This document shows, one piece after another, positions 1 to 64,000 of a stretch of 64,000 bases of DNA. Source of the stretch: an uncultured bacterium (GTDB lineage Bacteria > Patescibacteriota > Minisyncoccia > Phycocordibacterales > UBA9973); assembly GCA_937903035.1 (NCBI GenBank), contig CALCZP010000008.1, positions 21,551 through 85,550 on the forward strand. Reading direction: 5' to 3'. The notes below the pieces were generated by a model. It saw only the letters and a program-made list of their open reading frames with translations. It did not search any database and was not told the origin of the DNA. Numbering within the stretch: position 1 is the stretch's first letter; every line of letters begins with the position of its first letter. The translations under genes were made by a program, and so were the position numbers.

Positions 1-242
1 AGCTCAAGGAAGAAGAGGAGGCGAGTAAATATGCCGGTGATCGCAAAAATCAGATTGGTACCGCTGATCGTAGTGAGAAAATCCGTACCTACAACTTTCC
101 GCAGGATCGGGTGACAGATCATCGTATTCGTCAGAACTTCTCAAATATCGAAGGGCTCATGATGGGCAAGATCGACAAGATTATTGATGCGCTCAAGAGT
201 GGTGAGCGTGCAGATGATGCTGGTGAGGATGACGACGAGTAG
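1..242 (+). CDS. Peptide chain release factor (class I, PrfA/PrfB), C-terminal fragment; 5' end outside window
   Basis: Frame starting at nt 3 translates ...[22 protein letters not shown]...; the [18 protein letters not shown] block is the conserved RF1/RF2 C-terminal motif; stop TAG at 240-242. Confidence 0.8.
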
Positions 243-282
243 GTTGAAAAATCCTGGAAATTTGATATAGTAGGCAAGCTTG

Positions 283-356
283 CGTGTATAGTTCAGTGGT
301 AGAACGCTGTCCTGATAAGACAGAGGCCCTTGGTCCGATTCCAAGTACACGCACCA
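283..356 (+). tRNA. tRNA-Ile (anticodon GAT), CCA encoded
   Basis: Cloverleaf read by eye: acceptor GCGTGTA/TACACGC, D-arm GTTC-AGTGGTA-GAAC, anticodon stem CTGTC/GACAG with loop CTGATAA, T-arm CTTGG-TCCGATT-CCAAG, discriminator A + CCA. Confidence 0.85.
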
Positions 357-357
357 T

Positions 358-1050
358 ATGATTCTCTCAATTGTTGCTACTCCTATTGGCAACCTCGCTG
401 ATAGTTCAGCTCGTGCAGTCGACGTTCTCTCAAAGGCGACACTTGTTATTGCTGAGGATACTCGTACGACAGGGCAGCTGTTGAAACTTCTTGGTGTGGA
501 AGGCAAAAAAGACTTTATTTCAAGTCATGCCCAGTCGAGCGAGGGTGCACTGCATAAGGCACTTGAGCGATGTCAGAAGCATGAGCATATTGCACTCGTG
601 ACTGATGCTGGAACACCTGCTATTTCTGATCCTGGATCGTATTTTGTTAGTGAGTTTCGGAAATCATACCCAGATGCGACTATTGTGCCAATTCCCGGCC
701 CATCAGCGGTTATTGCGGCACTTTCAGTCTCAGGGTTTCCAGCGTCTCATTTTGAATTCATGGGATTTGTCCCGCACAAAAAAGGTCGTCAGACACTCTT
801 TGCAGACATTGCTGCAACCGAGCATTGTGTGATCCTCTATGAGTCACCACACCGCATTTTGAAAACATTAGAATCCCTTGCAGTATCACTCGGTGAGCGT
901 GTCATTATGATAGGGCGTGAAATGACCAAGGCGTTTGAAGAGTACCCAGTGGGAACCGCACAAGAACTTTTGACATACTACACACAGCATCCAGACAAGG
1001 TTCGGGGTGAGTTTGTGATTGTGATCGCACCGCTGTCATATACCCAATAA
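358..1050 (+). CDS. rsmI: 16S rRNA (cytidine1402-2'-O)-methyltransferase RsmI (tetrapyrrole-methylase fold)
   Basis: N-terminal LSIVATPIGNLADSS...LVIAEDTRTTGQLL and overall 230 aa fit the RsmI family. Confidence 0.8.
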   Translation: MILSIVATPIGNLADSSARAVDVLSKATLVIAEDTRTTGQLLKLLGVEGKKDFISSHAQSSEGALHKALERCQKHEHIALVTDAGTPAISDPGSYFVSEFRKSYPDATIVPIPGPSAVIAALSVSGFPASHFEFMGFVPHKKGRQTLFADIAATEHCVILYESPHRILKTLESLAVSLGERVIMIGREMTKAFEEYPVGTAQELLTYYTQHPDKVRGEFVIVIAPLSYTQ

Positions 1051-1051
1051 T

Positions 1052-1294
1052 TTGGTATACTGGCATCCTATGATACGCAAATTACGGATCCTCTTTTGGA
1101 TAGGCATTGTACTCCTTTTTGTTCCATTTTTTGGTATCCACTCCTCATGGAAAAGTATCCTTACGGTACTGATTGGTGTTGGTATTGTCTATCTCTCGCT
1201 TAGTATTCGCAAAGACTACAAGATCATCAAATTCAAGCTCAAGCGTTTTGAAGAACCGCAAGTACAGCCAGAAATTCATACCACAACAGCATGA
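1052..1294 (+). CDS. Small hypothetical membrane protein (80 aa, 2 predicted TM)
   Basis: ORF only; hydrophobic stretches; tightly packed between rsmI and ctpA. Confidence 0.4.
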   Translation: MVYWHPMIRKLRILFWIGIVLLFVPFFGIHSSWKSILTVLIGVGIVYLSLSIRKDYKIIKFKLKRFEEPQVQPEIHTTTA

Positions 1295-2520
1295 GTCATC
1301 ACGAGGACACTTCACATCTCAAGACAGGTAAGAAAGTCATCATTGGCGTTATTTTTGTCGTAGCAGCATTTTTCTGTGGCGTGTCTGTTGGATATCAAAA
1401 CCGCCCTGCAATGGCGCAAATCGTAGATGTTGTGCACAAGGAAAGTCCAATAGTGAGCACTAGCAATGCTGACTTTAATACCTTCTGGAAAGCGTGGCAG
1501 ACGATTGATCAGAAGTTTCCTGGTGCTGACAAGATAAGCTCTACTGATCGGGTCTATGGGGCTATTAAGGGTTTGACAGAGTCATTTGGTGATCCGTACA
1601 CGATGTTTTTCCCGCCGGTTGAAAGTAAAATCTTTGAGAGTGAGATTGCAGGAGGGTTTGATGGCATTGGTGTTGAAATTGGAAAAAAAGATGGCATTCT
1701 AACCGTGATTGCACCACTCAAAGACACTCCAGGTGAAAAAGCTGGCATTAAGTCAGGTGACAAAATCGTCAAGATTGATGATACTGTTACTACTGATTTT
1801 TCTGTTGACAGGGCAATTGATTTGATTCGTGGCAAAGCTGGTACAACAGTGAAGCTCACGGTGATTCGTGAGGGATTGACTGAGCCCAAAGTTATTTCTG
1901 TTGTTCGTGGTCATATTGAACTTCCGACTATTAAGACTGAGGACCGGCCAAATGATGATGCGTATGTGATCCATTTGTACAACTTTTCTGCACAGTCAGC
2001 ACGACTCTTTCATGACGCAATGCTGAGCTATATCGCATCTGGACGCAAAAACCTCCTTCTTGATCTTCGTGGTAATCCTGGCGGCTATCTCGACGCTGCC
2101 GCTTCAATGGGAAGCTTGTTCATCTCTGAAGGAAAGGTTATTGTCAAAGAGATTGGTAAAACGCCTGATGATGTATCATCGCACAACAGTACTGGTCCCG
2201 TTCTATTCCCAAAGGGTTCAAAGCTCATCATTCTTGCTGATAAAGGCTCTGCATCAGCGTCAGAGATTCTCGCAGGTGCACTCGTTGATCATGGTATTGG
2301 CATTCTGGTAGGTGAGCAGACCTTTGGTAAGGGTTCGGTACAAGAAGTCGTAAAGCTTACCCCTGATACATCACTAAAGGTTACTGTTGCTAAATGGTAT
2401 ACTCCAAATGGTATTTCAATCTCTGAGAAAGGTCTCACCCCATCTATTGTGATTCATCAAGCAACAAGTGGTACAGTAGATACGCAACTCGAAGACGCGA
2501 TCAAACTTTTTAAACAATAA
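1291..2520 (+). CDS. ctpA: Carboxyl-terminal processing protease (peptidase S41, PDZ domain)
   Basis: PDZ-like GIGVEIGKKDGILTVIAPLKDTPGEKAGIKSGDKIVKIDD; S41 catalytic region LLLDLRGNPGGYL and KGSASASEILAGAL. Confidence 0.85.
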   Translation: MSHHEDTSHLKTGKKVIIGVIFVVAAFFCGVSVGYQNRPAMAQIVDVVHKESPIVSTSNADFNTFWKAWQTIDQKFPGADKISSTDRVYGAIKGLTESFGDPYTMFFPPVESKIFESEIAGGFDGIGVEIGKKDGILTVIAPLKDTPGEKAGIKSGDKIVKIDDTVTTDFSVDRAIDLIRGKAGTTVKLTVIREGLTEPKVISVVRGHIELPTIKTEDRPNDDAYVIHLYNFSAQSARLFHDAMLSYIASGRKNLLLDLRGNPGGYLDAAASMGSLFISEGKVIVKEIGKTPDDVSSHNSTGPVLFPKGSKLIILADKGSASASEILAGALVDHGIGILVGEQTFGKGSVQEVVKLTPDTSLKVTVAKWYTPNGISISEKGLTPSIVIHQATSGTVDTQLEDAIKLFKQ

Positions 2521-2524
2521 TTCT

Positions 2525-2971
2525 ATGAAAGTCATTCTCACCAAATCAGTTCCAAAGCTCGGCAAGACCAACGATGTTATCGATGTTCCTGATGGCTACG
2601 CCGCAAATGCACTATTTCCAAAACGTCTTGCAGTACCTGCAACACCTGCTGCACTAGCGACCCTTGCACAGAAACAAAAAAATGCGATTACTGCCAAACA
2701 AATTCAGCATGACTTATTGGATCGGGCAGTACAGTCACTTGAAGGCCAAACTCTTGTCTATGCTACAAAAGCGAATGACAAAGGGAGTCTCTTTTCGAAA
2801 GTTGACGAGGTTGATGTTGCTCGCGAGCTCATGGAGAAACACCGTATTTCGATTGATAGTAAATGTATAACTATTCGTGAAGGTGTGATCAAACACACTG
2901 GTACTTATAGCGTAGATATTACTGATGGTTCATTTAAATCCGCTATTACTTTGCGTGTTGTTGCAGCATAG
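2525..2971 (+). CDS. rplI: 50S ribosomal protein L9
   Basis: MKVILTKSVPKLGKTNDVIDVPDGYAANALFP... aligns with the L9 N-terminal domain; 148 aa. Confidence 0.85.
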   Translation: MKVILTKSVPKLGKTNDVIDVPDGYAANALFPKRLAVPATPAALATLAQKQKNAITAKQIQHDLLDRAVQSLEGQTLVYATKANDKGSLFSKVDEVDVARELMEKHRISIDSKCITIREGVIKHTGTYSVDITDGSFKSAITLRVVAA

Positions 2972-2984
2972 CTTTTACAGTAAA

Positions 2985-3018
2985 TAAAAAATCCTCTCAA
3001 ATGAGAGGATTTTTTATT
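2985..3018. terminator. Bidirectional rho-independent terminator between rplI (+) and rpmA (-)
   Basis: A-run, hairpin ATCCTCTCAaatgAGAGGAT, T-run. Confidence 0.6.
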
Positions 3019-3290
3019 TAGATAATGTTTGCAGCTTTGCGAGTAGTCTTGGTGCCATCAAAGTTGAGCTTGCGCTTTTGGCTGAACTTCACTGTACCAT
3101 CCTTGAGTGCGTAGAGGGTATGGTCTTTACCGATACCAACTGATACACCAGGAAGGATCTTGGTGCCACGCTGACGAACGATAATAGATCCAGCAAGCGC
3201 CTTCTGACCATCGTAGAGTTTTGTACCCAAATACTGCGCATTTGAGTCGCTGATGTTTTTTACTGCTCCTTGTGCTTTCTTATGTGCCAT
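3018..3290 (-). CDS. rpmA: 50S ribosomal protein L27 (start taken at internal ATG giving MAHKKAQG...; ORF track extends to a TTG at 3329)
   Basis: [12 protein letters not shown]...[13 protein letters not shown]...[18 protein letters not shown] is canonical L27; a sigma-70-like promoter sits inside the putative N-terminal extension. Confidence 0.8.
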
Positions 3291-3300
3291 AGTACCGACA

Positions 3301-3329
3301 ATAGTATCCCAAGCAGGCTTTTCTGTCAA
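3301..3329 (-). promoter_or_regulatory. Candidate sigma-70 promoter for rpmA (TTGACA-17-TACTAT), very short leader
   Basis: Minus strand reads TTGACA gaaaagcctgcttggga TACTAT tgtcggtact ATG. Confidence 0.45.
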
Positions 3330-3354
3330 TCCGTAACGAGCTATACTCAGAGGA

Positions 3355-3744
3355 GTGGAATCCTTTATTTCAAAGCATTATACAAGCCTTTTTGTAGGTT
3401 TTTTGGCTATATTTGGGTGTCTGGCATTCTACGCAGGGTATTTGCACGCAAATACTCCTTCAGGGGGTGGAAACGGTGCTGTAATGTTTTCATGCTCTGA
3501 GGCTGTACTCTCCAAGCTCAGCATTCCTACAACTACACTTGCGCAGTCTATAAAATATACAAAAAACAATATAAATAATACGTTGTCAACTGATAGGCAA
3601 GGGGAGTGGGTTGGTTCTAAAAATGGCACTAAATACTATACACCTGGCTGTGCTGGGGCGTCTCGCATTAAAACAGAGAACTATGTCTGGTTTGAATCCG
3701 AAGATGATGCTACAGTCCAAGGGTATAGTCGGGGATCATGTTAA
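3355..3744 (+). CDS. Secreted hypothetical protein (129 aa) with C-terminal Cys...WFxSxxDA..GY...C motif
   Basis: N-terminal hydrophobic signal-like segment; C-terminus [36 protein letters not shown]; overlaps downstream CAP-domain gene by 7 nt (operon). Confidence 0.5.
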
Positions 3745-4619
3745 AGAAACTATTTACTTCAATCGCGGTCTTTATACTTCTCGCTATGGCGGGCAGTCTG
3801 GTGCTTTCACCTGAAAAGGTAAAACCGTATATTGAGAGATTTAAAAATACGATAGCAAATACAGCGGACAAGGCATTGCCAATTGAAATTGTCCCAACAC
3901 TTCCGGTTATCAAAAAAGATCTTGCAGCTCTTGGGATCAAAAAGAAAAATGAAGAGCTTTCAGTTGATGATGTCATTGATGCTACTAATAAAGAGCGTGT
4001 AAAGGCCGGACTTATGCCACTCTCAACCAATCCGAAACTCCTCGCAACTGCAACTAGTAAAAATGCTGACATGATCACGTATCAGTACTTTGAACATACC
4101 TCACCATCGGGCAAGACCGTATCTGACCTTGGTCGGGAAGCAAAGTATGACTATGTGGTCATGGGTGAGAATCTTGCGCTTGGAAACTTTGATAGTGCCG
4201 AAGAACTTCTGAATGCATGGATGAACAGTCCTGGGCACCGTGCCAATATCTTGAATGAAAACTACCAAGAGATTGGTGTCTCGGTGATTAAAGATACCTA
4301 TCAAGGCAAAGAAGTATGGTTTGCGGTCCAGCATTTTGGTACGACACGCGGCGTCTGTCCTATTATTGATACAATGCTCAAGCGTCGTATTGATGTGACG
4401 GCAAGTGAGCTCAAGGTCAAGGAAGCTCAGATTACTGTTCTTCGCAAAGGACTTGAATCTTCTGATCGACCAGAGGGGACTGAGTATCAAGCTCTTGTAA
4501 ATCAGTTCAATAAGCTTATTGGTGAATACAATGCATTGCTCAAGGTATCCCAGGTCGACATTTCAAACTATAATCTGCAAGTCAATTCATTTAATAAATG
4601 TCTGGCACAGTACCAGTAA
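3738..4619 (+). CDS. CAP/SCP (PR-1-like, YkwD-type) domain secreted protein
   Basis: Signal/TM N-terminus; GENLALGNFDSAEELLNAWMNSPGHRANILNENYQEIGV matches the CAP-domain SPGHRxNIL signature. Confidence 0.75.
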   Translation: MLKKLFTSIAVFILLAMAGSLVLSPEKVKPYIERFKNTIANTADKALPIEIVPTLPVIKKDLAALGIKKKNEELSVDDVIDATNKERVKAGLMPLSTNPKLLATATSKNADMITYQYFEHTSPSGKTVSDLGREAKYDYVVMGENLALGNFDSAEELLNAWMNSPGHRANILNENYQEIGVSVIKDTYQGKEVWFAVQHFGTTRGVCPIIDTMLKRRIDVTASELKVKEAQITVLRKGLESSDRPEGTEYQALVNQFNKLIGEYNALLKVSQVDISNYNLQVNSFNKCLAQYQ

Positions 4620-4644
4620 TATAATTTCTGATTGTCGGAGAGAG

Positions 4645-4668
4645 GAGTGGTCAGTACCACTCTTTTTT
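4645..4668 (+). terminator. Rho-independent terminator after CAP-domain gene
   Basis: GAGTGGTcagtACCACTC followed by TTTTTT. Confidence 0.6.
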
Positions 4669-4881
4669 GTTGTCCACTCGACTAGTCTCTCGTAGGAGGA
4701 GGAAACTATACTAACGTCGTACAATATATCTTTTACGACACTATTTAAGTAATATATAATAGGACACGTATAGGCTTGAGGATGCTGTGTAGACGTATCC
4801 TACATCCTCTTCTTAAACCAACATAAAAGCAACTATCAATATGGATGGCTTTTTAGTTTTTCGAATTGCTATACTTACTAT

Positions 4882-5136
4882 ATGATGATACCTCCTGAGA
4901 CCAGAGCTCTTCTCATTAAAAAACTCAAAGAAGGCTTTGATATACGTCATGCGTGTTCGTATGCAAAGGTTAACAGACCAACACTCTATGAATACTACAA
5001 AGTAGATCCTGAATTTAAGATAAAGGTCAACAAAACGATTGATACATTTAATCAGCGTCAAGAAACCAAAGACAAAATGTCAGCGCGACATGTCTTGCGC
5101 AGAGCAAAGCAAGGATTGCGCAATAAGATGAAATAA
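4882..5136 (+). CDS. Small HTH protein (84 aa), terminase-small-subunit/transposase-like HTH
   Basis: GFDIRHACSYAKVNRPTLYEYYKVDPEF resembles the xxEACxxAGVSRSTLYRWxxxDPEF HTH found in phage TerS and IS transposase N-termini; preceded by 260 nt noncoding. Confidence 0.45.
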   Translation: MMIPPETRALLIKKLKEGFDIRHACSYAKVNRPTLYEYYKVDPEFKIKVNKTIDTFNQRQETKDKMSARHVLRRAKQGLRNKMK

Positions 5137-5145
5137 ATGTAATTT

Positions 5146-5670
5146 TTAGCTACGAAGAGATGTTCGGATACGCTCAATTTCCTTTTCGTCCTTCCTCACC
5201 CGCTCCGCTATTCTTTGGTTTGGTGCAGTGATTTGTGTAGTGTTTGAAAGTAATACTGGCTGTTGTACAAGCTTTGTGAGATGCGAGTAGAGTGCTTCTG
5301 CTTTGTACCTAAAGTCATCTCCATCTTTCATAACGAGCAACGTATAGCCTTCATGATGGGCACCAACCTGTTCCGCCATTGTTCCATGGCGCTCCCCTTT
5401 TTCAAGTACTTCCTGCAATAGGAGGCTGTTGTGCCCTGTTTTTTCAAGGAGTGCTTTAAATTCAGATAATGTCTGTACAGTAATAGTGCTATCATCCAGT
5501 GTTCGCTTAAGCTCAGCAATCCTCCTAGGATCACCAGATTCGTTTGTAAGCTGCTCTATGGTATCTATAAGGTCTTTTGCAATCTCATAAGGCAATGCAT
5601 GTTCTTGAGCCTTTTTGAGGAGTAATTCGGGCGAATGTTGCAGTATTTCAAGAGACGAGAAGCGTTCCAT
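5146..5670 (-). CDS. Hypothetical protein (174 aa)
   Basis: ORF only; no motif recognised. Confidence 0.45.
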   Translation of the reverse strand: MERFSSLEILQHSPELLLKKAQEHALPYEIAKDLIDTIEQLTNESGDPRRIAELKRTLDDSTITVQTLSEFKALLEKTGHNSLLLQEVLEKGERHGTMAEQVGAHHEGYTLLVMKDGDDFRYKAEALYSHLTKLVQQPVLLSNTTQITAPNQRIAERVRKDEKEIERIRTSLRS

Positions 5671-5730
5671 ACTGAGAGTATACCCCCTTTTGTATTCTTA
5701 ACAGATACTATTTGTATATCAAACAAAAAA

Positions 5731-5756
5731 GCATTAACGTGTGGTTCGTTAATGCT
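5731..5756 (-). terminator. Hairpin terminator downstream of the 5767-6624 gene
   Basis: GCATTAACGtgtggttCGTTAATGC flanked by A-run/T-run. Confidence 0.55.
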
Positions 5757-5766
5757 TTTAGACTTT

Positions 5767-6624
5767 TCATTTTTTGATACTAAAATCATACAGTTTTTGG
5801 CCAGTGCGGTATGCTTCGTCGTTGCCATTATAGGCAAAGGCATATTCGCCTGACTTCATTTCGCCTGGAATGATTTCAAATGCACCATTCGCAAGCTTTT
5901 TTACTGTTGTACCTTTTACCTGATCATCATCATCAATAATAGAAAGTGATGATAAGCTGCTTTTCTTGCCAACTACCAGTTCACGCTCTTTCTTTTTCTT
6001 ATCAAGTTTGACGATACAAAGCTCTTTCGTAAGAATTTCTTTTGCCCTGAAATACAGGTTATCATACTTCCTTCGATCATCAGGATCAGATGAAATCCAT
6101 AAATAAAACTTTGGTGCAGTAGAAAACTGAGTCGATGATTCAGGATGATCAACAGTGATAACATACTTTGCTTTTGCTACTGCAGATATTGCAGCAAGAC
6201 CACGGACCACATCAGCTTTTGATGATTCATTCTGTTGAAATTTCGTAACTGTTCCATCAGTAGTTTGATAGTAAACACCGGAGCCACCTTTTTTGAATGC
6301 CACAAGAAGGGGATCTGTTTCTACGGGTGCAGCTTCTGGTACTGATGTTTTCTTAACCATTTCTTCTACTACCTCATCAAGCACTCCTTCTTTTTTAAGC
6401 TGAGTGAGTGCCTGCATATCAGTGGTAAATTTACCAACTGAATTAGTAATTTTTGTTTTAATCAGACTCGCATTCCAGCCCTGTTTTGTGAGCTCGATTA
6501 CTTTTTGATTTGTCATGGTGTCTTTTTGTGCACTTGCAATTGAAGTCGCACAAAACAATGTCAAAATCAATACGATGATAGTACTGTACGTTTTCATGTT
6601 TTTAACTTTTTGGTTTAAAAACAT
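5767..6624 (-). CDS. Secreted/lipoprotein-like hypothetical protein (285 aa)
   Basis: N-terminal signal peptide MKTYSTIIVLILTLFCATSIASA; no catalytic motif recognised. Confidence 0.5.
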   Translation of the reverse strand: MFLNQKVKNMKTYSTIIVLILTLFCATSIASAQKDTMTNQKVIELTKQGWNASLIKTKITNSVGKFTTDMQALTQLKKEGVLDEVVEEMVKKTSVPEAAPVETDPLLVAFKKGGSGVYYQTTDGTVTKFQQNESSKADVVRGLAAISAVAKAKYVITVDHPESSTQFSTAPKFYLWISSDPDDRRKYDNLYFRAKEILTKELCIVKLDKKKKERELVVGKKSSLSSLSIIDDDDQVKGTTVKKLANGAFEIIPGEMKSGEYAFAYNGNDEAYRTGQKLYDFSIKK

Positions 6625-6661
6625 AATACTATACCAAGATAGTATGTCAACTTCTTGTTCC

Positions 6662-7654
6662 CTACTGAGCTAAGAGAAGCTCTATTATTTTTGCTTGAGT
6701 GACTGCGCCCGCAATCCCAGTAACGATAAGGTTAGTATCTTTTTGGAATCGTTTGACAGCATCTACGGTGCTCTTACCATAGACACCATCAGCTTTAAGA
6801 TTTAGCTTTAGGAGTGTATTGAGATTTGTTTGAAGTAGTTTAACATCAGCCCCCTTAAGTCCTGCTTTCAAAATACGATTTGGAATTGTTGTTGTGGTAG
6901 AAGGTATAGTCTTTGATTCTGTTTTTTGTTCAGTGACTACGGGCTTTGGTGGGATTTCAGTGGTATCAGAGACTTTTTCTGCAACAACAGCTTCTTTTGC
7001 TTGTGCAACGTATTCTTGTTGAATTTTTTTGAGGATTGTACTGTCTTTAACTGCACTTGCGATGATTTGTTTGGCACCGTTGGTACGCTCTACAAAAGTG
7101 AACTCCTGTTTCAATCTAGTAAATGGATTGATAGGTGCTGTTGTTACATTTTTGTAGATACCAAAATGTAAATGTGCTTTGCCACCTTCCCCATTTCCTG
7201 TGCTGCCAACATATCCAATAATATCCCCTGCTTTGATTGTTGAGCCAACTTTGATTGTTGGTGCCACACTATCTAAATGTGCATAGTAGTATTTTTCATC
7301 GCCAGGATTTGCAGTAAAAACATAGTTGCCGCCATATCCTTGAAATCCAACTCCGAGTACTACGGCTTCAGTCGGACTCGCCACTGGTGTACCAGTGGGT
7401 GCAATAATATCGATACCTTCATGCGTTCTCCCGCCAGAACGAGCTTGTGACCAGGTATCCTTGAGGTCTGAAACAGTGACGCCAAACATAACGGGGATTT
7501 TAAGCTCAGTAACTGCAGTCGTAGCAAGCTTGTCCATCTTTGCATGAAGTGCAGGGGTTAGATAATAGTACGCTGCATGTACAGGTGTAGTAGGTAAAAG
7601 CAGTATTCCAAAAACAACACTACCTCCTATAAAAAATAAATTACTTATTCGCAT
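6662..7654 (-). CDS. Peptidase M23 (LytM-type) with C-terminal peptidoglycan-binding domain; start placed at MRISNLFF...
   Basis: HEGIDIIAPTGTPV...GYVGSTGNGEGGKAHLHFGIY (M23 HxxxD/HxH motifs); C-terminal LLQTNLNTLLKLNLKADGVYGKSTVDAVKRFQ (PG_binding_1-like); signal peptide after chosen start. Confidence 0.8.
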   Translation of the reverse strand: MRISNLFFIGGSVVFGILLLPTTPVHAAYYYLTPALHAKMDKLATTAVTELKIPVMFGVTVSDLKDTWSQARSGGRTHEGIDIIAPTGTPVASPTEAVVLGVGFQGYGGNYVFTANPGDEKYYYAHLDSVAPTIKVGSTIKAGDIIGYVGSTGNGEGGKAHLHFGIYKNVTTAPINPFTRLKQEFTFVERTNGAKQIIASAVKDSTILKKIQQEYVAQAKEAVVAEKVSDTTEIPPKPVVTEQKTESKTIPSTTTTIPNRILKAGLKGADVKLLQTNLNTLLKLNLKADGVYGKSTVDAVKRFQKDTNLIVTGIAGAVTQAKIIELLLAQ

Positions 7655-8150
7655 ATTGTCGAGTAAATGACATAAGTGATCCATCCTTGAGTACAAGATG
7701 AAGCTCATTTTGATCGATATTATATGAGTTAGTTTGGAGCAGTGCCGACTTGTAGCTTTTTTCAACGGAATCTGTTGGGCACGTTTTTGTATCACTTTGA
7801 GTAAATGCAACCAGTGAGAGATCAGATGAGTTGTCGGTAGTGAAACTGCCAATATATGTACCACAGTCAGTTGTCGCGACAACTTTTGTTGTGGTATCAA
7901 ATGCCAAGAGATAATCAGAAGGCTCATCAGGAGTCACCGTACTTCCATTGGGAAGCTTGGTATATTTCCATGCCCATGCAGAATCCTGTACGACTTTGTC
8001 ATCAGGTGCTGTAGTGATATCTGGTAGAACTGTCGTACCTGTTGTACGAACTTCAGGTGCTTTATAGTCACTTGGCCAAGTAAAGTAGACGAATGCACTA
8101 ATACCCAATAGTACGAGTGTTATGAGAATGATCCAGCTGTTTTTATGCAT
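7641..8150 (-). CDS. Secreted hypothetical protein (169 aa)
   Basis: N-terminal TM/signal; overlaps M23 start by 14 nt (operon). Confidence 0.5.
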   Translation of the reverse strand: MHKNSWIILITLVLLGISAFVYFTWPSDYKAPEVRTTGTTVLPDITTAPDDKVVQDSAWAWKYTKLPNGSTVTPDEPSDYLLAFDTTTKVVATTDCGTYIGSFTTDNSSDLSLVAFTQSDTKTCPTDSVEKSYKSALLQTNSYNIDQNELHLVLKDGSLMSFTRQYANK

Positions 8151-8174
8151 ATGAGTAGTATATAGTATTGCGAC

Positions 8175-8468
8175 TTATTGAGTGATTGTTTGACCTTCCT
8201 GGACGGTAGTAGTAGTTGTGCTTGTGTGAGTTGATGAGCCGCCAGTTTGGACAGTACTTGTACTGCTATGTGATGACGGGCTTACAGTGCGAACTGTTTC
8301 CGTATATATCGGCACTGATCGTGTAGATCTGACGAAGTATCCCCTTCGCCATGGAGCAGCATACAAGAGTGCGATCACTACAACGATAATAATAACTACG
8401 GTCAGGATTGCTTTATCTGTTGCGTCATTCATATAGTAAGGACGACTGAGTATACTAATGCTTACCAT
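8175..8468 (-). CDS. Small membrane protein with Ser/Thr-rich tail (97 aa)
   Basis: ORF with one TM and low-complexity S/T-rich C-terminus. Confidence 0.4.
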   Translation of the reverse strand: MVSISILSRPYYMNDATDKAILTVVIIIVVVIALLYAAPWRRGYFVRSTRSVPIYTETVRTVSPSSHSSTSTVQTGGSSTHTSTTTTTVQEGQTITQ

Positions 8469-8491
8469 TGACTCCTCACAGCTACTGTCTC

Positions 8492-9049
8492 TTAGTATTT
8501 ACGCATCACCCCGCGAACAATAGCTACAATCGTAAGTTCGTGCTCTGGATAAATTGGTTTAAAGTTCTTGTTTGCTGGCTCAAGCCATACCTTTCCATTT
8601 TTTGTACAAAAATATTTCATGGTGAATTCCCCATCAACATTTGCAATTACAATATCCCCTTGTCTTGCGCTACTAGTACGCTCTGCAATCACAATATCGC
8701 CGTTGGCAATATGCGCATCAATCATGGAGTCGCCATCAACTTCAAATAAATACGTTGATTCACGCTTACGCACGAGATAACTCTCAATATTGAGCGTATC
8801 ATCTACAGCCTCACCTGGTGCTGGGAGACCAGCTTTGACCGAACCAAGTAGTGGTATTTCATCAAACAGGCTGGTGGGGATGAGTTTACCAAGTTTGTCT
8901 TTGGTCACCACACCTGCCTCAACAAGCTTTTCAATCACCCGAGCAACAGCATTTTTTGACTTGAAACCAAAAAGCGAAAGCATCTCCGAGTATGTCGGCA
9001 TACGCTTGCGAGATTGATAGAATGAGATTAATTTTTCTTGGTAATCCAT
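8492..9049 (-). CDS. lexA: LexA repressor (SOS regulator, S24 peptidase)
   Basis: N-terminal wHTH, cleavage-site region VKAGLPAPGE, catalytic FEVDGDSMIDAHIANGDIVI and ...FTMKYF (Ser/Lys dyad). Confidence 0.85.
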   Translation of the reverse strand: MDYQEKLISFYQSRKRMPTYSEMLSLFGFKSKNAVARVIEKLVEAGVVTKDKLGKLIPTSLFDEIPLLGSVKAGLPAPGEAVDDTLNIESYLVRKRESTYLFEVDGDSMIDAHIANGDIVIAERTSSARQGDIVIANVDGEFTMKYFCTKNGKVWLEPANKNFKPIYPEHELTIVAIVRGVMRKY

Positions 9050-9052
9050 GAT

Positions 9053-9256
9053 TTAAAAAAAAGACGCAAATGCAGGAAATCGAAAAAAAGAAAGTGACTT
9101 TCGTGATTTTCCAAAGCGCTTGAGTATCATTGTATACCGTGCAAACTGGTTTGGGTATCGGTACATGGCCTGCTGTGCAATTTCATTACTTGCAACGATA
9201 CTTTTAATGCGATCAATTTCATGTTCGACAAGACGTTCAAATGGTGTGGTTTTCAT
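9053..9256 (-). CDS. Small ORF (67 aa) between SOS promoter and lexA; alternative single-ORF reading 9053-9370
   Basis: Start MKTTPFERLVEHEIDRIK... preceded by GGAG 9 nt upstream; 1-nt gap to upstream small ORF stop. Confidence 0.35.
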   Translation of the reverse strand: MKTTPFERLVEHEIDRIKSIVASNEIAQQAMYRYPNQFARYTMILKRFGKSRKSLSFFRFPAFASFF

Positions 9257-9257
9257 A

Positions 9258-9449
9258 TTAGAAAGCTCCAGCAAATAATCTCCCAAACAAGCCGGCTGAT
9301 TGTTTGCGTATTGCGATCTTTCGAAGTAATGCTTTGTGCTCGCGAGACTCTGCACTGTATGATTGACCATTTATGATCTTGAGATCAATGCGTTCATTGA
9401 GCCGTCGGATCTTGTTTTCGATTGTTTTGATGTATTGTGTTTGTGACAT
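9258..9449 (-). CDS. Small ORF (63 aa), first gene of the LexA-box-controlled transcript
   Basis: MSQTQYIKTIENKIRRLNERIDLKI...; begins 29 nt downstream of the -10 box. Confidence 0.35.
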   Translation of the reverse strand: MSQTQYIKTIENKIRRLNERIDLKIINGQSYSAESREHKALLRKIAIRKQSAGLFGRLFAGAF

Positions 9450-9485
9450 AGTCTGGGTTGTTATTACTGATAACTCGACCCTTCT

Positions 9486-9514
9486 AGTATAGGTGAACGA
9501 TTGTTCACCGTCAA
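9486..9514 (-). promoter_or_regulatory. Sigma-70 promoter (TTGACG-17-TATACT) with embedded Cheo-type LexA operator GAAC-N4-GTTC
   Basis: Minus strand reads TTGACG gGTGAACAATCGTTCACc TATACT; the GTGAAC/GTTCAC arms (9493-9508) are a perfect inverted repeat matching the Gram-positive SOS box CGAACnnnnGTTCG. Confidence 0.6.
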
Positions 9515-9548
9515 CAAGACTTATCCACAGATATGTTTCTTCCCCCTC

Positions 9549-10682
9549 TTATGACTCGTGTTCAAGCGCTATTTTGATTGCTTCAGTTGCAATAACATGT
9601 GCAGCATCTGCTTTATAAAAATGTTTTGCATGCCCGGTCATGGCATCATACCGATCCTTGTGTTTTAAAATCAGGTCGATTTCATTTTTGAGTACTGATG
9701 AGGTAAGATTTGCCTCCTCAATCACCGTGCATGCTCCAGTACGAGCGTAGTGATATGCATTTTTGCGTTGATGATCCCCATGAAAGATTTCACCCCTACC
9801 AGGTATAATGATAGATGGTTTACCCCATGCGGCAATTTCAAATATGGTTGAGCCAGCACGAGAAACAATTAAGTCACATGCACCACCAAACATCTTGGTC
9901 TCAAGATCAGAAAGGTATGGATAGACTTTGTATCGAGTACGACGAGTATCGTCACCAAGTGTAATGCGTGCATCGGTCTGTATTTCTTCGAACTGTTTTT
10001 TTCCAGTCTGGTGAATAATCTGATAATGCTCAAGGAGGTCGGGCAAAATATTCACGACAGTGTCATTAATAATTTTTGCACCAAGTGATCCCCCGATGAT
10101 CCCAATAACAGGCATCATCTCATCAAGCTCAAAGTATGACTTTGCACCTTCGTTTGCTGCAAGCGCAACACTTCGACGGACTGGCTGTCCTGTTACCGAA
10201 ACTTTTGCTTCATCAAAGTATGTAGCTGCCTCCGGGTATGAGAGTGCGACTTTGCGTGCAAACTTTCCTGACCAGAGGTTAACGCGACCTGGTACTGTAT
10301 CAGACTCATGGATAATGACTGGAATACGTAGAAGCTTTGCTGCAACAAGTGCGGGGAAACTCGCATACCCACCTTTTGAAATGATGACATCAGGATACAG
10401 TTGAAACACTTTGATCAGTGCGCCGATTGTACCAAAGCCTGTTTTGAAAATATCGATGAAATTCTGAAATGAAAAATAGGTGCGGAGTTTGCCAGCGGTG
10501 ATAGGAATAAAGGTCACAAATTGAGCGTCAAAAAGCTCTTTTTGCGAATTCTCGGTCGCCATATAGTAGAGTCTGAAATCTGTATAATGCTCATGATCAG
10601 CGATACGATTGAGCTCTTCTGCAATCGCAAGTAATGGATAGATATGACCGCCTGTTCCTCCTCCTGTCAGTAAGATTTTCAT
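9549..10682 (-). CDS. murG: UDP-GlcNAc:lipid I N-acetylglucosaminyltransferase MurG
   Basis: MKILLTGGGTGGHIYPLLAIAEEL... glycosyltransferase family 28 signature. Confidence 0.9.
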   Translation of the reverse strand: MKILLTGGGTGGHIYPLLAIAEELNRIADHEHYTDFRLYYMATENSQKELFDAQFVTFIPITAGKLRTYFSFQNFIDIFKTGFGTIGALIKVFQLYPDVIISKGGYASFPALVAAKLLRIPVIIHESDTVPGRVNLWSGKFARKVALSYPEAATYFDEAKVSVTGQPVRRSVALAANEGAKSYFELDEMMPVIGIIGGSLGAKIINDTVVNILPDLLEHYQIIHQTGKKQFEEIQTDARITLGDDTRRTRYKVYPYLSDLETKMFGGACDLIVSRAGSTIFEIAAWGKPSIIIPGRGEIFHGDHQRKNAYHYARTGACTVIEEANLTSSVLKNEIDLILKHKDRYDAMTGHAKHFYKADAAHVIATEAIKIALEHES

Positions 10683-10694
10683 ATGATGGGGATA

Positions 10695-11825
10695 TTATAC
10701 CTTCTTTTTGTGACTTTCGTGAGCCGAGACATTGAGCACCATACCAGCAGATGCGAGCGCTATAGCAAGTGACGTCCCTCCATGGCTGATAAACACAAGA
10801 GGTACCCCGGTCAGCGGAAAAAGACCTACGAGGGATGCGATGTTGAGAAATGACTGTCCAACGAGGATTGTCACAATGCCTACCACTAAATATTGCGCAA
10901 AACTATCGGGCGCACCCATAGCAATCTTGTATCCACGAATCGCAAGAAATACATAGAGAATGACCAAGAGGGTACTTCCTACAAAGCCAAATTCTTCCCC
11001 GATCACTGCAAATACCGAGTCACCTTGGGGCTCTGGTAGGTAGTTAAATTTTTGTACACTTTGTCCAAGTCCTCGACCAAAGACACCTCCTGAGCCAATA
11101 GCGATGAGTGACTGCTGGAGCTGATACGATGAGCCACGAGGATCGCTTGAAGGGTTGATATACGTCTTGATACGACTCATGACGTATGGTCGCGCAAATG
11201 CGAGTATAACGATCGCCAGAAGTCCTATACCGATAATCATGGCAACTTTTTTCCATGAAACTCCTGAGACAAACAACATGCCGCACGCGGCTGCAGTGAT
11301 AAGGATGAGACTTTTGGTATCAGGCTGCCTGAGCAGCACTGCGGCGACAATGGTGAGCAGGATCATGAACGGCACGATTTTGTTTTTGAAATCCCCGCCT
11401 TTCTTGTGCATCCAGGCAAGCCATGCAGAAAAATAAATGACAAAACCAAGCTTCAAAAGTTCTGCTGGCTGAAATGATACCGGTCCGATCGAGATCCATC
11501 GTCTCGCACCACCGTGCGCAAAGCCAAGTCCTGGCACAAAGACACATGCGGTGAGCACAACTGTCCCAATAAATATATAAAACGCATGTTTGCGCCAAAA
11601 CGTATAGGGGATTTTCATGGTCGCCCAAAGCCCTGCAAGCCCAAATACAAAGCCGAGTACTATTTGGTTGAAGAGTACACCATAAAACTTGGATTCACTG
11701 CGAGCAAGAATACCAAGTGATGCTGAGACGAATGCAAACAGGCCAACCAAGCTGATCAGCAACACAATGATCAGAAAATACCGATCAAACTGCATAGGCT
11801 TCAGATGGAGCTTCTTTTTGACCAT
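10695..11825 (-). CDS. ftsW: SEDS-family peptidoglycan polymerase FtsW/RodA (FtsW by dcw context)
   Basis: 10 TM; GARRWISIGPVSFQPAELLKLGFVIYFSAWLA SEDS core; between mraY and murG. Confidence 0.85.
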   Translation of the reverse strand: MVKKKLHLKPMQFDRYFLIIVLLISLVGLFAFVSASLGILARSESKFYGVLFNQIVLGFVFGLAGLWATMKIPYTFWRKHAFYIFIGTVVLTACVFVPGLGFAHGGARRWISIGPVSFQPAELLKLGFVIYFSAWLAWMHKKGGDFKNKIVPFMILLTIVAAVLLRQPDTKSLILITAAACGMLFVSGVSWKKVAMIIGIGLLAIVILAFARPYVMSRIKTYINPSSDPRGSSYQLQQSLIAIGSGGVFGRGLGQSVQKFNYLPEPQGDSVFAVIGEEFGFVGSTLLVILYVFLAIRGYKIAMGAPDSFAQYLVVGIVTILVGQSFLNIASLVGLFPLTGVPLVFISHGGTSLAIALASAGMVLNVSAHESHKKKV

Positions 11826-11828
11826 AGA

Positions 11829-12890
11829 TTAGCTAACGAGCGCAAGTACTACACCAATAATCGCGCAAATGGTTGTGACCACCCAGTATCTCATCACCAC
11901 TTTTTCCTTTGACCATCCTATAGCACGGAAGTGATGATGGAGTGGCGCAATCTTGAATACTCGTCGCTTGCCACAGTATTTATAGCTCCCAATCTGGAGA
12001 AGTACAGAGACCGTTGTCATGGTGAGTGGAAATGCAATGAGTGGAAGCAGAAGGACTGTATCAGTCAGAAATGCAACGACGGTGAGCACTACCGTGAGTC
12101 CGAGCATGCCAGTCTCACCCATATAAAATCGTGCAGGTGGAATATTGAACCAGAGAAATGCAAGTATGCCACCTGAAATCACGCCACAGAGCGCAGCGAT
12201 ATCGATCATGTTTTTCCCAAACGCAATCGCCGCAAATGCCGCAAAGACAATCGCAAGTACACCACCGGCAAGTCCATCGAGTCCATCAATCACACTGGTC
12301 GAGTATGTCGCAAGCATGACAATGATGAATACGGGAACAAAGAACGCACCGAGTACGAGTGGCGTACCAAACGGAATCGCAATACTGGCCACTCCGAGCT
12401 TGAAGTAAAACCATGACCCCACGGCGATTGCGATCACGAGCACTGACGCAATCTTGAGATAGCGATACTCAAGCGCATCATTTGCAGCCTTGCCGTCGCC
12501 GCCCTTTATCTGTACATAGTCATCAAAAAGTCCGATAAACGCACCAAGCAAGAGACTACCAAGTGGTACCAATGTCTGACTCTTTGAAAAGAAATCAAGC
12601 TTTGATGAGAGATCGGATGGAAACGCACGAGAAATGATCCAGATGAGTGCGACACAAATGATCACTGAAAGCCAAATGATGATACCTCCGACCCGAGGAG
12701 TGGAGACTTCGGCAGACGCATCATGCACACTTGCAAAGTCTTTGTTGGTAATGTCGCCTGCATCGCTACGAATTTTCTTTTTCCAGAGCTTGTGGGCGTA
12801 CATGTAGTCAGTAAGTCGTGGTGTGATCGCAATACCGACAATGAACGCAAGTGCTGTGGGGAGGAAAATTTTGATGACGTTTAATATCAT
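11829..12890 (-). CDS. mraY: Phospho-N-acetylmuramoyl-pentapeptide transferase MraY
   Basis: Polytopic membrane protein with MraY-type loops (DDYVQIKGGDGKA..., ...VIDGLDGLAGG, HHHFR near the C-terminus). Confidence 0.9.
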   Translation of the reverse strand: MILNVIKIFLPTALAFIVGIAITPRLTDYMYAHKLWKKKIRSDAGDITNKDFASVHDASAEVSTPRVGGIIIWLSVIICVALIWIISRAFPSDLSSKLDFFSKSQTLVPLGSLLLGAFIGLFDDYVQIKGGDGKAANDALEYRYLKIASVLVIAIAVGSWFYFKLGVASIAIPFGTPLVLGAFFVPVFIIVMLATYSTSVIDGLDGLAGGVLAIVFAAFAAIAFGKNMIDIAALCGVISGGILAFLWFNIPPARFYMGETGMLGLTVVLTVVAFLTDTVLLLPLIAFPLTMTTVSVLLQIGSYKYCGKRRVFKIAPLHHHFRAIGWSKEKVVMRYWVVTTICAIIGVVLALVS

Positions 12891-12892
12891 GA

Positions 12893-13405
12893 TTAGATTT
12901 CTCGTTTTAGTAATGTCTCGATCTTCTGCTTGGTCTCAGTATACTGCGGCAAACTCTCGACTGATGATACACCGTAGTGCTCCAAAAGTTGCAGTGTTGG
13001 CGCATAGCCTTTATCCTTGGATTCGATCAGTCCCCGGATTTGGAGCGCACGCAGACTATATGAGGAGTTCACGCCACGAATAAATTCAATCTCAGCCTTG
13101 GTTGCGCCAGTATGGTACGCAATGATAGCGAGGACTTCAGCAGAAGCCTTTGAAAGGTCTTTTGAAAGCTCTTCTTTGCGGACTGATGCGAGGAGCTCGC
13201 TATGCTCTGGTGTTGTGGCAAGGACGACATCAGTTCCCTGTCGTACGATACTAAATGCATGCTCAGTAAGTGCTTGTGCAAGCTCATCAACTGCCGCAAC
13301 TACCGCTTCATCATCTACACTGAGTCGCTTTGCTAGCGCCGAAATACTCCAGGACTCTGCAGTCGCAAACAGGAGAGCTTCAATTTGTACTGCAAGTGGT
13401 GACAT
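12893..13405 (-). CDS. scpB: Segregation and condensation protein B
   Basis: IEALLFATAESWSISALAK... tandem wHTH typical of ScpB. Confidence 0.8.
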   Translation of the reverse strand: MSPLAVQIEALLFATAESWSISALAKRLSVDDEAVVAAVDELAQALTEHAFSIVRQGTDVVLATTPEHSELLASVRKEELSKDLSKASAEVLAIIAYHTGATKAEIEFIRGVNSSYSLRALQIRGLIESKDKGYAPTLQLLEHYGVSSVESLPQYTETKQKIETLLKREI

Positions 13406-14176
13406 TTAAATATAATCAGTCTGTATTTCTTCGGGTGCGATAGTCGCAGCTTGTTTCTCAAGGCTAATATCAGCAAAGAGTTCGTCTTGCTCAGCAGCAA
13501 GAAGTCCCCGTCTTACAAGCTCTAGCATACCAAGAAATGAGACAATCGTGTAGACACGCTGACTCTTGTCATCGCCATCCGGTGACTGCACACGGAGATC
13601 ATTGAACGATAGCTTCTGCATCGCACGCTCAATCCGCTCAGTGAGTGTGACCAATACCTCAGTAATACTAATCGTCTTATAGACGCGAGCCTCGGGTTTC
13701 TTGGCCTCAGGGATAGGCATGCGCACTGCCGTCTCGTGAATGAGCCCGGGCAACATATCGACAGTGAGTTTCTCATCAGGCGCAAATACGGCTCCTGGCA
13801 TGCGACTCACGCCTTCAAATGAGACGCGCTTGCCATAGAGACGCATCATATCTCCTGATACTTGGGAAATGATCTGGTAGAGTGCCACACGACGCTCAAG
13901 ATCGGTTATCGATGCGGACTCTTCGGTCGTGAGCTCAAGATTTGGGAGCAGTGATCGCGCCTTGATGAGGATAAGTGTAGCTGCAACCGAGAGAAAGCTT
14001 GCTACCGTATCAGGATGCATGCCGCGACCTTGGATATATGCAACAAAATCATCGGTGACTGACGCCAGTGAGACAGCGTTCACAAACAGCTTTCGCTTCT
14101 CGATGAGTTCAAGCAAGACCTCAATCGGTCCTTCAAAGACTTCGTGCTTAACAATAAAAGCAGTACCATTTTCCAT
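13406..14176 (-). CDS. scpA: Segregation and condensation protein A (kleisin)
   Basis: FEGPIEVLLELIEKRKLFVNAVSLASVTDDF N-terminal ScpA motif. Confidence 0.8.
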   Translation of the reverse strand: MENGTAFIVKHEVFEGPIEVLLELIEKRKLFVNAVSLASVTDDFVAYIQGRGMHPDTVASFLSVAATLILIKARSLLPNLELTTEESASITDLERRVALYQIISQVSGDMMRLYGKRVSFEGVSRMPGAVFAPDEKLTVDMLPGLIHETAVRMPIPEAKKPEARVYKTISITEVLVTLTERIERAMQKLSFNDLRVQSPDGDDKSQRVYTIVSFLGMLELVRRGLLAAEQDELFADISLEKQAATIAPEEIQTDYI

Positions 14177-14266
14177 GTATTTGTATAGTATACCGCGTTA
14201 CGCTTTATTCGTCTGAATATTTGACATTTTTTATATATAATGTAATGTGATTTCAAACGAAACGAT

Positions 14267-14572
14267 ATGAGTGAGACATATGAAAGTCTTGGTCACAAAT
14301 CATCGGTGTGTCAAAAAATTGGGTATCCTAGCAAAGAAATTGCTGACAGAGCATTATGGCGCATCAAACACAGTCTTGGTCGAAACAAAAAACCAACTCG
14401 ATCATATGAATGTGATGACTGTCATGAATGGCACCTTACTTCACTCCCCTATGGGCGCTATAAAGCAAGTAAAGATTTTGAACAAAGAAATTCAAATAAT
14501 TTTACTTTACAGTATCAGTCGCGATGGGAAGCACTTTTTGAAACACACGAAACAGACCATGTAGAAACTTAA
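14267..14572 (+). CDS. Hypothetical small protein (101 aa) with C..C/H cluster (YECDDCHEWH)
   Basis: ORF diverging from scpA; followed by strong terminator; competing frame ORF 14271-14564 considered less likely. Confidence 0.4.
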   Translation: MSETYESLGHKSSVCQKIGYPSKEIADRALWRIKHSLGRNKKPTRSYECDDCHEWHLTSLPYGRYKASKDFEQRNSNNFTLQYQSRWEALFETHETDHVET

Positions 14573-14608
14573 ATCCCCCTTTGTTGTAGATCAAAGGGGG
14601 ATTTTTTC
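14573..14608. terminator. Bidirectional terminator between 14267-14572 (+) and aspS (-)
   Basis: ATCCCCCTTTGttgtagatCAAAGGGGGAT + TTTTTT. Confidence 0.65.
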
Positions 14609-16036
14609 TTATTTCTTTTCTATCTTCTTCAAGACAATATTGAGCTCATCAAGTTGTTTTTGAGCGACGATTGATGGTGCATTCATCATAGGGTCCTTGC
14701 CTTCGCCAGTCTTTGGGAATGCAATCACCTCACGAATGTTTGGTTCGTTGAGGAGGAGCATGATGAATCTGTCGAGACCCCATGCAATACCCCCATGTGG
14801 TGGTGTGCCGACCTTGAATGCCTGGAGCATATGACCAAAGTCTTCCTCGATCTTCTCGCCTGCATGGCCCAGGATTTCAAACACACGCATGAGCGCCTCA
14901 AAGTTGTGGTTGCGGATAGAACCACCACCAATCTCATATCCATTGAGACAAATGTCGTACTGGGTCGTGAGAATAGCACCGATGTCACGCTTTTCCATCA
15001 AGTTGGGCATATGCTCAGGAATAGGACGTGAGAACGGATTGTGCGTATAGGTCCATGAGCCCGTTGCATCAGGATTGTCTGACTTTTCAGTTGCTTCAAA
15101 GAATGGAAAGTCTACTACCCAGCAAAATGCAAGGAGATCAGGATCATTCTTGTCTTCACGGATATCAGGACGGTCATTGCCATATTTCTCCATTGCATCC
15201 TTGTACGAAATGCGTGGGAATGGAATTTGCTGAATCTTCTTTTCTGGGAAGAGCTTGGTCACAATGTCGATCAGCAGTGCTTCGTTGACTGCCATGACAT
15301 CATCACGCTCTACAAAGCTCATTTCCATATCAAGCTGGGTAAACTCTGGCTGACGATCGCCGCGAGTGTCCTCGTCACGCATACATTTTGCTACCTGGAA
15401 ATACCGCTCGATACCACCGGTCATGAGGAGCTGCTTGTACTGCTGCGGTGATTGTGGGAGTGCGTAGAATGTCCCTGGATAGACACGAGATGGTACGACG
15501 TAGTCACGCGCACCTTCAGGCGTACTCTTGGTGAGGATCGGTGTTTCAACTTCGATAAATTTCTCACCATGCAGGTAGGTACGCACATGATTGATCACTG
15601 CATCACGAGTACGAATGTTGCGCTGCATACGAGCGCTGCGAAGATCGAGATATCGATGCTTGAGACGGACTTCCTCGTTCACTTCCTTGGTATCAACATT
15701 GATCTCAAACGGGAGTGGCTCTGCGTGGTTGAGGATGGTGATAGCAGTGACTTCAAGCTCGATGTCGCCATTTTGCTTGTCAGCCTGCACATTGCGCTCT
15801 GGGCGTTTATTGACAATACCTTCGACTGATACGACCGTCTCAGGACGTGCAGTCTTGGCAATCTCAATAACCTCAGGACGGTTTGGAAGGACGACACCCT
15901 GGATCATGCCAGTCATGTCACGGAAGTCAAAAAAGACCATCTTGCCCTGGTCGCGACGAACGTCGATCCAGCCTTTGATAAGTATTGTTTCGCCAGCTTG
16001 TGCCCCGGCGTCAGCGATATAGGTTCTGTTTGTCAT
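14609..16036 (-). CDS. aspS: Aspartate--tRNA ligase, short (archaeal/type-2-like, no GAD insertion); AsnRS not fully excluded
   Basis: Class II motifs: ...FRDMTGMIQGV (anticodon-binding OB), QSPQQYKQLLM, GGGSIRNHNFEALMRVF, GTPPHGGIAWGLDRFIMLL; 475 aa; T-box leader upstream has discriminator-pairing C consistent with tRNA-Asp/Asn G73. Confidence 0.7.
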   Translation of the reverse strand: MTNRTYIADAGAQAGETILIKGWIDVRRDQGKMVFFDFRDMTGMIQGVVLPNRPEVIEIAKTARPETVVSVEGIVNKRPERNVQADKQNGDIELEVTAITILNHAEPLPFEINVDTKEVNEEVRLKHRYLDLRSARMQRNIRTRDAVINHVRTYLHGEKFIEVETPILTKSTPEGARDYVVPSRVYPGTFYALPQSPQQYKQLLMTGGIERYFQVAKCMRDEDTRGDRQPEFTQLDMEMSFVERDDVMAVNEALLIDIVTKLFPEKKIQQIPFPRISYKDAMEKYGNDRPDIREDKNDPDLLAFCWVVDFPFFEATEKSDNPDATGSWTYTHNPFSRPIPEHMPNLMEKRDIGAILTTQYDICLNGYEIGGGSIRNHNFEALMRVFEILGHAGEKIEEDFGHMLQAFKVGTPPHGGIAWGLDRFIMLLLNEPNIREVIAFPKTGEGKDPMMNAPSIVAQKQLDELNIVLKKIEKK

Positions 16037-16231
16037 GTTATTTAGAGATGAAGAGGGGTCAATAAAAAAATCACCTCTTCGAACTTACATTTGTAAATTC
16101 GCAGGGGCGATCTTTCGAAGGAACGCGGTGCCACCCTACTTTTGGTCTCTGGTATCTTATCCTCGCCTCCCTGGTGTCAGCAGTTCATCAGCTAAAATAT
16201 CTACCATTGAACTATACCAAAAATCCCGAAT
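16037..16231 (-). promoter_or_regulatory. T-box riboswitch leader of aspS (core T-box at 16124-16141)
   Basis: Minus strand AAGTAGGGTGGCACCGCG matches the T-box consensus AATTAGGGTGGNACCGCG at 16/18; downstream hairpin CUUCGAA...UUCGAAG then UGAUUUUUUUAUUG; UGAUGA and GACA (Asp codon + A) upstream. Confidence 0.6.
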
Positions 16232-16235
16232 AAAA

Positions 16236-16256
16236 AAAGCCCCGGTAAGGGGCTTT
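16236..16256 (-). terminator. Terminator after ABC transporter gene
   Basis: Minus strand AAAGCCCCttacCGGGGCTTTTTTT. Confidence 0.6.
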
Positions 16257-16271
16257 AAGAAATATACTTCT

Positions 16272-18071
16272 CTAAGACAAAGAAAGTGGTACGAGGCGGG
16301 ATGCATCATGCAGCTTTTTGAACACACCATTCTTTATAGTCAGAAGTTCTTGCTTTGGACCATTTTCTACAATACATCCTTCACTTAGTACAATAACTCG
16401 ATCCACCATATCTAATGTGTTGAACTGATGAGAGATAATCAAGCATGTCTTTCCTTTCGATATACTGTCGTAAGAACGTACAATATCAAGTAAGGCTTCA
16501 GTATCAAGCGAAGCGGTAAATTCATCAAGTACAAGCAGTTTAGGATCTTTACATGCAACACCAGCAAGTCCAATTTTTTGACTTTGACCACCAGAAAGTT
16601 TTGTTGAATCGTCAAAAATCTTACTGATTTTATGGTTGAGTCCGTGTTTAAACTTGCGAATTGACGTATCCATCCCAACAGCTTCAAGTGAACGCCATAG
16701 TTCATGTTCTGAAAAAGACTTTCGAAAATTAAACGCAGCAAGTGTGAATCGCACACTGCCTTCAAGTAGGCGAAAATCTTGGAATAGAACACCAGTAATT
16801 GCAAGCAGTGAATCACGATTGATTAGCTTGATGTCCATGCCGTTAATAAGGATTGAGCCCTCTGTTACGTCGTAAAAACGAAGCAATAGTAATGCGAGTG
16901 TCGTTTTACCTTCACCGTTTTTACCAACTAGACCAACTCGTTCCCCACTTTTAATACTGAATGAGCAGTTCCGCAGTATCCATTGTTCACTTTCAGGATA
17001 CTTAAACCATACATTTCGAAATTCAATAAATGGAGCACTGGTATCATCTACTTGTTTTGCATTTGCTGCGTCACTTATCGCTGGTTCACCCTCTACTACT
17101 AGATAGAAATCCTCGGCTTTCTTGATTGTAATCCCAAGTGTAACGATTTTTTCACTGATAAATGTCAATGAATCAGAAAGTCTATTAAAGGAGTTGAAGA
17201 ATACAAAAAGGACGCCTATTGTTTGCTTTCCTTGTCCGATTTGATAGGTCAGATACAAAAGCAGCAGGGCTTCTGCCGTGAAAAACAACACATCATTGAG
17301 CCAGTTGATCCGAAAGAAATGAATGGTGTTTTTTAAATTTACCCCACTGATTTTCAAGCGAAGTGAATTGAATAGATCCATTGCATGGGTATTTGCTTGA
17401 TTGATACGAGCATCTTTGCTACCCATAAACCCTGATAATGCTCCTTGATACCGTTCGAGTTCTTTTCTTTTTTTCTCATTCTTGTATTGACGTTTTTTTC
17501 TATTCCAAATACGATACATACGAGGAAATACGATAAAAAGAAGCAGTATTGGTCCCCACCAAACGATATAACACAGTGTTACTAATGCAACAGTCAGTAT
17601 TATAGTGTTATGGATGAGGTCAATTTCAGTTTGCAGTACCTCACTAATGGCACCTTGATTGTTTCGAGCATTTGCAAGTGCATCTTGCATTTTTTTACTC
17701 TCACGATCTTGGAGATCATACTTTGTATATGACTTCCAAAATATTGTTTGCACCCGATCATTGATAGCTCTTGCAATTCTCTGTGTAAGCGTATTGCGAT
17801 AATACGATATCGACCGAAACGTTACATCTACTGCACCATTAAGAAAAATTAAGGTAATAATACTTAGATTTTCTAATAGATGCGATTGGTGACTTAATTT
17901 ATTCATAAGCTCACCAAAGAGCCACGAGCCGATAAGCCACCACTGACTACCAACAGCAAGTAATACTAATGAAAATACTACTGAGCGACGCATTTTTCGT
18001 GGAATAAACTGGCGATTTGTTTTTGCCAATAAGCTGAAAAATCCTTTGGTTTTTTGGCCAATTTTTGCCAT
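16272..18071 (-). CDS. ABC exporter, fused permease/ATPase (half-transporter)
   Basis: 6-TM N-terminal domain; Walker A GLVGKNGEGKTT; signature LSGGQSQKIGLA; Walker B LLVLDEFTASLD. Confidence 0.85.
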   Translation of the reverse strand: MAKIGQKTKGFFSLLAKTNRQFIPRKMRRSVVFSLVLLAVGSQWWLIGSWLFGELMNKLSHQSHLLENLSIITLIFLNGAVDVTFRSISYYRNTLTQRIARAINDRVQTIFWKSYTKYDLQDRESKKMQDALANARNNQGAISEVLQTEIDLIHNTIILTVALVTLCYIVWWGPILLLFIVFPRMYRIWNRKKRQYKNEKKRKELERYQGALSGFMGSKDARINQANTHAMDLFNSLRLKISGVNLKNTIHFFRINWLNDVLFFTAEALLLLYLTYQIGQGKQTIGVLFVFFNSFNRLSDSLTFISEKIVTLGITIKKAEDFYLVVEGEPAISDAANAKQVDDTSAPFIEFRNVWFKYPESEQWILRNCSFSIKSGERVGLVGKNGEGKTTLALLLLRFYDVTEGSILINGMDIKLINRDSLLAITGVLFQDFRLLEGSVRFTLAAFNFRKSFSEHELWRSLEAVGMDTSIRKFKHGLNHKISKIFDDSTKLSGGQSQKIGLAGVACKDPKLLVLDEFTASLDTEALLDIVRSYDSISKGKTCLIISHQFNTLDMVDRVIVLSEGCIVENGPKQELLTIKNGVFKKLHDASRLVPLSLS

Positions 18072-18163
18072 ACATATTAAGTTTTAAAGGTGAAAAATGT
18101 TGTTTTATTTTTTCAATATTATACTTATTTTTTATAATAAGTCAAATACTTCTATATGAATTA

Positions 18164-19963
18164 TTACGCCATCAATATCTGATTCTTAATCAATTTTTGA
18201 TACTCTTTGTTTTTCTTTTCAAGTTCAGCATGGGTTCCCTGCCCTACGATTTTGCCTCCAGCGACAACAAAGATGACATCTGCATCCATGACCGTTGAGA
18301 GACGGTGCGCAATAATAATTGTGGTGCGTCCTTGAGCGGAGCGATTAATAGCGTCATGAATAAGCTTTTCATTGATAGAATCGAGCGCAGATGTTGCTTC
18401 ATCAAAAATGAGAATCTTGGGGTTCTTGATCAAAGCGCGCGCAATACCAATACGCTGACGCTCACCACCAGACACCTTAATACCACCTTCGCCAATCATC
18501 GTATCGAGTCCATGGTCTTTAAGTTTTGCAACGAATTCATCAAGAGATGCATCTTTGACTGCCTTTTGCAGTCGTCCTTCAGAAACTTCCATACCTGCAG
18601 GTAATCCAAACAAAATATTTTCACGAATGCTTCGATCGAAAAGTTCAATCTTCTGCTCAACATTCCCAATCTGTGAGCGGAACCATCTGAGATCCAGATC
18701 TTTGAGTGATACGCCATCAATCACTACTTCGCCTTCGGTCGTGTCATAGTAACGACGCATAAGATTCACGATAGTACTCTTACCAGAGCCTGAAACACCG
18801 ACAAAACCTACTTTTGCACCTGCTGGAATAACAAGATCAACACCAGCTATTGTATGCTCAGCTTCTTTCTCTTGAGACTTCTCTTCATTCTCTATTTCTT
18901 GCGCTGATTGTCGGTATGGGTATGCAAAGCTGACATTTTTAAACTCAATTTTTCCTTCCAGTTTTTCGATAATCTTTCCACCAATATTAGGATTAATATC
19001 AGGCTCTATATCCAACAGCTCAAAGTATTTCTTCACCTCAACAACCTGAAAGAGCATTCTTCGCTGTGATTGCATGATACTGATCAAGTTTGCAAATACT
19101 CCAGATGTCCAAGAGTAGAGGGCCACAAACATACCTGCAGAGTGCTCACCGAGCAAGATAAAGTATGTACCCAATCCAAGCGTTGCATACTGACCAACCG
19201 TAATAATCACTTTATTGAAGTAAAAAGATTTGATAAACCCCGTCCATGTACTAATAGAAAAATCAGCTACACGGTCATACTCCTTTTTGAAATCAGCCGC
19301 TGTAACAGCTTCCTGCGCTTCAGCAATGACAAGTGTTGAATTACGAAATAGTTCTGACTGAAGTTTGTATTGTTGTTGGTTATTCTTTCGAACTTTCTCA
19401 ACTTTTGGAAATATAGCGAGATTACTTCTATAGGCGACGAGTACATACATCAAAATGAATGCCAATGCAGTAAGAGATACTCGCCAATCAAAGAAAGCTA
19501 GAATACCGGCAGTAACAAGAACCTGAATAACGTTCGGCAGAATGTTGTACAAGCCGTCGTACATAATGTTCGTAAGAGCATTTTGACCTTTGTTTACAAT
19601 ACTTTGCTTTACACCAGAATGCTCATTTATATGTTGACCAATTGAAAAATCAAGCATTTTGTTTAGTGAAAATACTGAAAATGCTTTTTCGATATTCATA
19701 TCAAGCTTTGCAAGTTCAAGTTTTTCTCGTATGTAATCAAGTACGTGATTACGAAACAATGAAATAGCAAAAGCGATAGCAAGAAAGTATGCAGTAAATC
19801 TGATATCCCCTGAAATCACCGCATCAACACCTTTACTAAAAAGATACGGTGATAGAACGGTCAATATCTGACCGATGAACATCAAGCCAACGACTGAAAG
19901 CAGGTACTTTCTAAATGGTCTGAAAAACGAAAGCGTCCGTGTAAAAAATGTCCTATTTTTCAT
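18164..19963 (-). CDS. ABC exporter, fused permease/ATPase (partner half-transporter)
   Basis: Walker A GFVGVSGSGKST; signature LSGGERQRIGIARAL; Walker B ILIFDEATSALD. Confidence 0.85.
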   Translation of the reverse strand: MKNRTFFTRTLSFFRPFRKYLLSVVGLMFIGQILTVLSPYLFSKGVDAVISGDIRFTAYFLAIAFAISLFRNHVLDYIREKLELAKLDMNIEKAFSVFSLNKMLDFSIGQHINEHSGVKQSIVNKGQNALTNIMYDGLYNILPNVIQVLVTAGILAFFDWRVSLTALAFILMYVLVAYRSNLAIFPKVEKVRKNNQQQYKLQSELFRNSTLVIAEAQEAVTAADFKKEYDRVADFSISTWTGFIKSFYFNKVIITVGQYATLGLGTYFILLGEHSAGMFVALYSWTSGVFANLISIMQSQRRMLFQVVEVKKYFELLDIEPDINPNIGGKIIEKLEGKIEFKNVSFAYPYRQSAQEIENEEKSQEKEAEHTIAGVDLVIPAGAKVGFVGVSGSGKSTIVNLMRRYYDTTEGEVVIDGVSLKDLDLRWFRSQIGNVEQKIELFDRSIRENILFGLPAGMEVSEGRLQKAVKDASLDEFVAKLKDHGLDTMIGEGGIKVSGGERQRIGIARALIKNPKILIFDEATSALDSINEKLIHDAINRSAQGRTTIIIAHRLSTVMDADVIFVVAGGKIVGQGTHAELEKKNKEYQKLIKNQILMA

Positions 19964-19965
19964 AC

Positions 19966-20952
19966 TTATGATAACAACCCTACCGCCTCATATACCGCAC
20001 GCAGTTTCTTCATCGCAATATCATTTGCTTTCATTGCACCATTGACGAGGATTTCATGGACGACCTTTGGACTGTCTTCGTATTTTTTGCGACGCTCACG
20101 CATTGGAGTCACAAATGCAATGATATCAGCGATGAGTATTTTCTTGGCATCGCCGTAGCCGAGACCTTTTGAGTACTGTGCTTTGAGTTCAGCTGAAGCA
20201 TTAAAGAGCTTATGGATCTGGTAGAGCACCATCTCGTCAGGATCCTTTTCTTCGTCACGACCACGAGAGTCAGTCGGAATACTCATCACTGCTTTCGTGA
20301 TCTCATCATCACTCGCAAAGAGCGGGATGGTATTGTCATAGCTCTTGGACATCTTGCGTCCATCAGTACCAGGCACGACTGCCACATCTTCAATAATATG
20401 CGCAGCTGGCTCTTTGAAGAGTGGTTCGTACGCAGTCGCAAATTTGGTCGCAAGGTCACGAGCATACTCGACATGCTGCACCTGATCTTTACCCACCGGT
20501 ACAACATCCACGTCATAGAGCAAAATATCTGCAGCCATGAGCACTGGATAGGTAAAAGTGCCAGCATTTACTTCTTTGCCTTTAGCCTGTGCGTCCTTGT
20601 ATGCATGCGCACGCTCGAGATACGGCACCGGGAGCAAACAATCAAAGATCCACGCAAGTGATGCATGAGCAGGTACTGCAGACTGACGAAAGAGTGTTAC
20701 CTTTTTTGGATCAAGGCCGGCGCCGAGGTAGTCAAGGATCATTTCATGAATATTGTGTGCGAGCTCTGCTTTTGCAGGCGTACCAGTGATCGCATGGAGG
20801 TCTGCAACAAAAACAAACGTGTCATGCGTATCTTGCATCGAGATAAACTGGCGAAGTGCACCAAAGTAGTTGCCAATATGGAGACGACCGGTGGGCTTGA
20901 TACCAGAAATGAGGCGCTTCGGTGCACCTGAATGTGTGGAAGACATGTGCAT
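19966..20952 (-). CDS. trpS: Tryptophan--tRNA ligase
   Basis: ISGIKPTGRLHIGNYFGAL (HIGH region), KMSKSYDN (KMSKS); 328 aa. Confidence 0.9.
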   Translation of the reverse strand: MHMSSTHSGAPKRLISGIKPTGRLHIGNYFGALRQFISMQDTHDTFVFVADLHAITGTPAKAELAHNIHEMILDYLGAGLDPKKVTLFRQSAVPAHASLAWIFDCLLPVPYLERAHAYKDAQAKGKEVNAGTFTYPVLMAADILLYDVDVVPVGKDQVQHVEYARDLATKFATAYEPLFKEPAAHIIEDVAVVPGTDGRKMSKSYDNTIPLFASDDEITKAVMSIPTDSRGRDEEKDPDEMVLYQIHKLFNASAELKAQYSKGLGYGDAKKILIADIIAFVTPMRERRKKYEDSPKVVHEILVNGAMKANDIAMKKLRAVYEAVGLLS

Positions 20953-21031
20953 ATAGTATCAAAAATAAGGCTTTTGGGGTAGTTTTCTGGTGATTGGGAG
21001 GTGTGTAGGTACGGTGCTACAATGTCACTAC

Positions 21032-22423
21032 ATGGCTACCAACCCTCATGTCGCATTACAAAATCTGCGCGTCCCACCCCACCATCTCGAGAGCGAGCAG
21101 GCAGTACTCGGCGCGCTCATGCTCCGTCCGGGTGCAATTCATGATATCGTCGACCTCCTCACGGCAGAAATGTTCTATGCCAAAAAGCACAGCATCATCT
21201 TTCAGACGATCAGTGACCTTTCCAACAAGAACGAGCCGATCGATGTGCTCTCAGTAGCAGCACGCCTCAAGGAAAAGAAAACGCTTGATACGATCGGCGG
21301 CAACAGCTACCTCAATGAACTCATGTCCAACGTCCCGTCGACGGTCAACATCCGTCACTATGGTGATATCGTCTACAAGAAATTCATTTTGCGTTCACTT
21401 ATTGACGCATCGGAGTCCATCGCAAGTCTCTCCTATGAGCAAAATGATATGGACGTCGCTGACATCATCGACACTGCAGAGAAAAGCATTTTCCGCGTAT
21501 CCTCATCCATCAATACCAAGAATGCATTTGTTTCTATCAAGTCGAGTCTCGTCGAGACCATGGAACAAGTCGTGCACCTCCATGACAACCAGGGTGAAGT
21601 TCGCGGTGTACCGACCGGCTACGAGGACTTTGACAAGATGACTGCAGGACTCCAGAACTCCGATCTTATCATCCTTGCAGCTCGTCCGAGTATGGGTAAG
21701 ACCACGTTTGCACTTGATATCGTCCGCAATGTAGCGCTTGCCGGCAAGGCAGTGGGTATTTTCTCACTCGAAATGTCCGCGAACCAACTCGTCCAACGTA
21801 TGCTCTCTGCCGAGAGTCGAGTGGACGCATGGAGCATTCGTACCGGTCAGGGACTCAATACCAACCATTTCACTGCACTCCAAGAAGCAGCAGGACGACT
21901 CCAAAAGGCACCAATCTACATCGATGACCAGGCTGGTAACTCCATCGTCAAAATGCGCTCTGTCGCACGCCGCCTCAAGAGTGAACATGGACTCGGACTG
22001 ATCGTGATCGACTACTTGCAGCTCATGACCACCAGTAAAAACCATGACAACATGGTGAACCAAGTCACCGAAATCTCACGATCCCTCAAGCAGCTCGCGC
22101 GTGAGCTCAACGTCCCTGTCCTTGCGCTCTCACAGCTCTCTCGTGCGGTTGAGTCACGTGGTGGTCGCCCTCGCCTCTCTGACCTCCGAGACTCCGGCTC
22201 CATCGAGCAAGACGCGGACTTGGTCATGTTCATTCATCGCGAAGACCGCTACAAGGAAGCCCATGAGAAGGACAACATCACTGAAATCCTCATCGAAAAG
22301 CACCGTAACGGTCCGGTCGGCGTCGTGAAGCTCATGTTTGATATGAAGACGACCTCATTCCTCTCACTCGACAAGAACCATGAGGCGATGACTTCAAAGG
22401 CAACGTCACTTGATGACTTCTAA
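21032..22423 (+). CDS. dnaB: Replicative DNA helicase DnaB (start at MATNPHV; ORF track begins at GTG 20990)
   Basis: PPHHLESEQAVLGALMLRPGA (N-terminal domain), Walker A LIILAARPSMGKTTFALD, GLIVIDYLQLM, RecA-like C-terminal domain. Confidence 0.85.
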   Translation: MATNPHVALQNLRVPPHHLESEQAVLGALMLRPGAIHDIVDLLTAEMFYAKKHSIIFQTISDLSNKNEPIDVLSVAARLKEKKTLDTIGGNSYLNELMSNVPSTVNIRHYGDIVYKKFILRSLIDASESIASLSYEQNDMDVADIIDTAEKSIFRVSSSINTKNAFVSIKSSLVETMEQVVHLHDNQGEVRGVPTGYEDFDKMTAGLQNSDLIILAARPSMGKTTFALDIVRNVALAGKAVGIFSLEMSANQLVQRMLSAESRVDAWSIRTGQGLNTNHFTALQEAAGRLQKAPIYIDDQAGNSIVKMRSVARRLKSEHGLGLIVIDYLQLMTTSKNHDNMVNQVTEISRSLKQLARELNVPVLALSQLSRAVESRGGRPRLSDLRDSGSIEQDADLVMFIHREDRYKEAHEKDNITEILIEKHRNGPVGVVKLMFDMKTTSFLSLDKNHEAMTSKATSLDDF

Positions 22424-22426
22424 TCT

Positions 22427-23029
22427 ATGATGGACGAGCACATTACACGACTCTCTCGCCTCTTTTTAAAATTCCCCGGCATCGGCGAACGCCAAGCGCG
22501 ACGCTTTGCGTACTTTATCCTCACGCAGCCTGAGAACTACGTCGACAACCTCGCCACTACCCTGCGTGAAGCACGTAGCCAAGCACATACCTGCAGTCGC
22601 TGTTTGCGTGTCTACGAAGGTCGTCCTGGCATGTGCAGCATCTGTAGTGACACCACGCGCGACCAAGGCATCATTGCAGTCGTTGAGAAGTCTGCAGACA
22701 TTGATGCATTTGCCAAGACTGACTATCGCGGCCTCTTTTTCGTTCTTGGTGGACTCATCCCAATCATTCAGAAAAATGTACTCGATGGGACAAATGTAAA
22801 CCTCCTCGTTGAACGCGTACGGAGTGATTTTGCAACCCTCGAAGAGATCATCCTCGCATTCCCCATCACCCCAAATGGCGAACATACTGATAGTGCAGTT
22901 CGAGAAATCCTCAAGCCAGTATCAGCAACGTTTGAAATCTCAACCCTTGGCCGCGGCCTCTCAACAGGAGCTGAGCTTGAGTACGCTGATGCAGCGTCGC
23001 TTTCTGCATCTCTCAAAAAACGAGAATAA
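22427..23029 (+). CDS. recR: Recombination protein RecR
   Basis: FPGIGERQARRFAYFIL (HhH), C4 zinc finger CSRCLRVYEGRPGMCSIC, Toprim domain. Confidence 0.9.
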   Translation: MMDEHITRLSRLFLKFPGIGERQARRFAYFILTQPENYVDNLATTLREARSQAHTCSRCLRVYEGRPGMCSICSDTTRDQGIIAVVEKSADIDAFAKTDYRGLFFVLGGLIPIIQKNVLDGTNVNLLVERVRSDFATLEEIILAFPITPNGEHTDSAVREILKPVSATFEISTLGRGLSTGAELEYADAASLSASLKKRE

Positions 23030-23041
23030 AAAATCACCATA

Positions 23042-23464
23042 CTATTTTGAAGTATGGTGATAAAACGAGTCAACAGGATACAAATTTGCGCTATCAAGGT
23101 AGATTTCCCCAATCGAATCTGAAAATTTTGTATACACTCTGCTTCCGATTGATATACCGAAAAAGCATATACCTTTTCCAAGAGGACTTCTTATATACGC
23201 AAGAGGGTATCGTGAAAGTAATGCTCGTGGAGTATCCACAATGCTTGTATACATCTGAGCACCTTCAAGCCTAAAAAAATTATTAGTACTCATTGCGTTT
23301 ACAATAATCTGCGAATCATGAGCTTGATACCTTTGAGGAATAAGTTCAGCTTCAGTAAAGTATCTTTTTGGTACCTTTTTTACTGGATCTTTATTGATAT
23401 ATTTTTCTGAAAAGATCACCACTATAAGGAATACGGATGCGAAAAACATTTTGGCGTACTTCAT
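23042..23464 (-). CDS. Secreted hypothetical protein (140 aa)
   Basis: Signal peptide MKYAKMFFASVFLIVVIFS; no motif recognised. Confidence 0.45.
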   Translation of the reverse strand: MKYAKMFFASVFLIVVIFSEKYINKDPVKKVPKRYFTEAELIPQRYQAHDSQIIVNAMSTNNFFRLEGAQMYTSIVDTPRALLSRYPLAYIRSPLGKGICFFGISIGSRVYTKFSDSIGEIYLDSANLYPVDSFYHHTSK

Positions 23465-23504
23465 ACTTTTTTATTTTTTATAAAATTACCATATATTTTA
23501 TAAA

Positions 23505-23530
23505 AGTCAAAGCCCTCCATACGGAGGGCT
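23505..23530 (-). terminator. Hairpin terminator downstream of rplU
   Basis: AAAGCCCTCCatacGGAGGGCTTT. Confidence 0.5.
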
Positions 23531-23535
23531 TTTGA

Positions 23536-23931
23536 TTAGATAGAGAGAATCTTTACTTTGAGATGAGGCTGGCGGTGGCCATTCTTCTTGAAGTAGCGAG
23601 ACTTCTGTTTGTATTTGATGACAGTCACGGTTGCATTGCGGCCAACTGAAACGATTTCACCGGAAACTTGCGCGCCTTTGATGAATGGAGCACCGATCAC
23701 GGTATCAGTACCATTGTCAGTGAGGAGTACCTCTGAAAAGGTCACCGTGTCACCCTTTTTCATCTCATCATTGATCTTTTCGATCATGATTGTGTCACCA
23801 GCGGCTACGCGGTATTGCTTGCCACCAGTCTTGATAACAGCAAAGCCTTCACTAGCAGCCTTTTTGACCACTTTTTTAGAAGCTACTTTCTTTACTGCTA
23901 CTTTTTTCGCTGTTTCTGCCATAGTCCACAC
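23536..23931 (-). CDS. rplU: 50S ribosomal protein L21 with Lys/Ala-rich N-terminal extension
   Basis: FAVIKTGGKQYRVAAGDTIMIEKI...IKYKQKSRYFKKNGHRQPHLKVKI is canonical L21. Confidence 0.8.
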   Translation of the reverse strand: MWTMAETAKKVAVKKVASKKVVKKAASEGFAVIKTGGKQYRVAAGDTIMIEKINDEMKKGDTVTFSEVLLTDNGTDTVIGAPFIKGAQVSGEIVSVGRNATVTVIKYKQKSRYFKKNGHRQPHLKVKILSI

Positions 23932-24011
23932 AGTATACGGATTTTCCCTGTTTTTGCAAGCCCTTATCCACCAAGGGGATTCCCTCAGCGGGCTATGCTA
24001 TACTTTGAACA

Positions 24012-24929
24012 ATGATTTCCCGATACACCTATAACGGGCTTACCTGGGTTGACCTTGAGTCACCTACCCGTGAGGAAATAATCCACATGAGCGAAGAATT
24101 CGCCCTCCCCCCGCTTGTTGGCGAAGAAATGTTCTCAAGCACCCTCCAAAGCAAGGTTGATCTCTATGACAATTTCGCCTATCTCATTATGCATTTCCCT
24201 GTCATGAACAAAGACGAAACTGGTGCCCGTGAGCAAGAAATCGACTTTATCATCGGCAAAAAGTTCATCATTACGGTGAGATACGAGTCCATCGAACCAC
24301 TTGCATCCTTTGCAAAAACATTTGAAACAGATAGTCATATGGATCGCGACAAGCTCACGATGCACGCCGGCTACATATTTACCGAGATGATGAAACTCTT
24401 TTATCGTCGGTCACTCAAAGAACTTGGGGATATTACCAACACCATCAGAGACATTGAAAATCGCATCTTCTCTGGCAAAGAAGGTTCAACAGTGAAGCGC
24501 ATTTCGTACACGTCACGCAAACTCCTCGACTTCAAACAAGCGCTCAGATTCCACCCTGATATTCTCGAATCATACGAGACCACAAGTAAGCGTTTCTTTG
24601 GCGAAGAATACAGCTACTACGCATCATTGGTCACCTCAGAGTTCAACAAGGTCAACAATGTACTCGAAGGTCATCGTGACATCCTCTCCGAACTTCAACG
24701 CACCAACAACTCACTTCTCTCAACCAAGTCCAACGAAATCTTGCGCACCTTTACTGTCATGACATTCGTGATGATGCCACTCACGATCATCACCGGTATT
24801 TTCGGTATGAACACGGTACAAAATCTCATTTTCATCCGCAACCTCAAGGACTTCTATATCGTGATCGGTGCGATGATACTCACCGGTATCGTGATGTTCA
24901 CCTTTTTCCGTCTTCGTAAATGGCTTTAA
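24012..24929 (+). CDS. corA: CorA-family Mg2+/Co2+ transporter
   Basis: Two C-terminal TM helices with GIFGMN (GMN) signature; 305 aa. Confidence 0.85.
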   Translation: MISRYTYNGLTWVDLESPTREEIIHMSEEFALPPLVGEEMFSSTLQSKVDLYDNFAYLIMHFPVMNKDETGAREQEIDFIIGKKFIITVRYESIEPLASFAKTFETDSHMDRDKLTMHAGYIFTEMMKLFYRRSLKELGDITNTIRDIENRIFSGKEGSTVKRISYTSRKLLDFKQALRFHPDILESYETTSKRFFGEEYSYYASLVTSEFNKVNNVLEGHRDILSELQRTNNSLLSTKSNEILRTFTVMTFVMMPLTIITGIFGMNTVQNLIFIRNLKDFYIVIGAMILTGIVMFTFFRLRKWL

Positions 24930-24932
24930 TCT

Positions 24933-26312
24933 ATGGCACTTTCACTCTACAACACCAAATCTCGATCGATTGAAACATTCACCCCACTTGATCCGACTAC
25001 TGTCACGATGTACGCGTGTGGTCCGACTGTCTACGACAAAACGCATATCGGGCACATGCGCAAATATGTCGGTGATGACATCTTGCGTCGCACGCTCGTT
25101 CTCCTCGGATACAATGTAAAGCATGTGATGAATATCACTGACGTTGGGCATCTCACTGGTGACGAGAATGAGACGGGTGAAGACAAACTTGAAAAAGGTG
25201 CCACAAAAGAAGGTAAAAGTGTCTGGGATATCGCTGCATTGTATACAGAAAACTTTCATACAACGATGCGCGCGATTAACGTACTTCCGCCGATGATTGA
25301 GAGCAAGGCAACTGACCATATCAAAGAAATGATTGCACTCAATGAAGTCCTCGTTGCAAAAGGCTTTGCATATGAGACTGATCAGGCGCTCTACTTTGAT
25401 GTATCCCGTGATCCAAGCTATGGCTCGCTCTCGGGTCAGAAACTCGCTGATAAGCAGACTGCTGTGCGTGACGACGTGGTTGAAGACCCTCAAAAGCGCC
25501 ATCCCGCAGACTTTGCACTATGGTTCAAGCGTATAGGTAAATTTGCGGATCATACGATGCATTGGCCTTCACCTTTCGGTGATGGATTTCCCGGTTGGCA
25601 TATTGAGTGCTCTGCCATGGCAATGCACTATCTCGGCGAAACGATTGATATTCACACTGGCGGTATCGACCACATCCCTGTCCATCACGAGAATGAGATC
25701 GCACAGAGCGAGTGCGCGACTGGTCACCAGTTTGTGAAGTATTGGGTACACCACGACTTTCTCAATGTTGATGGAGAAAAAATGTCCAAAAGTAAACTGA
25801 ATTTCTACACAATCGAAGATATCGTGGCACAAGGCATTGACCCACTTGCTGTGCGTCTCATGTTTATGCAGACGAGCTACCGTAAGCCACTCAACTTTAC
25901 GTGGGATACACTTCGAGTAGCAGAAGCATCACTAACAAAACTTCGCACTTTTGCCTCACATCAAACAGAGATTGGCGCAGTGAATGAAGCTTCGATACAG
26001 TCATTCAAAGCAGCAGTTGGAGACGATCTCAATACTGCGAAAGCTCTTGCGGTAGTATGGGAATTACTCGCAGACACAACAATCTCTGATGCTGACAAAT
26101 GGGCAACACTCCTCGCATTTGATGCGGTGCTCGGACTCAATCTCGAAACAGTATCAAAGTTTACAATCACTGAGAAAGCTGAGCGTTTGGTACTCGAACG
26201 AGATCTTGCGCGAGCAGCCAAGGACTTTACTACCTCAGACAGGCTTCGAGCAGAACTTGAATCGCTCGGATACGAAGTAAATGATACACCACAAGGTACC
26301 AAGCTTTTATAA
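24933..26312 (+). CDS. cysS: Cysteine--tRNA ligase
   Basis: MYACGPTVYDKTHIGHMRKYV (HIGH region), KMSKSKLN (KMSKS), Zn ligands consistent with CysRS. Confidence 0.9.
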   Translation: MALSLYNTKSRSIETFTPLDPTTVTMYACGPTVYDKTHIGHMRKYVGDDILRRTLVLLGYNVKHVMNITDVGHLTGDENETGEDKLEKGATKEGKSVWDIAALYTENFHTTMRAINVLPPMIESKATDHIKEMIALNEVLVAKGFAYETDQALYFDVSRDPSYGSLSGQKLADKQTAVRDDVVEDPQKRHPADFALWFKRIGKFADHTMHWPSPFGDGFPGWHIECSAMAMHYLGETIDIHTGGIDHIPVHHENEIAQSECATGHQFVKYWVHHDFLNVDGEKMSKSKLNFYTIEDIVAQGIDPLAVRLMFMQTSYRKPLNFTWDTLRVAEASLTKLRTFASHQTEIGAVNEASIQSFKAAVGDDLNTAKALAVVWELLADTTISDADKWATLLAFDAVLGLNLETVSKFTITEKAERLVLERDLARAAKDFTTSDRLRAELESLGYEVNDTPQGTKLL

Positions 26313-26345
26313 AAAAATCCCCCAGTTTATTGGGGGATTTTCATT
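26311..26345. terminator. Bidirectional terminator between cysS (+) and histidine kinase (-)
   Basis: AAAAAAATCCCCCAgtttatTGGGGGATTTT. Confidence 0.6.
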
Positions 26346-26352
26346 TAAAATA

Positions 26353-27951
26353 TTAACTTGCAATCACTGATCCAGGGGTCTGCGATGCGACTGCAGGTAT
26401 TACTACTTTAAACGTTGATCCCTTACCAAGCCCTTCCGATTCAATCACGATATCACCCTTGTGTACTCGAGCAATCTCACGCGCCAGATAGAGTCCAAGC
26501 CCTGAGCCACCAGTGTTGAGCTTCCCACCCTCGCCTCGATTGAACTTGCCAAAGAGTTTACCCATAGTTTCAGGAGAAATACCAACACCATTATCAGACA
26601 CTGCAAATACAATGTTTGATCCTTCATGGCGAAGCGAGAGCTTCACAAAACCTTTAGGGGTGTACTTGATACTGTTATCAGTGAGGTTAAGGAAGACTTG
26701 TTTGAGCTTGGTGGGATCGGCATTCACGATGAATTTCTCATACGGCGGAATATCAAGCGTAAGCTCCAACCCCTTGCTCTCAGCAGGAATCTTCATTTCG
26801 TTGTAGAGATCAGTAACACTCTTTGAGAGCTCGGTCGTCATGAACTCGTACTTCATACCACCCTGTTCAATCTTGGATACGTTGAGCAAGTCCTCCACAA
26901 TACTCACGAGTCCCTGCGCAGAGGTATAAATACGCTTGACTGCAACGTCTTGCTTCTCATCCATTTTGCCAAATGAACCTTCAGTCAGCATCGATGCATA
27001 GCCTTTGATTGCCGTGAGTGGGCTGCGAAGCTGGTGAGATGCGAGTGAGAGGAACTCTGTTTTGAGTTTATCGAGCCCTTTGAGCTTGTCATTAAGATCA
27101 GCAAGACCTAAGTTTGAGTGCTCGAGCTGCTCCGTAAGATCTTCAAGGGACTTTGTATGCCTTCTCCAAATCAACAAAATAGCAACCGTAAGGACTGAAA
27201 TTGTGAAAGTAAGAAAGATGATAAAAATAAGGAATGGGAGAAGTGTCTGGGTTGTAATCGTTAGAAAATCATCCGCTTTCACATCAGCAGCCAAGACTGC
27301 AACAGTGTCTCCTTTTTCATCGCGAATCGGCGCATACCCCGTGAGTACTGTTCCATAATCATCAGTATAAAGATCTCGGCTAGTAAGCGGTCCGCTGTAT
27401 GCCTCAAATGCCTCAGGAATATCAACGGCTTCTGCGTAGTCTTGTCCTGGCCACTGTAACTTGTCAGCACCTTCAGGTTCTATCAATCCGTCTCGATTAA
27501 CATCCACACACGTAGCACAAGTAGAAGCAGGAACACTTTCTTCACCAGATGGGAGTGCTATATCATTTGCAAATGGGTTAATGGAATCCGCATCACCAAC
27601 AAATTCCATCTGTGTTGGATCAGTAGCTTTCTTTCGAAAGATATACATGAACACAACATTTTCATTTGCATATTTTGCATTATGCAATTTTTGCACAATA
27701 TGTTGCCATTCAGGTTTCTGCCAATCGTCTTTGGTCTGAAGTGCAGCAAGATCACTTGCATCAATATTTGCTGCCTGTGTTACCGAAATAGTTGTAATGG
27801 CATCACGAAGATTGTCAGTGAGCAACACAACCGTACGCTTATAGAGAATATTTGAAGCAGCAACGATGACTGCAATCACTACAACGAGCAAGCCGACCAC
27901 TATCCATGTTGCTTTTCGTGAATATCCGGTTTTTGTTCGTGTATTTTCCAT
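26353..27951 (-). CDS. Two-component sensor histidine kinase (2 TM, periplasmic sensor domain)
   Basis: H-box LSLASHQLRSPLTAIKGY; HATPase N/G boxes LTDNSIKYTPKG, DNGVGISPE, GGSGLGL; no response regulator adjacent. Confidence 0.85.
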   Translation of the reverse strand: MENTRTKTGYSRKATWIVVGLLVVVIAVIVAASNILYKRTVVLLTDNLRDAITTISVTQAANIDASDLAALQTKDDWQKPEWQHIVQKLHNAKYANENVVFMYIFRKKATDPTQMEFVGDADSINPFANDIALPSGEESVPASTCATCVDVNRDGLIEPEGADKLQWPGQDYAEAVDIPEAFEAYSGPLTSRDLYTDDYGTVLTGYAPIRDEKGDTVAVLAADVKADDFLTITTQTLLPFLIFIIFLTFTISVLTVAILLIWRRHTKSLEDLTEQLEHSNLGLADLNDKLKGLDKLKTEFLSLASHQLRSPLTAIKGYASMLTEGSFGKMDEKQDVAVKRIYTSAQGLVSIVEDLLNVSKIEQGGMKYEFMTTELSKSVTDLYNEMKIPAESKGLELTLDIPPYEKFIVNADPTKLKQVFLNLTDNSIKYTPKGFVKLSLRHEGSNIVFAVSDNGVGISPETMGKLFGKFNRGEGGKLNTGGSGLGLYLAREIARVHKGDIVIESEGLGKGSTFKVVIPAVASQTPGSVIAS

Positions 27952-27955
27952 GCAC

Positions 27956-29824
27956 TTATATTACATCTAAAAGCGAGAGGATACTATCCTTGTCTGCTTC
28001 ATGAAGGAACAAGGTGAGTTTTGGACCAGATTCTTTTCCAAATAACAGCTGATATACGATACTAAAAAATTGTCGCTGATTGTCTTTGTTTTGTGCATCG
28101 CTCGCAGTTGCAACTTTCGGTATAGCGTACAGTGCTGTTTTAAATGAATCCGCAGAAAGACTTTCCCTGTTCTTTATAAGATCAATGAGTTGTCCAATAT
28201 TTTGTTTTTCAAAAATATCAAGCGTATTAGCCATAGCTACATTTTGAGCAGATAAAAGATACCACGAAACATCGGGCGATACAGCAATATAGCGCGACGT
28301 ATCTTGATTAAAGAGTTGTGTATCGAGATATAATTGTCCACGCTCAACGGATTCTAGTTCATTTGATTGGCTGATAGGCATACGCATAATCTTCTGCACG
28401 TTTTTTTCGTGAATATCAGAATAACGATTAAGCACAATATGCTCCCCCGCAGCAACACCTTCTATCATTGGTTTTGCAACATATTCGTATATATCTCGCT
28501 GCGGAAGGGTCGGTAAGGGAATGGTTTTGCCGCCAATACTGAGTGACGACGCACCAACTCCATATCCACCATACGGTTGGGTGCCACGCTCTACTCCTGG
28601 AATGTGAAGATGAGTATTATGCAAAAACGTATCTCGCGGATGAATAACCGTATCATTAATTTTTCTATCAATCAGATTGTGGATATATGAGCTAGATCCA
28701 TACAAGGTGATATACATTGCGTTTTCAAAATATTCTTTTGCTTCAAAATAGGACGCAAGTTCAGCATCAGTAGTATATTTTTGGACAAAAATAATCGGAG
28801 CAAATATTTCTGCGTAGTTTGCACCCAACGAAAGAGGTTTTGTAATAATAGTCGGATAAACAATACAATGACGGGTATCAATCACTCCAGGAGTCGACAT
28901 ATCGATCCATGAACTGTTATCGCAAAGAAACTCCTGGATACGAACAAGATCTTTTGTATCACTCATTGGACCAATCCGGGATGTTTGATCACTATACTCT
29001 CCTATTTTCATAGAAGAAACGGTACTGCGAAGTTGGTTCATAAAGTCCTCATATATCTCTTCGTGAACTAGAATCGCATTCGGGGCGGCACAGTCTTGTC
29101 CTTGATTATAAAATTGCAGTGTTGTAACAGCATCAATCGCTTTTTCAAGATTCGCATCAGCAGCTATTACAAGCGGATTATGTCCTGAGCCGTTAGATAT
29201 GAAAAGTGTTCGACGATCAAAGATTTGCCGAAGCTTTGATGCGTGATGCGATGTGCCCGTAAAAATAACAACATCAGTCACCGGACGTGATGCGGTGGTC
29301 ACAGGGTCAACTCTAAGCGCAGAGCGTTCAATTAAAAATTCAAGCCGTTGCTTGTCTGATACAAAAACATTTGGAAAGTATTTCTTAATCTCAAGAAGTT
29401 CAAGCATTTCTGAAAAGAATGCATGCATGGCATGCGGGATACGAAAATGCACCGCACTTGCCATAAACGATGGGATAATGACAAAGCAAGTAAATGCATA
29501 AAGTGGCTGATTGCGTGGCAAAAAAGCAGCAACCTCTCCTATTCTTAATTTAAAGTAAGCTTCATTTTCATTGAGATTACGGAGAAGATCGAAAGTTCTA
29601 CTAATTTCATCTTCAACAACTTCGTGGCTTTCATACCGCAAAAGGATTGTTTCAAGATGTTCAGTTTTAGTCTCAATAAGATCTGCGAAAGCTCTTGCGC
29701 GAGAGATTATCTCTTTTGGATCAAGTGACGAGTATGGCTGGAAATTAGAATCTGCACCATCACGAGAAGTAGTATGTTCCATAGCGTACAGTATAGCTAA
29801 TACAATAAAAAAAGAAACCTGCAA
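27956..29824 (-). CDS. Aldehyde-dehydrogenase-superfamily protein, divergent (622 aa; catalytic Cys present, general-base Glu absent; acylating/LuxC-like?)
   Basis: LFISNGSGHNPLVIAADANLEKAIDAVTTLQFYNQGQDCAAPNAILVHEEIYEDF aligns with the ALDH ELGGKSP...FxNxGQxCxA core; LELGG Glu replaced by S/N; 4-nt gap to HK. Confidence 0.55.
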   Translation of the reverse strand: MQVSFFIVLAILYAMEHTTSRDGADSNFQPYSSLDPKEIISRARAFADLIETKTEHLETILLRYESHEVVEDEISRTFDLLRNLNENEAYFKLRIGEVAAFLPRNQPLYAFTCFVIIPSFMASAVHFRIPHAMHAFFSEMLELLEIKKYFPNVFVSDKQRLEFLIERSALRVDPVTTASRPVTDVVIFTGTSHHASKLRQIFDRRTLFISNGSGHNPLVIAADANLEKAIDAVTTLQFYNQGQDCAAPNAILVHEEIYEDFMNQLRSTVSSMKIGEYSDQTSRIGPMSDTKDLVRIQEFLCDNSSWIDMSTPGVIDTRHCIVYPTIITKPLSLGANYAEIFAPIIFVQKYTTDAELASYFEAKEYFENAMYITLYGSSSYIHNLIDRKINDTVIHPRDTFLHNTHLHIPGVERGTQPYGGYGVGASSLSIGGKTIPLPTLPQRDIYEYVAKPMIEGVAAGEHIVLNRYSDIHEKNVQKIMRMPISQSNELESVERGQLYLDTQLFNQDTSRYIAVSPDVSWYLLSAQNVAMANTLDIFEKQNIGQLIDLIKNRESLSADSFKTALYAIPKVATASDAQNKDNQRQFFSIVYQLLFGKESGPKLTLFLHEADKDSILSLLDVI

Positions 29825-29847
29825 TATAGAGGTTTCTGTTTCGTAAT

Positions 29848-30240
29848 TTAATTTTTGATTTCAAAGCAAATGATGGCTGCTATTGCGAATACAACTCCTA
29901 GTCCTTGCATTGTAGTGATTTGGATACCCTTTATAAGATCCCAAATCCAAACACCAAGAACATTGGAGAGTAATACGATAACTACTATCATAGTAAGCGA
30001 GTATTCTTTTGGTGCATGACGCATCACCAGACCAAGTCCTGACATAAATATCAGAAACAAGATCGCACTGATAGTCCACCAGCCAAATGTCATTCTTTGT
30101 GCCCAAAGGCTGAGGCATATATCACTGAATGCTCCGAAGACTCCAAGACATATAACTCCAATTAAAAAGTACATGATGTATAGATTTTGTGGTGAATTAT
30201 TATTTGAAATTATAATAACATATATATAATGAAAAGTCAA
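29848..30240 (-). CDS. Small 4-TM membrane protein (SMR/DMT-like?)
   Basis: About 110 aa of four hydrophobic helices from MYFLIGVICLG...; internal start likely. Confidence 0.4.
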   Translation of the reverse strand: MTFHYIYVIIISNNNSPQNLYIMYFLIGVICLGVFGAFSDICLSLWAQRMTFGWWTISAILFLIFMSGLGLVMRHAPKEYSLTMIVVIVLLSNVLGVWIWDLIKGIQITTMQGLGVVFAIAAIICFEIKN

Positions 30241-30285
30241 TAATAAAAACAGCCCTTCATACTTCTATAAAGGGCTTGTAATTGG

Positions 30286-30906
30286 TTACTTTTTTGATTG
30301 TACTGCGAGCGTTGCACCGATGCTAACACCATTTCCCCATCCAGCCAGCCAGAGGATCTTGCGAACTTTGTCACAACAGAATGAGTACTGTAGCCGTGGA
30401 CCGGTCACGCCATAGCGCTGACTGTGGATACCAATACCAATTGACTGGTTGAACGGATAGTACACTGCATAGCCGAGCCACCAATTCCCCCAAGTCTTTG
30501 CATACGAATAGTTTGCATTGATCATGAGCTTGTTTTTCGCACGAGGTTCATCAGCCTTGGTTTCCAAGAAATAGTATGAATTCAAGAACGTGACATTGCC
30601 ACCTTTTGAAAATTCAAATCCAGGACCAATACCAATTTCATGATAGGTACTCCACACTTGTTTTGCGTAAAGTACACCAGGGCTCACTGATGATGCATCT
30701 GGTTCAAATGAGCCTTCAAGAAACACTCCCCAATTTCCCGTTCCAAATGTTTTGCTCACAAATGGATTTACAAAGGTATAGGGCTTTTCTCCAGAAGAGG
30801 ATTTGAACCTGGTATGAGAAGCATCGAGGCTTCCGTACCAGAGGGGTTCTTGGCTATATGCGGCAGTAGTTACAAAGAATGAAACGAAAAATAGTATTTT
30901 TTTCAT
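30286..30906 (-). CDS. Secreted aromatic/Gly-rich protein (206 aa), beta-rich porin-like composition
   Basis: Signal peptide MKKILFFVSFFVTTAAYSQ; alternating aromatic residues, many W/Y/G; no motif recognised. Confidence 0.45.
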   Translation of the reverse strand: MKKILFFVSFFVTTAAYSQEPLWYGSLDASHTRFKSSSGEKPYTFVNPFVSKTFGTGNWGVFLEGSFEPDASSVSPGVLYAKQVWSTYHEIGIGPGFEFSKGGNVTFLNSYYFLETKADEPRAKNKLMINANYSYAKTWGNWWLGYAVYYPFNQSIGIGIHSQRYGVTGPRLQYSFCCDKVRKILWLAGWGNGVSIGATLAVQSKK

Positions 30907-30957
30907 GCTATATGTTTTTCAACATAATATCATGAATCATATATTTGTCAATATATT

Positions 30958-32013
30958 CTACAACACCTGATCTATAACTCCCCCTCCCACAAGAACAGTG
31001 TCTTTATATAGAACGAGTGACTGTCCAAGCGAGATTACACCATCATATGAAAGGCGCACATGGGTCTCATCAACAATACAGACTGGAAGTTGTTCACCGT
31101 GATAGCGGATTTGGGCAGTGTATAAGGCATGATCAGCAGTCGTTTCAAGCCAGTTTGTATCACGAAGCACAAGTGTCACTTCCCCATTTTTTGCATCGAC
31201 ATTCTTTGCATTATGTGAGACCACGAGAATATTCCGTTCAATGTCTTTACCAACGACATAGTACGGCTTCTGATCAGTACTTCCTTTGGTAATACGAAAG
31301 CCATGGCGTTCACCAAGCGTATGAAAATACACCCCATCATGCTCACCTACTTTCTCGCCTCGCGTATTAACGACATCACCAGGCTTTTCATCAATATAGT
31401 GTGCGAGAAATTCGCGCATGTCGACTTCGCCAAGGAAACAAATACCCTGACTGTCTTTTTTAGTTGCTGTCATAAGACCTGCACGCTGCGCAATCGCTCT
31501 CACTTCTGGCTTTTGAAGATGCCCGACCGGAAAGAATGCACGCTTGAGGTCGTCATTGGTAAGCATCCAGAGAAAGTATGACTGATCCTTGCTCGCATCA
31601 ATACCCTGCACAAGCTTTCCATCGATGAGCTGCGCATAATGTCCTGTTGCAAGCGCATCTGCGCCGTGAGATTTAGCGTACTGCCACATCGCACCAAATT
31701 TCACAACACGGTTGCAGAGCACATCAGGGTTCGGCGTACGACCGGCACGGTATTCACTGATCATATAGTCAGCTACCCCTTGTTTGTACTGATCAGTCGC
31801 ATCGAGAAAATGAAATGGAATATCAAGTGCAGCGCAGACACGCATTGCATCGCGCTTCTCATCGATCCAGGTACAAGGGATCCACTCAGGTGACCATGTT
31901 TTAACAAAGATGCCATGAACCTCATGACCCTGCTCTTTCAACAGATATGCGGCAACTGACGAGTCTACCCCGCCTGATATTCCAACAAAGATTTTCTGCA
32001 CCATCGTGCTCAT
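30958..32013 (-). CDS. mnmA: tRNA-specific 2-thiouridylase MnmA
   Basis: PP-loop VGISGGVDSSVAAYLL; catalytic Cys region; 351 aa. Confidence 0.9.
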   Translation of the reverse strand: MSTMVQKIFVGISGGVDSSVAAYLLKEQGHEVHGIFVKTWSPEWIPCTWIDEKRDAMRVCAALDIPFHFLDATDQYKQGVADYMISEYRAGRTPNPDVLCNRVVKFGAMWQYAKSHGADALATGHYAQLIDGKLVQGIDASKDQSYFLWMLTNDDLKRAFFPVGHLQKPEVRAIAQRAGLMTATKKDSQGICFLGEVDMREFLAHYIDEKPGDVVNTRGEKVGEHDGVYFHTLGERHGFRITKGSTDQKPYYVVGKDIERNILVVSHNAKNVDAKNGEVTLVLRDTNWLETTADHALYTAQIRYHGEQLPVCIVDETHVRLSYDGVISLGQSLVLYKDTVLVGGGVIDQVL

Positions 32014-32083
32014 ATGAGCACCACTATACTATGAGACTTGACATATTCCAAGATTGACCTAGAGTAAAGAAAAACTATTTGTT

Positions 32084-32776
32084 ATGAACATACAAAAAAA
32101 CATACTTTTATTTGACTCAGACATCCTGGACACAGATGAGGATATACATCCTATAGAACTATTGTTTGTTAGAGATATGGTGACTTTTGTACAAGATAGC
32201 AATTCATTTAAAGAGCAAATTGCAAATAAATCTTGGGACATTATTTTTATAAATTTTCAAACAAGACTATTCTTAAAGATAGAAGATGCTCAATTAGATG
32301 AATTTGTACAAATTGTTATCGCCTCTCAACCAGGTAGTTGCTGCAATGTAGCTATTACAAATGATAGAGATCAAATCTCTATGCTGAAAGAAAAAGGGTT
32401 TAGTATTTTCTCTAAAAAATATAACATTGCCAGAATTAGAGAAGAATTTAAAATCTTTCAAAAAGTTTTAACGACTAGTGATATCCAAGAATATGTAGCC
32501 GACTATCATCATATGTCAGCTACAAAACTTCTAGAGAAAACTAGGAATAGAAACATTGTAGAGCCACGACAAATAGCAATGTATCTCTCGCACCATCTGG
32601 TAACAAAAAATTTAAAAAAAGTAGCTAGTGACTTTTATTTAAAAAACCATACCAGTACTATTCATGCACTACGAACAGTTAACGATCTCATGGATACAAA
32701 TTCTGCTATAAAAGAAAAGGTTGATTTTTTATTCTACAATCTTCGAACTGGTCTATATCTAAAAGCCTCCTTGTGA
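32084..32776 (+). CDS. Atypical receiver-like domain fused to DnaA domain-IV-like HTH (230 aa), AT-rich gene
   Basis: C-terminus IVEPRQIAMYLSHHLVTKNLKKVASDFYLKNHTSTIHALRTVNDLMDTN parallels DnaA domain IV; N-terminus NILLFDSD...WDIIFINFQ...VQIVIASQ...FSIFSKK resembles REC beta-strands with Asn at the phospho-Asp position. Confidence 0.5.
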   Translation: MNIQKNILLFDSDILDTDEDIHPIELLFVRDMVTFVQDSNSFKEQIANKSWDIIFINFQTRLFLKIEDAQLDEFVQIVIASQPGSCCNVAITNDRDQISMLKEKGFSIFSKKYNIARIREEFKIFQKVLTTSDIQEYVADYHHMSATKLLEKTRNRNIVEPRQIAMYLSHHLVTKNLKKVASDFYLKNHTSTIHALRTVNDLMDTNSAIKEKVDFLFYNLRTGLYLKASL

Positions 32777-32790
32777 GGCTTTTTTATTTA
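32762..32790. terminator. Bidirectional terminator
   Basis: AAAGCCTCcttgtGAGGCTTTTTTATTT. Confidence 0.55.
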
Positions 32791-33326
32791 AGATTGAGCA
32801 ATTTCTTGAATACTTCGTACGTTGCGTATGCGTCAGCAAATGCACTATGTGCCTTGGCATTTTGAATCTCAAACTTTTCACAAAGTGCGCGGAGCGAGAG
32901 CTTACCTACATCATCGTTGTTGTGGAGTACCCCAAATGCAACGGAGAGCGTATCGATCTTTTGAAAATAGAGTTTGTTCTCAACGCCTGTTTGTTTGAAT
33001 GCCGCATCTATAAATGAGTAGTCAAACATTGCATTGTGCGCCACAAACACTGCGCCATCAGTCAAATCTGCAAATGTCTTCATCGCATCAGCGAGAGGGA
33101 TTGCAAAAAGCCAGTCAGCCTCGTTGTACCCATTGATACGGAGCGCTTGGGGATCTGCGGTTTCAATATGCATCGGATGAATCTTAAGATCAAGCGTATC
33201 AGTGACGGTAAGTACGCCATCCTTGAGTTTCGTCAGCACCACACCAAGCTCAATAATCTCAGCTGTTTCAGGATTGAGACCAGTAGTTTCGATATCGACG
33301 AATGCGAGCGATTGTTGGAGGATCAT
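32784..33326 (-). CDS. DnaQ-like 3'-5' exonuclease (DEDDh; Pol III epsilon-like)
   Basis: Exo I FVDIETTGLNP; Exo II VAHNAMFDYSF; Exo III H...D near C-terminus. Confidence 0.8.
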   Translation of the reverse strand: MILQQSLAFVDIETTGLNPETAEIIELGVVLTKLKDGVLTVTDTLDLKIHPMHIETADPQALRINGYNEADWLFAIPLADAMKTFADLTDGAVFVAHNAMFDYSFIDAAFKQTGVENKLYFQKIDTLSVAFGVLHNNDDVGKLSLRALCEKFEIQNAKAHSAFADAYATYEVFKKLLNLK

Positions 33327-33327
33327 G

Positions 33328-34296
33328 TTATTTCAAATACTTTTGTATATTAGCTTGGTGCTGCTTGTACGTGGATGCATAGTGTATCGCACCAGATGAG
33401 TCATGCAAGTAATACAGATACGGTGACTCAACTGGATGGAGCGCTGCCTCGATAGCAAGAAGGCCAGGGTTGTTGATCGGTGTTGGTGGAAGCCCCTTGT
33501 TGATATAGGTATTATACGGCGACTTCATTGCGAGATCTTTTTTTGTAAGTTCCTTACTTTCTTTGCCCAAGAGATAGAGAAATGGTGCATCAACCTGTAG
33601 TGGCATACCGATTGAAATACGCTTCCACAAAATCCCAGCGACAATCTTGCGATCTTCATCCCCATTTGCTTCTTTTTCAATAATAGATGCCATAGTTAGA
33701 ATCTCATGTTCAGTTTTTCCACTTGCTGCAACAGCTACTGCAAAGTCAGGAACTTTTTTAACAAAAGTACGTTTGAGTGTGGTCAGTACCAGATCAGGCT
33801 TCACTGTTGGAAAGAATCCGTAGGTATCAGGAAAGAGCCTGCCCTGGTCATCTTTTGCAAGCTCAAGAAATAGCTCCGTATCAAAGGCTGGAAACGTTGC
33901 TCCGAGTCGCGCAGCCATTTCTTTCGTGCTAAACCCTTCAGGAAAAGTCACTTTCTGGCGATCAATACCAAACTGGCGACCCGAGATACGCATTGCGACC
34001 TCAAGGGCATTTTGTGGCTGATCAAAATAGTACTCCCCTTCACTGACTTTTTTTTCGCTCCCAAATGAAATCATAAATATTTCAAAAAGACGCGGTGATG
34101 TAATCACATGATCAGCTGCGAGCTCATGTGAGACCGAAAAGAGTGTCTGCCCAGGATCAACAGTCAGATGATACGGTACCGGAAAGTCTACAGGCGCTGC
34201 GAGTAAACTTCGAAAGAGCCCTAGAAAGAAAATAACTGCAGCTCCAAAAAGTACCAAAAATCCGAACACTTTTGACGGTTTGCGTGTTGCCTGCAT
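33328..34296 (-). CDS. mltG: Endolytic murein transglycosylase MltG (YceG family); start at MQATRK
   Basis: N-terminal TM, YceG-like domain, C-terminal GLPPTPINNPG...YYLHDSSGAIHYASTYKQHQANI. Confidence 0.8.
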   Translation of the reverse strand: MQATRKPSKVFGFLVLFGAAVIFFLGLFRSLLAAPVDFPVPYHLTVDPGQTLFSVSHELAADHVITSPRLFEIFMISFGSEKKVSEGEYYFDQPQNALEVAMRISGRQFGIDRQKVTFPEGFSTKEMAARLGATFPAFDTELFLELAKDDQGRLFPDTYGFFPTVKPDLVLTTLKRTFVKKVPDFAVAVAASGKTEHEILTMASIIEKEANGDEDRKIVAGILWKRISIGMPLQVDAPFLYLLGKESKELTKKDLAMKSPYNTYINKGLPPTPINNPGLLAIEAALHPVESPYLYYLHDSSGAIHYASTYKQHQANIQKYLK

Positions 34297-34297
34297 A

Positions 34298-35584
34298 TTA
34301 GATCGGCAAGTTTGCTGGTGGCTCTGCCTTGGTAGCCTCAATACGAGTAAAGCTTGGGGTTTCTGCTACACGACCCGGTAAATGGAAAATAGTTGCAAGC
34401 TCTTCAGTAGAGAGAATGTATGGCTTGCCGCCACTTTCATTGGGGTTGGTAAAATAATCTCCAAACGAAAGTGGATCAAACCCTCCATAAAAAAATGCGC
34501 GAGCTTTGTATCCGCCAAGCAGTTTTGCTTTCATGCCGGCAATTTTATTGCCAAACATATCTTGCCATGGAAAATCTACCTTGGTAGTGCCGTCTGGCTT
34601 AAAGCCGTTGAGCTGACTTGAGTTAAACTGGCGAAATGCACCAATGAGTGCAGGCGCTCGTGTCCCCGCATTAAATGCAGGGCCCTTGGCGATATATACT
34701 GCACGGATAAACGAATCAAATCCAAACTTGTCAGCGTGCCGCTCAATTGTTTCAAATGTATTAGTTTGTGTTTTCGTTGTAAGTGTAATGATGGGCTTAC
34801 CATTCTCATCTTTTTCATAGAGATTTGCCTTGAGCTCAGTAATCGTCTCGGCAGCTTTTGCCTTCCAATCTTTCCCTTTTTCTTCAACACCTTTCTTTTT
34901 GACCGTAAAGCGTTTCGTATCGGGTCTGATCAATATCTGAATCCATACGTGCTCATTTGCATTAAGTGACCCAATATATTCAAGGAGTGGTGTGATCGGA
35001 TCAATACGTTGCTCTTCATCAAGTGATCCAATTGCTTTGTCGAGTCCATAATCAATATATGACTTGATCGGATATACATCGTCCTTTGAAAGAATAAAAT
35101 TGCACCCCCACAAGTTAAAGTCAGCTCCTTTTTTAAAATCAGGAAATTCACTCGTATAGTCTGACACTTCGAACACTTCAGCCTGAGGATACTGCGCATA
35201 AATCTGAGCCTCGACTGTCTTTTTGAATTTTTCAGGAAGACGAATATAAAAATGTACCGATCCTTCTTTTGAAACAATCTCAAGCGACGAATACAGACTT
35301 ACTTCTCCTTTCCAATACTTGGTATACCAATCACCACCCTGCCCACCTGCGTAGAGTGAGTTGAGTACAAGCTCCATTGCAAGTGGAGACTTAAAGACTT
35401 CTTTTGGTGGCTTCACTTCAATGATCACCCATTTAATGGAGCGCAAGAAGAGTGTTTGAATGTACGAAAGCCACACATTCCATGCAATGACTGCCAATAT
35501 CGGCACTGCGACAAAGATTCCTATTTCATGCATGACGTCAGCGAGCGTCAACGACTGTTCCATGTGCACTAGTATAGCAAACAC
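34298..35584 (-). CDS. Membrane-anchored hypothetical protein (428 aa)
   Basis: One N-terminal TM then large soluble domain; no motif recognised; upstream of ftsZ region. Confidence 0.5.
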   Translation of the reverse strand: MFAILVHMEQSLTLADVMHEIGIFVAVPILAVIAWNVWLSYIQTLFLRSIKWVIIEVKPPKEVFKSPLAMELVLNSLYAGGQGGDWYTKYWKGEVSLYSSLEIVSKEGSVHFYIRLPEKFKKTVEAQIYAQYPQAEVFEVSDYTSEFPDFKKGADFNLWGCNFILSKDDVYPIKSYIDYGLDKAIGSLDEEQRIDPITPLLEYIGSLNANEHVWIQILIRPDTKRFTVKKKGVEEKGKDWKAKAAETITELKANLYEKDENGKPIITLTTKTQTNTFETIERHADKFGFDSFIRAVYIAKGPAFNAGTRAPALIGAFRQFNSSQLNGFKPDGTTKVDFPWQDMFGNKIAGMKAKLLGGYKARAFFYGGFDPLSFGDYFTNPNESGGKPYILSTEELATIFHLPGRVAETPSFTRIEATKAEPPANLPI

Positions 35585-35715
35585 TCTTTATAATTACTGC
35601 ATGGCGATCTAAAAAAAGTGATGATTTTGAATCATATATCATACTTGTCAACTCTATGATTCTGGCTTGATTCTGTTACTATACCCGATATAGCACTAAT
35701 GGAAGAGAGTTATAC

Positions 35716-36897
35716 ATGCCTAAAGTAAGCCCTGATATAGAGACAGCGGCACGGATCAAAGTGATCGGTGTTGGTGGCTCTGGAAAAAATGCCCTAAACC
35801 ACATGATCAGCGAAAAAGTTCGTGGGGTTGAATTCATTGCAATGAACACTGATGTGCAGGATTTGCACACCTCACTTGCCGAAAAAAAGATTCATCTTGG
35901 TAAAAACCTTACCAAAGGTCTTGGTGCAGGTATGAATCCTGAGGTTGGTATGCGTGCAGCAGAAGAAACCAAAGCTGAGATCCAGGATGCTATCAAAGGC
36001 GCTGATATGGTCTTTATCGCCTGCGGAATGGGCGGTGGTACTGGTACTGGTGGTGCACCAATCATCGCACGGGCTGCCAAGGAGCAAGGTGTCCTCACTG
36101 TTGCAGTGGTGACCAAGCCATTCTTTTTTGAAGGCAACCAGCGCATGAAGCTTGCTGAGCAAGGTATTGAAGAGCTCGAAAAGGAAGTTGATGCAATCAT
36201 CATTATTCCCAACGATCGCCTCCTTGCAATCGCCGGCAAAGACACTACCTTCAAAGACGCATTTGCAAAGTGTGATGAAGTGCTCCGTCAAGCAGTCGAG
36301 GGTATCTCTGAGCTCATTGCATCTCCTGGTATCATCAACGTCGACTTCGCCGACATGAAGAGCGTCCTCATGGATGCAGGTACAGCACTCATGGGTGTAG
36401 GTAATGCGAATGGTGATGGCCGCGCAGAAAAAGCAGCGATCCAGGCGATCAACTCTCCACTTCTTGATATTTCAATCAATGGCGCAAAGGGGGTCCTCTT
36501 TGCAATCTCTTCCAACGATGATCTCACCATGGCTGAATTCCAGGATGCCGCAAAAGTTATCACTGAAAGTATCGACAAAGATGCACGTGTGATCATTGGT
36601 ACGATCTTTGACGAGCGTATGAAAAAAGGTGAACTCAAGATTACTGTTATTGCCACTGGCTTCCCTACTGATGGTCTCAAAAAACCAAGTAGTCTCTTTG
36701 GTGCAAATCGTGAGCTCTTTAATAGAGAAACACAACCTCCTGCATCACAACCACAACAACAAGAGGTACGTCCAATGGTTCAAAAACCTGAACTAAAAGC
36801 TGAAATAGATCCTGTTGAAGCCCCTCTTGAAGAAACTGAGGACGACCTCGACAACTACGGCGCGATCCCTGCATTCCTTCGACGAAATAAGAAATAG
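35716..36897 (+). CDS. ftsZ: Cell division GTPase FtsZ
   Basis: IKVIGVGGSGKNALNHMI, tubulin signature GGGTGTGGAPIIA, T7 loop, acidic C-terminal tail. Confidence 0.95.
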   Translation: MPKVSPDIETAARIKVIGVGGSGKNALNHMISEKVRGVEFIAMNTDVQDLHTSLAEKKIHLGKNLTKGLGAGMNPEVGMRAAEETKAEIQDAIKGADMVFIACGMGGGTGTGGAPIIARAAKEQGVLTVAVVTKPFFFEGNQRMKLAEQGIEELEKEVDAIIIIPNDRLLAIAGKDTTFKDAFAKCDEVLRQAVEGISELIASPGIINVDFADMKSVLMDAGTALMGVGNANGDGRAEKAAIQAINSPLLDISINGAKGVLFAISSNDDLTMAEFQDAAKVITESIDKDARVIIGTIFDERMKKGELKITVIATGFPTDGLKKPSSLFGANRELFNRETQPPASQPQQQEVRPMVQKPELKAEIDPVEAPLEETEDDLDNYGAIPAFLRRNKK

Positions 36898-36901
36898 TCT
36901 C

Positions 36902-37002
36902 AAAAGAGCACCTATCCAAAACCGCGCATAAAAGTCTGCTGACTTTTTGCTATGCTCGCGCCAGTCGCGCTTGCGCAATGCTTTTGAATAGGTGCTCTTT
37001 TT
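36902..37002. repeat. Inverted repeat 1 downstream of ftsZ: 14-nt arms AAAAGAGCACCTAT / ATAGGTGCTCTTTT around a 72-nt spacer containing an inner hairpin AAAAGTCtgctGACTTTT
   Basis: Read directly from sequence. Confidence 0.7.
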
Positions 37003-37012
37003 CGTCTGGGCG

Positions 37013-37117
37013 AGAAAATAACATACTAATTTGGATCCCTGCGCAGGACGACTGGTCCGAGCAAGAACAAAATTTCAGCAGAAATTTATGTGTGATCCAA
37101 ATTAGTATGTTATTTTC
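37013..37117. repeat. Inverted repeat 2: 24-nt perfect arms GAAAATAACATACTAATTTGGATC / GATCCAAATTAGTATGTTATTTTC with a 56-nt spacer (MITE-like or structured RNA)
   Basis: Read directly from sequence. Confidence 0.7.
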
Positions 37118-37150
37118 GAGCACAGAACTTTAGTGATATAATCACACCCT

Positions 37151-38071
37151 ATGACATACGATCTCATCATTATTGGCGGTGGCCCTGCAGGATGTGCCGC
37201 AGCCGTCTACGCAGCACGCAAGCAGCTCAAGACCCTCATGGTGGTGTATGAGTTTGGTGGTCAATCAAGCGTCTCAGATACAATCTACAACTGGATCGGC
37301 ACACCTCAAATAAGCGGTGCAGACCTTGCCAAAAACCTCAAAGAGCATGCACTTTCATATAAGGGTGACTATCTTGATGTTATTGAATCAAAAAATGTAA
37401 CTCGTATTACAAAAAATGGTGGAGACTTTACGATCGCTACCGATAGCAACGATTCCTATGAAGCTCGAGCAGTACTGATTACGAGTGGTTCTGGTCGTCG
37501 TAAGCTTACCATTCCAGGTGCAGACGCATTTGATAATAAAGGTGTTATGTATTGTGCAACATGTGACGGCCCCCTCTTTTCTGACATGCCTGTTGCAGTG
37601 ATCGGTGGTGGTAATGCGGCACTCGAAGCAGTGCTGCAGCTTGCACAATATACTGCCCATGTGACACTTCTTCACCGAAGTGAGTCATTTCGTGCCGATG
37701 CCATCACCGTCAAGCGCGTCGAAGCGCTTCCAAACGTCACCCTCAAGAGAAATATTGAGCTTATGGAAATCACTGGTGAAGGATTTGTAAATGGTATTAC
37801 ATTCAAAGAACATGGTGAGACCATCCATCTTCCGGTGAATGGTGTCTTTGTTGAAATCGGACAGATTCCCAATACCGATCTTGCACAACAAGTTGCTAAT
37901 ATTGATGAATATAAAAAAATCGTCGTTGACCCAATAAATCAGCGCACCAAGACCGATGGAATATGGGCTGCTGGTGACTGTACCAACGGACTCTACCACC
38001 AAAACAACATTGCTGCAGGCGATGCCATCAAAGCCGTCGAAGACCTCTATATTTGGCTCAAGACCCGATAG
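37151..38071 (+). CDS. trxB: Thioredoxin reductase
   Basis: FAD motif IIGGGPAGCAAAVYAAR, redox CATCDG, NADPH motif GGGNAALE; TATAAT at 37135-37140 upstream. Confidence 0.9.
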   Translation: MTYDLIIIGGGPAGCAAAVYAARKQLKTLMVVYEFGGQSSVSDTIYNWIGTPQISGADLAKNLKEHALSYKGDYLDVIESKNVTRITKNGGDFTIATDSNDSYEARAVLITSGSGRRKLTIPGADAFDNKGVMYCATCDGPLFSDMPVAVIGGGNAALEAVLQLAQYTAHVTLLHRSESFRADAITVKRVEALPNVTLKRNIELMEITGEGFVNGITFKEHGETIHLPVNGVFVEIGQIPNTDLAQQVANIDEYKKIVVDPINQRTKTDGIWAAGDCTNGLYHQNNIAAGDAIKAVEDLYIWLKTR

Positions 38072-38220
38072 CTATTGACTTTCATTTAAATAACTGATTT
38101 AATTCAAAAAGAATTTGATGGGTTAGTACCTGTTGCATGACTCCAATGGGAGGTGCAGCAGGTTTTATCAAACTGTTTTTTATAGATATACGGGTTAGTA
38201 AGCTTGTGTTTTTTTGTGAG

Positions 38221-38254
38221 AGCCGCTCCAGTACTGGAGCGGCTTTTTTATTTT
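38221..38254 (+). terminator. Rho-independent terminator after trxB
   Basis: AGCCGCTCCAGTACTGGAGCGGCT + TTTTTTATTTT. Confidence 0.65.
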
Positions 38255-39117
38255 GGAAACTCTGTACTGAGTTGAGCTGATTGGTAAAACAATGTCCCAA
38301 GCAAGCCAAACTTGTAGTCTTTACCACCAAGGGTGATTACTGATCCTGCAATTTTTGGATCATTATTCGGATGTGATGCATTGAAGCCAAGATTAAAAAG
38401 TGTTACGAGCACATCAGGCCGTGTACTCACGTCATAGCCACTTGCCCGCCACTGCGCCTGTATTTCCTTGAGGTAGATCGCCGTATACAGATATGAATAG
38501 TAGTGATTGTGTGCATCAGTGAGACGGTTGTAGAGCTCAGTGTCACGATCTACACCATCAGGGTATGCAATGAGCGCAGCAATACTATCACCCGGATAGA
38601 ACACACTCGCTGGATCATTTGCATACTCCTCAATGCGTCGTGCGGTCTCTTGCTTAATACCAGAAATCCCGAGTGAAAACTTTGACATACTTGAGAGAAT
38701 CTTGAGTGGTTCAAAATACTTTTTGAAGCTTTCACGATTGGCAGTGAAATATCTGAGCTGCTCAGGTATAACTGCAGACACGATCATACGTTCAGAGACT
38801 CCTGTCTGACTCGCTACTTTTTCAACGACTTCAGCATCTTTGAGCAACGCACTTTTGACCACGCTCCACTCTGCGGTACTTGCCCAGTCACACGGCGCAG
38901 TCGTCCGACTCTCACCAAGACAATGGTTGGGGTTGTCAGTCGTTGGCAGTGCCCCAAACGATGCATTGCGCTCGATGCTTGAACCTTTCACGTTCAGTAG
39001 GCCAAACTGCATCGCGACAAACACGGCAGTAAATCCAATACCGATCAGTGCAAATACGAGCATGGTACAAGCGATGATTTTCTGGAGAAGTGAAAGGGAT
39101 TTCAGGAGTCGTTTCAT
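38248..39117 (-). CDS. Membrane-anchored hypothetical protein (289 aa)
   Basis: N-terminal TM; no motif recognised; followed upstream by 464 nt noncoding. Confidence 0.5.
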   Translation of the reverse strand: MKRLLKSLSLLQKIIACTMLVFALIGIGFTAVFVAMQFGLLNVKGSSIERNASFGALPTTDNPNHCLGESRTTAPCDWASTAEWSVVKSALLKDAEVVEKVASQTGVSERMIVSAVIPEQLRYFTANRESFKKYFEPLKILSSMSKFSLGISGIKQETARRIEEYANDPASVFYPGDSIAALIAYPDGVDRDTELYNRLTDAHNHYYSYLYTAIYLKEIQAQWRASGYDVSTRPDVLVTLFNLGFNASHPNNDPKIAGSVITLGGKDYKFGLLGTLFYQSAQLSTEFPK

Positions 39118-39581
39118 TGGGCCTTATTGTACTGATATCGGCATATTTTGCAAAATGATCAAAAAAACAAAAGACTGTATCACTTCTCAGGTGACACAGC
39201 CTCTGCCGTATATTTATCTTCGGTTTTTCGAGTGTGACACATTCACCATGTCCTACTATTCCTTGAGGGGGGCAAGTAGTTTTAACCTCATAGGGTATCA
39301 AGAGTTGGCAGAATAATAATCATAATGCCATCAATATACTTACAGATGAGTTTTAACATCATCCATCGCGGGCCATATACCTCTTTGAGAATATAGGTTG
39401 TGTGATCAATCTATATTTTCAAAGCACCATGATACTCTTGAATTTCAGTCGAGTATTGCTACTGGTTCTAATTTTCAAGGGTATCCCTGATGAGCCGTGC
39501 GGGGTTTACTTGTAACTTCTCCCTTTCACAGTTGAAATTACTCATTGAGTATATCAGTACGCTAAAGAAGTCCGCAACTGA

Positions 39582-39845
39582 TTATTTTAAATCAGCGACC
39601 TGAATCGGACTTTGGATCGTTGGTGGTGTCATATCAATCTCACCATACGTCTTTTCGTATGTTTGAACCTGTGACATCATCCATCCTGCAATACTTTTCA
39701 TGATCTGCGGTGTGGTCGCAAAGGTCTCAAGCTGATTGCCAGAAGTCATTGCAAACGTAAAGACATCCTTGCCGTGACCACCAATGGCGCCATCACAAAA
39801 TTTCTTGGGGAGCTGGTTTAAGTCGAGCGTTGTTGGATCAATCAT
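39582..39845 (-). CDS. Hypothetical protein (87 aa)
   Basis: ORF only. Confidence 0.35.
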   Translation of the reverse strand: MIDPTTLDLNQLPKKFCDGAIGGHGKDVFTFAMTSGNQLETFATTPQIMKSIAGWMMSQVQTYEKTYGEIDMTPPTIQSPIQVADLK

Positions 39846-39875
39846 AAATTGATTGTACCACGCATAGCATTTTTG

Positions 39876-39947
39876 TGACCCTACGGGGAATCGAACCCCG
39901 ATTAACGGCTTGAAAAGCCGGCGTCCTAACCGTTAGACGATAGGGCC
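39876..39947 (-). tRNA. tRNA-Glu (anticodon TTC)
   Basis: Reverse complement GGCCCTATCGTCTAACGGTTAGGACGCCGGCTTTTCAAGCCGTTAATCGGGGTTCGATTCCCCGTAGGGTCA folds as a cloverleaf with loop TTTTCAA. Confidence 0.8.
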
Positions 39948-40021
39948 AAGTGACGATATTGTACCAACTTATCTCAAAAAATCAAATGACCCACTTTTCT
40001 TTTGAAAAGTGGGTCATGGCA

Positions 40022-40471
40022 TTAATTTACACAAACAGATTCAACGGGTTGGACTATCCTCTCTGTACCTTCCTTATTGTAAGCAATTTCACAAATTGAG
40101 GAAGGTTGAAGACCTTTCTTCCCGTACTCACGAACACTGTATCCAGCATTTAGAAACTCTTTATTGAGTATCCTTTTTTCCTTTTCTGGCACAAGAATAA
40201 GCACTTTATCTTGATAGCGAACCATTTCTTCCATAAATGAAACAAATCTATCGCCGGCACACATTGTTGCCCAAGTATATGCATCATTTTTTGAACCATC
40301 AAAGAGGATCAACTGAATAGTATGGTCTTTGTCAGACCGTAATACACGGATTACCTCATTGGGTAATTCAAGTAATTTTGATTTTTTTGAACGAAGTAGA
40401 TAATCATGAAAAATGTTCTGGACACTGTATGTCACGAACATCACATTTGTAACCATACATACTTTTTTCAT
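40022..40471 (-). CDS. Hypothetical protein (149 aa), signal-like N-terminus
   Basis: ORF only. Confidence 0.4.
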   Translation of the reverse strand: MKKVCMVTNVMFVTYSVQNIFHDYLLRSKKSKLLELPNEVIRVLRSDKDHTIQLILFDGSKNDAYTWATMCAGDRFVSFMEEMVRYQDKVLILVPEKEKRILNKEFLNAGYSVREYGKKGLQPSSICEIAYNKEGTERIVQPVESVCVN

Positions 40472-40564
40472 AGTGGTTTATTTTTATTAACTATACCATA
40501 TTTGACAAAAAAAGCAAGTTATTGCACTTTATACATTTTGTATGATACATTTTCCCTACCACTC

Positions 40565-40638
40565 GCGCGGTTAGCTCATATGGTTAGAGCGCAGCATTGA
40601 CATTGCTGAGGTGAGAGGTTCGATCCCTCTACCGTGCA
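40565..40638 (+). tRNA. tRNA-Val (anticodon GAC)
   Basis: GCGCGGT-TA-GCTC-ATATGGTTA-GAGC-G-CAGCA-TTGACAT-TGCTG-AGGTG-AGAGG-TTCGATC-CCTCT-ACCGTGC-A. Confidence 0.8.
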
Positions 40639-40652
40639 CATATACAAACAAA

Positions 40653-40678
40653 GTCTCCATACTCTGGAGGCTTTTTTG
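40653..40678 (+). terminator. Terminator after tRNA-Val
   Basis: CTCCAtactcTGGAG gc TTTTTT. Confidence 0.5.
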
Positions 40679-40804
40679 TATACACGCCTAGAGTATAAGA
40701 TCGAACCGATAGGCGCCTGTTTGTAAGGAGTGAAGCGACTATACAAACAGTGCGTTTCGACTGGAGTTTATGAAAGGAGAAGCGATCCCTATGTGCACAA
40801 AAAA

Positions 40805-40838
40805 AACCTGATTTACACTTTTGTAAGTCAGGTTTTTT
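40805..40838. terminator. Bidirectional terminator (gmk on - / tRNA-Val region on +)
   Basis: A-run, AACCTGATTTACActttTGTAAGTCAGGTT, T-run. Confidence 0.55.
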
Positions 40839-40842
40839 GCTT

Positions 40843-41436
40843 TCATACATTTGCAGCAAGAATAGCGTTATACATTTCGTTTGCAGCAGCATCTGCTAAA
40901 ACATCTTCCCCATACTCTATTGGAGTACCGAGTTCAATCATTTTTGCTGTACGTTTTACATCTTCCATTTTACGAAGACCTTGCTCTTCAGGAGTATCAC
41001 GATTACGCCCTAACACCCTCTCATCAAGAGTTTTTAGTGGAACGTGAAGTCTGAATATCAAGCAAGCATCTTTGCCAATAGATTGCTGTATTGCTTCAGC
41101 ACCATTTGCTTCAACATCATACAATGTAATGATGCCAGCACTTTTGTTGGCAAAAAATTGATCGTGAGGTGAACCATACCAGTTGCCTGCATAATAATCA
41201 GTTTCAATGTAGTATCCCGCTTCTTTTCTTCTTTGAAATTCTTCTAAAGAAATGAAGTTGTAATGGATTCCATTAATTTCACCATCCTTTTGAGGGCGAG
41301 TAGTATCAGAAACTGATAACTTTAACTGAATTTCTTTATGAATATCAGCAAAACTAATCAATACTTTTGCTACAGTACCTTTTCCAGCACCTGAGCGGGC
41401 AATAATCATAACTGCCAGAATTTTGGGTTTTTTCAT
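40843..41436 (-). CDS. gmk: Guanylate kinase
   Basis: P-loop ARSGAGKGT; SVSDTTRPQKDGEINGIHYNFIS matches the guanylate-kinase GMP-binding S.TTR motif. Confidence 0.85.
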   Translation of the reverse strand: MKKPKILAVMIIARSGAGKGTVAKVLISFADIHKEIQLKLSVSDTTRPQKDGEINGIHYNFISLEEFQRRKEAGYYIETDYYAGNWYGSPHDQFFANKSAGIITLYDVEANGAEAIQQSIGKDACLIFRLHVPLKTLDERVLGRNRDTPEEQGLRKMEDVKRTAKMIELGTPIEYGEDVLADAAANEMYNAILAANV

Positions 41437-41506
41437 TGTACAAAAAGTTTTTTACAACAGTACCATATCTTGGATTTTGGTCAATATTTTGGTAGGATGA
41501 GTTCCT

Positions 41507-42679
41507 ATGAACATCCTCGCCATCGAGACTAGCTGCGACGAGACCGGTATTACTATCCTCACCCACAATGGAGGATTTGAGATCATCCTGGCAGGCAATG
41601 CGCTCGCCTCACAGATCGATATTCACGCTGCATACGGCGGAGTCTTCCCTGCGTTGGCAAAACGCGCACACGCAGAAAAAATTGTTCCACTGATGGTTGA
41701 AGCTCTGACCCAAGCAGGTCTCTATAGCGAGACTGATACGATGTTTGGTACTGATAGCAAACAGATCATCGCCGACCTCTGCACCAAAGACATCGATCTC
41801 GCAATCCATCTCGAAGCATTCCTCAACGCTGTCGCAAAGCCAGACATCGACTATATCGCAGTTACTGTCGGCCCCGGACTTGAGCCAGCACTGTGGGTTG
41901 GCGTCAATACTGCCAAAGTCCTCGGCAAGCTCTGGAATATCCCCGTCATACCGATCAACCATATGGAAGGTCACATCGTCACTGCCGCAGTTGAAAAGAC
42001 TGGCGAGACAACGTACCGATTTGCAGATCTCGCATTCCCTACACTCGCACTCCTCGTCTCAGGTGGTCATACCGAGCTTGTCCTCGCAGAAGGCTTTGGT
42101 CAGTATCAAAAGATCGGGCAAACTCGTGATGACGCTGTTGGTGAGGCGTTCGACAAAGTCGCTCGTGTGCTCGGACTGCCATACCCAGGAGGTCCCGCTG
42201 TATCAAAACTTGCAGCACAATTTAGAGAGAAAAATATACCAAACGAATTCACGCTTCCTCGCCCGATGCTTCACTCAGGTGACTATGCGTTTTCATTCTC
42301 TGGTATCAAGACTGCTGTGCTCTATGCAGCACGTGATGCAGGTGAGCTCAATGATGACCAAAAGATGGCACTTGCAAGCGAATTTGAAACTGCCGCAATC
42401 GAAGTCCTCGTGAAAAAAACCATCAAGGCAGCAGCTGAATATCATGCACAGACTATCATCGTCGGTGGTGGTGTGGCTGGTAATACGTATTTGCGTAGCG
42501 AGCTCGCCAAAGCAGTAGCAGAAAAACTTCCACAAACCACTGTACTCTTTCCTGAGCCATGGCTCGCGACTGACAATGCCGTCATGATCGGCCTTGCCGC
42601 AATGACACAAGCCCTCGGCAACAACATTCAAACAAGAGATCCTGAAATCCTCAAGGCGAATGGAAATTTAAGCTTATAA
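41507..42679 (+). CDS. tsaD: tRNA N6-adenosine threonylcarbamoyltransferase TsaD (Kae1/YgjD family)
   Basis: MNILAIETSCDETG..., metal-binding His pair (HMEGH), ASKHD-fold; 390 aa. Confidence 0.9.
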   Translation: MNILAIETSCDETGITILTHNGGFEIILAGNALASQIDIHAAYGGVFPALAKRAHAEKIVPLMVEALTQAGLYSETDTMFGTDSKQIIADLCTKDIDLAIHLEAFLNAVAKPDIDYIAVTVGPGLEPALWVGVNTAKVLGKLWNIPVIPINHMEGHIVTAAVEKTGETTYRFADLAFPTLALLVSGGHTELVLAEGFGQYQKIGQTRDDAVGEAFDKVARVLGLPYPGGPAVSKLAAQFREKNIPNEFTLPRPMLHSGDYAFSFSGIKTAVLYAARDAGELNDDQKMALASEFETAAIEVLVKKTIKAAAEYHAQTIIVGGGVAGNTYLRSELAKAVAEKLPQTTVLFPEPWLATDNAVMIGLAAMTQALGNNIQTRDPEILKANGNLSL

Positions 42680-42695
42680 TTGGTACTATCTAGCA

Positions 42696-44861
42696 ATGGA
42701 ACAATCTTCTATCCCTGAAAAGCTTTTGAAGCCCTACGATCCTGTGACCGAGGAATCCCGTTTGTATAAAAAATGGGAAGACTCAGGCTACTTCACTCCT
42801 GAAAACATGATGAAGGACGGACTCACGAAGTCTGACGCAACACCATATACTATTATCCTCCCACCACCAAACGTCACAGGTCACCTTCACATGGGTCACG
42901 CAATGATGCTCACGATCCAGGACATCCTCATCCGCTACAAACGTATGCAAGGCTATCGCACGCTCTGGCTCCCTGGTACTGACCATGCAGCGATCGCAAC
43001 ACAATCCAAAGTTGAAAAAGAAATTCAAAAAAAGGAAGGCAAATCCCGCTTTGATCTCGGACGCGAAGAACTCCTCGCACGGGTGAGCGCATTTGCCGCA
43101 GACAGTCATGACACCATCGTGAGTCAAATGAAAGCAATGGGTGCATCATGCGACTGGACACGCGAAGCATTTACACTCGATGAACAAAGAACGCGTGCAG
43201 TCCGCACGGTATTCAAGTCTATGTATGATGACGGACTCATCTATCGCGGTCACCGTATTGTGAACTGGGATCCCAAAGGCCAGACCACGATCAGTGACGA
43301 CGAGATCGTGCACGAAGCGCGCAAGGCGACACTCTACACCTTTAAATACTCTGCGGACTTCCCCATCGCAATCTCTACCACCCGACCTGAAACCAAAGTC
43401 GGTGATGTTGCTGTCGCAGTCCACCCGACTGATGAGCGCTATACCGAGTATGTAGGACGCGAATACGACGCAGTGTTCTGTGGTGTGCCAATCCATATCA
43501 AGGTCATTGCAGATGAAGCGGTAGAAAAAGACTTTGGTACTGGCGCGCTTGGTGTCACACCTGCACATAGCCCGATCGACTGGGAAATGGCTGACCGACA
43601 TGATCTGCCTCGCCCACAAGTCATCAACGAGTATGCCAAGATGACCGTCGGTGATGAGCGCCTCATGGGCAAAAAAGTGCTTGAAGCACGTGAGACTATC
43701 GTTGCCTGGCTCCGTGACGAAGGTTTGATCGAAAAAGAAGAAATCAATGATCAAAATGTGGCAACTGCAGAGCGCACTGGTGGCATCATCGAACCACTTC
43801 CAAAACTCCAGTGGTTCATCAACGTGAACAAACCTATCGCCGCACGTGATGGCAAAACACTCAAAGAGCTTATGCAAGAAGCTATTCGCGTAGATGATAT
43901 AAAGATCGTTCCTGAGTATTTTGAAAAAGTATATTTTCACTGGATCGACAATCTCCGCGACTGGTGTATCTCTCGTCAGATTTGGTACGGACACCGCATA
44001 CCAGTCTGGTACAAAGGAGATCAGATCTATACAGGTATTGAAGCACCGACTGGTGATGAGTGGTCACAGGACGAAGATACACTCGACACCTGGTTCTCGT
44101 CAGGACTTTGGACATTCTCAACACTTGGTTGGCCAGAGCAGACAGAAGACTTGCAGATATATCATCCGACCGACGTACTTGAGACTGGGTATGACATTTT
44201 GCCATTCTGGGTTGCACGCATGATACTCATGACAAAGTACGCACTCAATACTATTCCGTTTAAGACAGTGTATTTCCACGGCCTTGTTCGTGATCAAAAG
44301 GGACAAAAAATGTCCAAATCCCTCGGCAATGCAATGGACCCACTCGATATCGCGGCAAAGTATGGCGCTGATGCAGGACGCATGGCACTCATTCTTGGTA
44401 CTGCTCCTGGTACTGACTCTAAAATCTCTGAAGATAAGATCAAAGGACAGAAACACTTTGCCAACAAGCTCTGGAATATCACGCGCTTTGTCCTCTCAAA
44501 CTATGATGACTCATCAAAGGATGCAATCTACACAACTGACGACCAGACACTCTATGACGAATGGAAGGCTGTTGCAGCAAGTATGACTACTGATATCGAT
44601 CAGTTCCGTCTCCATATCGCTGCAGAAAGTATTTACCAATACATTTGGACAACATTTGCTGACAAGATATTGGAAAGTAGCAAGCCAATCCTTGCGGGTG
44701 AAGATATATCCGCAAAAGCATCACGACAGAAACTCCTCATGGAACTCCTCGCCGGCAACCTCGTACTACTGCATCCATTTATGCCATTTGTGACTGAATC
44801 TATCTGGGAAATGCTTCCAAATCGAGGTACACTACTCATGACTTCGTCATGGCCTCACTAA
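42696..44861 (+). CDS. valS: Valine--tRNA ligase (short form, 721 aa, no long C-terminal coiled coil)
   Basis: PPPNVTGHLHMGHAM (ValRS-type HIGH region), KMSKSLGN, editing (CP1) domain present. Confidence 0.85.
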   Translation: MEQSSIPEKLLKPYDPVTEESRLYKKWEDSGYFTPENMMKDGLTKSDATPYTIILPPPNVTGHLHMGHAMMLTIQDILIRYKRMQGYRTLWLPGTDHAAIATQSKVEKEIQKKEGKSRFDLGREELLARVSAFAADSHDTIVSQMKAMGASCDWTREAFTLDEQRTRAVRTVFKSMYDDGLIYRGHRIVNWDPKGQTTISDDEIVHEARKATLYTFKYSADFPIAISTTRPETKVGDVAVAVHPTDERYTEYVGREYDAVFCGVPIHIKVIADEAVEKDFGTGALGVTPAHSPIDWEMADRHDLPRPQVINEYAKMTVGDERLMGKKVLEARETIVAWLRDEGLIEKEEINDQNVATAERTGGIIEPLPKLQWFINVNKPIAARDGKTLKELMQEAIRVDDIKIVPEYFEKVYFHWIDNLRDWCISRQIWYGHRIPVWYKGDQIYTGIEAPTGDEWSQDEDTLDTWFSSGLWTFSTLGWPEQTEDLQIYHPTDVLETGYDILPFWVARMILMTKYALNTIPFKTVYFHGLVRDQKGQKMSKSLGNAMDPLDIAAKYGADAGRMALILGTAPGTDSKISEDKIKGQKHFANKLWNITRFVLSNYDDSSKDAIYTTDDQTLYDEWKAVAASMTTDIDQFRLHIAAESIYQYIWTTFADKILESSKPILAGEDISAKASRQKLLMELLAGNLVLLHPFMPFVTESIWEMLPNRGTLLMTSSWPH

Positions 44862-45553
44862 TCCAAGGACAACTCAGCTTCGCCATACTAACCGGACTTG
44901 TACCGTCATTGATATGGTTGTACTTCTGGCACCATATTGATCGCAAAAACAAAGAGCCGATGGGTCTACTCATCCTGTGTTTTGTGCTTGGTGGTGTGAG
45001 TGTACTACTCGCAACACCACTTCAGGCATTCACGAAAAATTTGAGTAGTGACCCTACCGTACGTATCGCGATCTGGGCAGGGATTGAGGAGCTCCTCAAG
45101 TTTATTGTCTTTTATCTGATTGCATACAAGAGCGACTATGATGACGAAGCTATTGATCCACCGCTCTACCTGATCACGGTCGCACTTGGCTTTGCGGCAG
45201 TTGAAAATATCTTTTACCTCATGCAGCCGACTGCAAACTTCAACGTGACCGCCACACTCCTCACGGGCGGGATGCGTTTTTTTGGATCATCACTCCTTCA
45301 TACGATTGCGAGCTGCTTTGTGGGTATTTCGATCAGTCTGTCATCACACAGGCTTCGTCGTTTCGGTATTTTGATCGGACTTGCAGGTGCGACGTTCTTG
45401 CATACAACGTTTAACTTTTTTATACTAAAGAACGACGCTACCAGCTTTATCAAAACGTACGGATATCTCTGGGTCGCTGCTATTATTAGTCATGTTATCC
45501 TTGAGAAACTCCGACGTGTCCCTCTCAAAGAATCAACCGTACAACCAACATGA
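44849..45553 (+). CDS. PrsW-family intramembrane metalloprotease
   Basis: Polytopic; EELLKF and FAAVEN motifs plus distal His; overlaps valS by 13 nt. Confidence 0.7.
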   Translation: MASLIQGQLSFAILTGLVPSLIWLYFWHHIDRKNKEPMGLLILCFVLGGVSVLLATPLQAFTKNLSSDPTVRIAIWAGIEELLKFIVFYLIAYKSDYDDEAIDPPLYLITVALGFAAVENIFYLMQPTANFNVTATLLTGGMRFFGSSLLHTIASCFVGISISLSSHRLRRFGILIGLAGATFLHTTFNFFILKNDATSFIKTYGYLWVAAIISHVILEKLRRVPLKESTVQPT

Positions 45554-46044
45554 AAAAAGGATCATTTTTTAAGCGACTCACAGGTTCTCTCAGCTTTAGT
45601 GAGGATGAAGAACAGCTCGATGGAGCTACTCCAAAAGAAGATAGTGCACCAAAACGTGACATACCTGTTATCTCAAGTGATGGCGAACGATTAAGCACCC
45701 AAACTGATGAAGAAATCGGCGAACTCCCCGTCGACGTCTATGAGACTAACAATGAAATTATTATTCAGACACTCATTTCTGGTGTCACGCCCGATCATCT
45801 TACCATCAACATCACTCGTGACATGGTGACCATCACTGGCAAGCGTGAAGAGAACAAGCATATCTCAGATGATAGCTATCACGTACGAGAGCTCTATTGG
45901 GGCTCATTTGGCCGCCAGGTAGCACTTCCTGTCGAAGTCGATATAGATGAAGCAGAAGCTATCGAACGCCACGGTATGCTCATCATCAAGCTCCCCAAGA
46001 TTGACAAAGCCCGCAAAGCTGCACTGAAAGTAAAGTCTATCTAA
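45550..46044 (+). CDS. Hsp20/alpha-crystallin small heat-shock protein
   Basis: ACD core DVYETNNEIIIQTLISGVTPDHLTINI...MLIIKLPK; overlaps prsW stop. Confidence 0.85.
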   Translation: MKKGSFFKRLTGSLSFSEDEEQLDGATPKEDSAPKRDIPVISSDGERLSTQTDEEIGELPVDVYETNNEIIIQTLISGVTPDHLTINITRDMVTITGKREENKHISDDSYHVRELYWGSFGRQVALPVEVDIDEAEAIERHGMLIIKLPKIDKARKAALKVKSI

Positions 46045-46054
46045 ATGAAATAAA

Positions 46055-46089
46055 AACACTCCGTTTGTAGCGGAGTGTTTTTATTTTTT
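46055..46089 (+). terminator. Rho-independent terminator after hsp20
   Basis: AACACTCCGtttgtagCGGAGTGTT + TTTATTTTTT. Confidence 0.65.
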
Positions 46090-46122
46090 GTACTCAGAAC
46101 CAGGACTCAAATGTGACACTAT
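46090..46122 (-). other. Degenerate copy of tRNA-Phe 3' end (T-arm + acceptor), about 80% identical over about 33 nt, 28 nt from the intact gene
   Basis: gtactcagaaccaggactcaaatgtgacac vs gtgctcagaaccaggctcgaactggtgaccc. Confidence 0.5.
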
Positions 46123-46150
46123 TCCCATTCAGAGGATGCAACTATTGTTG

Positions 46151-46223
46151 TGCTCAGAACCAGGCTCGAACTGGTGACCCTTCCCTCTTCAGGGGAATGC
46201 TCTACCAACTGAGCTATCTGAGC
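46151..46223 (-). tRNA. tRNA-Phe (anticodon GAA)
   Basis: Reverse complement GCTCAGATAGCTCAGTTGGTAGAGCATTCCCCTGAAGAGGGAAGGGTCACCAGTTCGAGCCTGGTTCTGAGCA; loop CTGAAGA. Confidence 0.85.
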
Positions 46224-46270
46224 AGTTGGTGGTCCCTATTTTATACACGAAAACGGCTTTTCAGGCAAGA

Positions 46271-46546
46271 TTATGAATCAGTTGTAGTACCTTTATATTG
46301 GTTGATCAAGTCTCTAAAGGTGTTTGCATCAGCACTCCCACCAAAATCGTAAACTCCTTTGAACTGGTCAAGCAATGGCTGTACAAAATAGAACGCTCCG
46401 ACTGACAGAAGGATAATAAACACCCAGTATACCGTACGAAAGATCATTGCATTACGCTGTACACGATAGAGCTTGTGCAAAATGACATTATTGTCTTCGA
46501 TTTTCGCCTCAAGCTGTACAAGTCGCTCTTCAACCTTTGGATCCAT
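46271..46546 (-). CDS. Small membrane protein (91 aa, 1 TM)
   Basis: ORF in AT-rich island. Confidence 0.4.
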   Translation of the reverse strand: MDPKVEERLVQLEAKIEDNNVILHKLYRVQRNAMIFRTVYWVFIILLSVGAFYFVQPLLDQFKGVYDFGGSADANTFRDLINQYKGTTTDS

Positions 46547-46626
46547 ATAAACAAAAGTATAGCATGAGGAATAGTTCTTAATTAAAAAACACCGAATAAT
46601 CGGTGTTTTGATTTACTAATTAGAAT

Positions 46627-47031
46627 TTATTCAGATGCAAGATTTAACCCATACATAAGCAAAGTTTCTACAACTTCGTTTATACTTTTTTCTCCAAAAG
46701 TACGGAATTTAAGAAGATCTTCCTTTGTATATTTAAGGAGTTCTTTAACAGTAACAATGCCTGCTTTTTTAAGACAGTTCATTGCTCTATTAGTTAAGTG
46801 CAATTCAGTTACGTCTGAATTAAGAATTTGTTCCTTATCTTCAATGTTTATTTTTTTCTTTGAATGTAAGAGATTATTCGGTAAAGCATAGGTAATTTCA
46901 AGCTCTTTATTAGAAGGAGTAACTACCAAACTTGTCATTATTGAACCTTTTACTATATAACCTTCTTTTTTTAGAAATTTCTCCAAATCTTTAAAATTTA
47001 GATTAATTTTTGAGGTCGTACTTATTTTCAT
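46627..47031 (-). CDS. Standalone protein with RNA polymerase alpha-subunit C-terminal-domain (alpha-CTD)-like HhH module (134 aa)
   Basis: LHLTNRAMNCLKKAGIVTVKELLKYTKEDLLKFRTFGEKSINEVVETLLMYGLNL parallels E. coli RpoA 260-320 [55 protein letters not shown]; AT-rich. Confidence 0.6.
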   Translation of the reverse strand: MKISTTSKINLNFKDLEKFLKKEGYIVKGSIMTSLVVTPSNKELEITYALPNNLLHSKKKINIEDKEQILNSDVTELHLTNRAMNCLKKAGIVTVKELLKYTKEDLLKFRTFGEKSINEVVETLLMYGLNLASE

Positions 47032-47040
47032 ATATGTAGT

Positions 47041-47091
47041 TTTAATTGTTACCAGAAACTCTTTCTTTTAGAATCTTTGGTAACAATTAAA
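47041..47091. repeat. 14-nt perfect inverted repeat TTTAATTGTTACCA / TGGTAACAATTAAA (23-nt spacer) in the 5' leader of the alpha-CTD-like gene
   Basis: Read directly; 3' arm ends 10 nt before the start codon on the minus strand. Confidence 0.7.
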
Positions 47092-47113
47092 ACTTTTAAA
47101 GAACTTATGTGAA

Positions 47114-47163
47114 TTATAATAGCATAGTATGCTTGACTTGTCAATCATACTATGCTATTATAA
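47114..47163. promoter_or_regulatory. 50-nt palindrome (18-nt perfect arms TTATAATAGCATAGTATG / CATACTATGCTATTATAA) encoding back-to-back divergent sigma-70-like promoters with overlapping -35 boxes
   Basis: Plus: TTGACT(47133-47138)-17-TATTAT(47156-47161); minus: TTGACA(47144-47139)-17-TATTAT(47121-47116). Confidence 0.45.
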
Positions 47164-47266
47164 AAGCAAGATTCGCTCTTTGAAAGATATTGTTGATTCG
47201 TCTGAGCTTCCCTGCCATAAAGAGGAGTTGAGAGGAATCAATACTATCAAATCAAAAATTATAAAG

Positions 47267-47488
47267 ATGTATCACCTAAATTTTATTCAGACAGTTCTAT
47301 CATTTGTACTAACTGTATGGATAGTATTTCTTGGATTCTCTTTCCTTATCGGAAAGAATAAAGAGTACGTAAAATGGACAAAGGACAGTCTCAAAGCGAT
47401 TTGGAAACATTGTTGGCAGCTTATTATAGGAATTATCATAGGATACTTCCTTGCTACAGAACAGGCTTTTGATCTAACAGTCCTCTAA
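47267..47488 (+). CDS. Small membrane protein (73 aa; ORF track starts at 47129 inside the palindromic promoter, so a downstream Met is preferred)
   Basis: MYHLNFIQTVLSFVLTVWIVFLGF... two TM helices. Confidence 0.35.
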   Translation: MYHLNFIQTVLSFVLTVWIVFLGFSFLIGKNKEYVKWTKDSLKAIWKHCWQLIIGIIIGYFLATEQAFDLTVL

Positions 47489-47519
47489 CACTATCCAATA
47501 GAATAGTGTTTTTTATTTT
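47487..47519 (+). terminator. Terminator after small membrane gene
   Basis: AACACTATccaatagaATAGTGTT + TTTTATTTT. Confidence 0.6.
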
Positions 47520-47520
47520 G

Positions 47521-47592
47521 TGCCCCCAGCACGAATCGAACGCACATCAATCCCTTAGGACGGGATTGTTCTATCCATTAAACTATGGGAGC
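47521..47592 (-). tRNA. tRNA-Arg (anticodon CCT)
   Basis: Reverse complement GCTCCCATAGTTTAATGGATAGAACAATCCCGTCCTAAGGGATTGATGTGCGTTCGATTCGTGCTGGGGGCA; loop GTCCTAA. Confidence 0.8.
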
Positions 47593-47600
47593 GAGGCAGC

Positions 47601-47834
47601 TTATGCTGCGAGCATCTGGGCGATGGCGGATTCTTGGAAGCCAACCGTAACATGGTCTCCTATCCTGATAACCGGCACACCCATTTGACCAGTAAGCTCG
47701 ATCATTTCCTTGCGCTTATCAACATCAGTACCAACATTGTGCTCAGTATACGCAACGCCATGCGCCTTGAAATACTCCTTTGCGAGGTTGCAATAATGAC
47801 AACTAGCAGTGCTGTAAATAATGACGTCTTTCAT
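47601..47834 (-). CDS. Glutaredoxin-like protein (NrdH/Grx fold, CxxC)
   Basis: MKDVIIYSTASCHYCNLAKEYF...GVPVIRIGDHVTVGF. Confidence 0.7.
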   Translation of the reverse strand: MKDVIIYSTASCHYCNLAKEYFKAHGVAYTEHNVGTDVDKRKEMIELTGQMGVPVIRIGDHVTVGFQESAIAQMLAA

Positions 47835-47851
47835 ATGAAATGAGTATAGCA

Positions 47852-48247
47852 CTACTCACTGCGGAAGCCCAAACCTCGTAAGATTGAATCCCAAAAACGT
47901 GCAACGGCAGACTTTGGGGTAGGTGGTGCCGGAAGTTTTGGTGTTGTAGTAATCACTATCATTCCCTCTCCTGGTTTCACGACATTGTATTTGGTACGAA
48001 AGACCTCTTCTTTTCCCTCTGCAGTTTTTAGATATTCGTTGGTTGCGATCAATGACTCATGCTTACTTTTAAGCTCACCCTGCTTGTTCTCCAAATTCTC
48101 AATCTCACGACGAAGTGCAGTATGCTTTTCAGCCAGCCCAATCACTGATGTCAGTAATAAAAAAAAGACTACTAATGCCACAACAAAGCCCAAAATAAGT
48201 TTGGGTGACAGTCGAGCTTTGGATGTTGGATGGAATTGCGTTTTCAT
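47852..48247 (-). CDS. Septum-formation initiator FtsB/DivIC-like (1 TM + coiled coil)
   Basis: TM, coiled coil REIENLENKQGELKSKHESL, EEVFRTKYNVVKPGEGMIVI resembles the FtsB/DivIC C-terminal motif. Confidence 0.6.
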   Translation of the reverse strand: MKTQFHPTSKARLSPKLILGFVVALVVFFLLLTSVIGLAEKHTALRREIENLENKQGELKSKHESLIATNEYLKTAEGKEEVFRTKYNVVKPGEGMIVITTTPKLPAPPTPKSAVARFWDSILRGLGFRSE

Positions 48248-48380
48248 ATGGTCGTGATAGCATAGTACCTATGTATATAAATCATAACAGAAAACGAGTG
48301 AATGCTGTATGGAAGGTATTCTGCGTACTTGCGATCATCAGTATGTTGATGTTCTCATTTGCATCATTCTTCCAATAGGA

Positions 48381-50171
48381 TTATTGCTTCATTACATTGA
48401 TAAAGACCGTATGCGGGATGTTCACGGAAGCGTGCTCCCGCATTTTCTTTTTCCCCTTCTTTTGCTTATCAAGGAGCTTGTTCTTGCGAGACACATCACC
48501 ACCGTAGAGATGCCCAATCACGTCCTTACGAAATGCCTTGAGTGTGCGTGACGCAATAATACGGCCAAAGGCTTTTGCCTGGATTTTCATTTCTACTTGC
48601 TGACGCGGTAGTAACTTCTCAAGTTTTTCAACAAATTCAATACCATCTTCTTCTGCACGACGACGTGACACGATACGGGTAAATGCTGGCACAAGCTCGT
48701 CTCCAACAACGATATCCATACGTGTGACATCAGCACTACGCATTTCGGTAATTTCATATGAAACTGAACCATAACCTGACGTAATACTTTTAAGCTCATC
48801 AAAAAAGTTGCGCATGAGCTCACGCAGCGGCATCAAACAATGAATCGTAGAACGATCATTAGCGAAATTTGCAACATCCAATACTTCAGCTTCATGCATA
48901 TAGAGAAACGGCATGAGTGTTCCCACCTGCTCAAGTGGACAAATAATATCAGCAGTCACCCATGGCTCCTCAATAGTAATCACTGTACCATCATCAGGGA
49001 ACAGGTGTGGTGAATACACAGTGATTTCTTTGTTGCCACGCACGGTCACCTGATACGTGATCGACGGCATTGTCACAATGAGCTCGAGATTAAACTCTCG
49101 ACGCAAGCGCTCTGAAATAATCTCAAGATGCAGCATGCCGAGAAAGCCACAGCGATAGCCACGCCCCAGTGCACCAGAAACTTCTTCTTCGTATGAAAAC
49201 GATGAGTCAGAGAGACGGAGCTTACCAAGTGCTAGCTTGAGATCATCAAAGTCATCCTGACTCTCCGGATAGATCGATGCCCATACCACCGGACGAGGCT
49301 GCTCATAACCACCAAGTGCAGGGAGTGGATTTTTGAAGCTCGTGATCGTATCACCCACCGCTGCAATACCTGGCTGCTTGATACCGGTGACGATATAGCC
49401 GATCGTACCTGCTACCAACTCATCAGTTGCTGTTTCGTTTGGCATGAATACACCGACTTCAAGGACGGAGAATTTTTGTTTACTTGCAGCAAACATGAGC
49501 TCATCCCCTTTCTTCACTTTACCTTGATAGAGACGTGTAAAAATGATGACCCCCTTATGATTGGAATAACTAAAGTCAAAGATGAGGCCTTGAGGACTAC
49601 TACCCATTGTTTCAATTTTTGGTGGTGGAATCCGAGAAACAATAGTATCAAGGAGCTCCTTTACCCCATCACCGGTCCGACCAGATACTGCAATAATACT
49701 CATGGGATCACAGTCCAGGAGCTCTGCAAGCTCAACCGTGACATCTTCGGCGCGAGAAAGTGGTGAGTCCACTTTAGTGATGACTGGAATAATCACAAGT
49801 CCACTCTCACGCGCAAGTGCAAGCGTGGTGAGTGTTTGTGCCTGTACACCTTGCGTTGAGTCTACGAGCAAGAGCGATCCCTCGACGGCCTTAAGTGCGC
49901 GTGAGACTTCGTATGAAAAGTCGATGTGACCTGGTGTATCAATAAGATTGAGCATATACTCCTCCCCCTCGACCTTGTGCCGCATTCTGACTGGCTGCAT
50001 TTTGATCGTAATACCACGCTCACGCTCAAGCTCCATTGAGTCGAGTACTTGATCACGCATTTTGCGCGCCTCAATGGTACCAGTGACCTCAAGCATGCGA
50101 TCTGCAAGCGTCGATTTGCCGTGGTCGATATGGGCAATAATACTGAAATTGCGGATGTTTTTGGAATCCAT
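48381..50171 (-). CDS. lepA: Elongation factor 4 (LepA); start at MDSKNIRNF
   Basis: NFSIIAHIDHGKSTLADRMLE (G1), DTPGHIDF, TKVDSP; LepA-specific C-terminal domain. Confidence 0.9.
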   Translation of the reverse strand: MDSKNIRNFSIIAHIDHGKSTLADRMLEVTGTIEARKMRDQVLDSMELERERGITIKMQPVRMRHKVEGEEYMLNLIDTPGHIDFSYEVSRALKAVEGSLLLVDSTQGVQAQTLTTLALARESGLVIIPVITKVDSPLSRAEDVTVELAELLDCDPMSIIAVSGRTGDGVKELLDTIVSRIPPPKIETMGSSPQGLIFDFSYSNHKGVIIFTRLYQGKVKKGDELMFAASKQKFSVLEVGVFMPNETATDELVAGTIGYIVTGIKQPGIAAVGDTITSFKNPLPALGGYEQPRPVVWASIYPESQDDFDDLKLALGKLRLSDSSFSYEEEVSGALGRGYRCGFLGMLHLEIISERLRREFNLELIVTMPSITYQVTVRGNKEITVYSPHLFPDDGTVITIEEPWVTADIICPLEQVGTLMPFLYMHEAEVLDVANFANDRSTIHCLMPLRELMRNFFDELKSITSGYGSVSYEITEMRSADVTRMDIVVGDELVPAFTRIVSRRRAEEDGIEFVEKLEKLLPRQQVEMKIQAKAFGRIIASRTLKAFRKDVIGHLYGGDVSRKNKLLDKQKKGKKKMREHASVNIPHTVFINVMKQ

Positions 50172-50214
50172 AGGTGGCGAAACTATACCATAGAAGACTA
50201 TATCCGAGAATACC

Positions 50215-51918
50215 CTACAAATCAGGCTGTTCAACAGTCATTGGCTTCTGTTTCCAGAACTTAGAGTGAAGTGTATCAATATAGATCGCTATATCCTCGT
50301 TTTTGAGGGCTACAAGAACGATAGCGTAGAGTACCATGCCAATCACACCTGCTATTACCCCCTGTGCCAAAATACCCCAAAATGACGTCTGATCGACAGT
50401 ACTACCAATCAATGCAAGGGTTCCATATGCCCCAGCTGCAGCGATGATGCCTGCGCTTCCGGTATGGAAGAGAACCTTATTGAGGACTTGATGCATGCTT
50501 CGTTCGCTTGCAACGGTGCGATGAAATGCACGCCAAAGCATAACTGCAGTGACAATCTGACCCATTGAAAATGCGAGTGGGAGCATGACGACACTTCCTC
50601 CGCTCACTCCATCAATACGAAGTAAACTTCTGATAAAGTCTTGGAAGAATGAGGAGAAATGATACCCAGCGAGCAATACAACAGCGGATACAGCTGTTGT
50701 CAGGACACCGTACACATTTATTCGAAGTGGTGTCTTGGTATCACCTTTTGCATAAAATGCTCGCACCATGAGCAATACGAGACATTGTGCGGTGACTGAA
50801 ATACAAAAAAGTGCAAGTGATGCAGCCACAAGTTTTGTGTCATTCCATGAAAAATTTCCTGCCCCCAGTAATACACGCACAATATGTGCACGAAGCACGA
50901 TGATCAAGAGCGCTGCGGGGATCGAAAGGAAAAAGATATTGCGCACAGCGCGATGCACCATGTCGAGAAATCCTTTTGTATCACCTTCGGCATGAAGCCT
51001 CGCAAGAACCGGAAATGCAGCAACTGCATATGAGATACCAATAATCATCAGTGGTGTGGTCTCAATATTGTACGAGAACTGAAAGACAGATATTGAACCC
51101 GCTGCAAGGAGTGATGCGATTGCACTGATGATAATGAACGTAAAGTTAGTGAGCGATGATGCAATCGTACGCGGGATTGAAGTCTTCATGACACGCTTGA
51201 TAATCGACATATCGATACGAAAACTAAACTTCGGAATACGTCCGAGCGCAACTAATGTCGGCACCTGGATCAAAAAGTACAATAGTGCTCCAAGTACCAC
51301 ACCAAGTACCACACCAGTCATGCCAACCATTGGGCGAAGTGTGATGATACCAATGAGTATCCCAAAGTTATAGAACACTGGGGCAATCGCAAATGCAAAG
51401 AATTTCTTTTGCGCCTGCGCAAACGATCCGAGCAAACTTGAGAGTCCCATCACGAATGGCGAGATGAGCATGATACGCGAGAACATGACAAGCTCACTAT
51501 GTGCAGCAGGACCAAATCCTGGTGCAGTAAGGCGTGTGAGATATGGCATCAGCACAAACAGTACGGTACAGACACCAACCATACCCATGATGTAGAAGGA
51601 ATAGATATTGTTGGCAAAATGTGCGAATGCTCCGCGAGATTCCTCATCACCACCTTCCTCCTTGAGGTATTCTGCAATGAACGGGATAAGTACAGTAACT
51701 GAAAATAAAATACCAAATGAGTTATAGATGAAGTCAGGAATACGAAATGCCGCATAGTACACATCTAGATGTACTGATGGTCCGACAATCGACGCAAGTA
51801 AATGATCTCGTACCAAACCAAATAACTGAGAGACGATAGAGAATATACCAAGCATGAGTGCCGCCTGGTTCATTCCCGAGACGTCACGGTTCAGAAGTTT
51901 GATGAGTTTCGAGACCAT
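50215..51918 (-). CDS. murJ: Lipid II flippase MurJ (MviN)
   Basis: 14-TM MOP-superfamily protein; N-terminus LGIFSIVSQLFGLVRDHLLASIVGP typical of MurJ. Confidence 0.85.
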   Translation of the reverse strand: MVSKLIKLLNRDVSGMNQAALMLGIFSIVSQLFGLVRDHLLASIVGPSVHLDVYYAAFRIPDFIYNSFGILFSVTVLIPFIAEYLKEEGGDEESRGAFAHFANNIYSFYIMGMVGVCTVLFVLMPYLTRLTAPGFGPAAHSELVMFSRIMLISPFVMGLSSLLGSFAQAQKKFFAFAIAPVFYNFGILIGIITLRPMVGMTGVVLGVVLGALLYFLIQVPTLVALGRIPKFSFRIDMSIIKRVMKTSIPRTIASSLTNFTFIIISAIASLLAAGSISVFQFSYNIETTPLMIIGISYAVAAFPVLARLHAEGDTKGFLDMVHRAVRNIFFLSIPAALLIIVLRAHIVRVLLGAGNFSWNDTKLVAASLALFCISVTAQCLVLLMVRAFYAKGDTKTPLRINVYGVLTTAVSAVVLLAGYHFSSFFQDFIRSLLRIDGVSGGSVVMLPLAFSMGQIVTAVMLWRAFHRTVASERSMHQVLNKVLFHTGSAGIIAAAGAYGTLALIGSTVDQTSFWGILAQGVIAGVIGMVLYAIVLVALKNEDIAIYIDTLHSKFWKQKPMTVEQPDL

Positions 51919-51927
51919 TGAGAAGTG

Positions 51928-54264
51928 TTAGTTCTTCTTTGCAGCTGTTGTAGGAGTTGTAGTAGTGACTGGAGTAGTGTTTTGCTTCTGGATTCGTTCG
52001 ATCTGCTCGTCAACACCAGCTACTGTTGGGAACATTGTTTTGAATGCCTTGAGTTCAGCTACGGCATCTGACTTGTTGCCAGAAACTTCGAGTGCACTGA
52101 TGTACTGAAGGTAATTAGTTGGATTGTTCGGGGTGAGCTTGCGAGCAGAGTTGAATGCATCGAGTGCAGCCGTGTAATTCTTGAGTTCAAGATGTGCACG
52201 ACCGAGCAGTACGTACCCCTGGTCATCAAATGGTGCAGTCGCAATGTACTTGCCAATCTCATCCACTGCAGCATTAGTCTCACCTGTTGCAATACGAATA
52301 CGCGCACGGAGAATATATGCATCGAGATAGTCAGCTTTGAGTGCAAGTGCTTGTGTTATAGATGCTAATGCTCCTTGAGTATCTTGTTTTGCGAGTGCAA
52401 GCTGTGCTTGGTTCAACAAGAAGATCGGGTTGTTTGGATTGCGAGACTGTGACTCATCAGCAGCTTTTTTACCATTGTCATATGCTTCTGCATTGTTTGC
52501 ACCAGCAACAAGTTGATACACCTGACTGAGTGCGAGCCAGTTGTTTGCACTACCTGGATCCCATGCAACTGCAGCACGAGCGCTCTGTTCAGCTTGTGAG
52601 AAATATCCTTGGAGCTGGGCCTTGTCTGGATTTTCAGTGCCTGCAACCTGACTAAACTGTGACGTATAGAGCGCAGTACGTGTACGCCAGAAGACATCGT
52701 TTTCAGAAAGTGAGAGTGCATTGTCCATACGACGAGCTGCTGTCGTGAAATCAGCCGCAGCAAGTGCACGGTTGTAGATAAGAATACTTGCAAATCTGTT
52801 ACCACTAAAGAATACCGCTGAGAATCCTGCCATCGCCGCAACTACAAGAATAAGAATTGCAAAGAAGCTCGTGCGAGGATCGCGGAGATAATTGAGCGAG
52901 ATCACTTGTGAGTTGCCTACCATATCTGAAAGACCTACAAGAAGACCAACTGCGAGAAAGCCTATAGCAATAAGAACAAGTCCTGGGGACGCAAACATAA
53001 AGAGTGTGACAAATGCAAGGAACATGATCAGTGCAGTGATGGCAATAAAGCGACTTGCAGGACTACGGAAACTACTGTTCAAGAGTCGGAAACCATAGAT
53101 GAATGAGAGTACAAGAATAGCAATGAGTGCGAGTGTCACGAGAATACCATTAGTGGTAAGTACTGAGAGTGCCATATTGAATCCTGACTCAAACGGTGTG
53201 TTCCAGAAAATAGTCTTGTTGATTTCAACCGGATGATACAAGTTCCATACATCAGCATAGCGACCTGCGCCAGCACCAAAGATTGGATCACGAGCAAGTG
53301 CTGAACGAGCAACATGCACGGTTGTACCAACAGAAGGACGAACATCACTAAAGCTAATACCAGCACTCTGTGCAAGTCCTGCACCAATAGAACTTGCTGA
53401 AAGGAAGAAGAAAAATCCAATCAAAAGCGATGCAAATGACATCAAAGGGAAACGCTGACGATCAGGAACTGCATTTGGCACCACATCTGTCTGGTCTTTG
53501 TTTGAGAATTTAAGGATAAGGTTCTCGATTGATGATTTGTACACAAAAATAATCAATGAGGAAACGATTGCGACAATCCATGCAGCCTTGAAGTTCAAGA
53601 AGACCAATGCGATGATCGAAATAATCATGCCTACGAGTGAAGCAATTTTGAAAAATTTCTCTTTTGGCATCAATACTTCATAGACCAAGAGAGAGAGGAA
53701 GAAAACAAAGCTTACAAAATAAGCAAAATCTACCCATGAGCCGACGAGTGTACCTTGGTTTGCAACGCTTGAGAAATATTTTGCTACAAAGCCAACATTC
53801 TGTGAGACATAAAGCACAATCTGGAGAAATACCGTAAAGATCGTACCGATAAACATCACAAAGAAAAGGCGGAAGAGTTTTGCACCTTCGCGAGCAAAGG
53901 TTGCGACGAGGAACGTAAAGAGTGATAGCACAAGAACAGTTGCAAATGAATCCATCGCAAAGCCACGACCCCAAAGTGACACGCTTACATTTGCAGATGT
54001 GAGTGCTGACACCAGCGAAAGCAAGAGCCATGCCCCAAGCGCTATCATGATTGGATTGCGTGAGACACGGAATGTACCTTCAACAAACTGCGCAACGAGC
54101 CACAGTGAGAAAGCAAGGAATACGCCCACATAGAGTAGAACCCCTTTTGCAGCGCCGAGTCCACCAATGGTTGCCGGAAGGAACATAAACGGCAAAAGCC
54201 CTACAAGTACTGCGATAATAGTAAAGGAGATCGTGTTAAATTTCTCAATAATTTTTTGGTGCAT
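51928..54264 (-). CDS. Polytopic membrane protein with O-antigen-ligase/Wzy-like core and C-terminal TPR repeats (778 aa)
   Basis: At least 12 TM helices N-terminal; C-terminal about 250 aa of TPR-like repeats (AxxxYxxAxxLxP patterns). Confidence 0.55.
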   Translation of the reverse strand: MHQKIIEKFNTISFTIIAVLVGLLPFMFLPATIGGLGAAKGVLLYVGVFLAFSLWLVAQFVEGTFRVSRNPIMIALGAWLLLSLVSALTSANVSVSLWGRGFAMDSFATVLVLSLFTFLVATFAREGAKLFRLFFVMFIGTIFTVFLQIVLYVSQNVGFVAKYFSSVANQGTLVGSWVDFAYFVSFVFFLSLLVYEVLMPKEKFFKIASLVGMIISIIALVFLNFKAAWIVAIVSSLIIFVYKSSIENLILKFSNKDQTDVVPNAVPDRQRFPLMSFASLLIGFFFFLSASSIGAGLAQSAGISFSDVRPSVGTTVHVARSALARDPIFGAGAGRYADVWNLYHPVEINKTIFWNTPFESGFNMALSVLTTNGILVTLALIAILVLSFIYGFRLLNSSFRSPASRFIAITALIMFLAFVTLFMFASPGLVLIAIGFLAVGLLVGLSDMVGNSQVISLNYLRDPRTSFFAILILVVAAMAGFSAVFFSGNRFASILIYNRALAAADFTTAARRMDNALSLSENDVFWRTRTALYTSQFSQVAGTENPDKAQLQGYFSQAEQSARAAVAWDPGSANNWLALSQVYQLVAGANNAEAYDNGKKAADESQSRNPNNPIFLLNQAQLALAKQDTQGALASITQALALKADYLDAYILRARIRIATGETNAAVDEIGKYIATAPFDDQGYVLLGRAHLELKNYTAALDAFNSARKLTPNNPTNYLQYISALEVSGNKSDAVAELKAFKTMFPTVAGVDEQIERIQKQNTTPVTTTTPTTAAKKN

Positions 54265-54312
54265 GAATATCTGAAAAGCTAGTAATGCATTCCTCGTATG
54301 GAAGCTTCGTTA

Positions 54313-56628
54313 TTATACAACAATGCTGACGATCTTGCCCGGTACTACAATGACCTTGGCTGGGGATTTCCCTTCCAAAAGCTCCTGGATACGTGGAAGA
54401 GTAAGTGCAGCCGCCTCAATCTCCTCTTTAGAAGCATCTGGTGCAATGGTTATTTCCCCACGGAGTTTGCCATTGATCTGGACCCCAATGGTCACAGATT
54501 CATCAATTGCGAGGGTTTCATCATATTTTGGCCATGAAGAAAGGTGGATACTTGCTTTTTCGCCAAGCGACATCCAGAGCTCTTCGGCAACGTGCGGTGC
54601 AAATGGAGCCATAATCTGCAAAAGCTTTTTGTAGTCCTCGATATTGATCTGCTTTTCCTTTTCGATCTCATTGACTGCAATCATAAGTGTCGAAACAGCT
54701 GTATTGAATTTGAATGATTCAATATCCTGACTAACCTTCTGTATTGTCTTGTGCACTGTTGCAAGTAATGATGCAGATGTTGTGTCATTGGTCACCAAAG
54801 ACTTTGCTCGCCAGAATTTCTCAACAAAGCGGTAGGTACCCACAAGACCATTCGTACTCCATGGCACGGTGCCTTCAAATGGACCAATAAACATTTCATA
54901 AAGGCGAAATGCATCTGCACCGAATTGCTTGACCACATCGTCAGGATTAACCACGTTTTTCCACCGCTTGGACATCTTACGACCATCTTCGGCGAGGATA
55001 AATCCGAGGAATTCAAGTCGTGGAAACGGCTCTTCCGTCGTAACTACACCAATATCAAAGAGGAATTTGTGCCAAAAGCGCGCATAGATAAGGTGTCGAG
55101 TCGCATGATCTCCACCTACATAGACATCAACCGGCATCCAGTCTTTTTCTTTTGTAGGATCAATCAATGCTTCGGCGTTAGTCGGATCAATGTATCGCAA
55201 ATAGTACCAAGACGATCCAGCCCATTGTGGCATGGTGTTTGTTTCGCGCTTCGCAGGTTTGCCACAGGTTGGACATGGAACATTCACCCATGAAGCTATA
55301 TCAGCGAGAGGGCTTTCCCCTGTACCTGAAGGCTCATAGTGCTCAACTTCTGGAAGTACGACCGGCAGATCCTTTTCGGGTACAGCAACAATGCCACAAT
55401 CTGCACAATGAATGAGCGGAATCGGCTCACCCCAATATCGCTGACGAGAAAACACCCAGTCTTTGATTTTGTAGGTACTTTTTATTTTTCCTCCAACTTT
55501 TGTAGTGACTTCAGCTGCATCAACCAGCTCTTTATCTACAATTGGAAGGTTGTATGTTTCAGCAAACGCACGATCTCGCTCATCATGTTGTGGAACACCC
55601 ATTACAGCTCCCGTGCCGTAATTTGCGAGCACATAGTCAGCAACCCATACTGGAATTTCTTCCCCATTTGCAGGATTGATAGCAGTGATACCTTTGAGTT
55701 CAACACCAGTCTTTTCTTTCTTGGCATTCGTGCGATCAATGTCAGTCTTTTCTTGAACACTTGCAACATACTTTGCAACTTCGTCCTTGTTTTCAAAAGG
55801 AAGGGTTGAAACCAACGGATGTTCCGGAGCAAGGACAACATAGGTCACACCAAATAGTGTATCGGCACGTGTCGTAAATACGGTGATTTTTTCAGCACTG
55901 TCTTTGATGGCAAACTGAAGTTCTGATCCCTCTGACCGTCCGATCCAGTGTCGCTGCGCTTCTTTGACACCATCGGGCCATTTTGGAAGTTTATCCAAGT
56001 CAGCAAGGAGTCGGTCTGCATAGTCGGTGATTTTGAGTACCCACTGACGCATCGGCTTCTTTTCAACCTTAGTACCACAACGCTCACACGTACCATCAGC
56101 TTCTACATCTTCGTTTGCAAGACCTGTCTGACATGATGGACACCAATTGATCGGCTCGAATGACTCAAATGCAAGACCTTTCTTGTACATCTGAAGGAAT
56201 ATCCATTGTGTCCACTTATAAAACGCAGGATCGGTAGTGTTTATCTCACGTGACCAGTCATAGTCGAGCCCAATCAATGAAAGCTGCTGTTTGAAGCGTG
56301 CGACATTTTGATCAACTGCAACACTTGGATGCACTTTGTTTTTGATCGCAAAGTTTTCTGCAGGAAGTCCGAATGCATCCCACCCCATTGGATGAAGCAC
56401 ATTGTATCCTTCCATTCTTTTCTTGCGACTGTAGACATCAGTTGCGATATATCCACGAGGATGCCCTACATGTAGTCCTTCACCTGACGGATATGGAAAC
56501 ATATCAAGGATGTATTGCTTGGGCTTATCAGAAGATTCTGCTGTTTTGTAGATCCCATCCTTATCCCATTTGTCTTGCCATTTCTTCTCAATAGAGGCGT
56601 GATCGTAGGCTCGTGAGTCGTCTGTCAT
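54313..56628 (-). CDS. leuS: Leucine--tRNA ligase
   Basis: YILDMFPYPSGEGLHVGHPRGY (HIGH region), KMSKRWKN (KMSKS), CP1 editing and Zn-finger region. Confidence 0.9.
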   Translation of the reverse strand: MTDDSRAYDHASIEKKWQDKWDKDGIYKTAESSDKPKQYILDMFPYPSGEGLHVGHPRGYIATDVYSRKKRMEGYNVLHPMGWDAFGLPAENFAIKNKVHPSVAVDQNVARFKQQLSLIGLDYDWSREINTTDPAFYKWTQWIFLQMYKKGLAFESFEPINWCPSCQTGLANEDVEADGTCERCGTKVEKKPMRQWVLKITDYADRLLADLDKLPKWPDGVKEAQRHWIGRSEGSELQFAIKDSAEKITVFTTRADTLFGVTYVVLAPEHPLVSTLPFENKDEVAKYVASVQEKTDIDRTNAKKEKTGVELKGITAINPANGEEIPVWVADYVLANYGTGAVMGVPQHDERDRAFAETYNLPIVDKELVDAAEVTTKVGGKIKSTYKIKDWVFSRQRYWGEPIPLIHCADCGIVAVPEKDLPVVLPEVEHYEPSGTGESPLADIASWVNVPCPTCGKPAKRETNTMPQWAGSSWYYLRYIDPTNAEALIDPTKEKDWMPVDVYVGGDHATRHLIYARFWHKFLFDIGVVTTEEPFPRLEFLGFILAEDGRKMSKRWKNVVNPDDVVKQFGADAFRLYEMFIGPFEGTVPWSTNGLVGTYRFVEKFWRAKSLVTNDTTSASLLATVHKTIQKVSQDIESFKFNTAVSTLMIAVNEIEKEKQINIEDYKKLLQIMAPFAPHVAEELWMSLGEKASIHLSSWPKYDETLAIDESVTIGVQINGKLRGEITIAPDASKEEIEAAALTLPRIQELLEGKSPAKVIVVPGKIVSIVV

Positions 56629-56667
56629 AGAAGTTCATTTTTCCATAGATAGCCTCATATAGCAAAT

Positions 56668-56696
56668 AAGAAAAGCCTTCTCATTGAAGGCTTTTC
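56668..56696 (-). terminator. Hairpin terminator downstream of the 56707-57717 gene
   Basis: AAAAGCCTTCtcattGAAGGCTTTTCT. Confidence 0.5.
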
Positions 56697-56706
56697 TAGA
56701 TATTGC

Positions 56707-57717
56707 TTAGTTAGCAACAGGCTTTGGAAATAGTGGATAGAACTCAGGATCGATAGTGCGATCGTAGCATGTGCGACCAGTTTCATGGTCCCATGATTCG
56801 GTACTTGATCCATCAGGATACGGCATTGTTGATACAGCGACATCGTTCATCAATGTACCACCATACCCACGCTGCTGATCTATCCAACCTTCTGGCATTG
56901 GTAGTGCAAAGGTCGCACAAAGCTTGAATGACTTGTCTCCTGTTTTGGTGTATTCATAGTTCATACCTTTTTGAAATTCGGGATCACGCGGCACTATGTA
57001 GCTTGAGATTGGATTACGCAATACGGCAAGATCTAGAGGAAGTTCTTGTTTCTGCTGCCAGTAACTAATGATCTGCCACTGAAGTGATTGCAAATCCTCA
57101 ACGCGTCGCTGATCAAGTCTGAGCTTACGCTGACTCATCGGACTACCGATCACGCAAAAGCTCCAGATGATCATCCCAAGTGCAAGCAATACAGCTATAC
57201 TAGCGAACCATCGTGCACAGGTATCTACGACAGATGCTTCACGTTTAAGCTCACGAATGAAATACCATCCTGCAAGTCCTGCAACGATGAGTGCAAGAAG
57301 GACTTTCAAGATAAACCGAATCGTAATTTCTCCAGAAACAAAGTACTTCACGAGTGTGACCAGATCAGCAACAATCGTTACTGTCGCTAAAAAGAGTACA
57401 AGATAGATAGCCCACCGACGTACAGCGTCATCCAAGTGACCAAGTGTCCCAGTCATGGCCTTACGCCAATATCGAGTCACGACGAGAAATACCGGAAGTA
57501 TAATGATCAGAAGCGCCATTGATTGACGAATGCCATCATAGGCATACGACATATATCCTTGCTGATAGCTTGCGGTCAGCACATCGGGAAATGCCTGATC
57601 AAGTGTTGCAAATGAGAGTGACAGGAATGCTGAAACACTGGTAATCAGCGATATTAAAACACCGAGTGATAAGAAGAAAAATAGCGGCGAAAGCTTTGTT
57701 GATGGTTGCATCAACAA
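56707..57717 (-). CDS. Polytopic membrane hypothetical protein (336 aa)
   Basis: Five or six TM helices then a soluble C-terminal domain; no motif recognised. Confidence 0.5.
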   Translation of the reverse strand: MLMQPSTKLSPLFFFLSLGVLISLITSVSAFLSLSFATLDQAFPDVLTASYQQGYMSYAYDGIRQSMALLIIILPVFLVVTRYWRKAMTGTLGHLDDAVRRWAIYLVLFLATVTIVADLVTLVKYFVSGEITIRFILKVLLALIVAGLAGWYFIRELKREASVVDTCARWFASIAVLLALGMIIWSFCVIGSPMSQRKLRLDQRRVEDLQSLQWQIISYWQQKQELPLDLAVLRNPISSYIVPRDPEFQKGMNYEYTKTGDKSFKLCATFALPMPEGWIDQQRGYGGTLMNDVAVSTMPYPDGSSTESWDHETGRTCYDRTIDPEFYPLFPKPVAN

Positions 57718-57794
57718 ATTATAGCAGAGTCGCTACCCCCTATCGCATACTTGACAAGTATGTTTATTTGTTCTAAGGTAAAGCAAACGTTTTT

Positions 57795-58253
57795 ATGAGA
57801 CACATTCAGACACTTCTCGAAGATCCTGGATTCACCTCTTTTCATTCTGTCGTTCGTTCTGCAATTGTTGAGCTCTTTTACTACGAGACAGCATACATGA
57901 AAGGTACTGAAAGTTATTTTCTCCTTAGAAGCGAAGATACTGAAGATATACTTATCAATAAAAAATCTCTTGCGATCAAATCAATCCTTCTAGTTATTAG
58001 CAATCCGTTCATACAAGTTGCACAAACTAGAGTACAACTTGTATTGCGTACAATACTAGAAAAAGCAGGAGAGCGTTTGATTGAAAAAGATGTTTTTAGA
58101 TCAATCGAAGACTTCGGGAACTTTATGTACACCCCTTTCTATATAAGGAAAAAACATCTCCTTATGAATAGAATTTTTCAAGAAATTGCAAACGTACTTA
58201 GAGAAGAAAGTACATTCAAAATCTTTACACTGTATGCAGTGAAAACCGCCTAA
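57795..58253 (+). CDS. Hypothetical protein (152 aa), AT-rich
   Basis: ORF only. Confidence 0.4.
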   Translation: MRHIQTLLEDPGFTSFHSVVRSAIVELFYYETAYMKGTESYFLLRSEDTEDILINKKSLAIKSILLVISNPFIQVAQTRVQLVLRTILEKAGERLIEKDVFRSIEDFGNFMYTPFYIRKKHLLMNRIFQEIANVLREESTFKIFTLYAVKTA

Positions 58254-58286
58254 ATATCCCTACACTTTATATAGTGCGGGGATTTT

Positions 58287-59246
58287 TTATTTCTTACTAT
58301 TGATCACACTCGTGACAAATTCTTTGAGACTACTTCCTACCGCATCGAGTGCTACCAAAAACGGTGAGTTGTCATGGAGGTGTGGTTGCGTATCCATTTC
58401 GATAAACCAGACCTTGCCGCGACTATCGATAATAAATTCGCTCTGTGAGTAATCCTCTGCGCCAAACATGTGATGGAGTCGCATTGCGAGTGCTGCCGCC
58501 TGCTCACGCTCACTCGGTGAGAGACTACCACCTGCAACAGCGTACTCCTCAGTACTACTGCGGATGTCATGATGGAGCACTCCACGAGCTGGAGACTTGA
58601 TTTCAACAGCAGGGAGTACGTACGTATCTTTGTTGCGGAAATTATTGATCACCCCGACTGCCGCTTCCCTTCCATAAATATATTGCTCGACAATAAAAGG
58701 CTCCTGATGCGAGACCGACTCCTCCACCATCATCGCAAGATCAAGTGCCGTGAATGCAAAATGCGTGTTGACTGACGCGCCTCCCGTGAGTGGCTTCATC
58801 ACCCATGGTGGTGCCATGTGCTGATAGATGCGTTGCGTGATCTCTGAGACACTTTCGGTGCCGTCAGGAATGACGAGGAGTGACTCGGGTGTATTGATAC
58901 CGAGTGACTTCGCAGCTTCTTTCGCAGTCTGCTTGTTAAATGCGAGTCCAGATGCGAGGGCGCCACTGCCGGTATAGGGAATACCATAGTCATCAAGGAG
59001 ACGTGAGAGCTTGCCGTCCTCACCAAACTCACCATGAAGCGCGTTCCATACGGCATCCACACTTGCAGTGGCCTTTTCCATATCGGCAGGCACACCTTTG
59101 ATGTGAAGTACACCATCTTTGTCGAGCAGCATATCAATCGCCTCAAAGCCGGCATCCATAAGTGCCTTCTGAACGTTTGCACCAGTCTTCAAAGAAAAAT
59201 GATATTCGGGACTGATCCCTCCGCGAATGATACCGATGCGTTGCAT
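58287..59246 (-). CDS. ddl: D-alanine--D-alanine ligase (ATP-grasp)
   Basis: N-terminal IGIIRGGISPEYHFSLKTG, ATP-grasp core with HGEFGEDG, C-terminal ...WFIEMDTQPHL. Confidence 0.8.
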   Translation of the reverse strand: MQRIGIIRGGISPEYHFSLKTGANVQKALMDAGFEAIDMLLDKDGVLHIKGVPADMEKATASVDAVWNALHGEFGEDGKLSRLLDDYGIPYTGSGALASGLAFNKQTAKEAAKSLGINTPESLLVIPDGTESVSEITQRIYQHMAPPWVMKPLTGGASVNTHFAFTALDLAMMVEESVSHQEPFIVEQYIYGREAAVGVINNFRNKDTYVLPAVEIKSPARGVLHHDIRSSTEEYAVAGGSLSPSEREQAAALAMRLHHMFGAEDYSQSEFIIDSRGKVWFIEMDTQPHLHDNSPFLVALDAVGSSLKEFVTSVINSKK

Positions 59247-59253
59247 GCGATAA

Positions 59254-60498
59254 TTATAGCATTGCTTTTGATCTTCGTACTTTGTGGAATGTCAGCGCAA
59301 AGCGATGTGACTCTGCGTTTGCAAGCAAGATAGCGTATTTGTTTTGTTCGATGAGTTCCTGCGGACCGGAGACGGACTTGGGACGGTGACGTTCATCTTT
59401 GGTGACCGCAATGATCGGAATGTTGAGTGCAAGATCCTTGAGTACTGACTCCGCAGCATTCACCTGAATAGCATTTCCGTCCACGATGATTGCGTTTGGA
59501 TACGACCATTCGGTATGCGCAAGGCGACGAGTGAGGACCTCTCGAAGTGCACCTGCATCGTTTGCCTTGTCGAAGCCTTTGATAGTGAACTTGCGATATT
59601 CATTTTTGTTCGCAACTGCATTTTCAACCACCGTCATCACGCCGACCATGTTGGTGCCAGAGAGATGGGCAATGTCATATGCCTCGAGACGAAACACTTG
59701 CTCATGTCTCGTTGATACGAGGTCACGCTTGATAAGTGACACATCCTGGATATGCTCGAGTGCAAAGACTTTCTGCTTGAGTTCATTCGCTGCTTCAAAT
59801 TTCTCTGCGTTCGCCGCCTTCATCATGTCGCGCTTGAGATCTGCGATGAGTTGACGGAGCTTGCCACCAAAGATGAGCTTGAGTCGGGTGATTGTTTTCT
59901 TGTACTGCTTGGCAGCTTCAGACGACGTCACATCTGGCGCAAGTCCGATCTGTCGATAAAACACGGTATTATCTTTCTTGGATGAGGCGAGATCACGAAA
60001 TGGAAAGATCTTGCGGAGGATCTTGAGTGCTTCACGAATACTACTACCACTTGGGTACGGACCATAGACTGCATCGTAGCTCACCTGCTTTGCCGAACGA
60101 GGAAGGTGCACGGTCTTTGCTTTTGTATCAATATCTTTTTGTCTGACGAGTACTATTTGTGGAAACTCTTCACGGGTAATAGCCACACAGTTGAAACTTT
60201 TGTCATCTTTTTCCTTGGTGTTGTAGTAGGGCGCATGTTTCTTGATCAGGTTTGCTTCCAAAATAAGTGCCTCAAGTGCATTCATCGTCTCCTGATACTC
60301 GACGGTTGCAGCCGTAAATACCATATCCACAATATGTGCTCCGCGTGTCTTGATCACATCAGGAGAAAAGTAGCTGCGCACTCGGTCACGGAGACTGGTC
60401 GCCTTGCCAATATAAAGAATCTTTCCTCCCTCATCACACCAAACATACACGCCAGGCGTGTCAGGAAAATCCAATTTGTCGAAGTCTTGACGAATCAT
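59254..60498 (-). CDS. uvrC: UvrC-like excinuclease (GIY-YIG N-terminal domain; short, 414 aa, no obvious C-terminal HhH)
   Basis: FPDTPGVYVWCDEGGKILYIGKATSLRDRVRSYF is a canonical GIY-YIG/UvrC N-terminus; UvrB-interaction-like helix; RNase-H-like endonuclease region. Confidence 0.65.
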   Translation of the reverse strand: MIRQDFDKLDFPDTPGVYVWCDEGGKILYIGKATSLRDRVRSYFSPDVIKTRGAHIVDMVFTAATVEYQETMNALEALILEANLIKKHAPYYNTKEKDDKSFNCVAITREEFPQIVLVRQKDIDTKAKTVHLPRSAKQVSYDAVYGPYPSGSSIREALKILRKIFPFRDLASSKKDNTVFYRQIGLAPDVTSSEAAKQYKKTITRLKLIFGGKLRQLIADLKRDMMKAANAEKFEAANELKQKVFALEHIQDVSLIKRDLVSTRHEQVFRLEAYDIAHLSGTNMVGVMTVVENAVANKNEYRKFTIKGFDKANDAGALREVLTRRLAHTEWSYPNAIIVDGNAIQVNAAESVLKDLALNIPIIAVTKDERHRPKSVSGPQELIEQNKYAILLANAESHRFALTFHKVRRSKAML

Positions 60499-60531
60499 AA
60501 ATGCAGTGTAGTATAACAGAAAATACTATTT

Positions 60532-60753
60532 ATGAAACAGCTCTTTATCGCCTTGATATTAATGGGAATAATCTCTACCTATTTATTGTTTTGTATTGGG
60601 CCATCGCTAACAATTTGGACAAATTATGGCCAAAATAACACTCGAAATTTTGTAATCATAATTGTTCTAATAATTATTGTTAAACCTCTTGCTTGGATTA
60701 TATGCTCTATCACAAAATTAGTAGCTCCTGAAAAAGAAAATTACTCCATATAA
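60532..60753 (+). CDS. Small membrane protein (73 aa)
   Basis: ORF, 2 TM, AT-rich. Confidence 0.3.
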   Translation: MKQLFIALILMGIISTYLLFCIGPSLTIWTNYGQNNTRNFVIIIVLIIIVKPLAWIICSITKLVAPEKENYSI

Positions 60754-60850
60754 TTATCTAGTTCCTGTTTCGGCAGGAGCTTTTTTATTAAGTGAATAGG
60801 TAAATAGATATATTTATTCCACCAAACATATCATCAACTTCCTACATTTC

Positions 60851-60888
60851 ACATACTCAAACTGAGCGATAGCAGAATTTGAGTATAG
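60851..60888. repeat. Copy A of a 38-nt hairpin-forming direct repeat (acatactcaaactgagcgatagcagaatttgagtatag), 3 nt past the stop of the 60892-61404 gene
   Basis: 30/38 identical to copy B; internal IR TACTCAAA / TTTGAGTA. Confidence 0.6.
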
Positions 60889-60891
60889 AGA

Positions 60892-61404
60892 TCAGTGATG
60901 TAATTCCTTGCGTTGGTTTTTTGCAAGTTTAAATGTTTTGATACATTTTTTGAGACCTATGGTTTGAAGGTATAGTATAAATTCTTTGGGAAGTGGCGAT
61001 GGACCTAGCCAAACGCTTCGTTGAATCATATTGTAGCCAAACTGTTTGAGATGCAAACGAAACCACTCACGCTCTGCCTTGCGATCCTCAGGAATATCAA
61101 ATATGACCAGTAGATCGTTTAGTTGATTACGTACAACCGGTCGAGAAAACAGTTCTAAACGTGTGAGTCGAGACTCCACAGCCGACCTCTTATTTCTATA
61201 CAACATAATACTATCTGTACCCTTACGCCTAATATATCCTTGCTTCTGAAGGCGATATAGTGCATTTGCAACTGATTGGGTTTTGCATGAAAAAAGAATT
61301 GGTAGACCAAGCATACTTACTGGAACACCTTTGTATCTATATTTTGGTTCGAGAAGTAATTTCAATAATTTATCTTCTATACTCAATTTACGCGATAGCA
61401 TCAT
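60892..61404 (-). CDS. PaaX-like / Cas2-fold winged-helix regulator (170 aa)
   Basis: N-terminal wHTH (ANALYRLQKQGYIRRKG); LLVIFDIPEDRKAEREWFRLHLKQFGYNMIQRSVWLGPSP resembles the PaaX middle domain and the Cas2 fold; no CRISPR array or cas1 in the window. Confidence 0.5.
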   Translation of the reverse strand: MMLSRKLSIEDKLLKLLLEPKYRYKGVPVSMLGLPILFSCKTQSVANALYRLQKQGYIRRKGTDSIMLYRNKRSAVESRLTRLELFSRPVVRNQLNDLLVIFDIPEDRKAEREWFRLHLKQFGYNMIQRSVWLGPSPLPKEFILYLQTIGLKKCIKTFKLAKNQRKELHH

Positions 61405-61414
61405 TTGAGTATAG
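61377..61414. repeat. Copy B of the 38-nt hairpin-forming direct repeat (ctatactcaatttacgcgatagcatcatttgagtatag), overlapping the first 9 codons of the 60892-61404 gene
   Basis: See copy A. Confidence 0.6.
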
Positions 61415-61504
61415 GAAATACGCTATCAAATAAATCTAAAGATTAAAACTGTCAAAGTATTGACGAATCATAAATACAATGTAATATAATAGAAAATAAT
61501 TTAT

Positions 61505-61837
61505 ATGAAAATAGAAGACATTATGATTGATGACTGGCATAAAGCTGGTCAGGACATTATTATCCTTGGTCCAGATTGCGAGGAAGAACTCGATACTTTT
61601 GATTTAAACAAAAGTATCGAGGAAAAACTAATAGCTGATTTGGTTCAAAAAGCAAATAAGCAAAACATTGCTATTGAATTAAAAAATGGGAAACTTTTTG
61701 TAAATTCTTCTGAGTTAAACAAGGCAGTAAAATTTTTGAAAGAAAATAGTGTATTTGTCTCAAAAAATGATGAAGATATTTCTGAAGCAAGAAGTAGTGG
61801 ATGTATTCCAGATCCAGGCAATTTGGGAGTATATTAA
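61505..61837 (+). CDS. Hypothetical acidic protein (110 aa), AT-rich
   Basis: ORF only. Confidence 0.4.
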   Translation: MKIEDIMIDDWHKAGQDIIILGPDCEEELDTFDLNKSIEEKLIADLVQKANKQNIAIELKNGKLFVNSSELNKAVKFLKENSVFVSKNDEDISEARSSGCIPDPGNLGVY

Positions 61838-61871
61838 ATTATAAAGCTTAGTACCGAACGGGAACGGCTTT

Positions 61872-62510
61872 TTATTTTTTCAAAATTTGCATCAACGGAT
61901 CTTCTTCCTTTTTATACCCTCTTGCCTTCCCTTCTTTGCGTCCATACTCTTTGATCGCATAGCCGGCGCGTTTCCAATCTTTCTTGGGAATGATCTGCAG
62001 CAAGTCTTGCTCGATCTTGGACGCGTCAGTCGCCTTGGTGAGGCTGAACCGCTTCACAAATCTGATCACATGCGTATCTACCGGTATGCCATATGGCGTA
62101 TCGACGAGATTGGTCATCACTGCAATCGCTGTCTTTCTCCCCACCCCAGAGAGTGTCTGCAGTTTGTCGATATCAAGCGGCACTTCACCACCAAATTCTT
62201 TGACAAGTAACTCTGCAGTCTTTTTGAGATAGCCTGCTTTCATTCTGAAATAATTCACCTTTTGCACATAGGGTTGTATCTCAACAACCGAAGCCTTTGC
62301 CATCACTTGTGGTGTTGGATATTTCTTGAAAAGCTCGGGTGTAATTTTGTTCACCAGTTCGTCAGTCGTCTGCGCAGAAAGTATGACTGCAACAAGGAGC
62401 TCCCACGGATTGCGATAGTCAAGAAACGTCTTGTCACGTTTATACTGTTTCAGCAGCACGGGAGCGATGGTACGCCATATCTCTTGTTGTTGTAGGTAGC
62501 TCTTTTGCAT
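61872..62510 (-). CDS. nth: Endonuclease III-like HhH-GPD DNA glycosylase, apparently without the C-terminal 4Fe-4S Cys cluster; start at MQKSYL
   Basis: LLVAVILSAQTTDELVNKITPELF..., HhH-GPD motif LQTLSGVGRKTAIAVM...VDTHVIRF; C-terminus lacks C-x6-C-x2-C-x5-C. Confidence 0.75.
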   Translation of the reverse strand: MQKSYLQQQEIWRTIAPVLLKQYKRDKTFLDYRNPWELLVAVILSAQTTDELVNKITPELFKKYPTPQVMAKASVVEIQPYVQKVNYFRMKAGYLKKTAELLVKEFGGEVPLDIDKLQTLSGVGRKTAIAVMTNLVDTPYGIPVDTHVIRFVKRFSLTKATDASKIEQDLLQIIPKKDWKRAGYAIKEYGRKEGKARGYKKEEDPLMQILKK

Positions 62511-62520
62511 AGTGTCTCTA

Positions 62521-63894
62521 CTAGAGGGCACCAAATCGACGCTTTGTTTCTTGCGCCTCGGTACGATGGTCACACATCGGCGCCGGATATCCATTGAGTC
62601 TGCGCGCCACACCTTCTGGATCATGGATTTCTTTTGGACTCAATGATGCGATCTCAGGTACCCATTTTTTGATGTACACACAATCCGCATCAAATTTCTC
62701 CTGTTGGAGCCATGGGTTGAAAATACGAAACCATGGTGATGCATCACAGCCTGTCCCTGCCACCCACTGCCAGTTGCCGTTGTTGACCGCAGGGTCGTAG
62801 TCCGTGAGCATCTGCGCAAAGTGTCGCTCACCCCACTGCCAGTTGATATGCAGATCCTTGATGAGAAATGACGCAACAATCATGCGGACACGGTTGTGCA
62901 TGTACCCCGTCTGTGCAAGCTCACGCATGCCGGCATCAACAATTGGAAACCCAGTCTCACCTTTTTTCCATTTCTCAAACTGCAGCTCATCAGTATTCCA
63001 CTCAAGTGCATCAAATGTACTTTTGTACGCGCCTGTATATACATGCGGCGCAAGTGCTGCAATCGTGGTGAAAAAGTCATGCCAGAGTAGCTCGCGCAAG
63101 AATGTCGTCGGTGTCGGCATATGAAGCGTTGCATACTGATAGATCTCGCGGATCGAAAGCGTCCCAAACTTGATATGGGCTGAGAGCAGTGACGTCGCAT
63201 CAATCGCAGGAAAATCTCGCTCTTGTGCATATGCGCTTTTGTGCGGGAGTTTCTTGAGGAGCTCTTTTGCATGAGTGCGACCACCGACTACTCGAAGTGT
63301 TTGTTTGATGGGAACAAGCTGACTCACAACCGCATCAATCGCAACACCTTGTGGATGTGTCATAAACGAAACGGTAGACGGGAGCTTTTTGGGCAAAGGT
63401 ATCGATAGTGCTTCAAGTGCGACACGGTAGTGAGTGTAGACACTATAGGGTTTGCCTTCTTTGGTCACGATTGTTCCTGGTGCATGGAGCGTCACATCGT
63501 GCTCAGCAATCACCGACACTTCATACTTTTTGCATATTTCATCGATTACACCGTCACGCATATGTGCAAATGGCGTGTAGTCTTTGTTGTACGAAAGTGC
63601 AGACGGCTGTACTTCCTTGATCAAGGTTTCAAGTACTTCTTCTGCAATACCAGTTCGCACATGAAGCACCACTCCCTTTTGTTGAAGCGCACGATCAAGA
63701 TCCACAAGTGACTCACCGAGCATCTGAAGCCCTGGCATACTTCGATACGGATGCTCACCTATCTGCCGCTCATCAAAGATAAATACCGGCAGTACTTCAT
63801 CAACGGTTTGAACAAGCGCATTAAGGGCAGTGTTATCCTCAAGGCGCAAATCCCGGCGAAATACATGGATACCGAGTGACTTTGAATGATTCAT
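62521..63894 (-). CDS. phrB: Deoxyribodipyrimidine photolyase (CPD photolyase/cryptochrome family)
   Basis: N-terminal FRRDLRLEDNTAL; FAD-binding domain GFPIVDAGMRELAQTGYMHNRVRMIVASFLIKDL...NGNWQWVAGTGCDASPWFRIFNP. Confidence 0.9.
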   Translation of the reverse strand: MNHSKSLGIHVFRRDLRLEDNTALNALVQTVDEVLPVFIFDERQIGEHPYRSMPGLQMLGESLVDLDRALQQKGVVLHVRTGIAEEVLETLIKEVQPSALSYNKDYTPFAHMRDGVIDEICKKYEVSVIAEHDVTLHAPGTIVTKEGKPYSVYTHYRVALEALSIPLPKKLPSTVSFMTHPQGVAIDAVVSQLVPIKQTLRVVGGRTHAKELLKKLPHKSAYAQERDFPAIDATSLLSAHIKFGTLSIREIYQYATLHMPTPTTFLRELLWHDFFTTIAALAPHVYTGAYKSTFDALEWNTDELQFEKWKKGETGFPIVDAGMRELAQTGYMHNRVRMIVASFLIKDLHINWQWGERHFAQMLTDYDPAVNNGNWQWVAGTGCDASPWFRIFNPWLQQEKFDADCVYIKKWVPEIASLSPKEIHDPEGVARRLNGYPAPMCDHRTEAQETKRRFGAL

Positions 63895-63910
63895 AAGCTA
63901 CTATTGTACT

Positions 63911-64000
63911 ATGAAAATATCCGAGGTACTGAAAGTCTCACGCCCCCGTTTTTGGCTCTATGAAGCAGCAACATTTGGCCTTGTTGGCACCGTTGCTGCA
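63911..64000 (+). CDS. 5' end of a gene (MKISEVLKVSRPRFWLYEAATFGLVGTVAA...), possibly UbiA-family prenyltransferase; continues beyond window
   Basis: ATG at 63911; RPxFWLY-type N-terminus then a TM helix. Confidence 0.3.
   Translation, partial: MKISEVLKVSRPRFWLYEAATFGLVGTVAA

Follow-up and report, generated by a model that had tools for sequence, protein, structure and literature searches.

A putative autoregulated SOS operon encoding small helical-hairpin proteins ahead of lexA in a Patescibacteria genome

Patescibacteria (CPR) account for much of bacterial diversity and possess minimal genomes, and to our knowledge almost nothing is known experimentally about their cell-cycle control or their DNA-damage response. 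In the 64-kb stretch of DNA that was analyzed here (the window), a lexA gene is preceded by two very small open reading frames, and the question raised by this locus is whether these frames encode real proteins under LexA control and, if so, what such proteins would contribute to the SOS response. An earlier note on this DNA had described a promoter of the form TTGACG-17-TATACT with an inverted repeat filling its spacer, followed by two ORFs of 63 and 67 aa that lie 1 nt apart and then by lexA, and all of these elements were located where they had been described. From its sequence, the locus reads as an autoregulated SOS operon of a Paceibacteria/Nomurabacteria-type Patescibacteria genome. We consider it likely, as one joint claim, that the operon has this architecture, is controlled by LexA, and encodes two real small proteins.

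Promoter, operator and gene order

The features of the operon lie on the minus strand in the order promoter, ORF1, ORF2, and lexA. The promoter scan placed the -35 hexamer TTGACG at 9509-9514 and the -10 hexamer TATACT at 9486-9491 (both on the minus strand), which are separated by 17 nt, match the consensus at 10 of 12 positions, and form the top promoter-like site within 8000-10000. By number, the scan of the window was unremarkable (7 sites vs 5.5 expected). The spacer holds the perfect palindrome GTGAAC-AATC-GTTCAC (9493-9508, no strand assigned), which covers 16 of the 17 bases and is read as the LexA operator. Its core, GAAC-N4-GTTC, was encountered once in the window compared to 1.12 expected occurrences and is not above chance; the palindrome with its 12 specified bases is expected approximately 0.003 times per 64 kb by our own arithmetic.

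The promoter was then compared among relatives. The exact palindrome was found between the -35 and -10 elements at about 44 of 48 loci from GTDB and at 72 of 75 from metagenomes (approximately 95%), and two further loci, L023 and L030, carry the operator with one mismatch. Either TTGACN or TTGCAT is kept at the -35 position, TATACT or TATAAT is invariant 1 nt past the operator, and the operator consensus taken from 110 non-redundant promoters is aGTGAACGntCGTTCACtTATACT. The plan of -35 element, operator, and -10 element, together with a 9-mer that is described below, recurs before the lexA operon in approximately 110 non-redundant promoters even though their flanks cannot otherwise be aligned, and the arrangement is therefore not a product of chance.

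The gene at 8492-9049 (minus strand) encodes a protein of 185 aa with a winged-helix N-terminal domain and an S24 self-cleaving domain. It exceeds the cut-off of the LexA equivalog TIGR00498 (115.9 bits vs 110.95), matches Peptidase_S24 (1.4e-25), and shares 31% identity with E. coli LexA, to whose A84-G85 cleavage site and S119 and K156 dyad its residues A73-G74, S108, and K144 are aligned. With the downstream gene assigned to LexA by the equivalog cut-off and the operator position conserved at approximately 95% of loci, the predicted gating of this promoter by a LexA box was supported. These comparisons argue for control of the promoter by LexA, which would bind the GTGAAC-N4-GTTCAC operator.

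Further LexA boxes, which the earlier note had anticipated, were encountered in a relative and not in this genome. At locus L050, a box also heads an SOS-type operon composed of a LexA paralogue and a Y-family polymerase. In the genome under study, no second box was found in the window and the 20 kb beyond its ends (approximately 84 kb), and within this searched region the uvrA, uvrC, and photolyase genes carried no box upstream. It was also noted that a Y-family polymerase directly follows lexA at six loci.

The intercistronic gaps are 1 nt between ORF1 and ORF2 and 3 nt between the ORF2 stop and lexA, and we infer that ORF1, ORF2, and lexA form a compact polycistron transcribed from a single sigma-70-type promoter. 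Closely spaced genes are usual in the operons of this genome, which is poor in SD-like motifs: such a motif precedes only 4 of the 42 genes of the window. The GGAG reported ahead of ORF2 is indeed present, 12 nt before the ATG, but because of this rarity it is weak evidence of a ribosome-binding site. The description of both ORFs as unannotatable had to be dropped, as public gene calls already carry them as hypothetical proteins.

A possible fourth gene of the operon was noted at 8175-8468 (minus strand), encoding 97 aa (or 85 aa) with a single-pass membrane segment and a Ser/Thr-rich tail. It starts 23 nt past the lexA stop (59 nt when counted from the internal Met), and a search of the interval between the two genes revealed no site resembling a terminator. 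This gene is conserved in the closest relatives only, and its membership of the operon is uncertain. With its single transmembrane segment and its position after lexA, its product fits the classical pattern of SOS division inhibitors better in this genome than ORF1 and ORF2 do.

Two small proteins and a new family

We sought to characterize the small ORFs through their homologues, their dN/dS values, and AF2 models. ORF1 (9258-9449, minus strand, 63 aa) is predicted to be a small basic helical-hairpin protein and belongs to a family of at least 303 clusters at E<=1e-3. Its dN/dS of 0.05-0.09 compares with 0.11-0.16 for ORF2, 0.037 for lexA, and 0.025 for murG. The residues N18, I21, D22, I25, Y31, and H38 are invariant in the family. 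The AF2 model (pLDDT 86) places helices at 3-26 and 32-51, followed by a C-terminal tail that is aromatic and basic, and the conserved polar residues map onto this confidently predicted hairpin. The net charge is approximately +8. Among 72 family members, the longest apolar run per protein is 6 residues in the median and never more than 12, and a membrane-spanning segment is therefore absent. It was observed separately that the dN/dS of ORF1 is similar to that of lexA and that ORF1 is much better conserved than typical fast-diverging checkpoint inhibitors, which runs against the effector role that is considered below.

The amino-acid conservation of the small ORFs had been set beforehand, beside the occurrence of further LexA boxes, as a test of the earlier proposal. 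It was observed, with dN/dS values of 0.05-0.16 over the two ORFs, and a further box was seen in a relative, as described above. The same evidence bears on whether they function as proteins at all. They could instead be uORFs or leader peptides that bring ribosomes to lexA, or parts of a conserved non-coding leader. In a genome with so few SD-like motifs (4 of 42 genes), downstream cistrons may rely on termination-reinitiation, and gaps of just 1 and 3 nt would suit such an arrangement. This explanation is opposed by the dN/dS values, which rest on 19-27 synonymous differences per pair, by amino-acid motifs that hold across sequences only 35-60% identical whose DNA cannot be aligned, by the size of the family, and by the confidently predicted fold; the Rfam scan of 8000-9800 gave no match. 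On these coding signatures the leader explanation is essentially refuted, and we accord it next to no probability. ORF1 and ORF2 are accordingly read from their sequences as real proteins under purifying selection.

No relationship to a described family was detected. ORF1 had no match in Pfam, NCBIfam, PHROG, or PDB, and with regard to membership of SulA, neither ORF1, ORF2, nor the 72 family members gave a Pfam or NCBIfam match. When the ORF1 profile was compared to all PDB chains, only chance matches to haemagglutinin coiled coils were returned (E>=0.69), and a Foldseek search of the PDB with ORF1 yielded no match at E<=0.001. By these profile and structure searches, ORF1 founds a new and so far unannotated protein family. 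Several candidate assignments were set aside: scattered coiled-coil matches of the small ORFs, such as those to DegS and Lon_lid, are of a chance or compositional kind, as is a weak, partial match to AbiEii (PADLOC, E 0.0027, 37 residues). A MinD-like amphipathic membrane-targeting helix in the tail likewise found no support, the hydrophobic moment being no higher than in shuffled sequences (z = 0.4). Longer family members of up to 133 aa, considered as domain fusions, had merely been extended by the gene caller into the operator and promoter, which are thus translated with them.

ORF2 (9053-9256, minus strand, 67 aa) is clade-restricted and faster-evolving, with homologues that are 75-100% identical. 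It is confined to a two-ORF subclade in which LexA is at least approximately 65% identical to that of the window, and most genomes possess ORF1 alone. Nothing meaningful was found for ORF2 in Pfam, NCBIfam, PHROGs, or PADLOC. Its AF2 model is weak (pLDDT 69), with a helix-helix-tail topology akin to that of ORF1. The ORF1 and ORF2 profiles, built from 72 and 16 sequences, aligned over their full length in hhalign (E 5.7e-5, probability 66%); shallower alignments had earlier given a negative result, with a probability of 3%. ORF2 is probably a diverged tandem duplicate of ORF1.

The layout of the locus is kept in approximately 125 loci from Patescibacteria MAGs and metagenomes. LexA is encoded directly after the ORF1 homologue at nearly all GTDB loci and at 78 of 79 metagenome loci, the latter collected with the narrower A1 alignment and thus biased toward the L001-type clade. 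It was preferred because an alignment of the broad family had diverged too far to be of use in scanning the metagenomes. The spacing of ORF1 and lexA in relatives ranges from an 8-nt overlap to approximately 25 nt. The other neighbors vary, such as murG in the clade of the window and NUDIX or ComM-like genes in L001-L003. Two exceptions were recorded: locus L053 keeps the operator and the DnaA-like box and has no ORF1, and the LexA paralogue of L050 also occurs without ORF1.

A DnaA-box-like element at the promoter

The DnaA-box-like sequence that had been pointed out upstream of the promoter proved to be conserved more strikingly than any other element of the locus. The 9-mer TTATCCACA (9521-9529, plus strand), which reads TGTGGATAA on the operon strand, matches the DnaA-box consensus at 9 of 9 positions and is conserved in homologous promoters. 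The distance from its end to the -35 hexamer downstream is 6 nt here and approximately 9 nt in relatives. Of 110 non-redundant homologous promoters, 95 carry an exact copy and 11 more a copy with one mismatch. Its offset before the operator is nearly fixed at 22-26 nt (sometimes 34 nt), and its orientation is flipped in the clade of the window and in L053. Most likely, the conserved 9-mer would be bound by DnaA and so allow DnaA to tune the promoter of the lexA operon. It was noted as an observation against this step that one DnaA box, found in either orientation, is no proof of DnaA control.

We regard it as unlikely that TTATCCACA is a site of some other kind, whether for another factor, possibly ORF1 itself, or as an UP-like promoter element of this lineage. 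The box stands alone without a cluster and occurs in both orientations, and yet 95 of 110 promoters match the universal DnaA-box consensus at all nine positions. A general promoter element is contradicted by the copy number, since the copy at 9521-9529 is the only exact one within the 64-kb window. ORF1 is a candidate binder, being strongly basic, and in a phage promoter that neighbors an ORF1-like gene, TTATCCCCA is equally far from a consensus -35 element; however, L053 retains the 9-mer without ORF1, and a non-palindromic 9-mer fits monomeric binding of the kind shown by DnaA.

Proposed roles and comparison with known systems

On the basis of what is known of LexA in general, a dimer bound to the operator would block RNA polymerase, and DNA damage would lead to RecA-stimulated self-cleavage of LexA at Ala73-Gly74 and thereby to derepression of the operon. 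During damage, LexA would be destroyed as fast as it is made whereas ORF1 and ORF2 would be spared, so that their ratio to LexA would climb for as long as damage lasts; once intact LexA re-accumulates, the operon would be switched off again. If DnaA tunes the same promoter, replication status and DNA damage would converge on one operon. The absence of another box in approximately 84 kb suggests a small regulon, which makes the genes co-transcribed with lexA its plausible main outputs.

We tentatively propose that ORF1 and its duplicate ORF2 are damage-specific effectors, namely cytoplasmic, basic helical hairpins that would arrest or delay the cell cycle at division or replication. By analogy, they would act like SulA, YneA, or Sda while standing outside all of those families. 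The earlier note had named division inhibitors and toxins as candidate roles. Their co-transcription upstream of lexA implies that they would also be made in undamaged cells, which is awkward for a division inhibitor.

A second interpretation, which we consider rather unlikely, is that ORF1 (with or without ORF2) is a partner of the SOS switch, a small factor acting on LexA or RecA* that alters DNA binding or self-cleavage; since its gene lies inside the LexA-repressed operon, it would serve as a brake or timer on the response. The strict linkage and constant order of ORF1 and lexA (78 of 79 metagenome loci) while the other neighbors vary are in keeping with such a role, but the tight gene spacing is ordinary in this SD-poor genome. 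A conservation comparable to that of lexA and the conserved polar residues on the predicted hairpin point in the same direction; however, ORF1 gave no sequence or fold match to solved structures, and no ORF1-LexA fusion was present among the best 150 family members. The phage carries a tail-less ORF1 homologue, as a manipulator of the host SOS response would, but no LexA box was found at the phage locus. Small accessory proteins of the LexA family are known beside the repressor or co-regulated with it (PMC4551915, PMC7273328). On the other side, LexA is canonical here, and the L053 lexA and the L050 paralogue occur without ORF1, so LexA does not need it.

Small, paired, SOS-controlled proteins with aromatic, hydrophobic C-terminal tails could also act as toxins or damage membranes upon SOS induction, in the manner of TisB, DinQ, or other type I toxins, or could form a toxin-antitoxin pair. 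The defining trait of TisB and DinQ, a hydrophobic membrane-spanning peptide, was not found in the ORF1 family, whose apolar runs are too short to span a membrane. The charge of approximately +8 and the model of a soluble hairpin likewise argue against toxicity of this kind, as do the occurrence of ORF1 alone in most genomes, its expected constitutive co-expression with lexA, and a PADLOC result limited to the partial AbiEii match. We consider this explanation highly improbable.

Returning to the cell-cycle effector and to the LexA partner as the two roles for ORF1, we advance with some added reserve a broader claim that would accommodate either. ORF1 may represent a lexA-coupled SOS component of a new class, restricted to Patescibacteria of the Paceibacteria type, a soluble basic hairpin translated immediately before LexA from a promoter read by LexA and DnaA. 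It would serve as a cytoplasmic cell-cycle brake of a kind not known before or as the first chromosomal LexA co-factor, and the lexA operon of these minimal genomes would be the main or only SOS output, joining replication status to DNA damage. As a checkpoint effector, ORF1 would be the first for the superphylum and a new structural type without a membrane anchor; as a partner of LexA or RecA, it would be unprecedented among LexA accessory factors in being chromosomal and clade-wide. Dual control of lexA by LexA and DnaA, if true, would be a new wiring of replication status into the SOS response. The locus offers a clean, testable unit with a defined operator, an exact DnaA-box match, and an unannotated family of 60-70 aa translated with LexA, and all of these readings can be checked in vitro from synthetic genes with no culture required.

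A Patescibacteria SOS network with LexA-autoregulated promoters was reportedly described by Sanchez-Osuna, Barbe and Erill in 2017 (Environ Microbiol). Similar to Gram-positive (Cheo-type) LexA promoters, the present locus combines a canonical LexA, a promoter of its own, and a GAAC-N4-GTTC palindrome overlapping the RNA polymerase site, and Y-family polymerases would belong to the regulon, here in relatives. It differs in that the operator arms are GTGAAC/GTTCAC rather than CGAAC/GTTCG, that lexA is the last cistron behind one or two small-protein genes rather than the first, and that the promoter has a conserved DnaA box at its side. A precedent for a checkpoint gene co-transcribed with lexA from an autoregulated promoter is the lexA-sulA operon of Pseudomonas. 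In that operon, however, sulA lies downstream of lexA and encodes a 160-aa FtsZ-binding protein, whereas ORF1 and ORF2 are encoded upstream and are unrelated to SulA.

With regard to switch partners, gp7 of phage GIL01 strengthens LexA binding and blocks cleavage (PMC4551915), and DdrR of Acinetobacter acts with UmuDAb (PMC7273328). Like these, ORF1 is small, its gene is coupled to that of a LexA-type repressor, and a single operator would control both. By this coupling the two are plausible stoichiometric partners. Unlike these, ORF1 is chromosomal and conserved across the whole class, it bears no detectable sequence or structural relationship to gp7 or DdrR, and its interaction with LexA is putative. 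DinI and RecX, which act on RecA, provide a further precedent for a partner of the switch.

Sda of Bacillus subtilis, said to have been characterized by Burkholder et al. in 2001 and Goranov et al. in 2005, is reportedly a checkpoint protein of approximately 50 aa with a helical-hairpin fold and a DnaA-box-controlled promoter. It shares with ORF1 and ORF2 the small helical hairpin and the DnaA-box promoter, and it reports replication trouble. It differs in having no sequence similarity to either protein (neither of which has a Pfam Sda match), no known LexA control or lexA linkage, and a target, the sporulation kinases, that is irrelevant in Patescibacteria.

Finally, YneA, SosA, ChiZ (Rv2719c), and DivS are small, lineage-specific, LexA-controlled SOS division inhibitors of Gram-positive bacteria that are co-localized with lexA, and a single transmembrane domain is common to all of them as their defining feature (PMC6851548). 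ORF1 and ORF2 resemble this group in being small, adjacent to lexA, and under a LexA box. The inhibitor genes, however, are divergent from lexA, whereas ORF1 and ORF2 lie upstream in the same direction and would be co-transcribed with it. The inhibitors possess their single transmembrane domain and in some cases LysM, whereas ORF1 and ORF2 are predicted soluble basic hairpins without either feature and are far better conserved.

The lexA operon promoter and its operator

Downstream of the murG end (9549, minus strand), we found a minus-strand promoter whose -35 element TTGACG (9514-9509) and -10 element TATACT (9491-9486) are separated by a 17-nt spacer. The perfect palindrome GTGAAC-AATC-GTTCAC (9493-9508) occupies 16 of these 17 nt, and a leader of approximately 30 nt separates the -10 from the first gene. 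ORF1 (9449-9258, 63 aa), ORF2 (9256-9053, 67 aa) and lexA (9049-8492, 185 aa) then follow on the minus strand with gaps of 1 nt and 3 nt. The 9-mer TGTGGATAA (TTATCCACA on the plus strand) lies at 9521-9529, between the murG end and the -35. A single promoter, the operator filling its spacer and one DnaA-type box stand ahead of a closely spaced polycistron whose last gene is lexA, which confirms the arrangement of promoter, palindrome, two small ORFs and lexA first described in the earlier note.

The 185-aa gene scored 115.9 bits against the NCBIfam LexA equivalog (cut-off 110.95) and contains a Peptidase_S24 domain. Alignment with E. coli LexA placed Ala73-Gly74 on the cleavage site and Ser108 and Lys144 on the catalytic dyad; judged by these features, the gene is lexA and is predicted to encode a canonical self-cleaving LexA. 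It was also noted that gene callers differ on the lexA start in two related loci (L058 and L140), so that the gene begins either right after ORF2 (185 aa) or at Met17 (169 aa). Helix 1 of the DNA-binding domain is kept in the 185-aa form, where the TIGR00498 match begins at residue 11; this longer form is also conserved in the related locus L004.

The core GAAC-N4-GTTC was found once in the window against 1.12 expected, with no excess over chance, and the 16-mer operator with mismatches occurred there at chance-level frequency, so the window alone proves little and the argument rests on relatives. A LexA-anchored scan with one genome per species yielded 49 Patescibacteria MAGs whose LexA shares 51-89% identity with that of the window; these were labeled Paceibacterota, Nomurabacteria, Zambryskiibacteria or Taylorbacteria, with an automated 'Saccharibacteria' label on many. 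The exact GTGAAC-N4-GTTCAC was located between a -35 (TTGACN/TTGCAT) and TATACT/TATAAT at approximately 44 of the 48 usable GTDB loci, where the promoter-embedded operator lies 230-500 nt upstream of lexA, and two of the exceptional loci had a one-mismatch operator. An ORF1-anchored metagenome scan added 79 loci, and the exact box was present in 72 of the 75 with enough upstream sequence. The consensus of 110 promoters sharing less than 85% pairwise identity was aGTGAACGntCGTTCACtTATACT. Upstream genes and flanks are wholly different from clade to clade, with murG found upstream in the window clade and NUDIX/ComM-like genes in loci L001-L003; the operator and the 9-mer are therefore phylogenetic footprints rather than inherited background.

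The assignment of the palindrome as a LexA operator is supported by its universal placement at lexA's own promoter, by a second copy directly preceding a LexA paralogue and a Y-family polymerase in one relative (L050), and by Y-family polymerases that directly follow lexA in six loci. In L050, this second LexA-box promoter stands directly ahead of the 191-aa paralogue and the 435-aa polymerase (786-2700), a unit immediately upstream of the ORF1-lexA operon, and its DnaA-like box is decayed. Separately, a GGTC(G) element was observed 12-15 nt past the end of the operator, close to where transcription is expected to begin (L016-L045 promoters; 9470-9480 in the window), in 32 of 110 promoters versus 4 of 110 shuffled controls. 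In another relative (L033), the box promoter and ORF1 are separated by an inserted 91-aa GIY-YIG-like ORF, approximately 540-265 nt upstream of lexA, which lengthens the leader to approximately 600 nt.

The DnaA-box-like element already noticed upstream of the promoter proved to be conserved at a near-fixed offset: TTATCCACA was exact in 95 of 110 promoters and one base off in 11. Its start precedes the operator by 22-26 nt, or in some cases by 34 nt, which puts it approximately 9 nt upstream of the -35, and in the window clade and L053, the locus with the most distant LexA, it occupies the same place in inverted orientation. It is not a general promoter element: the window holds a single exact copy, and one-mismatch copies fall mostly within genes. 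Because the 9-mer exactly and conservedly matches the universal DnaA box, we infer that DnaA probably modulates the lexA operon promoter from a site centered near -49. DnaA boxes upstream of the -35 occur at the DnaA-regulated promoters of E. coli nrdAB and B. subtilis sda, and the placement of the 9-mer would resemble these.

The small-protein genes ahead of lexA

Both small ORFs behave as real genes, with conservation in relatives at the amino-acid level. Comparing the window with L004 and L058, dN/dS was 0.05-0.09 for ORF1 and 0.11-0.16 for ORF2, next to 0.037 for lexA and 0.025 for murG, with 19-27 synonymous differences per ORF1 or ORF2 comparison. They had been called unannotatable; both are already listed as hypothetical proteins in public data. 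Neither gave a meaningful match in Pfam, NCBIfam, PHROGs, PADLOC or PDB sequences. A profile built from five ORF1 homologues recovered 303 cluster representatives at E<=1e-3, of which 46 reached E<=1e-10; almost all have a length of 60-75 aa. Database members of the family are all entered as 'hypothetical protein' without a Pfam domain. The few longer members were rejected as gene-caller extensions in which the operator itself is translated as '...GERxFTYT...'.

An 85-sequence alignment showed M1, N18, I21, D22, I25, Y31 and H38 to be invariant in ORF1, and AlphaFold2 with this alignment predicted an antiparallel helical hairpin (helices 3-26 and 32-51, pLDDT ~98 there, mean 86) with a low-confidence C-terminal tail. 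Fold searches with ORF1 returned generic hairpins only, and a relationship to solved structures was not detectable for ORF1 or ORF2. The ORF1 family is strongly basic (median pI 10.5, net charge +8), and aromatic residues make up 23% of the last 15 positions versus 6% elsewhere. No membrane-spanning stretch was found in the family, and the amphipathic moment of the ORF1 tail was not above that of shuffled sequences.

ORF2 is limited to the subclade with LexA at least ~65% identical to the window's (the window, L004-L021 and L058). It is fast-evolving and has lost the N/D/H motif, retaining the N-terminal helix (F..L...E..RL) and the basic F-rich tail. A first ORF1-ORF2 profile-profile comparison with shallow alignments was negative; a later one gave a moderate match along the entire length (E 5.7e-5, probability 66%), and a weak AF2 model of ORF2 has the helix-helix-tail order of ORF1. 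ORF2 is thus probably a diverged tandem duplicate of ORF1.

The interpretation in the earlier note is partly supported overall. The GGAG before ORF2 is a weak candidate for a ribosome-binding site, as Shine-Dalgarno motifs are nearly absent from this genome (an SD-like motif in only 4 of 42 genes). In many of the 42 genes checked in the window, a TATACT/TATAAT -10 box stands only 7-12 nt ahead of the start codon ATG, a sign that leaderless or very short-leader mRNAs may be widespread in this genome.

Wherever the box lies 230-500 nt upstream of lexA in a GTDB locus, an ORF1-family gene lies between. Among the metagenome loci, 78 of 79 have the ORF1 homologue directly followed by lexA (the remaining contig is truncated), with spacing from an 8-nt overlap (ATGCATAA) to approximately 25 nt. 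L053 (51% identical LexA) has the same promoter directly ahead of lexA without ORF1; LexA therefore does not require ORF1, which is an addition specific to a clade.

Proposed working and possible role

Following established LexA biology, LexA would occlude RNA polymerase, and RecA-stimulated self-cleavage of LexA would derepress the operon. While damage persists, the level of ORF1 and ORF2 relative to LexA would rise because LexA is cleaved and they are not. No second box was found in approximately 84 kb of the genome, including uvrA, uvrC, photolyase and endonuclease III. The clustered DNA-repair genes, namely the uvrC-like gene (59254-60498) and photolyase (62521-63894) in the window, and endonuclease III, uvrA, dUTPase and uvrB beyond its end (L143, same genome), lack a LexA box in front. 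The single box at the lexA operon is consistent with a regulon of very few genes whose outputs are those carried along with lexA. A long inverted repeat was also observed in the divergent intergenic region ahead of uvrA (L143, 2578-2765).

Gram-positive SOS checkpoint inhibitors are, as a rule, lineage-specific small proteins co-localized with lexA (PMC6851548). Based on this co-localization and the apparently tiny regulon, our best single guess, offered tentatively, is that ORF1/ORF2 act as a cell-cycle-arresting effector. The main rival, which we consider only somewhat less probable, is an accessory factor of the LexA/RecA switch, as with GIL01 gp7 (PMC4551915) or Acinetobacter DdrR (PMC7273328); the strict ORF1-lexA gene order, a degree of ORF1 conservation matching lexA, and the expected production of ORF1 protein in uninduced cells as well favor it. 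A homologue carried by a putative phage fits either reading: on the viral contig IMGVR_UViG_3300033145_000623 (L139, 3014-3161), a 49-aa ORF1 homologue keeps every invariant residue and lacks the C-terminal tail, and its locus has neither lexA nor a LexA box. Directly after it (L139, 3160-3212), we observed a promoter that matches the consensus perfectly, and TTATCCCCA precedes its -35 by 8 nt.

Comparison with known systems

Membership of ORF1/ORF2 in the YneA/SosA/ChiZ/DivS group was ruled out, as the defining transmembrane domain was tested for and is absent; SulA, type I toxins, Sda and DinI were likewise ruled out by the lack of family matches. In this genome, the pattern of Gram-positive SOS division inhibitors, a single-TM protein next to lexA, is better fitted by a 97-aa ORF (8175-8468, minus strand; 85 aa if translated from an internal Met), which is separated from the lexA stop by 23-59 nt. 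A single transmembrane helix and a Ser/Thr-rich tail characterize it, GAGGAG stands in front, and its conservation does not extend beyond the closest relatives (L004-L008, L058, L140-L142). The operon promoter and operator are of a known kind, LexA autoregulation, and the operator core is of the Gram-positive type. A 2017 paper on the Patescibacteria SOS response may already describe part of these findings, certainly the operator motif. The conserved small-protein family ahead of lexA and the near-universal DnaA-type box at the lexA promoter appear to be new, as does the family's probable duplication from ORF1 to ORF2.

Follow-up and report, generated by a model that had tools for sequence, protein, structure and literature searches.

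A conserved Patescibacterial operon encoding a 4-TM protein, an aldehyde dehydrogenase-like enzyme with a lysyl-tRNA synthetase-derived tail, and a sensor kinase

The window, i.e. the whole 64-kb stretch of DNA analysed here, carries four minus-strand ORFs at positions 26353-27951, 27956-29824, 29848-30240, and 30286-30906, which were originally predicted to form a four-gene cluster co-transcribed with mnmA. All four ORFs were confirmed by an ORF check, but the operon consists of three genes, encoding, from 5' to 3', a small SMR/DMT-like membrane protein with four transmembrane segments (4-TM protein), an aldehyde dehydrogenase (ALDH)-like enzyme, and a sensor kinase. The 206-aa ORF (30286-30906), whose product has a signal-peptide-like N-terminus, appears to be a separate transcription unit with its own promoter-like site (TTGACA and TATTAT, 16 nt apart) and a strong intrinsic terminator at 30251..30276 (minus strand; 11-bp stem, 4-nt loop, and U-run). 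RNA folding of this terminator gave a dG of -16.6 kcal/mol (z -4.4), with 0 of 200 shuffles as stable, and it is predicted to mark the upstream boundary of the three-gene unit. Just downstream of it lies a promoter-like site of the 4-TM gene (30212..30240, minus strand; TTGACT, 17 nt, TATTAT with a TG extension), which showed 10 of 12 matches in a consensus scan, a consensus match only whose function is predicted, and which is proposed as the start of the operon. Downstream, the unit is predicted to end at a bidirectional intrinsic terminator (26313..26342), which separates the stop codons of the kinase gene and of the convergent cysS gene. It has a 12-bp G+C-rich stem with an A-run on one side and a U-run on the other, and folding gave a dG of -21.9 kcal/mol (z -4.4; 0/200 shuffles as stable). 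The two promoter-like sites, the terminator of the 206-aa gene, and the terminator after the kinase gene therefore point to a three-gene unit. Within it, a weak hairpin followed by U7 is located between the 4-TM and ALDH-like genes (29808..29842, minus strand; dG -10.5 to -12.1 kcal/mol, z -2.2, 5/200 shuffles as stable). This hairpin is a possible partial terminator or attenuator and is not conserved, since the two genes abut or overlap at other loci. Co-transcription with mnmA was not borne out because promoter-like sites and the 11-bp-stem terminator intervene and mnmA is not a conserved neighbour. Both mnmA and the 206-aa protein were absent at every other ALDH-like locus compared. The latter, with only four relatives among 5.8 billion protein clusters, is a lineage ORFan.

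The 130-aa version of the 4-TM ORF, starting at TTG 30240, overlaps the promoter-like site, and the gene was called as 108 aa in a public contig with an identical sequence. Its start is probably ATG 30174 (108 aa; 29848..30174, minus strand) rather than that of the 130-aa ORF. The 4-TM protein aligned with small proteins encoded upstream of the ALDH-like gene at five other loci, among which the window's copy was the most divergent (20-26% identity). SMR and small DMT proteins (EmrE, ArnE/ArnF, and TMEM234) likewise have ca. 110 aa and four TM segments. However, all Pfam matches of the homologues, to TMEM234 (three of six; best E 2e-4), to the SMR family Multi_Drug_Res (three of six; E 0.012), and to EamA, were below the family thresholds; the window's own copy matched none of these three families, and a profile comparison of the 4-TM family with EmrE was not significant (probability 1.7%). 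The 4-TM protein is a putative exporter or flippase.

The longest ALDH-like ORF (27956-29824, minus strand) encodes the 622 aa of the original prediction, while a 608-aa product from ATG 29782 is favoured here on the basis of the gene callers and of homologue conservation, which begins only at residue ca. 47. The protein matched Pfam Aldedh (E 1.4e-29), and its AlphaFold model (pLDDT 91.7, pTM 0.88) aligned with ALDH2, GapN, P5CDH, and SSADH over ca. 450 columns in Foldseek (E ca. 1e-18). Since these columns cover full-length ALDHs, the model indicates a complete ALDH fold (aa 1-445 of the 608-aa product; 28448..29782, minus strand), in which the supposed N-terminal extension of ca. 150 aa would be a diverged N-terminal ALDH half. 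The catalytic Cys is kept in QGQDC (Cys231; codon 29090-29092, minus strand), and the position of Glu268 is occupied by Asn (Asn197; codon 29192-29194, minus strand), with 'isNGSGHNP' aligned to 'lELGGNNP'. N91, N197, G200-H-N-P203, Q229-D-C231, E325, and F327 were invariant in 120 homologues, with the equivalents of Cys302, Asn169, and Glu399 among the invariant positions. N91, R/K114, N197, GHNP, QDC231, and E325 were kept in Patescibacteria, Proteobacteria, Actinobacteria, and metagenomic members; substitutions were rare (N197 to Ser in the class II fusion P0237 and Q229 to Gly in P0193), and Glu was absent in every member. These sequences suggest a distinct, uncharacterised ALDH clade that keeps the thioester-forming machinery and has Asn (Ser in P0237) in place of the water-activating Glu268. 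The original prediction of a Cys-retaining, Glu-less protein resembling acylating or reductase-type members agrees with these data: EutE/PduP/AdhE-type enzymes, LuxC, and ProA share the ALDH fold, the Cys nucleophile, and the lack of the Glu268 general base, and 'NGSGHNP' resembles 'GAGAGNPP', the pattern of acylating members. Unlike the ALDH-like clade, none of these families has domains derived from aminoacyl-tRNA synthetases, and the best sequence, profile, and fold matches of the window's protein lie instead in classical oxidising ALDHs. The suggested kinship with LuxC (acyl-CoA reductase) was not seen in Pfam for the window's protein, which matched Aldedh instead; weak LuxC matches occurred in some clade members.

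A large C-terminal extension was correctly predicted, but its relation to class I lysyl-tRNA synthetase (LysRS-I) had been missed. It comprises ca. 185 aa: a poorly conserved linker (aa 446-499; 28286..28447, minus strand; pLDDT 50-88) and a tail of ca. 100 aa (27959..28285, minus strand) with the motif FFxxVYQLLFGKxSGPKLxxFL. The tail matched residues 445-517 of Pyrococcus horikoshii LysRS-I (1IRX; phmmer, E 1.8e-4) and positions 409-510 of the 510-position LysRS-I profile (E 4e-16), and its pattern was nearest to the tails of Patescibacterial LysRS-I. The family profile matched 1IRX 443-517 (E 7.7e-9) as its sole PDB match. Foldseek likewise placed 1IRX (prob 1.0; 102 columns, rmsd 2.9 Å) ahead of many GluRS structures, which aligned over ca. 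100 columns with prob values of up to 0.99. At L027, L013, L039, and L012, the LysRS-I match extended back through the linker to positions ca. 340-360, a helical region. F573, Y577, G586, P587, and F592 of the tail were invariant in 120 sequences and coincide with motif positions also conserved in real LysRS-I, a pattern indicative of clear purifying selection. Judging from both sequence and structural model, the tail derives from the C-terminal subdomain of LysRS-I, whose role we take from the GluRS/LysRS-I structural literature to be anticodon binding. While the tail is homologous in sequence and fold to class I LysRS (1IRX; Pfam tRNA-synt_1f), the window's protein has no Rossmann catalytic domain and neither a HIGH nor a KMSKS motif. 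By its predicted domain content it cannot be a synthetase, and it appears to be a reduced form in which the catalytic core of LysRS-I has been lost and this subdomain alone remains. In the family as a whole, a neutral ALDH part is followed by a basic linker and tail (median pI ca. 9.3). In the window's protein, tail and linker are acidic instead (pI ca. 5.0-5.2, net charges -4 and -2), a poor fit to RNA binding by this protein.

The kinase gene (26353..27951, minus strand) starts 4 nt after the stop of the ALDH-like gene and encodes a 532-aa sensor histidine kinase (Pfam HisKA, E 3e-17; HATPase_c, E 3.8e-25). Its layout is TM1, an extracytoplasmic domain of ca. 199 aa (aa ca. 29-227; nt ca. 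27271-27867, minus strand; topology prediction), TM2, HisKA (aa 297-364), and HATPase_c (aa 412-520), in line with the ca. 200-aa periplasmic sensor originally proposed. This two-TM topology was found in 39 family members. The sensor domain had a mean column identity of 67%, a faint match to sCache_3_2 (E 0.084), and no PDB sequence match. As predicted, no regulator adjoins the window's kinase gene, and no receiver domain was detectable across the 64-kb window. The DnaA-C protein, regarded earlier as an atypical receiver, showed no receiver similarity in domain searches and was not among the conserved neighbours of the ALDH-like gene. Where an adjacent regulator is present (L007/L041, L019, and L057), it is a stand-alone receiver of ca. 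125 aa.

A kinase of the same full-length family was encoded directly downstream of the ALDH-like gene at all seven loci first compared. Among 40 species-level Patescibacteria loci, it was directly downstream in 32 and within three genes in 34; an SMR-like gene was directly upstream in 19, and any SMR-like or at least 3-TM protein was encoded upstream in 26. The three-gene operon is thus conserved in Paceibacteria-type Patescibacteria; of the original cluster, the 4-TM, ALDH-like, and kinase genes recur in relatives and the 206-aa gene does not. A Glu-containing ALDH in an unconserved neighbourhood was rejected, with Glu absent throughout and the neighbourhood conserved. Neither a tRNA(Lys) gene nor a riboswitch or T-box was found near any locus examined, and no conserved candidate for an aldehyde-supplying gene was found near the ALDH-like loci. 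An enzyme gene also adjoins a membrane sensor kinase gene in the cqsA-cqsS and luxM-luxN pairs, whose response regulators are encoded elsewhere; this is an analogy only, the enzymes and kinases being unrelated to those of the operon.

The ALDH clade appears from its domain architectures to be evolutionarily tied to LysRS. Fusions of the ALDH to full LysRS-I were found in four Patescibacteria (L049, L050, L052, and L059; tRNA-synt_1f, E 1e-85 to 1e-110), with HIGH/KMSKS intact in L049, L050, and L059 and both degenerate in L052, and at L053 a LysRS-I gene lies directly downstream of the ALDH-like gene. LysRS-I is also fused to the ALDH in Pseudomonas, Photorhabdus, Xenorhabdus, and Saccharothrix (motifs HIGT/KISKS), so that either domain order occurs, and some ALDH-only genes have a LysRS-I gene directly upstream. 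P0237 combines the ALDH with class II LysRS (NF001756, E 3e-61); in P0249 and P0260, nothing but the anticodon-binding OB region of class II LysRS accompanies the ALDH. Since the retained pieces come from the anticodon-binding parts of two LysRS classes with unrelated folds, the shared partner would be tRNA(Lys) rather than a protein fold. In 31 of 150 clade representatives, a Pol-beta nucleotidyltransferase domain takes the place of the LysRS piece, and many representatives lack any additional domain; a link to tRNA(Lys) thus does not extend to the whole clade. In Pseudomonas, Thiomonas, Xenorhabdus, Brenneria, and P. asymbiotica, the fusion gene is followed by a transporter gene of a single orthologous MFS family. 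Saccharothrix has a match to this family just downstream of the ALDH-like gene, and actinomycete copies are flanked by SARP and MmyB-type regulators. The kinase and SMR-like genes accompany the reduced form only (0/4 at the full ALDH-LysRS-I fusions), and hence the kinase link may reflect a function that diverged from an ancestral tRNA-coupled one. The full fusions follow the logic of LysX (MprF-LysRS), an actinomycete precedent in which a dedicated LysRS is fused to the enzyme consuming its Lys-tRNA (PMC2922099). LysX differs in that the Lys-tRNA is consumed by a GNAT-like lipid aminoacyl transferase domain, accompanied by a flippase, instead of by an ALDH, and its LysRS is class II only. No published description of the operon as a unit, or of an ALDH-LysRS enzyme, was found in the literature.

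Based on these results, we tentatively propose, with a probability of roughly 45%, that the ALDH-like protein is a thioester-forming, non-hydrolytic enzyme acting on lysyl-tRNA(Lys), with export of its product, which the kinase might sense. By analogy, it would probably be a reductase comparable to glutamyl-tRNA reductase (GluTR, HemA), in which a Cys attacks the aminoacyl-tRNA ester and the resulting thioester is reduced by NADPH to an amino-aldehyde. The tail would dock tRNA(Lys), the catalytic Cys would attack the aminoacyl ester of Lys-tRNA(Lys) charged by the housekeeping LysRS, and NAD(P)H would reduce the lysyl-thioester to a lysine-derived amino-aldehyde; substrate, cofactor, and direction are suggested by domain-fusion logic and the missing Glu. 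The small transporter would then move the cationic product or a derivative across the membrane. Outside the cell, either this compound or a related cue from the envelope may be detected by the co-transcribed kinase. GluTR works with the class I synthetase GluRS, the closest relative of LysRS-I. While the proposed chemistry is the same, the fold of GluTR is unrelated to the ALDH fold (no family or structure match to GluTR was obtained in any search), the amino acid would be lysine instead of glutamate, and the activity here is predicted.

It is possible though unlikely that the substrate is a free small molecule and the protein an acylating (CoA-, phosphate-, or carrier-dependent) ALDH or an acyl reductase, with the LysRS tail left over for folding, oligomerisation, or protein contact and the kinase regulating the operon via a distant response regulator. 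Asn for Glu268 with Cys kept would fit any non-hydrolytic ALDH, and the acidic tail, the many members without a LysRS piece, the weak LuxC matches, and the full fusions without kinase and SMR-like genes all agree with such an enzyme. However, the tail is clearly under purifying selection at the motif positions of real LysRS-I, and it is hard to see why the ALDH would be fused to LysRS of two unrelated classes, with their anticodon-binding parts selectively kept, if there were no link to tRNA(Lys) or lysine. It is distinctly less probable that the ALDH-like protein serves mainly as a cytoplasmic sensing subunit reporting tRNA(Lys) charging or availability, NAD(P)H, or an aldehyde to an adjacent kinase that has no other cytoplasmic sensor. 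A loose parallel would be GCN2, in which a HisRS-like domain serves to sense uncharged tRNA. The tight coupling of the two genes (4 nt here, an overlap in L007), their adjacency in 32/40 loci, the appearance of the kinase only after loss of the LysRS core, and the stand-alone receivers as adjacent regulators speak for it; however, the invariance of all catalytic residues suggests that the protein is an active enzyme and no pseudoenzyme, the interaction is purely hypothetical, and a conserved membrane transporter fits metabolite handling better.

We regard as slightly more doubtful again an oxidative acyl transfer, in which an aldehyde would be oxidised to an acyl-thioester and, with the hydrolytic Glu missing, the acyl group would be transferred to lysine or Lys-tRNA(Lys) at an amino group, giving an N-acyl-lysine derivative instead of an aldehyde. 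The active-site motif, NQGQDC, corresponds to that of classical oxidising ALDHs, to which the best sequence and fold matches also belong. Among the top fold matches are 4-hydroxybenzaldehyde dehydrogenase variants that were co-crystallised with amide products according to their PDB descriptions, and lysine as the acceptor would agree just as well with the LysRS linkage. This reading is weakened by the lack of a conserved aldehyde-supplying candidate nearby, and the reaction direction, oxidative or reductive, is only deduced; we know of no natural ALDH that performs oxidative acyl transfer to lysine. The four-gene envelope module co-transcribed with mnmA, with the DnaA-C protein as the kinase's regulator, agrees with the shared strand and short intergenic distances but is highly improbable in view of the separate signals and near-absence of relatives of the 206-aa gene, the lack of this gene and mnmA at all other loci, and a DnaA-C protein without a detectable receiver domain.

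The LysRS remnant thus shifts the view of the module from an envelope metabolite towards a tRNA(Lys)-linked enzyme. The operon suggests, without proving, that these tiny candidate phyla bacteria possess a new enzyme working on lysine-charged tRNA.

Four minus-strand ORFs were present at 26353-30906 of the window, as the original prediction had listed: a sensor kinase gene (26353-27951; 532 aa, HisKA and HATPase_c), an ALDH-like gene with a Pfam Aldedh match (27956-29824; longest ORF 622 aa), a gene for a small protein with four TM segments (4-TM; 29848-30240; longest ORF 130 aa, no family), and a gene for a 206-aa protein of no family (30286-30906), upstream of which lies mnmA (30958-32013). 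An identical public contig exists in an ENA metagenome assembly (ERZ650244, 101 kb). The gene calls on it begin at ATG 29782 for the ALDH-like gene, giving the 608-aa product to which residue numbers here refer, and at ATG 30174 for the 4-TM gene (108 aa). A TTG start would add 14 hydrophobic residues to the ALDH-like protein; these lie upstream of the called product, and conservation among the homologues begins only at about residue 47.

A promoter-like site of the sigma-70 type with a TG extension was found between mnmA and the 206-aa gene (30951-30924, minus strand; 11/12 match), and the 206-aa gene is followed by its own terminator (30276-30251, minus strand; 11-bp stem and U-run, dG -16.6 kcal/mol, z -4.4). 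A second promoter-like site, also with TG (30240-30212, minus strand; 10/12 match), immediately follows this terminator, ~38 nt ahead of the ATG of the 4-TM gene. Only 4 nt separate the stop of the ALDH-like gene from the start of the kinase gene, and a bidirectional terminator formed by a 12-bp G+C-rich hairpin (dG -21.9, z -4.4) lies between the kinase gene and the convergent cysS. The 4-TM gene and the ALDH-like gene have a weak hairpin with U7 between them (z -2.2); in other genomes the two genes abut, so this element is not conserved. Among the loci compared, mnmA and the 206-aa gene were neighbours only in the window's own species. On the promoter and terminator signals and this missing conservation of the neighbourhood, a four-gene operon with mnmA was rejected; the transcription unit is composed of the 4-TM, ALDH-like, and kinase genes, with the 206-aa gene separate. 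The only faint RNA-element match, to Rfam Phe_leader at 26309-26364 (minus strand), overlaps the bidirectional terminator. Its score of 30.7 bits is below the gathering score of 55 (E 0.063), and it is most likely a chance match to the hairpin and U-run.

The 206-aa protein, whose gene has a promoter-like site and a terminator to itself, is a lineage ORFan: it matched no Pfam family, and a search of 5.8 billion protein clusters found only four relatives (66-100% identity). It is rich in aromatic residues and its N-terminus resembles a signal peptide. The alternating aromatic-rich pattern looks beta-barrel-like, and a beta-barrel would be odd in a bacterium thought to have no outer membrane.

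The ALDH-like protein matched Pfam Aldedh (PF00171) above the cutoff (E 1.4e-29). An AlphaFold model calculated from 120 homologues (pLDDT 91.7, pTM 0.88) aligned in Foldseek with ALDH2, GapN, and the P5C and succinic-semialdehyde dehydrogenases over ~450 columns (E ~1e-18; target-normalised TM 0.6-0.7), and the protein is thus predicted to have a complete ALDH fold with cofactor-binding, catalytic, and oligomerisation parts. Since the alignment with full ALDHs extends over this length, the region previously regarded as an N-terminal extension of ~150 aa is no extension and corresponds to the diverged first half of the fold.

In the active site, Cys231 is equivalent to Cys302 (QGQDC231 versus QGQIC of 4DNG; wider motif YNQGQDC) and Asn91 to Asn169 (LPRN91QP versus LPFNFP of 8HAP), and both were invariant in the 120 homologues and in all architectures compared. 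The position of Glu268 in the ELGGK motif is occupied by Asn197 (isNGSGHNP versus lELGGNNP), which was likewise invariant in the 120 homologues and conserved in 43 of 44 further clade representatives, the exception being the clade protein P0237 with Ser. The expected absence of the hydrolytic Glu beside a retained catalytic Cys was, therefore, borne out. E325 and F327, equivalent to Glu399 and Phe401, were also invariant, as was the G-H-N-P motif; R/K114 terminates the strand to which Lys192 belongs, and the second Gly of GxTxxG is lost in the loop FTGTxxHA. This signature holds, with rare substitutions, in 44 representatives of other architectures and phyla. The loss of Glu268 with retention of the Cys is typical of ALDHs that do not hydrolyse the thioester, namely acylating dehydrogenases and reductases. 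The suggested kinship with acylating or reductase-type members (LuxC/EutE-like) stands as far as these two residues are concerned, but the LuxC profile (PF05893) did not match the window protein at E <= 0.01. Other clade members gave weak LuxC matches (E 5e-6 to 5e-4), each weaker than their own Aldedh match.

An additional C-terminal region, of ~185 aa, is present as predicted; its origin from class I lysyl-tRNA synthetase (LysRS-I) had, however, escaped notice. The last ~80-100 aa matched residues 443-517 of Pyrococcus horikoshii LysRS-I (1IRX), the sole PDB match, with E values of 1.8e-4 for the single sequence and 7.7e-9 for the family profile. When the C-terminal region was modelled separately (pLDDT >95 over the last 100 aa), Foldseek returned 1IRX first (probability 1.0, rmsd 2.9 Å over 102 columns) and then many bacterial GluRS structures with about 100 aligned columns each, which we take to be their C-terminal anticodon-binding subdomain. 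A LysRS-I profile built for this analysis matched at positions 409-510 of 510 (E 4e-16), with the match reaching back to ~340 in some homologues. Judged from these profile and model matches, the extension is a remnant of the C-terminal helical, putatively anticodon-binding, subdomain of LysRS-I. Neither a Rossmann catalytic domain nor the HIGH and KMSKS motifs were found in the window protein, and it had no tRNA-synt_1f Pfam match; the reduced protein, that is, the ALDH-like protein with a LysRS-I piece lacking the synthetase core, therefore cannot be a LysRS. Some public annotations name these reduced proteins 'lysyl-tRNA synthetase class 1'.

At seven loci with homologues of 50-100% identity, a HisKA/HATPase_c kinase of 486-532 aa followed the ALDH-like gene in every case, and a small protein (~108-127 aa, no Pfam family) preceded it in six. 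A wider scan of one genome per GTDB species yielded 80 loci, 40 of which, counted at the species level, share the architecture of the window. In 32 of the 40, the next gene downstream, on the same strand, encodes a member of the same kinase family, and in 34 such a gene lies within three genes; these neighbouring kinases align across the whole 499-position family profile, outside domain included. The gene directly upstream encodes a small SMR-like protein in 19/40 loci, and any SMR-like protein or protein with at least three TM segments is encoded upstream in 26/40; in six loci, the place of the SMR-like gene is taken by a different multi-TM family of ~208-228 aa. The upstream 206-aa protein of locus L008 belongs to this replacing family and was rejected as a counterpart of the window's 206-aa protein, with which it shares no homology. 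Most of the scanned loci are labelled Patescibacteria (Paceibacterota, Parcubacteria, Zambryskibacteria, Nomurabacteria, Andersenbacteria, and others), and the few labelled otherwise look like mis-binned contigs.

Several synthetase genes were seen near these loci. A stand-alone LysRS-I gene lies 2-3 genes from the ALDH-like gene in two genomes of the window type (L005/L036, 3604-5169, minus strand; L051, 3963-5528, plus strand), and none was found within the 64-kb window. Downstream of the kinase at L004, L005, L006, L008, and L009, and ~7 kb downstream in the window, TrpRS/TyrRS-type (tRNA-synt_1b) genes occur a few genes away, often accompanied by a class II D/K/N-type synthetase gene. These downstream genes may reflect simple conserved synteny.

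The kinase domains were well supported (Pfam HisKA, E 3e-17; HATPase_c, E 3.8e-25), and the translation shows an H-box (SHQLRSPL) as well as NLTDNSIKY, DNGVGI, and GGSGLGL as N/G-box motifs. All 39 full-length members of the kinase family have two TM segments around an outside domain of ~190 aa, the mean column identity of which is 67% versus 55% for the enzyme. In the kinase alignment A4, this domain (window 27271-27867, minus strand) contains an invariant DxNxDG, read VDVNRDGxIEPDG, a pattern that resembles an EF-hand or dockerin-like metal (calcium) loop. Immediately ahead of DxNxDG, the window kinase carries an extra 19 aa, two of them Cys. Comparison of the outside domain with Cache profiles gave only a faint sCache_3_2 match (E 0.084), and a family profile search found no sequence relatives in PDB.

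No receiver domain was detected in the 64-kb window by phmmer with CheY, PhoB, and Spo0F at E <= 10, in agreement with the notion of a kinase without an adjacent cognate regulator. Of the related loci examined, only L007/L041, L019, and L057 had a receiver gene no more than three genes from the ALDH-like gene, in each case for a stand-alone receiver of ~125 aa. A 230-aa protein encoded at 32084-32776 (plus strand) carries a C-terminal DnaA-type HTH (Bac_DnaA_C, E 1e-18) and had been named, as an atypical receiver, the nearest candidate regulator. Its ~130-aa N-terminal half, however, matched nothing in Pfam and was not similar to CheY, PhoB, or Spo0F by phmmer, and the protein occurs beside this operon in contigs of the window's species alone; this candidate was thus discarded.

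The small 4-TM proteins of the loci compared form one family, of which the window's copy is the most divergent. Its four TM segments are evident from hydropathy, and three of six homologues gave sub-threshold Pfam matches to TMEM234/SMR/EamA of the DMT/SMR clan; the comparison of the small-protein profile with EmrE by hhalign was not significant (probability 1.7%).

A search among 1.84 billion representatives recovered 324 members of the ALDH-like clade at E <= 1e-30. Clade members joined to LysRS bear only generic names in the databases. At four patescibacterial loci (L049, L050, L052, and L059), the ALDH-like domain is fused to a complete LysRS-I (tRNA-synt_1f, E 1e-85 to 1e-110), and at L053 a LysRS-I gene directly follows the ALDH-like gene. 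VHFGN and KMSGSKGN are kept in L049, L050, L059, and L053, identical to stand-alone patescibacterial LysRS-I, and L052 is degenerate. The reversed order, LysRS-I followed by ALDH-like (936-991 aa), was found in Pseudomonas (cichorii, capsici, and the koreensis group), Photorhabdus, Xenorhabdus, and Saccharothrix, with PHIGT and KKISKSKGN motifs; examples in cultured strains are L060 (6315-9212), L080 (6381-9269), L068 (6375-9263), and about 20 more loci (L061-L087), where the synthetase part is a LysRS-I paralogue and the database names are 'aldehyde dehydrogenase family protein' or 'lysine--tRNA ligase'. Fusions of 971 aa from P. cichorii or the P. koreensis group include WP_221601449 and WP_008079570. 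The two parts were called as overlapping ORFs in Brenneria. In P. asymbiotica, Kibdelosporangium, Crossiella, and Saccharothrix, genes for the ALDH part alone are directly preceded by a LysRS-I gene.

Class II synthetase parts were also found, in metagenomic members of the clade. P0237 combines the ALDH-like domain with a class II LysRS (NF001756, E 3e-61 over 4-469/488, versus 7e-9 for AspRS), and P0249 and P0260 combine it with the class II anticodon-binding OB region alone. P0249 (L090, 4269-6938) is encoded on a Gram-negative contig with TonB-dependent receptor genes alongside. Because two unrelated synthetase folds of the same specificity join one clade, and the anticodon-binding piece outlasts the core, the sequence comparison argues for tRNA(Lys) or Lys-tRNA(Lys) as the shared partner of the clade.

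The LysRS piece is replaced by a Pol-beta-type nucleotidyltransferase domain in 31 of 150 representatives, among them P0229, P0240 (L091, 6001-7887), P0252, P0255, and P0291. Genes for transcription factors of fungal type share the contig of P0240, and the clade may thus extend to eukaryotes. A single representative, P0297 (1294 aa), has a class I/II aminotransferase (PLP) domain N-terminal to the ALDH-like domain.

Downstream of the fusion, Pseudomonas, Thiomonas, Xenorhabdus, Brenneria, and P. asymbiotica all encode MFS transporters of one orthologous family, a match to which was also seen in Saccharothrix shortly after the ALDH-like gene. The gene directly upstream encodes a SARP-type regulator in Saccharothrix luteola, and Kibdelosporangium has a gene for an MmyB-like regulator nearby. 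These contexts fit specialised small-molecule production and export. The actinomycete neighbours had mostly no match in Pfam, probably because simple ORF calling is unreliable at their high G+C content, and the N-terminal translation of L083 (Actinosynnema) proved to be an artefact of a wrong reading frame.

What has been observed is how the operon is built, that it is conserved, the signature of the active site, and the descent of the tail from LysRS; the substrate, direction, export, and sensing we infer as follows. The best-supported model, by analogy, is an ALDH-fold enzyme that reduces lysyl-tRNA: the retained LysRS subdomain would dock Lys-tRNA(Lys) on the enzyme, the Cys would take the lysyl group, and NAD(P)H would reduce the lysyl-thioester with the chemical logic of glutamyl-tRNA reductase (GluTR). 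The likeness to GluTR is one of mechanism only; Pfam, NCBIfam, PDB sequences, and Foldseek yielded nothing of the GluTR family for the ALDH-like protein. Handling of the product would fall to a membrane transporter, and in Paceibacteria the co-transcribed kinase would respond to the product or a related outside cue.

Several observations count against this model. The tail of the window protein is acidic (pI ~5 versus a family median of ~9.3), and no tRNA(Lys) gene or lysine-responsive RNA (lysine riboswitch or T-box) was found beside the operon or the fusions. Some clade members have no LysRS piece, and the kinase is associated with the reduced form only, both it and the SMR-like gene being missing from all four full ALDH-LysRS-I fusions. 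Three other explanations are possible. The enzyme may be an acylating ALDH of the ordinary kind whose LysRS piece is a mere relic, to be weighed against the joining of the clade with synthetases of both classes; the ALDH-like protein may be a regulatory partner of the kinase; or the enzyme may work in the opposite direction, in an oxidative acyl transfer to lysine. The joint reading, to which we assign a probability of roughly 15%, is that the clade forms a new class of ALDH-fold lysyl-tRNA reductases and that in Paceibacteria the enzyme, mini-exporter, and kinase constitute an autocrine or quorum-type produce-export-sense module. Lys-tRNA(Lys) would then be diverted from translation into a lysine-derived amino-aldehyde, or a cyclised or dimerised product.

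The operon combines components of known kinds, an ALDH-superfamily enzyme, a two-component kinase, and a small transporter, and the view that this combination is undescribed as a unit agrees with the literature searched, which gave no account of it. Likewise, full-text searches, mainly outside the subscription journals, turned up no published account of the clade, its fusions with LysRS, or any aminoacyl-tRNA reductase of the ALDH type, so that this absence is not proof. The literature on LysRS-I paralogues, LysRS-I structure, and tRNA-dependent amino-aldehyde formation contained no description of the clade, and PMC2922099 deals with other aaRS-like proteins. There is a real chance that the ALDH-like clade is a new enzyme class.

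Patescibacteria have tiny genomes and sparse metabolism, yet a kinase-linked protein of ~610 aa has been kept at >50% identity across many lineages and, therefore, probably has an important and undescribed role. The hypothesis is directly testable because culturable and genetically tractable Pseudomonas and Photorhabdus carry full LysRS-ALDH fusions. To our knowledge, the only aminoacyl-tRNA reduction is that by GluTR in tetrapyrrole synthesis. If the reading is true, the clade would represent a second way of reducing aminoacyl-tRNA, built on an independent structure, and a new route from charged tRNA into small-molecule synthesis. It could also uncover a signalling or envelope-modifying molecule of uncultured bacteria, and the produce-export-sense module would be the first of its kind proposed for host-dependent, genome-reduced bacteria.

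Follow-up and report, generated by a model that had tools for sequence, protein, structure and literature searches.

[quoted passage not shown] A 64-kb window (the whole stretch of DNA analysed here) from an uncultured Paceibacteria (Patescibacteria/CPR) bacterium encodes such a domain in a 134-aa protein, on AT-rich DNA beside a tRNA gene, and the question is what a free alpha-CTD does there: does it act as a regulator, as a nucleoid protein or as a competitor of RNA polymerase? The module is widely reused beyond RpoA, in single-domain phage proteins, in fusions to sigma region 4 and in arrays of up to 11 copies. The cassette described here offers an entry to that question, being a minimal and apparently recently acquired example in which the DNA-contact residues are intact and the control region is compact and symmetric. 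The matter has particular relevance for the Patescibacteria, for which hardly any regulators are known to us. Should the protein be no more than a local autoregulator, the locus would be ordinary accessory-gene content.

An AT-rich cassette beside tRNA-Arg

The original prediction described a 1.3-kb AT-rich island bracketed by two minus-strand tRNA genes. Both tRNAs, tRNA-Phe(GAA) and tRNA-Arg(CCT), were recovered, and GC and tetranucleotide profiles bore out the contrast with the flanks, GC falling to 0.25–0.32 across positions 46500–47500 compared with 0.43–0.50 on either side. The island itself is smaller than proposed. In a related locus (L006), ATGCTATACTTTTGT..ATG(orf91) comes immediately after the tRNA-Arg 3' end (...GGGGGCAC). 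The window has the 15-mer seen in L006 as well, but starting at position 46565 (minus strand), 954 bp after tRNA-Arg, which sets the insert at 954 bp (Table 1) and leaves the tRNA as well as the promoter of orf91 intact to the base. This segment has a GC content of 0.294 versus 0.436 for the whole window (z=-3.5), lower than in any other 954-bp segment of the 64 kb, and a tetranucleotide L1 distance of 0.62 versus a mean of 0.33 (s.d. 0.05), the most deviant in the window. These measures support the conclusion that the 954-bp segment is compositionally foreign.

Table 1. Features of the cassette and its surroundings (window positions).
Feature	Positions	Strand	Basis or remark
tRNA-Phe 3' half, degenerate (T arm and acceptor 3' strand)	~46090-46120	-	direct repeat D9, alignment, shuffle test
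tRNA-Phe(GAA)	46150-46223	-	ARAGORN and Rfam
orf91, 91 aa, one TM segment; outside insert	46271-46546 (ORF), with upstream part to 46565	-	tblastn, junction comparison, hydropathy
Inserted cassette, 954 bp, two genes	46566-47519		junction versus L006, composition, absence from relatives
Terminator-like hairpin and U-run directly after alpha-CTD gene stop	46580-46609	-	RNA fold
134-aa protein: novel N-domain ~1-52, flexible linker ~53-62, alpha-CTD 64-134	46627-47031	-	HMM, structure model
Palindrome I2, 25-nt arms, alpha-CTD gene 5' leader	47038-47094	-	inverted repeat, 88% complementary
Near-perfect 48-bp palindrome I1 with two interlocked divergent promoters	47114-47163		inverted-repeat and promoter scan
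P(-)	-35 TTGACA 47144-47139; TGnTATTAT 47121-47116		17 nt spacer
P(+)	-35 TTGACT 47133-47138; TGnTATTAT 47156-47161		17 nt spacer
Hairpin from imperfect inverted repeat I3, membrane-protein gene 5' leader	47186-47248	+	28-nt arms, 75% complementary
Orphan 73-aa ORF, two hydrophobic segments	47267-47488	+	ORF list, promoter position, hydropathy
Terminator-like hairpin and U-run after membrane-protein gene, adjoining tRNA-Arg 3' end	47487-47519	+	RNA fold
tRNA-Arg(CCT)	47520-47592	-	ARAGORN and Rfam; 3' end is upstream insert boundary

The remainder of the interval belongs to orf91, which has its own -10 box (TGCTATACT) and a GC content of 0.41. By tblastn, 32 related loci carry a homologue of orf91 between the two tRNAs, which makes orf91 a core gene, and in the closest relatives its promoter adjoins tRNA-Arg directly. 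Given this conservation, the reading of the full 1.3 kb as an island was rejected. The island was thought to encode two small membrane proteins; one, a 73-aa ORF with two hydrophobic segments, is indeed inside the insert, and the other, orf91, is a resident gene.

Comparison with sibling loci agreed with the expectation that the interval would differ among relatives. None of the 80 related Paceibacteria loci that were fetched has either cassette gene, not even those of relatives at 81–83% LepA identity, and orf91, grx, divIC, hsp20 and prsW are syntenic in related loci that lack the cassette genes. Other genes (GGDEF, acyltransferase, methyltransferases) occupy the space between the tRNAs in 12 of the 37 relatives that have both, and the slot 3' of tRNA-Arg is, on the support of these loci, hypervariable in the clade. 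Within the species no presence/absence polymorphism was found: every contig with orf91 or with orf119 (the listed ORF that contains the 73-aa ORF) has the cassette at 100% identity. Across eight samples, assemblies made independently of one another (seven ENA analyses, two Logan runs) give the identical cassette, so that a chimera is ruled out, and an assembly artefact was likewise rejected because several independent assemblies span both junctions. Contig breaks gather around the palindromes, as is typical of de Bruijn assemblers.

The proposal of tRNA-linked integration stands as far as the variable slot 3' of tRNA-Arg is concerned, but fails on the machinery, integrase and att repeat both being absent. 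Only two ORFs fit into the 954 bp of the cassette and neither is recombinase-like; the longest exact match to tRNA-Arg within 46224–47519 is 8 nt (shuffle mean 8.1), and the cassette has no terminal repeats. Compared with known tRNA-linked islands and prophage remnants, the cassette is alike in its tRNA 3' site, deviant composition, absence from relatives and slot of variable cargo, but differs in lacking an integrase, a tRNA 3' repeat and terminal repeats, and in comprising 954 bp only. An integrase-type island at either tRNA was rejected on these grounds, the degenerate tRNA-Phe copy lying outside the interval. That copy, a 3' half predicted just beyond tRNA-Phe, is real. It retains 18 of 20 core bases (90%) and lies 30 nt past the tRNA 3' end; its ungapped score was reached by 2 of 500 shuffles, and allowing a 1-nt gap betters the match. 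The tRNA-Phe to hsp20 spacing is 35 nt in one relative (L005) versus 105 nt here. The pseudo-half, a scar that lies beyond tRNA-Phe as seen from the insert, has no relation to the cassette.

The alpha-CTD protein and its family

The C-terminal part of the 134-aa protein, predicted to be alpha-CTD-like, proved to be so by both profile and structure. It matches PF03118 (RNA_pol_A_CTD) with 73.9 bits against a gathering cut-off of 23.8 (E=8.3e-21) over residues 64–124, corresponding to profile positions 5–65 of 67. The structure model has the compact helical alpha-CTD fold with two helix-hairpin-helix motifs and superposes with the Bacillus subtilis alpha-CTD at 0.8 Å. All PDB sequence matches are RpoA CTDs, and identity to real RpoA CTDs is 44–49%. 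The six residues by which the Escherichia coli alpha-CTD touches the minor groove of AT-rich UP-element DNA (R265, N268, C269, G296, K298 and S299) are all identical in the window protein; the numbering of the E. coli sequence used for this comparison was checked and puts each of the six in its correct place.

The similarity to RpoA is confined to this domain. The RpoA equivalog model TIGR02027 scores 67 bits against a cut-off of 227.8 and aligns at profile positions 222–297 only, Pfam gives no alpha N-terminal domain (alpha-NTD; PF01193/PF01000) in residues 1–60, and in hhalign against a fragment of RpoA nothing but the CTD aligns. By domain content, a protein that lacks the alpha-NTD cannot take part in RNA polymerase assembly: it can neither dimerise as alpha does nor bind beta/beta'. 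Thus the protein has the CTD in common with RpoA, but the alpha-NTD is replaced by a novel N-domain of ~55 aa, and the gene sits on foreign DNA, unlike rpoA, which is encoded in a ribosomal-protein/rpoA operon. A split or truncated rpoA was rejected, as the similarity to RpoA does not continue past the linker and nothing in RpoA corresponds to the N-domain. Foldseek alignments to full-length RpoA cover 113–135 columns at an r.m.s.d. of 14–29 Å and are not meaningful. The N-domain was modelled with moderate confidence (pLDDT 64–74), and structure searches with the model returned no match apart from the CTD, which makes self-association by this domain a guess. The missing alpha-NTD and the six conserved contact residues together suggest a free DNA-binding protein for A/T-rich DNA.

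The same domain content bears on a decoy acting at the level of proteins, an idea of the original prediction. Here the free alpha-CTD would titrate activators, sigma region 4, NusA/Spx-like factors or other proteins that dock on the alpha-CTD of RNAP, or compete with RNAP for them, and so reprogramme host transcription without specific DNA. A fold nearly identical to that of the RpoA alpha-CTD and the level of identity to real CTDs speak for it, as does the lack of the alpha-NTD that would let the protein join RNAP. However, in contrast to the DNA-contact residues, neither of the partner surfaces known from E. coli is kept, the sigma4 surface (D259, E261) reading E and H in the window protein and the CAP surface (E286, V287, G315, R317) reading K, E, A and E. 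Because these surfaces are lineage-specific, their loss is a weak argument against a decoy; we also know of few activators in Patescibacteria, which counts in the same direction. A decoy role is, in our view, unlikely.

The layout of N-domain, linker and alpha-CTD occurs in about 8 clusters among 5.8 billion proteins: that of the window protein itself, P0116 and P0152–P0156, which a word-index search gave, and P0271. The window protein is 27–35% identical to P0116 and P0152–P0156 across all 134 residues, and an exhaustive search gave E=4e-16 for P0116. The family alignment spans an N-terminal motif (MKI.TT...DLEK) and a linker motif (EDKE.(F/I)L), with invariant or near-invariant columns in both domains. 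Ratios of dN/dS are 0.09–0.23 for the family and 0.09 for the N-domain alone, and by these ratios the family is under purifying selection. Antisense ORFs are conserved over the family genes as a trivial consequence of sense-strand conservation. The chromosomal neighbourhood differs for each member and holds no partner gene conserved across the family. Each gene is accompanied by its own conserved promoter and leader, and in every host its GC content is discordant with the flanks. Among relatives, P0156 has Gly at the R265 equivalent and Asn at S299, and P0002, which combines a coiled-coil N-terminus with an alpha-CTD, has Thr at K298, indicating that DNA binding is not invariant.

The rarity of the family bears on whether the protein could be a trans-acting substitute alpha-CTD for a host RpoA whose own CTD is missing or degenerate. 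The host rpoA is not within the 64-kb window. An rpoA gene with its CTD is a standard bacterial marker, which argues against a substitute, and so do the extreme rarity of the family, its absence from all close relatives, the location of the gene on DNA that appears recently acquired and the lack of an alpha-NTD-binding element. We hold this explanation to be highly improbable.

A scan of metagenome contigs with the family alignment returned 80 matches to the CTD only (44 of them starting at residue 65–68) and no full-length member, and no full-length relatives were found in IMG/VR or among GenBank phages. A phage origin by sequence was rejected, the IMG/VR matches being restricted to the CTD and located in unrelated larger proteins. 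Matches in GenBank phages are mostly unannotated records that align in the alpha-CTD region alone; the few with annotation are either rpoA genes of bacterial records under a wrong label or a gene for 'RNA polymerase subunit alpha' from a Bacillus phage.

Outside RpoA the alpha-CTD itself is common, with 7783 representative proteins at E<=1e-3. It is found fused to the sigma70 region 4 HTH, to a helicase and to itself (up to 11 repeats), and phage contigs encode sigma4-like plus alpha-CTD proteins. Such multi-domain proteins (sigma70 region 4 fusions, tandem arrays, TPR with two alpha-CTDs) share the module with the window protein, but they comprise 200–2000 aa with 2–11 CTDs or extra DNA-binding domains, in contrast to its single CTD and family-specific N-domain. 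Small phage alpha-CTD proteins (111–139 aa), such as A0A6J5MNY7 and A0A6J5L490 of uncultured Caudovirales and those of Rhodococcus phage Finch and Mycobacterium phage Mithril, resemble it in size and in having a short N-terminal part and one alpha-CTD. They are 17–40% identical to it, mostly in the CTD, and are likewise uncharacterised; alpha-CTD proteins of phages in BFVD match it with Foldseek E values of 3e-5 to 4e-4. A literature search for stand-alone alpha-CTD proteins found no relevant study, experiment or binding data. The stand-alone alpha-CTD protein is a rare but real, uncharacterised type and not a new kind of system.

The control region and the membrane ORF

The symmetric promoter architecture that had been predicted within the island is real and resides in two palindromes, I1 and I2. 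The arms of I1 are 24 nt long and 96% complementary, and its divergent promoters score 11/12 and 10/12 in a promoter scan, both with an extended -10 (TG). The -35 element of each lies within the spacer of the other, so that one RNA polymerase at a time should fit. The palindromic control region is uniformly AT-rich, and 'UP-like' sequence there is consequently not distinctive. Rfam searches of the palindromes gave sub-threshold chance matches only.

Each arm of I2 carries one copy of TAACAATTAAAACT, the 3' arm finishing 6 nt before the ATG of the alpha-CTD gene. As RNA it is predicted to form a hairpin of -26.8 kcal/mol (z=-6.8; 0 of 200 shuffles as stable). Both exact copies of the 14-mer in the whole 64 kb are those in I2, so that a regulon is not indicated. 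A leader motif related to TAACAATTAAAACT is conserved before family members, and the exact 14-mer precedes the P0002 gene. The family pattern of promoter and leader is TTGACTTTT..TGCAATATAAT..AAAAACATTAAAAT..ATG; compared with it, the window gene keeps the leader motif but has its promoter ~60 nt further upstream and an extra, inverted motif copy. In one locus (L002) the conserved motif is intercistronic, a position more in keeping with a translation signal at the RNA level than with an operator in the DNA. The leader of the membrane-protein gene also folds (-30.7 kcal/mol, z=-3.7). Downstream of the alpha-CTD gene, a hairpin of -15.3 kcal/mol (z=-5.7) with the stem AAAACACCGA/UCGGUGUUUU precedes UUUUUU, and the hairpin after the membrane-protein gene (-6.6 kcal/mol, z=-2.7) has the stem AACACUAU/AUAGUGUU followed by UUUUUAUUUU. 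As judged from these predicted elements the cassette is self-contained, with one hairpin-containing leader, one gene and one terminator per promoter.

On the plus strand, orf119 spans 47129–47488 (119 aa). The start of transcription from P(+) is expected near 47168, and codons 1–46 fall on the promoter or ahead of it, which makes Met47 (47267) the likely start of a 73-aa product. Its Kyte–Doolittle peaks fall at residues ~5–27 and ~45–65, read as two transmembrane segments. Among 5.8 billion proteins only identical copies were found, and Pfam, NCBIfam, PHROG and PADLOC gave no match; with no homologues, this ORF is itself a putative gene.

A hydrophobic ORF opposite a putative DNA-binding protein brings to mind a module for addiction or phage exclusion that stems from a phage or an island. 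The 73-aa protein would damage membranes as a toxin- or holin-like effector, the alpha-CTD protein would control its transcription, and the mutually exclusive palindromic promoters would be the switch. Interlocked divergent promoters with structured leaders do resemble a switch, the effector candidate is a small hydrophobic orphan on foreign AT-rich DNA adjoining a tRNA, and uncultured tailed phages commonly encode small alpha-CTD proteins. However, a comparable membrane-protein partner is missing in all other family members, the membrane ORF may not be a gene at all, and full-length relatives were not found in IMG/VR. PADLOC, PHROG and Pfam add nothing beyond the alpha-CTD domain: there were no PHROG matches at E<0.01 for either cassette protein, and in PADLOC, the search for toxin–antitoxin or defence genes yielded no more for the alpha-CTD protein than a weak, local similarity to PglW of the HhH type (20.6 bits). 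We give such a module a small chance.

The cassette could also be an inert relic of a prophage or island that has decayed to its final 1 kb, fixed by drift and currently functionless. It is without mobility genes or att repeats, the nearby tRNA-Phe pseudo-half marks events of integration and deletion in the neighbourhood, and the 25-bp leader hairpin occludes the region just 5' of the start codon, by which translation might be silenced. A relic is nevertheless hard to reconcile with two intact ORFs, each with a near-consensus promoter and a terminator, with purifying selection in the family, with a sequence that is identical in every assembly of the species and with an insertion that keeps its borders base-exact. 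We regard it as quite improbable.

Proposed role of the free alpha-CTD protein

On balance, we lean towards a horizontally acquired two-gene cassette whose alpha-CTD protein acts as a free binder of A/T-rich DNA, either a small regulator or a nucleoid-associated protein. That an AT-rich two-gene cassette is inserted beside a tRNA gene is established by the junction; we propose that it was acquired horizontally between the tRNA-Arg(CCT) 3' end and the orf91 promoter. The palindromic promoter pair would then be used in one direction at a time, towards either the 73-aa ORF or the alpha-CTD gene. The alpha-CTD protein would bind the minor groove of AT-rich DNA, with its own palindromic control region as the predicted target and, perhaps, UP-like sequences at other places too, and the N-domain may supply self-association.

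H-NS, MvaT, Lsr2 and Rok are H-NS-type xenogeneic silencers with horizontally acquired homologues (PMC7074111). The window protein would parallel their layout within a comparable ~135 aa, with a putative association domain at the N-terminus, a flexible linker and a C-terminal domain predicted to bind the minor groove of AT-rich DNA, and its gene likewise appears to sit on AT-rich acquired DNA. In fold and sequence, however, the silencers are unrelated to it. By analogy, proteins with an N-domain and an alpha-CTD might be a Patescibacterial (and phage) counterpart of H-NS that self-associates and either silences foreign DNA or competes with RNA polymerase for UP-like DNA, here perhaps also setting the direction of a bistable promoter pair; this reading as a whole we consider doubtful.

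Locus and boundaries of the inserted cassette

The low-GC interval originally described between two minus-strand tRNA genes was confirmed by ARAGORN and Rfam positions and by the GC profile, which falls to 0.25-0.32 at ~46500-47500 versus 0.43-0.50 in both flanks. The adjoining lepA gene has its closest relatives in Paceibacteria/Patescibacteria MAGs (L005 and L006, with LepA identities of 83% and 81%), and related genomes keep the gene order lepA, divIC, glutaredoxin, tRNA-Arg(CCT), a small membrane protein, tRNA-Phe(GAA) and, on the opposite strand, hsp20 and prsW. Homologues of orf91 lie between tRNA-Arg and tRNA-Phe in 32 related loci (for example, L005 12742-12969 and L006 12698-12895). 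The family (80-105 aa, with a charged N-terminal helix and one transmembrane segment) is conserved across the clade, has no Pfam or NCBIfam match and, judged from its sequence relatives, is a resident core gene and not cargo. None of the 80 related loci has a counterpart of either the 134-aa or the 119-aa ORF. Comparison with sibling genomes, proposed originally as a check on the island, therefore upheld it for these two ORFs but not for orf91; of the two small membrane proteins assigned to it, the orf119 product is inserted whereas that of orf91 is resident.

The tRNA-Arg end of L006, ...GGGGGCAC, runs straight into ATGCTATACTTTTGT..ATG, the -10 box and start codon of its orf91 homologue. The same 15-mer begins 954 bp beyond tRNA-Arg in the window, and the insert is therefore 46566-47519, shorter than the ~1.3 kb first proposed. 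Insertion left tRNA-Arg and the orf91 promoter intact to the base. The expected compositional contrast was also found: no other 954-bp window of the 64 kb has a GC as low as that of the cassette (0.294, z=-3.5), which is also the most tetranucleotide-deviant segment (0.62 versus a mean of 0.33, s.d. 0.05). An assembly artefact was ruled out, since the cassette recurs at 100% identity in contigs of eight samples, drawn from seven ENA analyses and two Logan runs, and several of these contigs cross both junctions. Many assemblies break near the cassette palindromes. Contig ends of L096, L097, L098, L099, L101 and L103, from independent metagenome assemblies of the same species, fall in window 46791-47114, and L101, a contig of 545 nt, stops precisely at 47519, where the cassette meets tRNA-Arg.

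The 954-bp cassette contains no integrase or transposase. The tRNA-Arg 3' end is not repeated in it (exact matches reach at most 8 nt, equal to the shuffle mean), and terminal repeats are absent apart from similar terminator stems. The tRNA-Arg/tRNA-Phe interval exceeds 600 bp in 12 of the 37 related loci having both tRNAs. Those 12 carry unrelated cargo (a GGDEF protein, an acyltransferase, SAM methyltransferases and once a 6.5-kb block), and orf91 always adjoins tRNA-Phe in them. The slot between tRNA-Arg(CCT) and orf91 is a recurrent variable site in Paceibacteria, with recombinase genes not visible. Since it varies across the clade, the earlier term 'hot spot' is a fair description, though the mechanism is not visible. 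The degenerate 3'-half copy reported just beyond tRNA-Phe lies at ~46090-46120, past its 3' end on the hsp20 side, and is a separate scar unrelated to the cassette. The hsp20/tRNA-Phe spacer (46045-46149; 105 nt versus 35 nt in L005) holds this pseudo-3' half and a bidirectional terminator hairpin (46048-46086; perfect, 16-bp arms, -23 kcal/mol).

Features of the tRNA-Arg/tRNA-Phe locus and comparison sites
Feature	Position	Strand	Remarks
tRNA-Phe(GAA)	46150-46223	-	ARAGORN and Rfam
orf91	46271-46546	-	91 aa; ORF list; between the two tRNAs
Alpha-CTD protein gene	46627-47031	-	134 aa; ORF list; between the two tRNAs
Leader hairpin of alpha-CTD gene	47038-47094	-	25 bp; -26.8 kcal/mol, z=-6.8
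Near-perfect 48-bp palindrome	47114-47163		24-nt arms, 96% complementary; two divergent promoters
Minus-strand promoter	in 47114-47163	-	TTGACA, 17 nt, TGnTATTAT; 11/12 match
Plus-strand promoter	in 47114-47163	+	TTGACT, 17 nt, TGnTATTAT; 10/12 match
orf119	47129-47488	+	119 aa; ORF list; between the two tRNAs
tRNA-Arg(CCT)	47520-47592	-	ARAGORN and Rfam
Genes with -10 box, no Shine-Dalgarno (examples)	34298-35563, 27956-29782, 13406-14176, 58287-59246, 48381-50171	-	
Other cargo between tRNA-Arg(CCT) and orf91	L030 19182-20249; L036 12704-14140; L040 9615-11297		
Further loci with other cargo in the slot	L052 13281-16192; L071 14209-20726; L014 13015-14464		

Promoters and leaders of the cassette genes

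The highly symmetric promoter architecture of the original prediction resides in the tabulated palindrome. The -35 hexamers of its promoters meet at the centre, each within the spacer of the opposite promoter, and simultaneous occupancy by two polymerases is therefore unlikely from the geometry. On the leftward transcript, the leader is ~78 nt long and contains a hairpin whose 3' arm stops 6 nt upstream of the alpha-CTD gene ATG, and the gene ends in a predicted hairpin and U-run terminator. The rightward leader forms an imperfect hairpin (z=-3.7). Because the listed 119-aa ORF begins inside the promoter, its likely start is Met47 at 47267, giving a 73-aa protein with two hydrophobic segments; this ORF is followed by its own predicted terminator, abutting tRNA-Arg. 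The 73-aa protein is an orphan, with only identical copies among 5.8 billion proteins and no match in any family library searched.

Many genes throughout the window have a -10-like box (TATACT, TATAAT or TACAAT) ending 7-12 nt before the ATG and lack a Shine-Dalgarno sequence, and internal operon genes have TAA-N3-ATG junctions. The host genome appears to depend on leaderless messages and on translational coupling, so that the cassette genes stand out by their long, structured leaders.

The alpha-CTD protein family

The proposed resemblance of the C-terminal part of the 134-aa protein to the RNAP alpha-CTD was borne out, with RpoA-like sequence restricted to the CTD and the linker end. As the alpha-NTD is absent, the protein cannot be an RNAP subunit. 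Neither sequence nor structure gives a match for its N-domain, modelled with a helix (13-23) and two strands (34-39 and 44-49; pLDDT 64-74). An exhaustive HMMER search, counting cluster representatives at E<=1e-3, returned 7783 proteins matching the alpha-CTD, the majority of which are not RpoA; most of the best 150 have more than one repeat. Arrangements outside RpoA include tandem arrays of up to 11 repeats (P0003, 1031 aa), TPR with two repeats (P0092, P0057, P0146 and P0067), a ResIII helicase with four (P0014) and fusions to sigma70 region 4, and these sequences indicate that the domain is widely reused. Two large IMG/VR phage contigs (L104 3251-4174 and L105 3368-4366, both +) encode ~310-330-aa proteins with a sigma70-region-4-like HTH and a C-terminal alpha-CTD; P0038, P0041 and P0011 belong to the same group of fusions, and cellular proteins join sigma region 4 to 3-4 alpha-CTD repeats. 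Such fusions unite two RNAP parts that are adjacent on UP/-35 DNA.

The full 134-aa layout is common to only a handful of proteins of 118-151 aa, namely P0116 and P0152-P0156, from a word-index search, and P0271. All have an N-terminal MKI.TT...DLEK, a linker with EDKE.(F/I)L and the CTD; with 27-35% identity, the window protein diverges furthest within the family. Values of dN/dS among members, from unsaturated synonymous sites, are 0.09-0.23, and 0.09 for the N-domain alone, hence both domains are under purifying selection. That the cassette is an inert relic is unlikely given this selection on the family, the intact signals and the base-precise sparing of the neighbours.

Family members occupy ordinary chromosomal neighbourhoods, all different (gatCA/ABC transporter, NUDIX/YkuD/kinase, dnaA-dnaN/PBP and RmuC), with no partner gene common to them, and the GC of the member gene is discordant with its flanks in either direction. 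Such a pattern characterises small accessory genes that move between genomes. An addiction or exclusion module pairing a membrane effector with a regulator would fit the switch-like promoters and the occurrence in phages of small alpha-CTD proteins, similar in size to the window protein; however, it is without family support, and the partner is not conserved. A 155-aa ORF directly 3' of P0156 (L092 3634-4101, +) has a sub-threshold half-match to the alpha-CTD (E=0.002, 18 bits) and may be a degenerate tandem paralogue.

Four members have a common promoter and short leader, TTGACTTTT..TGCAATATAAT..AAAAACATTAAAAT..ATG, in which conservation starts exactly at the -35. In the window gene the leader motif TAACAATTAAAACT is retained with unchanged spacing to the ATG, and a second, inverted copy has been gained that creates the hairpin. 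These two, both in the leader palindrome, are the only exact copies in the 64 kb, which thus has no regulon-like recurrence. The exact 14-mer also lies ~10 nt before the start codon of the gene for P0002 (L002 407-434; L003 and L004), within an intercistronic gap of 20 nt; P0002 has a coiled-coil N-terminus and, apart from its alpha-CTD, is a different protein. The motif would be either an operator or a non-Shine-Dalgarno translation signal.

Proposed function of the alpha-CTD protein

In the E. coli alpha-CTD, the six residues of the '265 determinant' make minor-groove contacts with A/T-rich UP-element DNA. All six are identical in the window protein, by comparison with an E. coli RpoA reference whose numbering was verified for R265, N268, C269, G296, K298 and S299. 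The R265 equivalent is missing in one family member. The window protein does not conserve the positions that contact sigma (259/261) or CAP (286/287/315/317). A DNA-binding role outside RpoA is also supported by the repeated fusion of the module to other DNA-binding modules, such as the sigma region 4 HTH, among them the fusions of phage contigs L104 and L105; a literature search found no experimental work on stand-alone alpha-CTD proteins. The best-supported reading of the sequence is that the protein would bind AT-rich DNA in free form, as a small regulator or nucleoid-associated protein, and we propose that its target is probably its own control region, which is AT-rich and palindromic. The conservation pattern does not favour a protein-level decoy for RNAP partners, though this is possible, and trans-acting replacement of a missing RpoA CTD is very unlikely for so rare a family.

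By analogy, the layout of the proposed binder (a small N-domain, a flexible linker, an AT minor-groove binder and foreign AT-rich DNA) resembles that of H-NS-type silencers and of their homologues acquired by horizontal transfer (reviewed in PMC7074111). The domain itself is already known, and databases label such proteins 'alpha C-terminal domain-containing'. Neither cassette nor protein demands a new category; the protein adds a new, divergent member to a recognisable, though uncharacterised, kind and lies in a recently acquired mini-cassette that would be a useful minimal model for the role of free alpha-CTD proteins.

A second stand-alone DNA-binding domain from core machinery occurs in the window in another low-GC patch (~31.9-33.0 kb, GC 0.33), where a 230-aa protein (32084-32776, +) has DnaA domain IV as its sole recognisable domain (Bac_DnaA_C, E=1e-18). 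A further lower-GC stretch encodes a 170-aa protein with a PaaX_M/Cas2-like domain (60892-61404, -).
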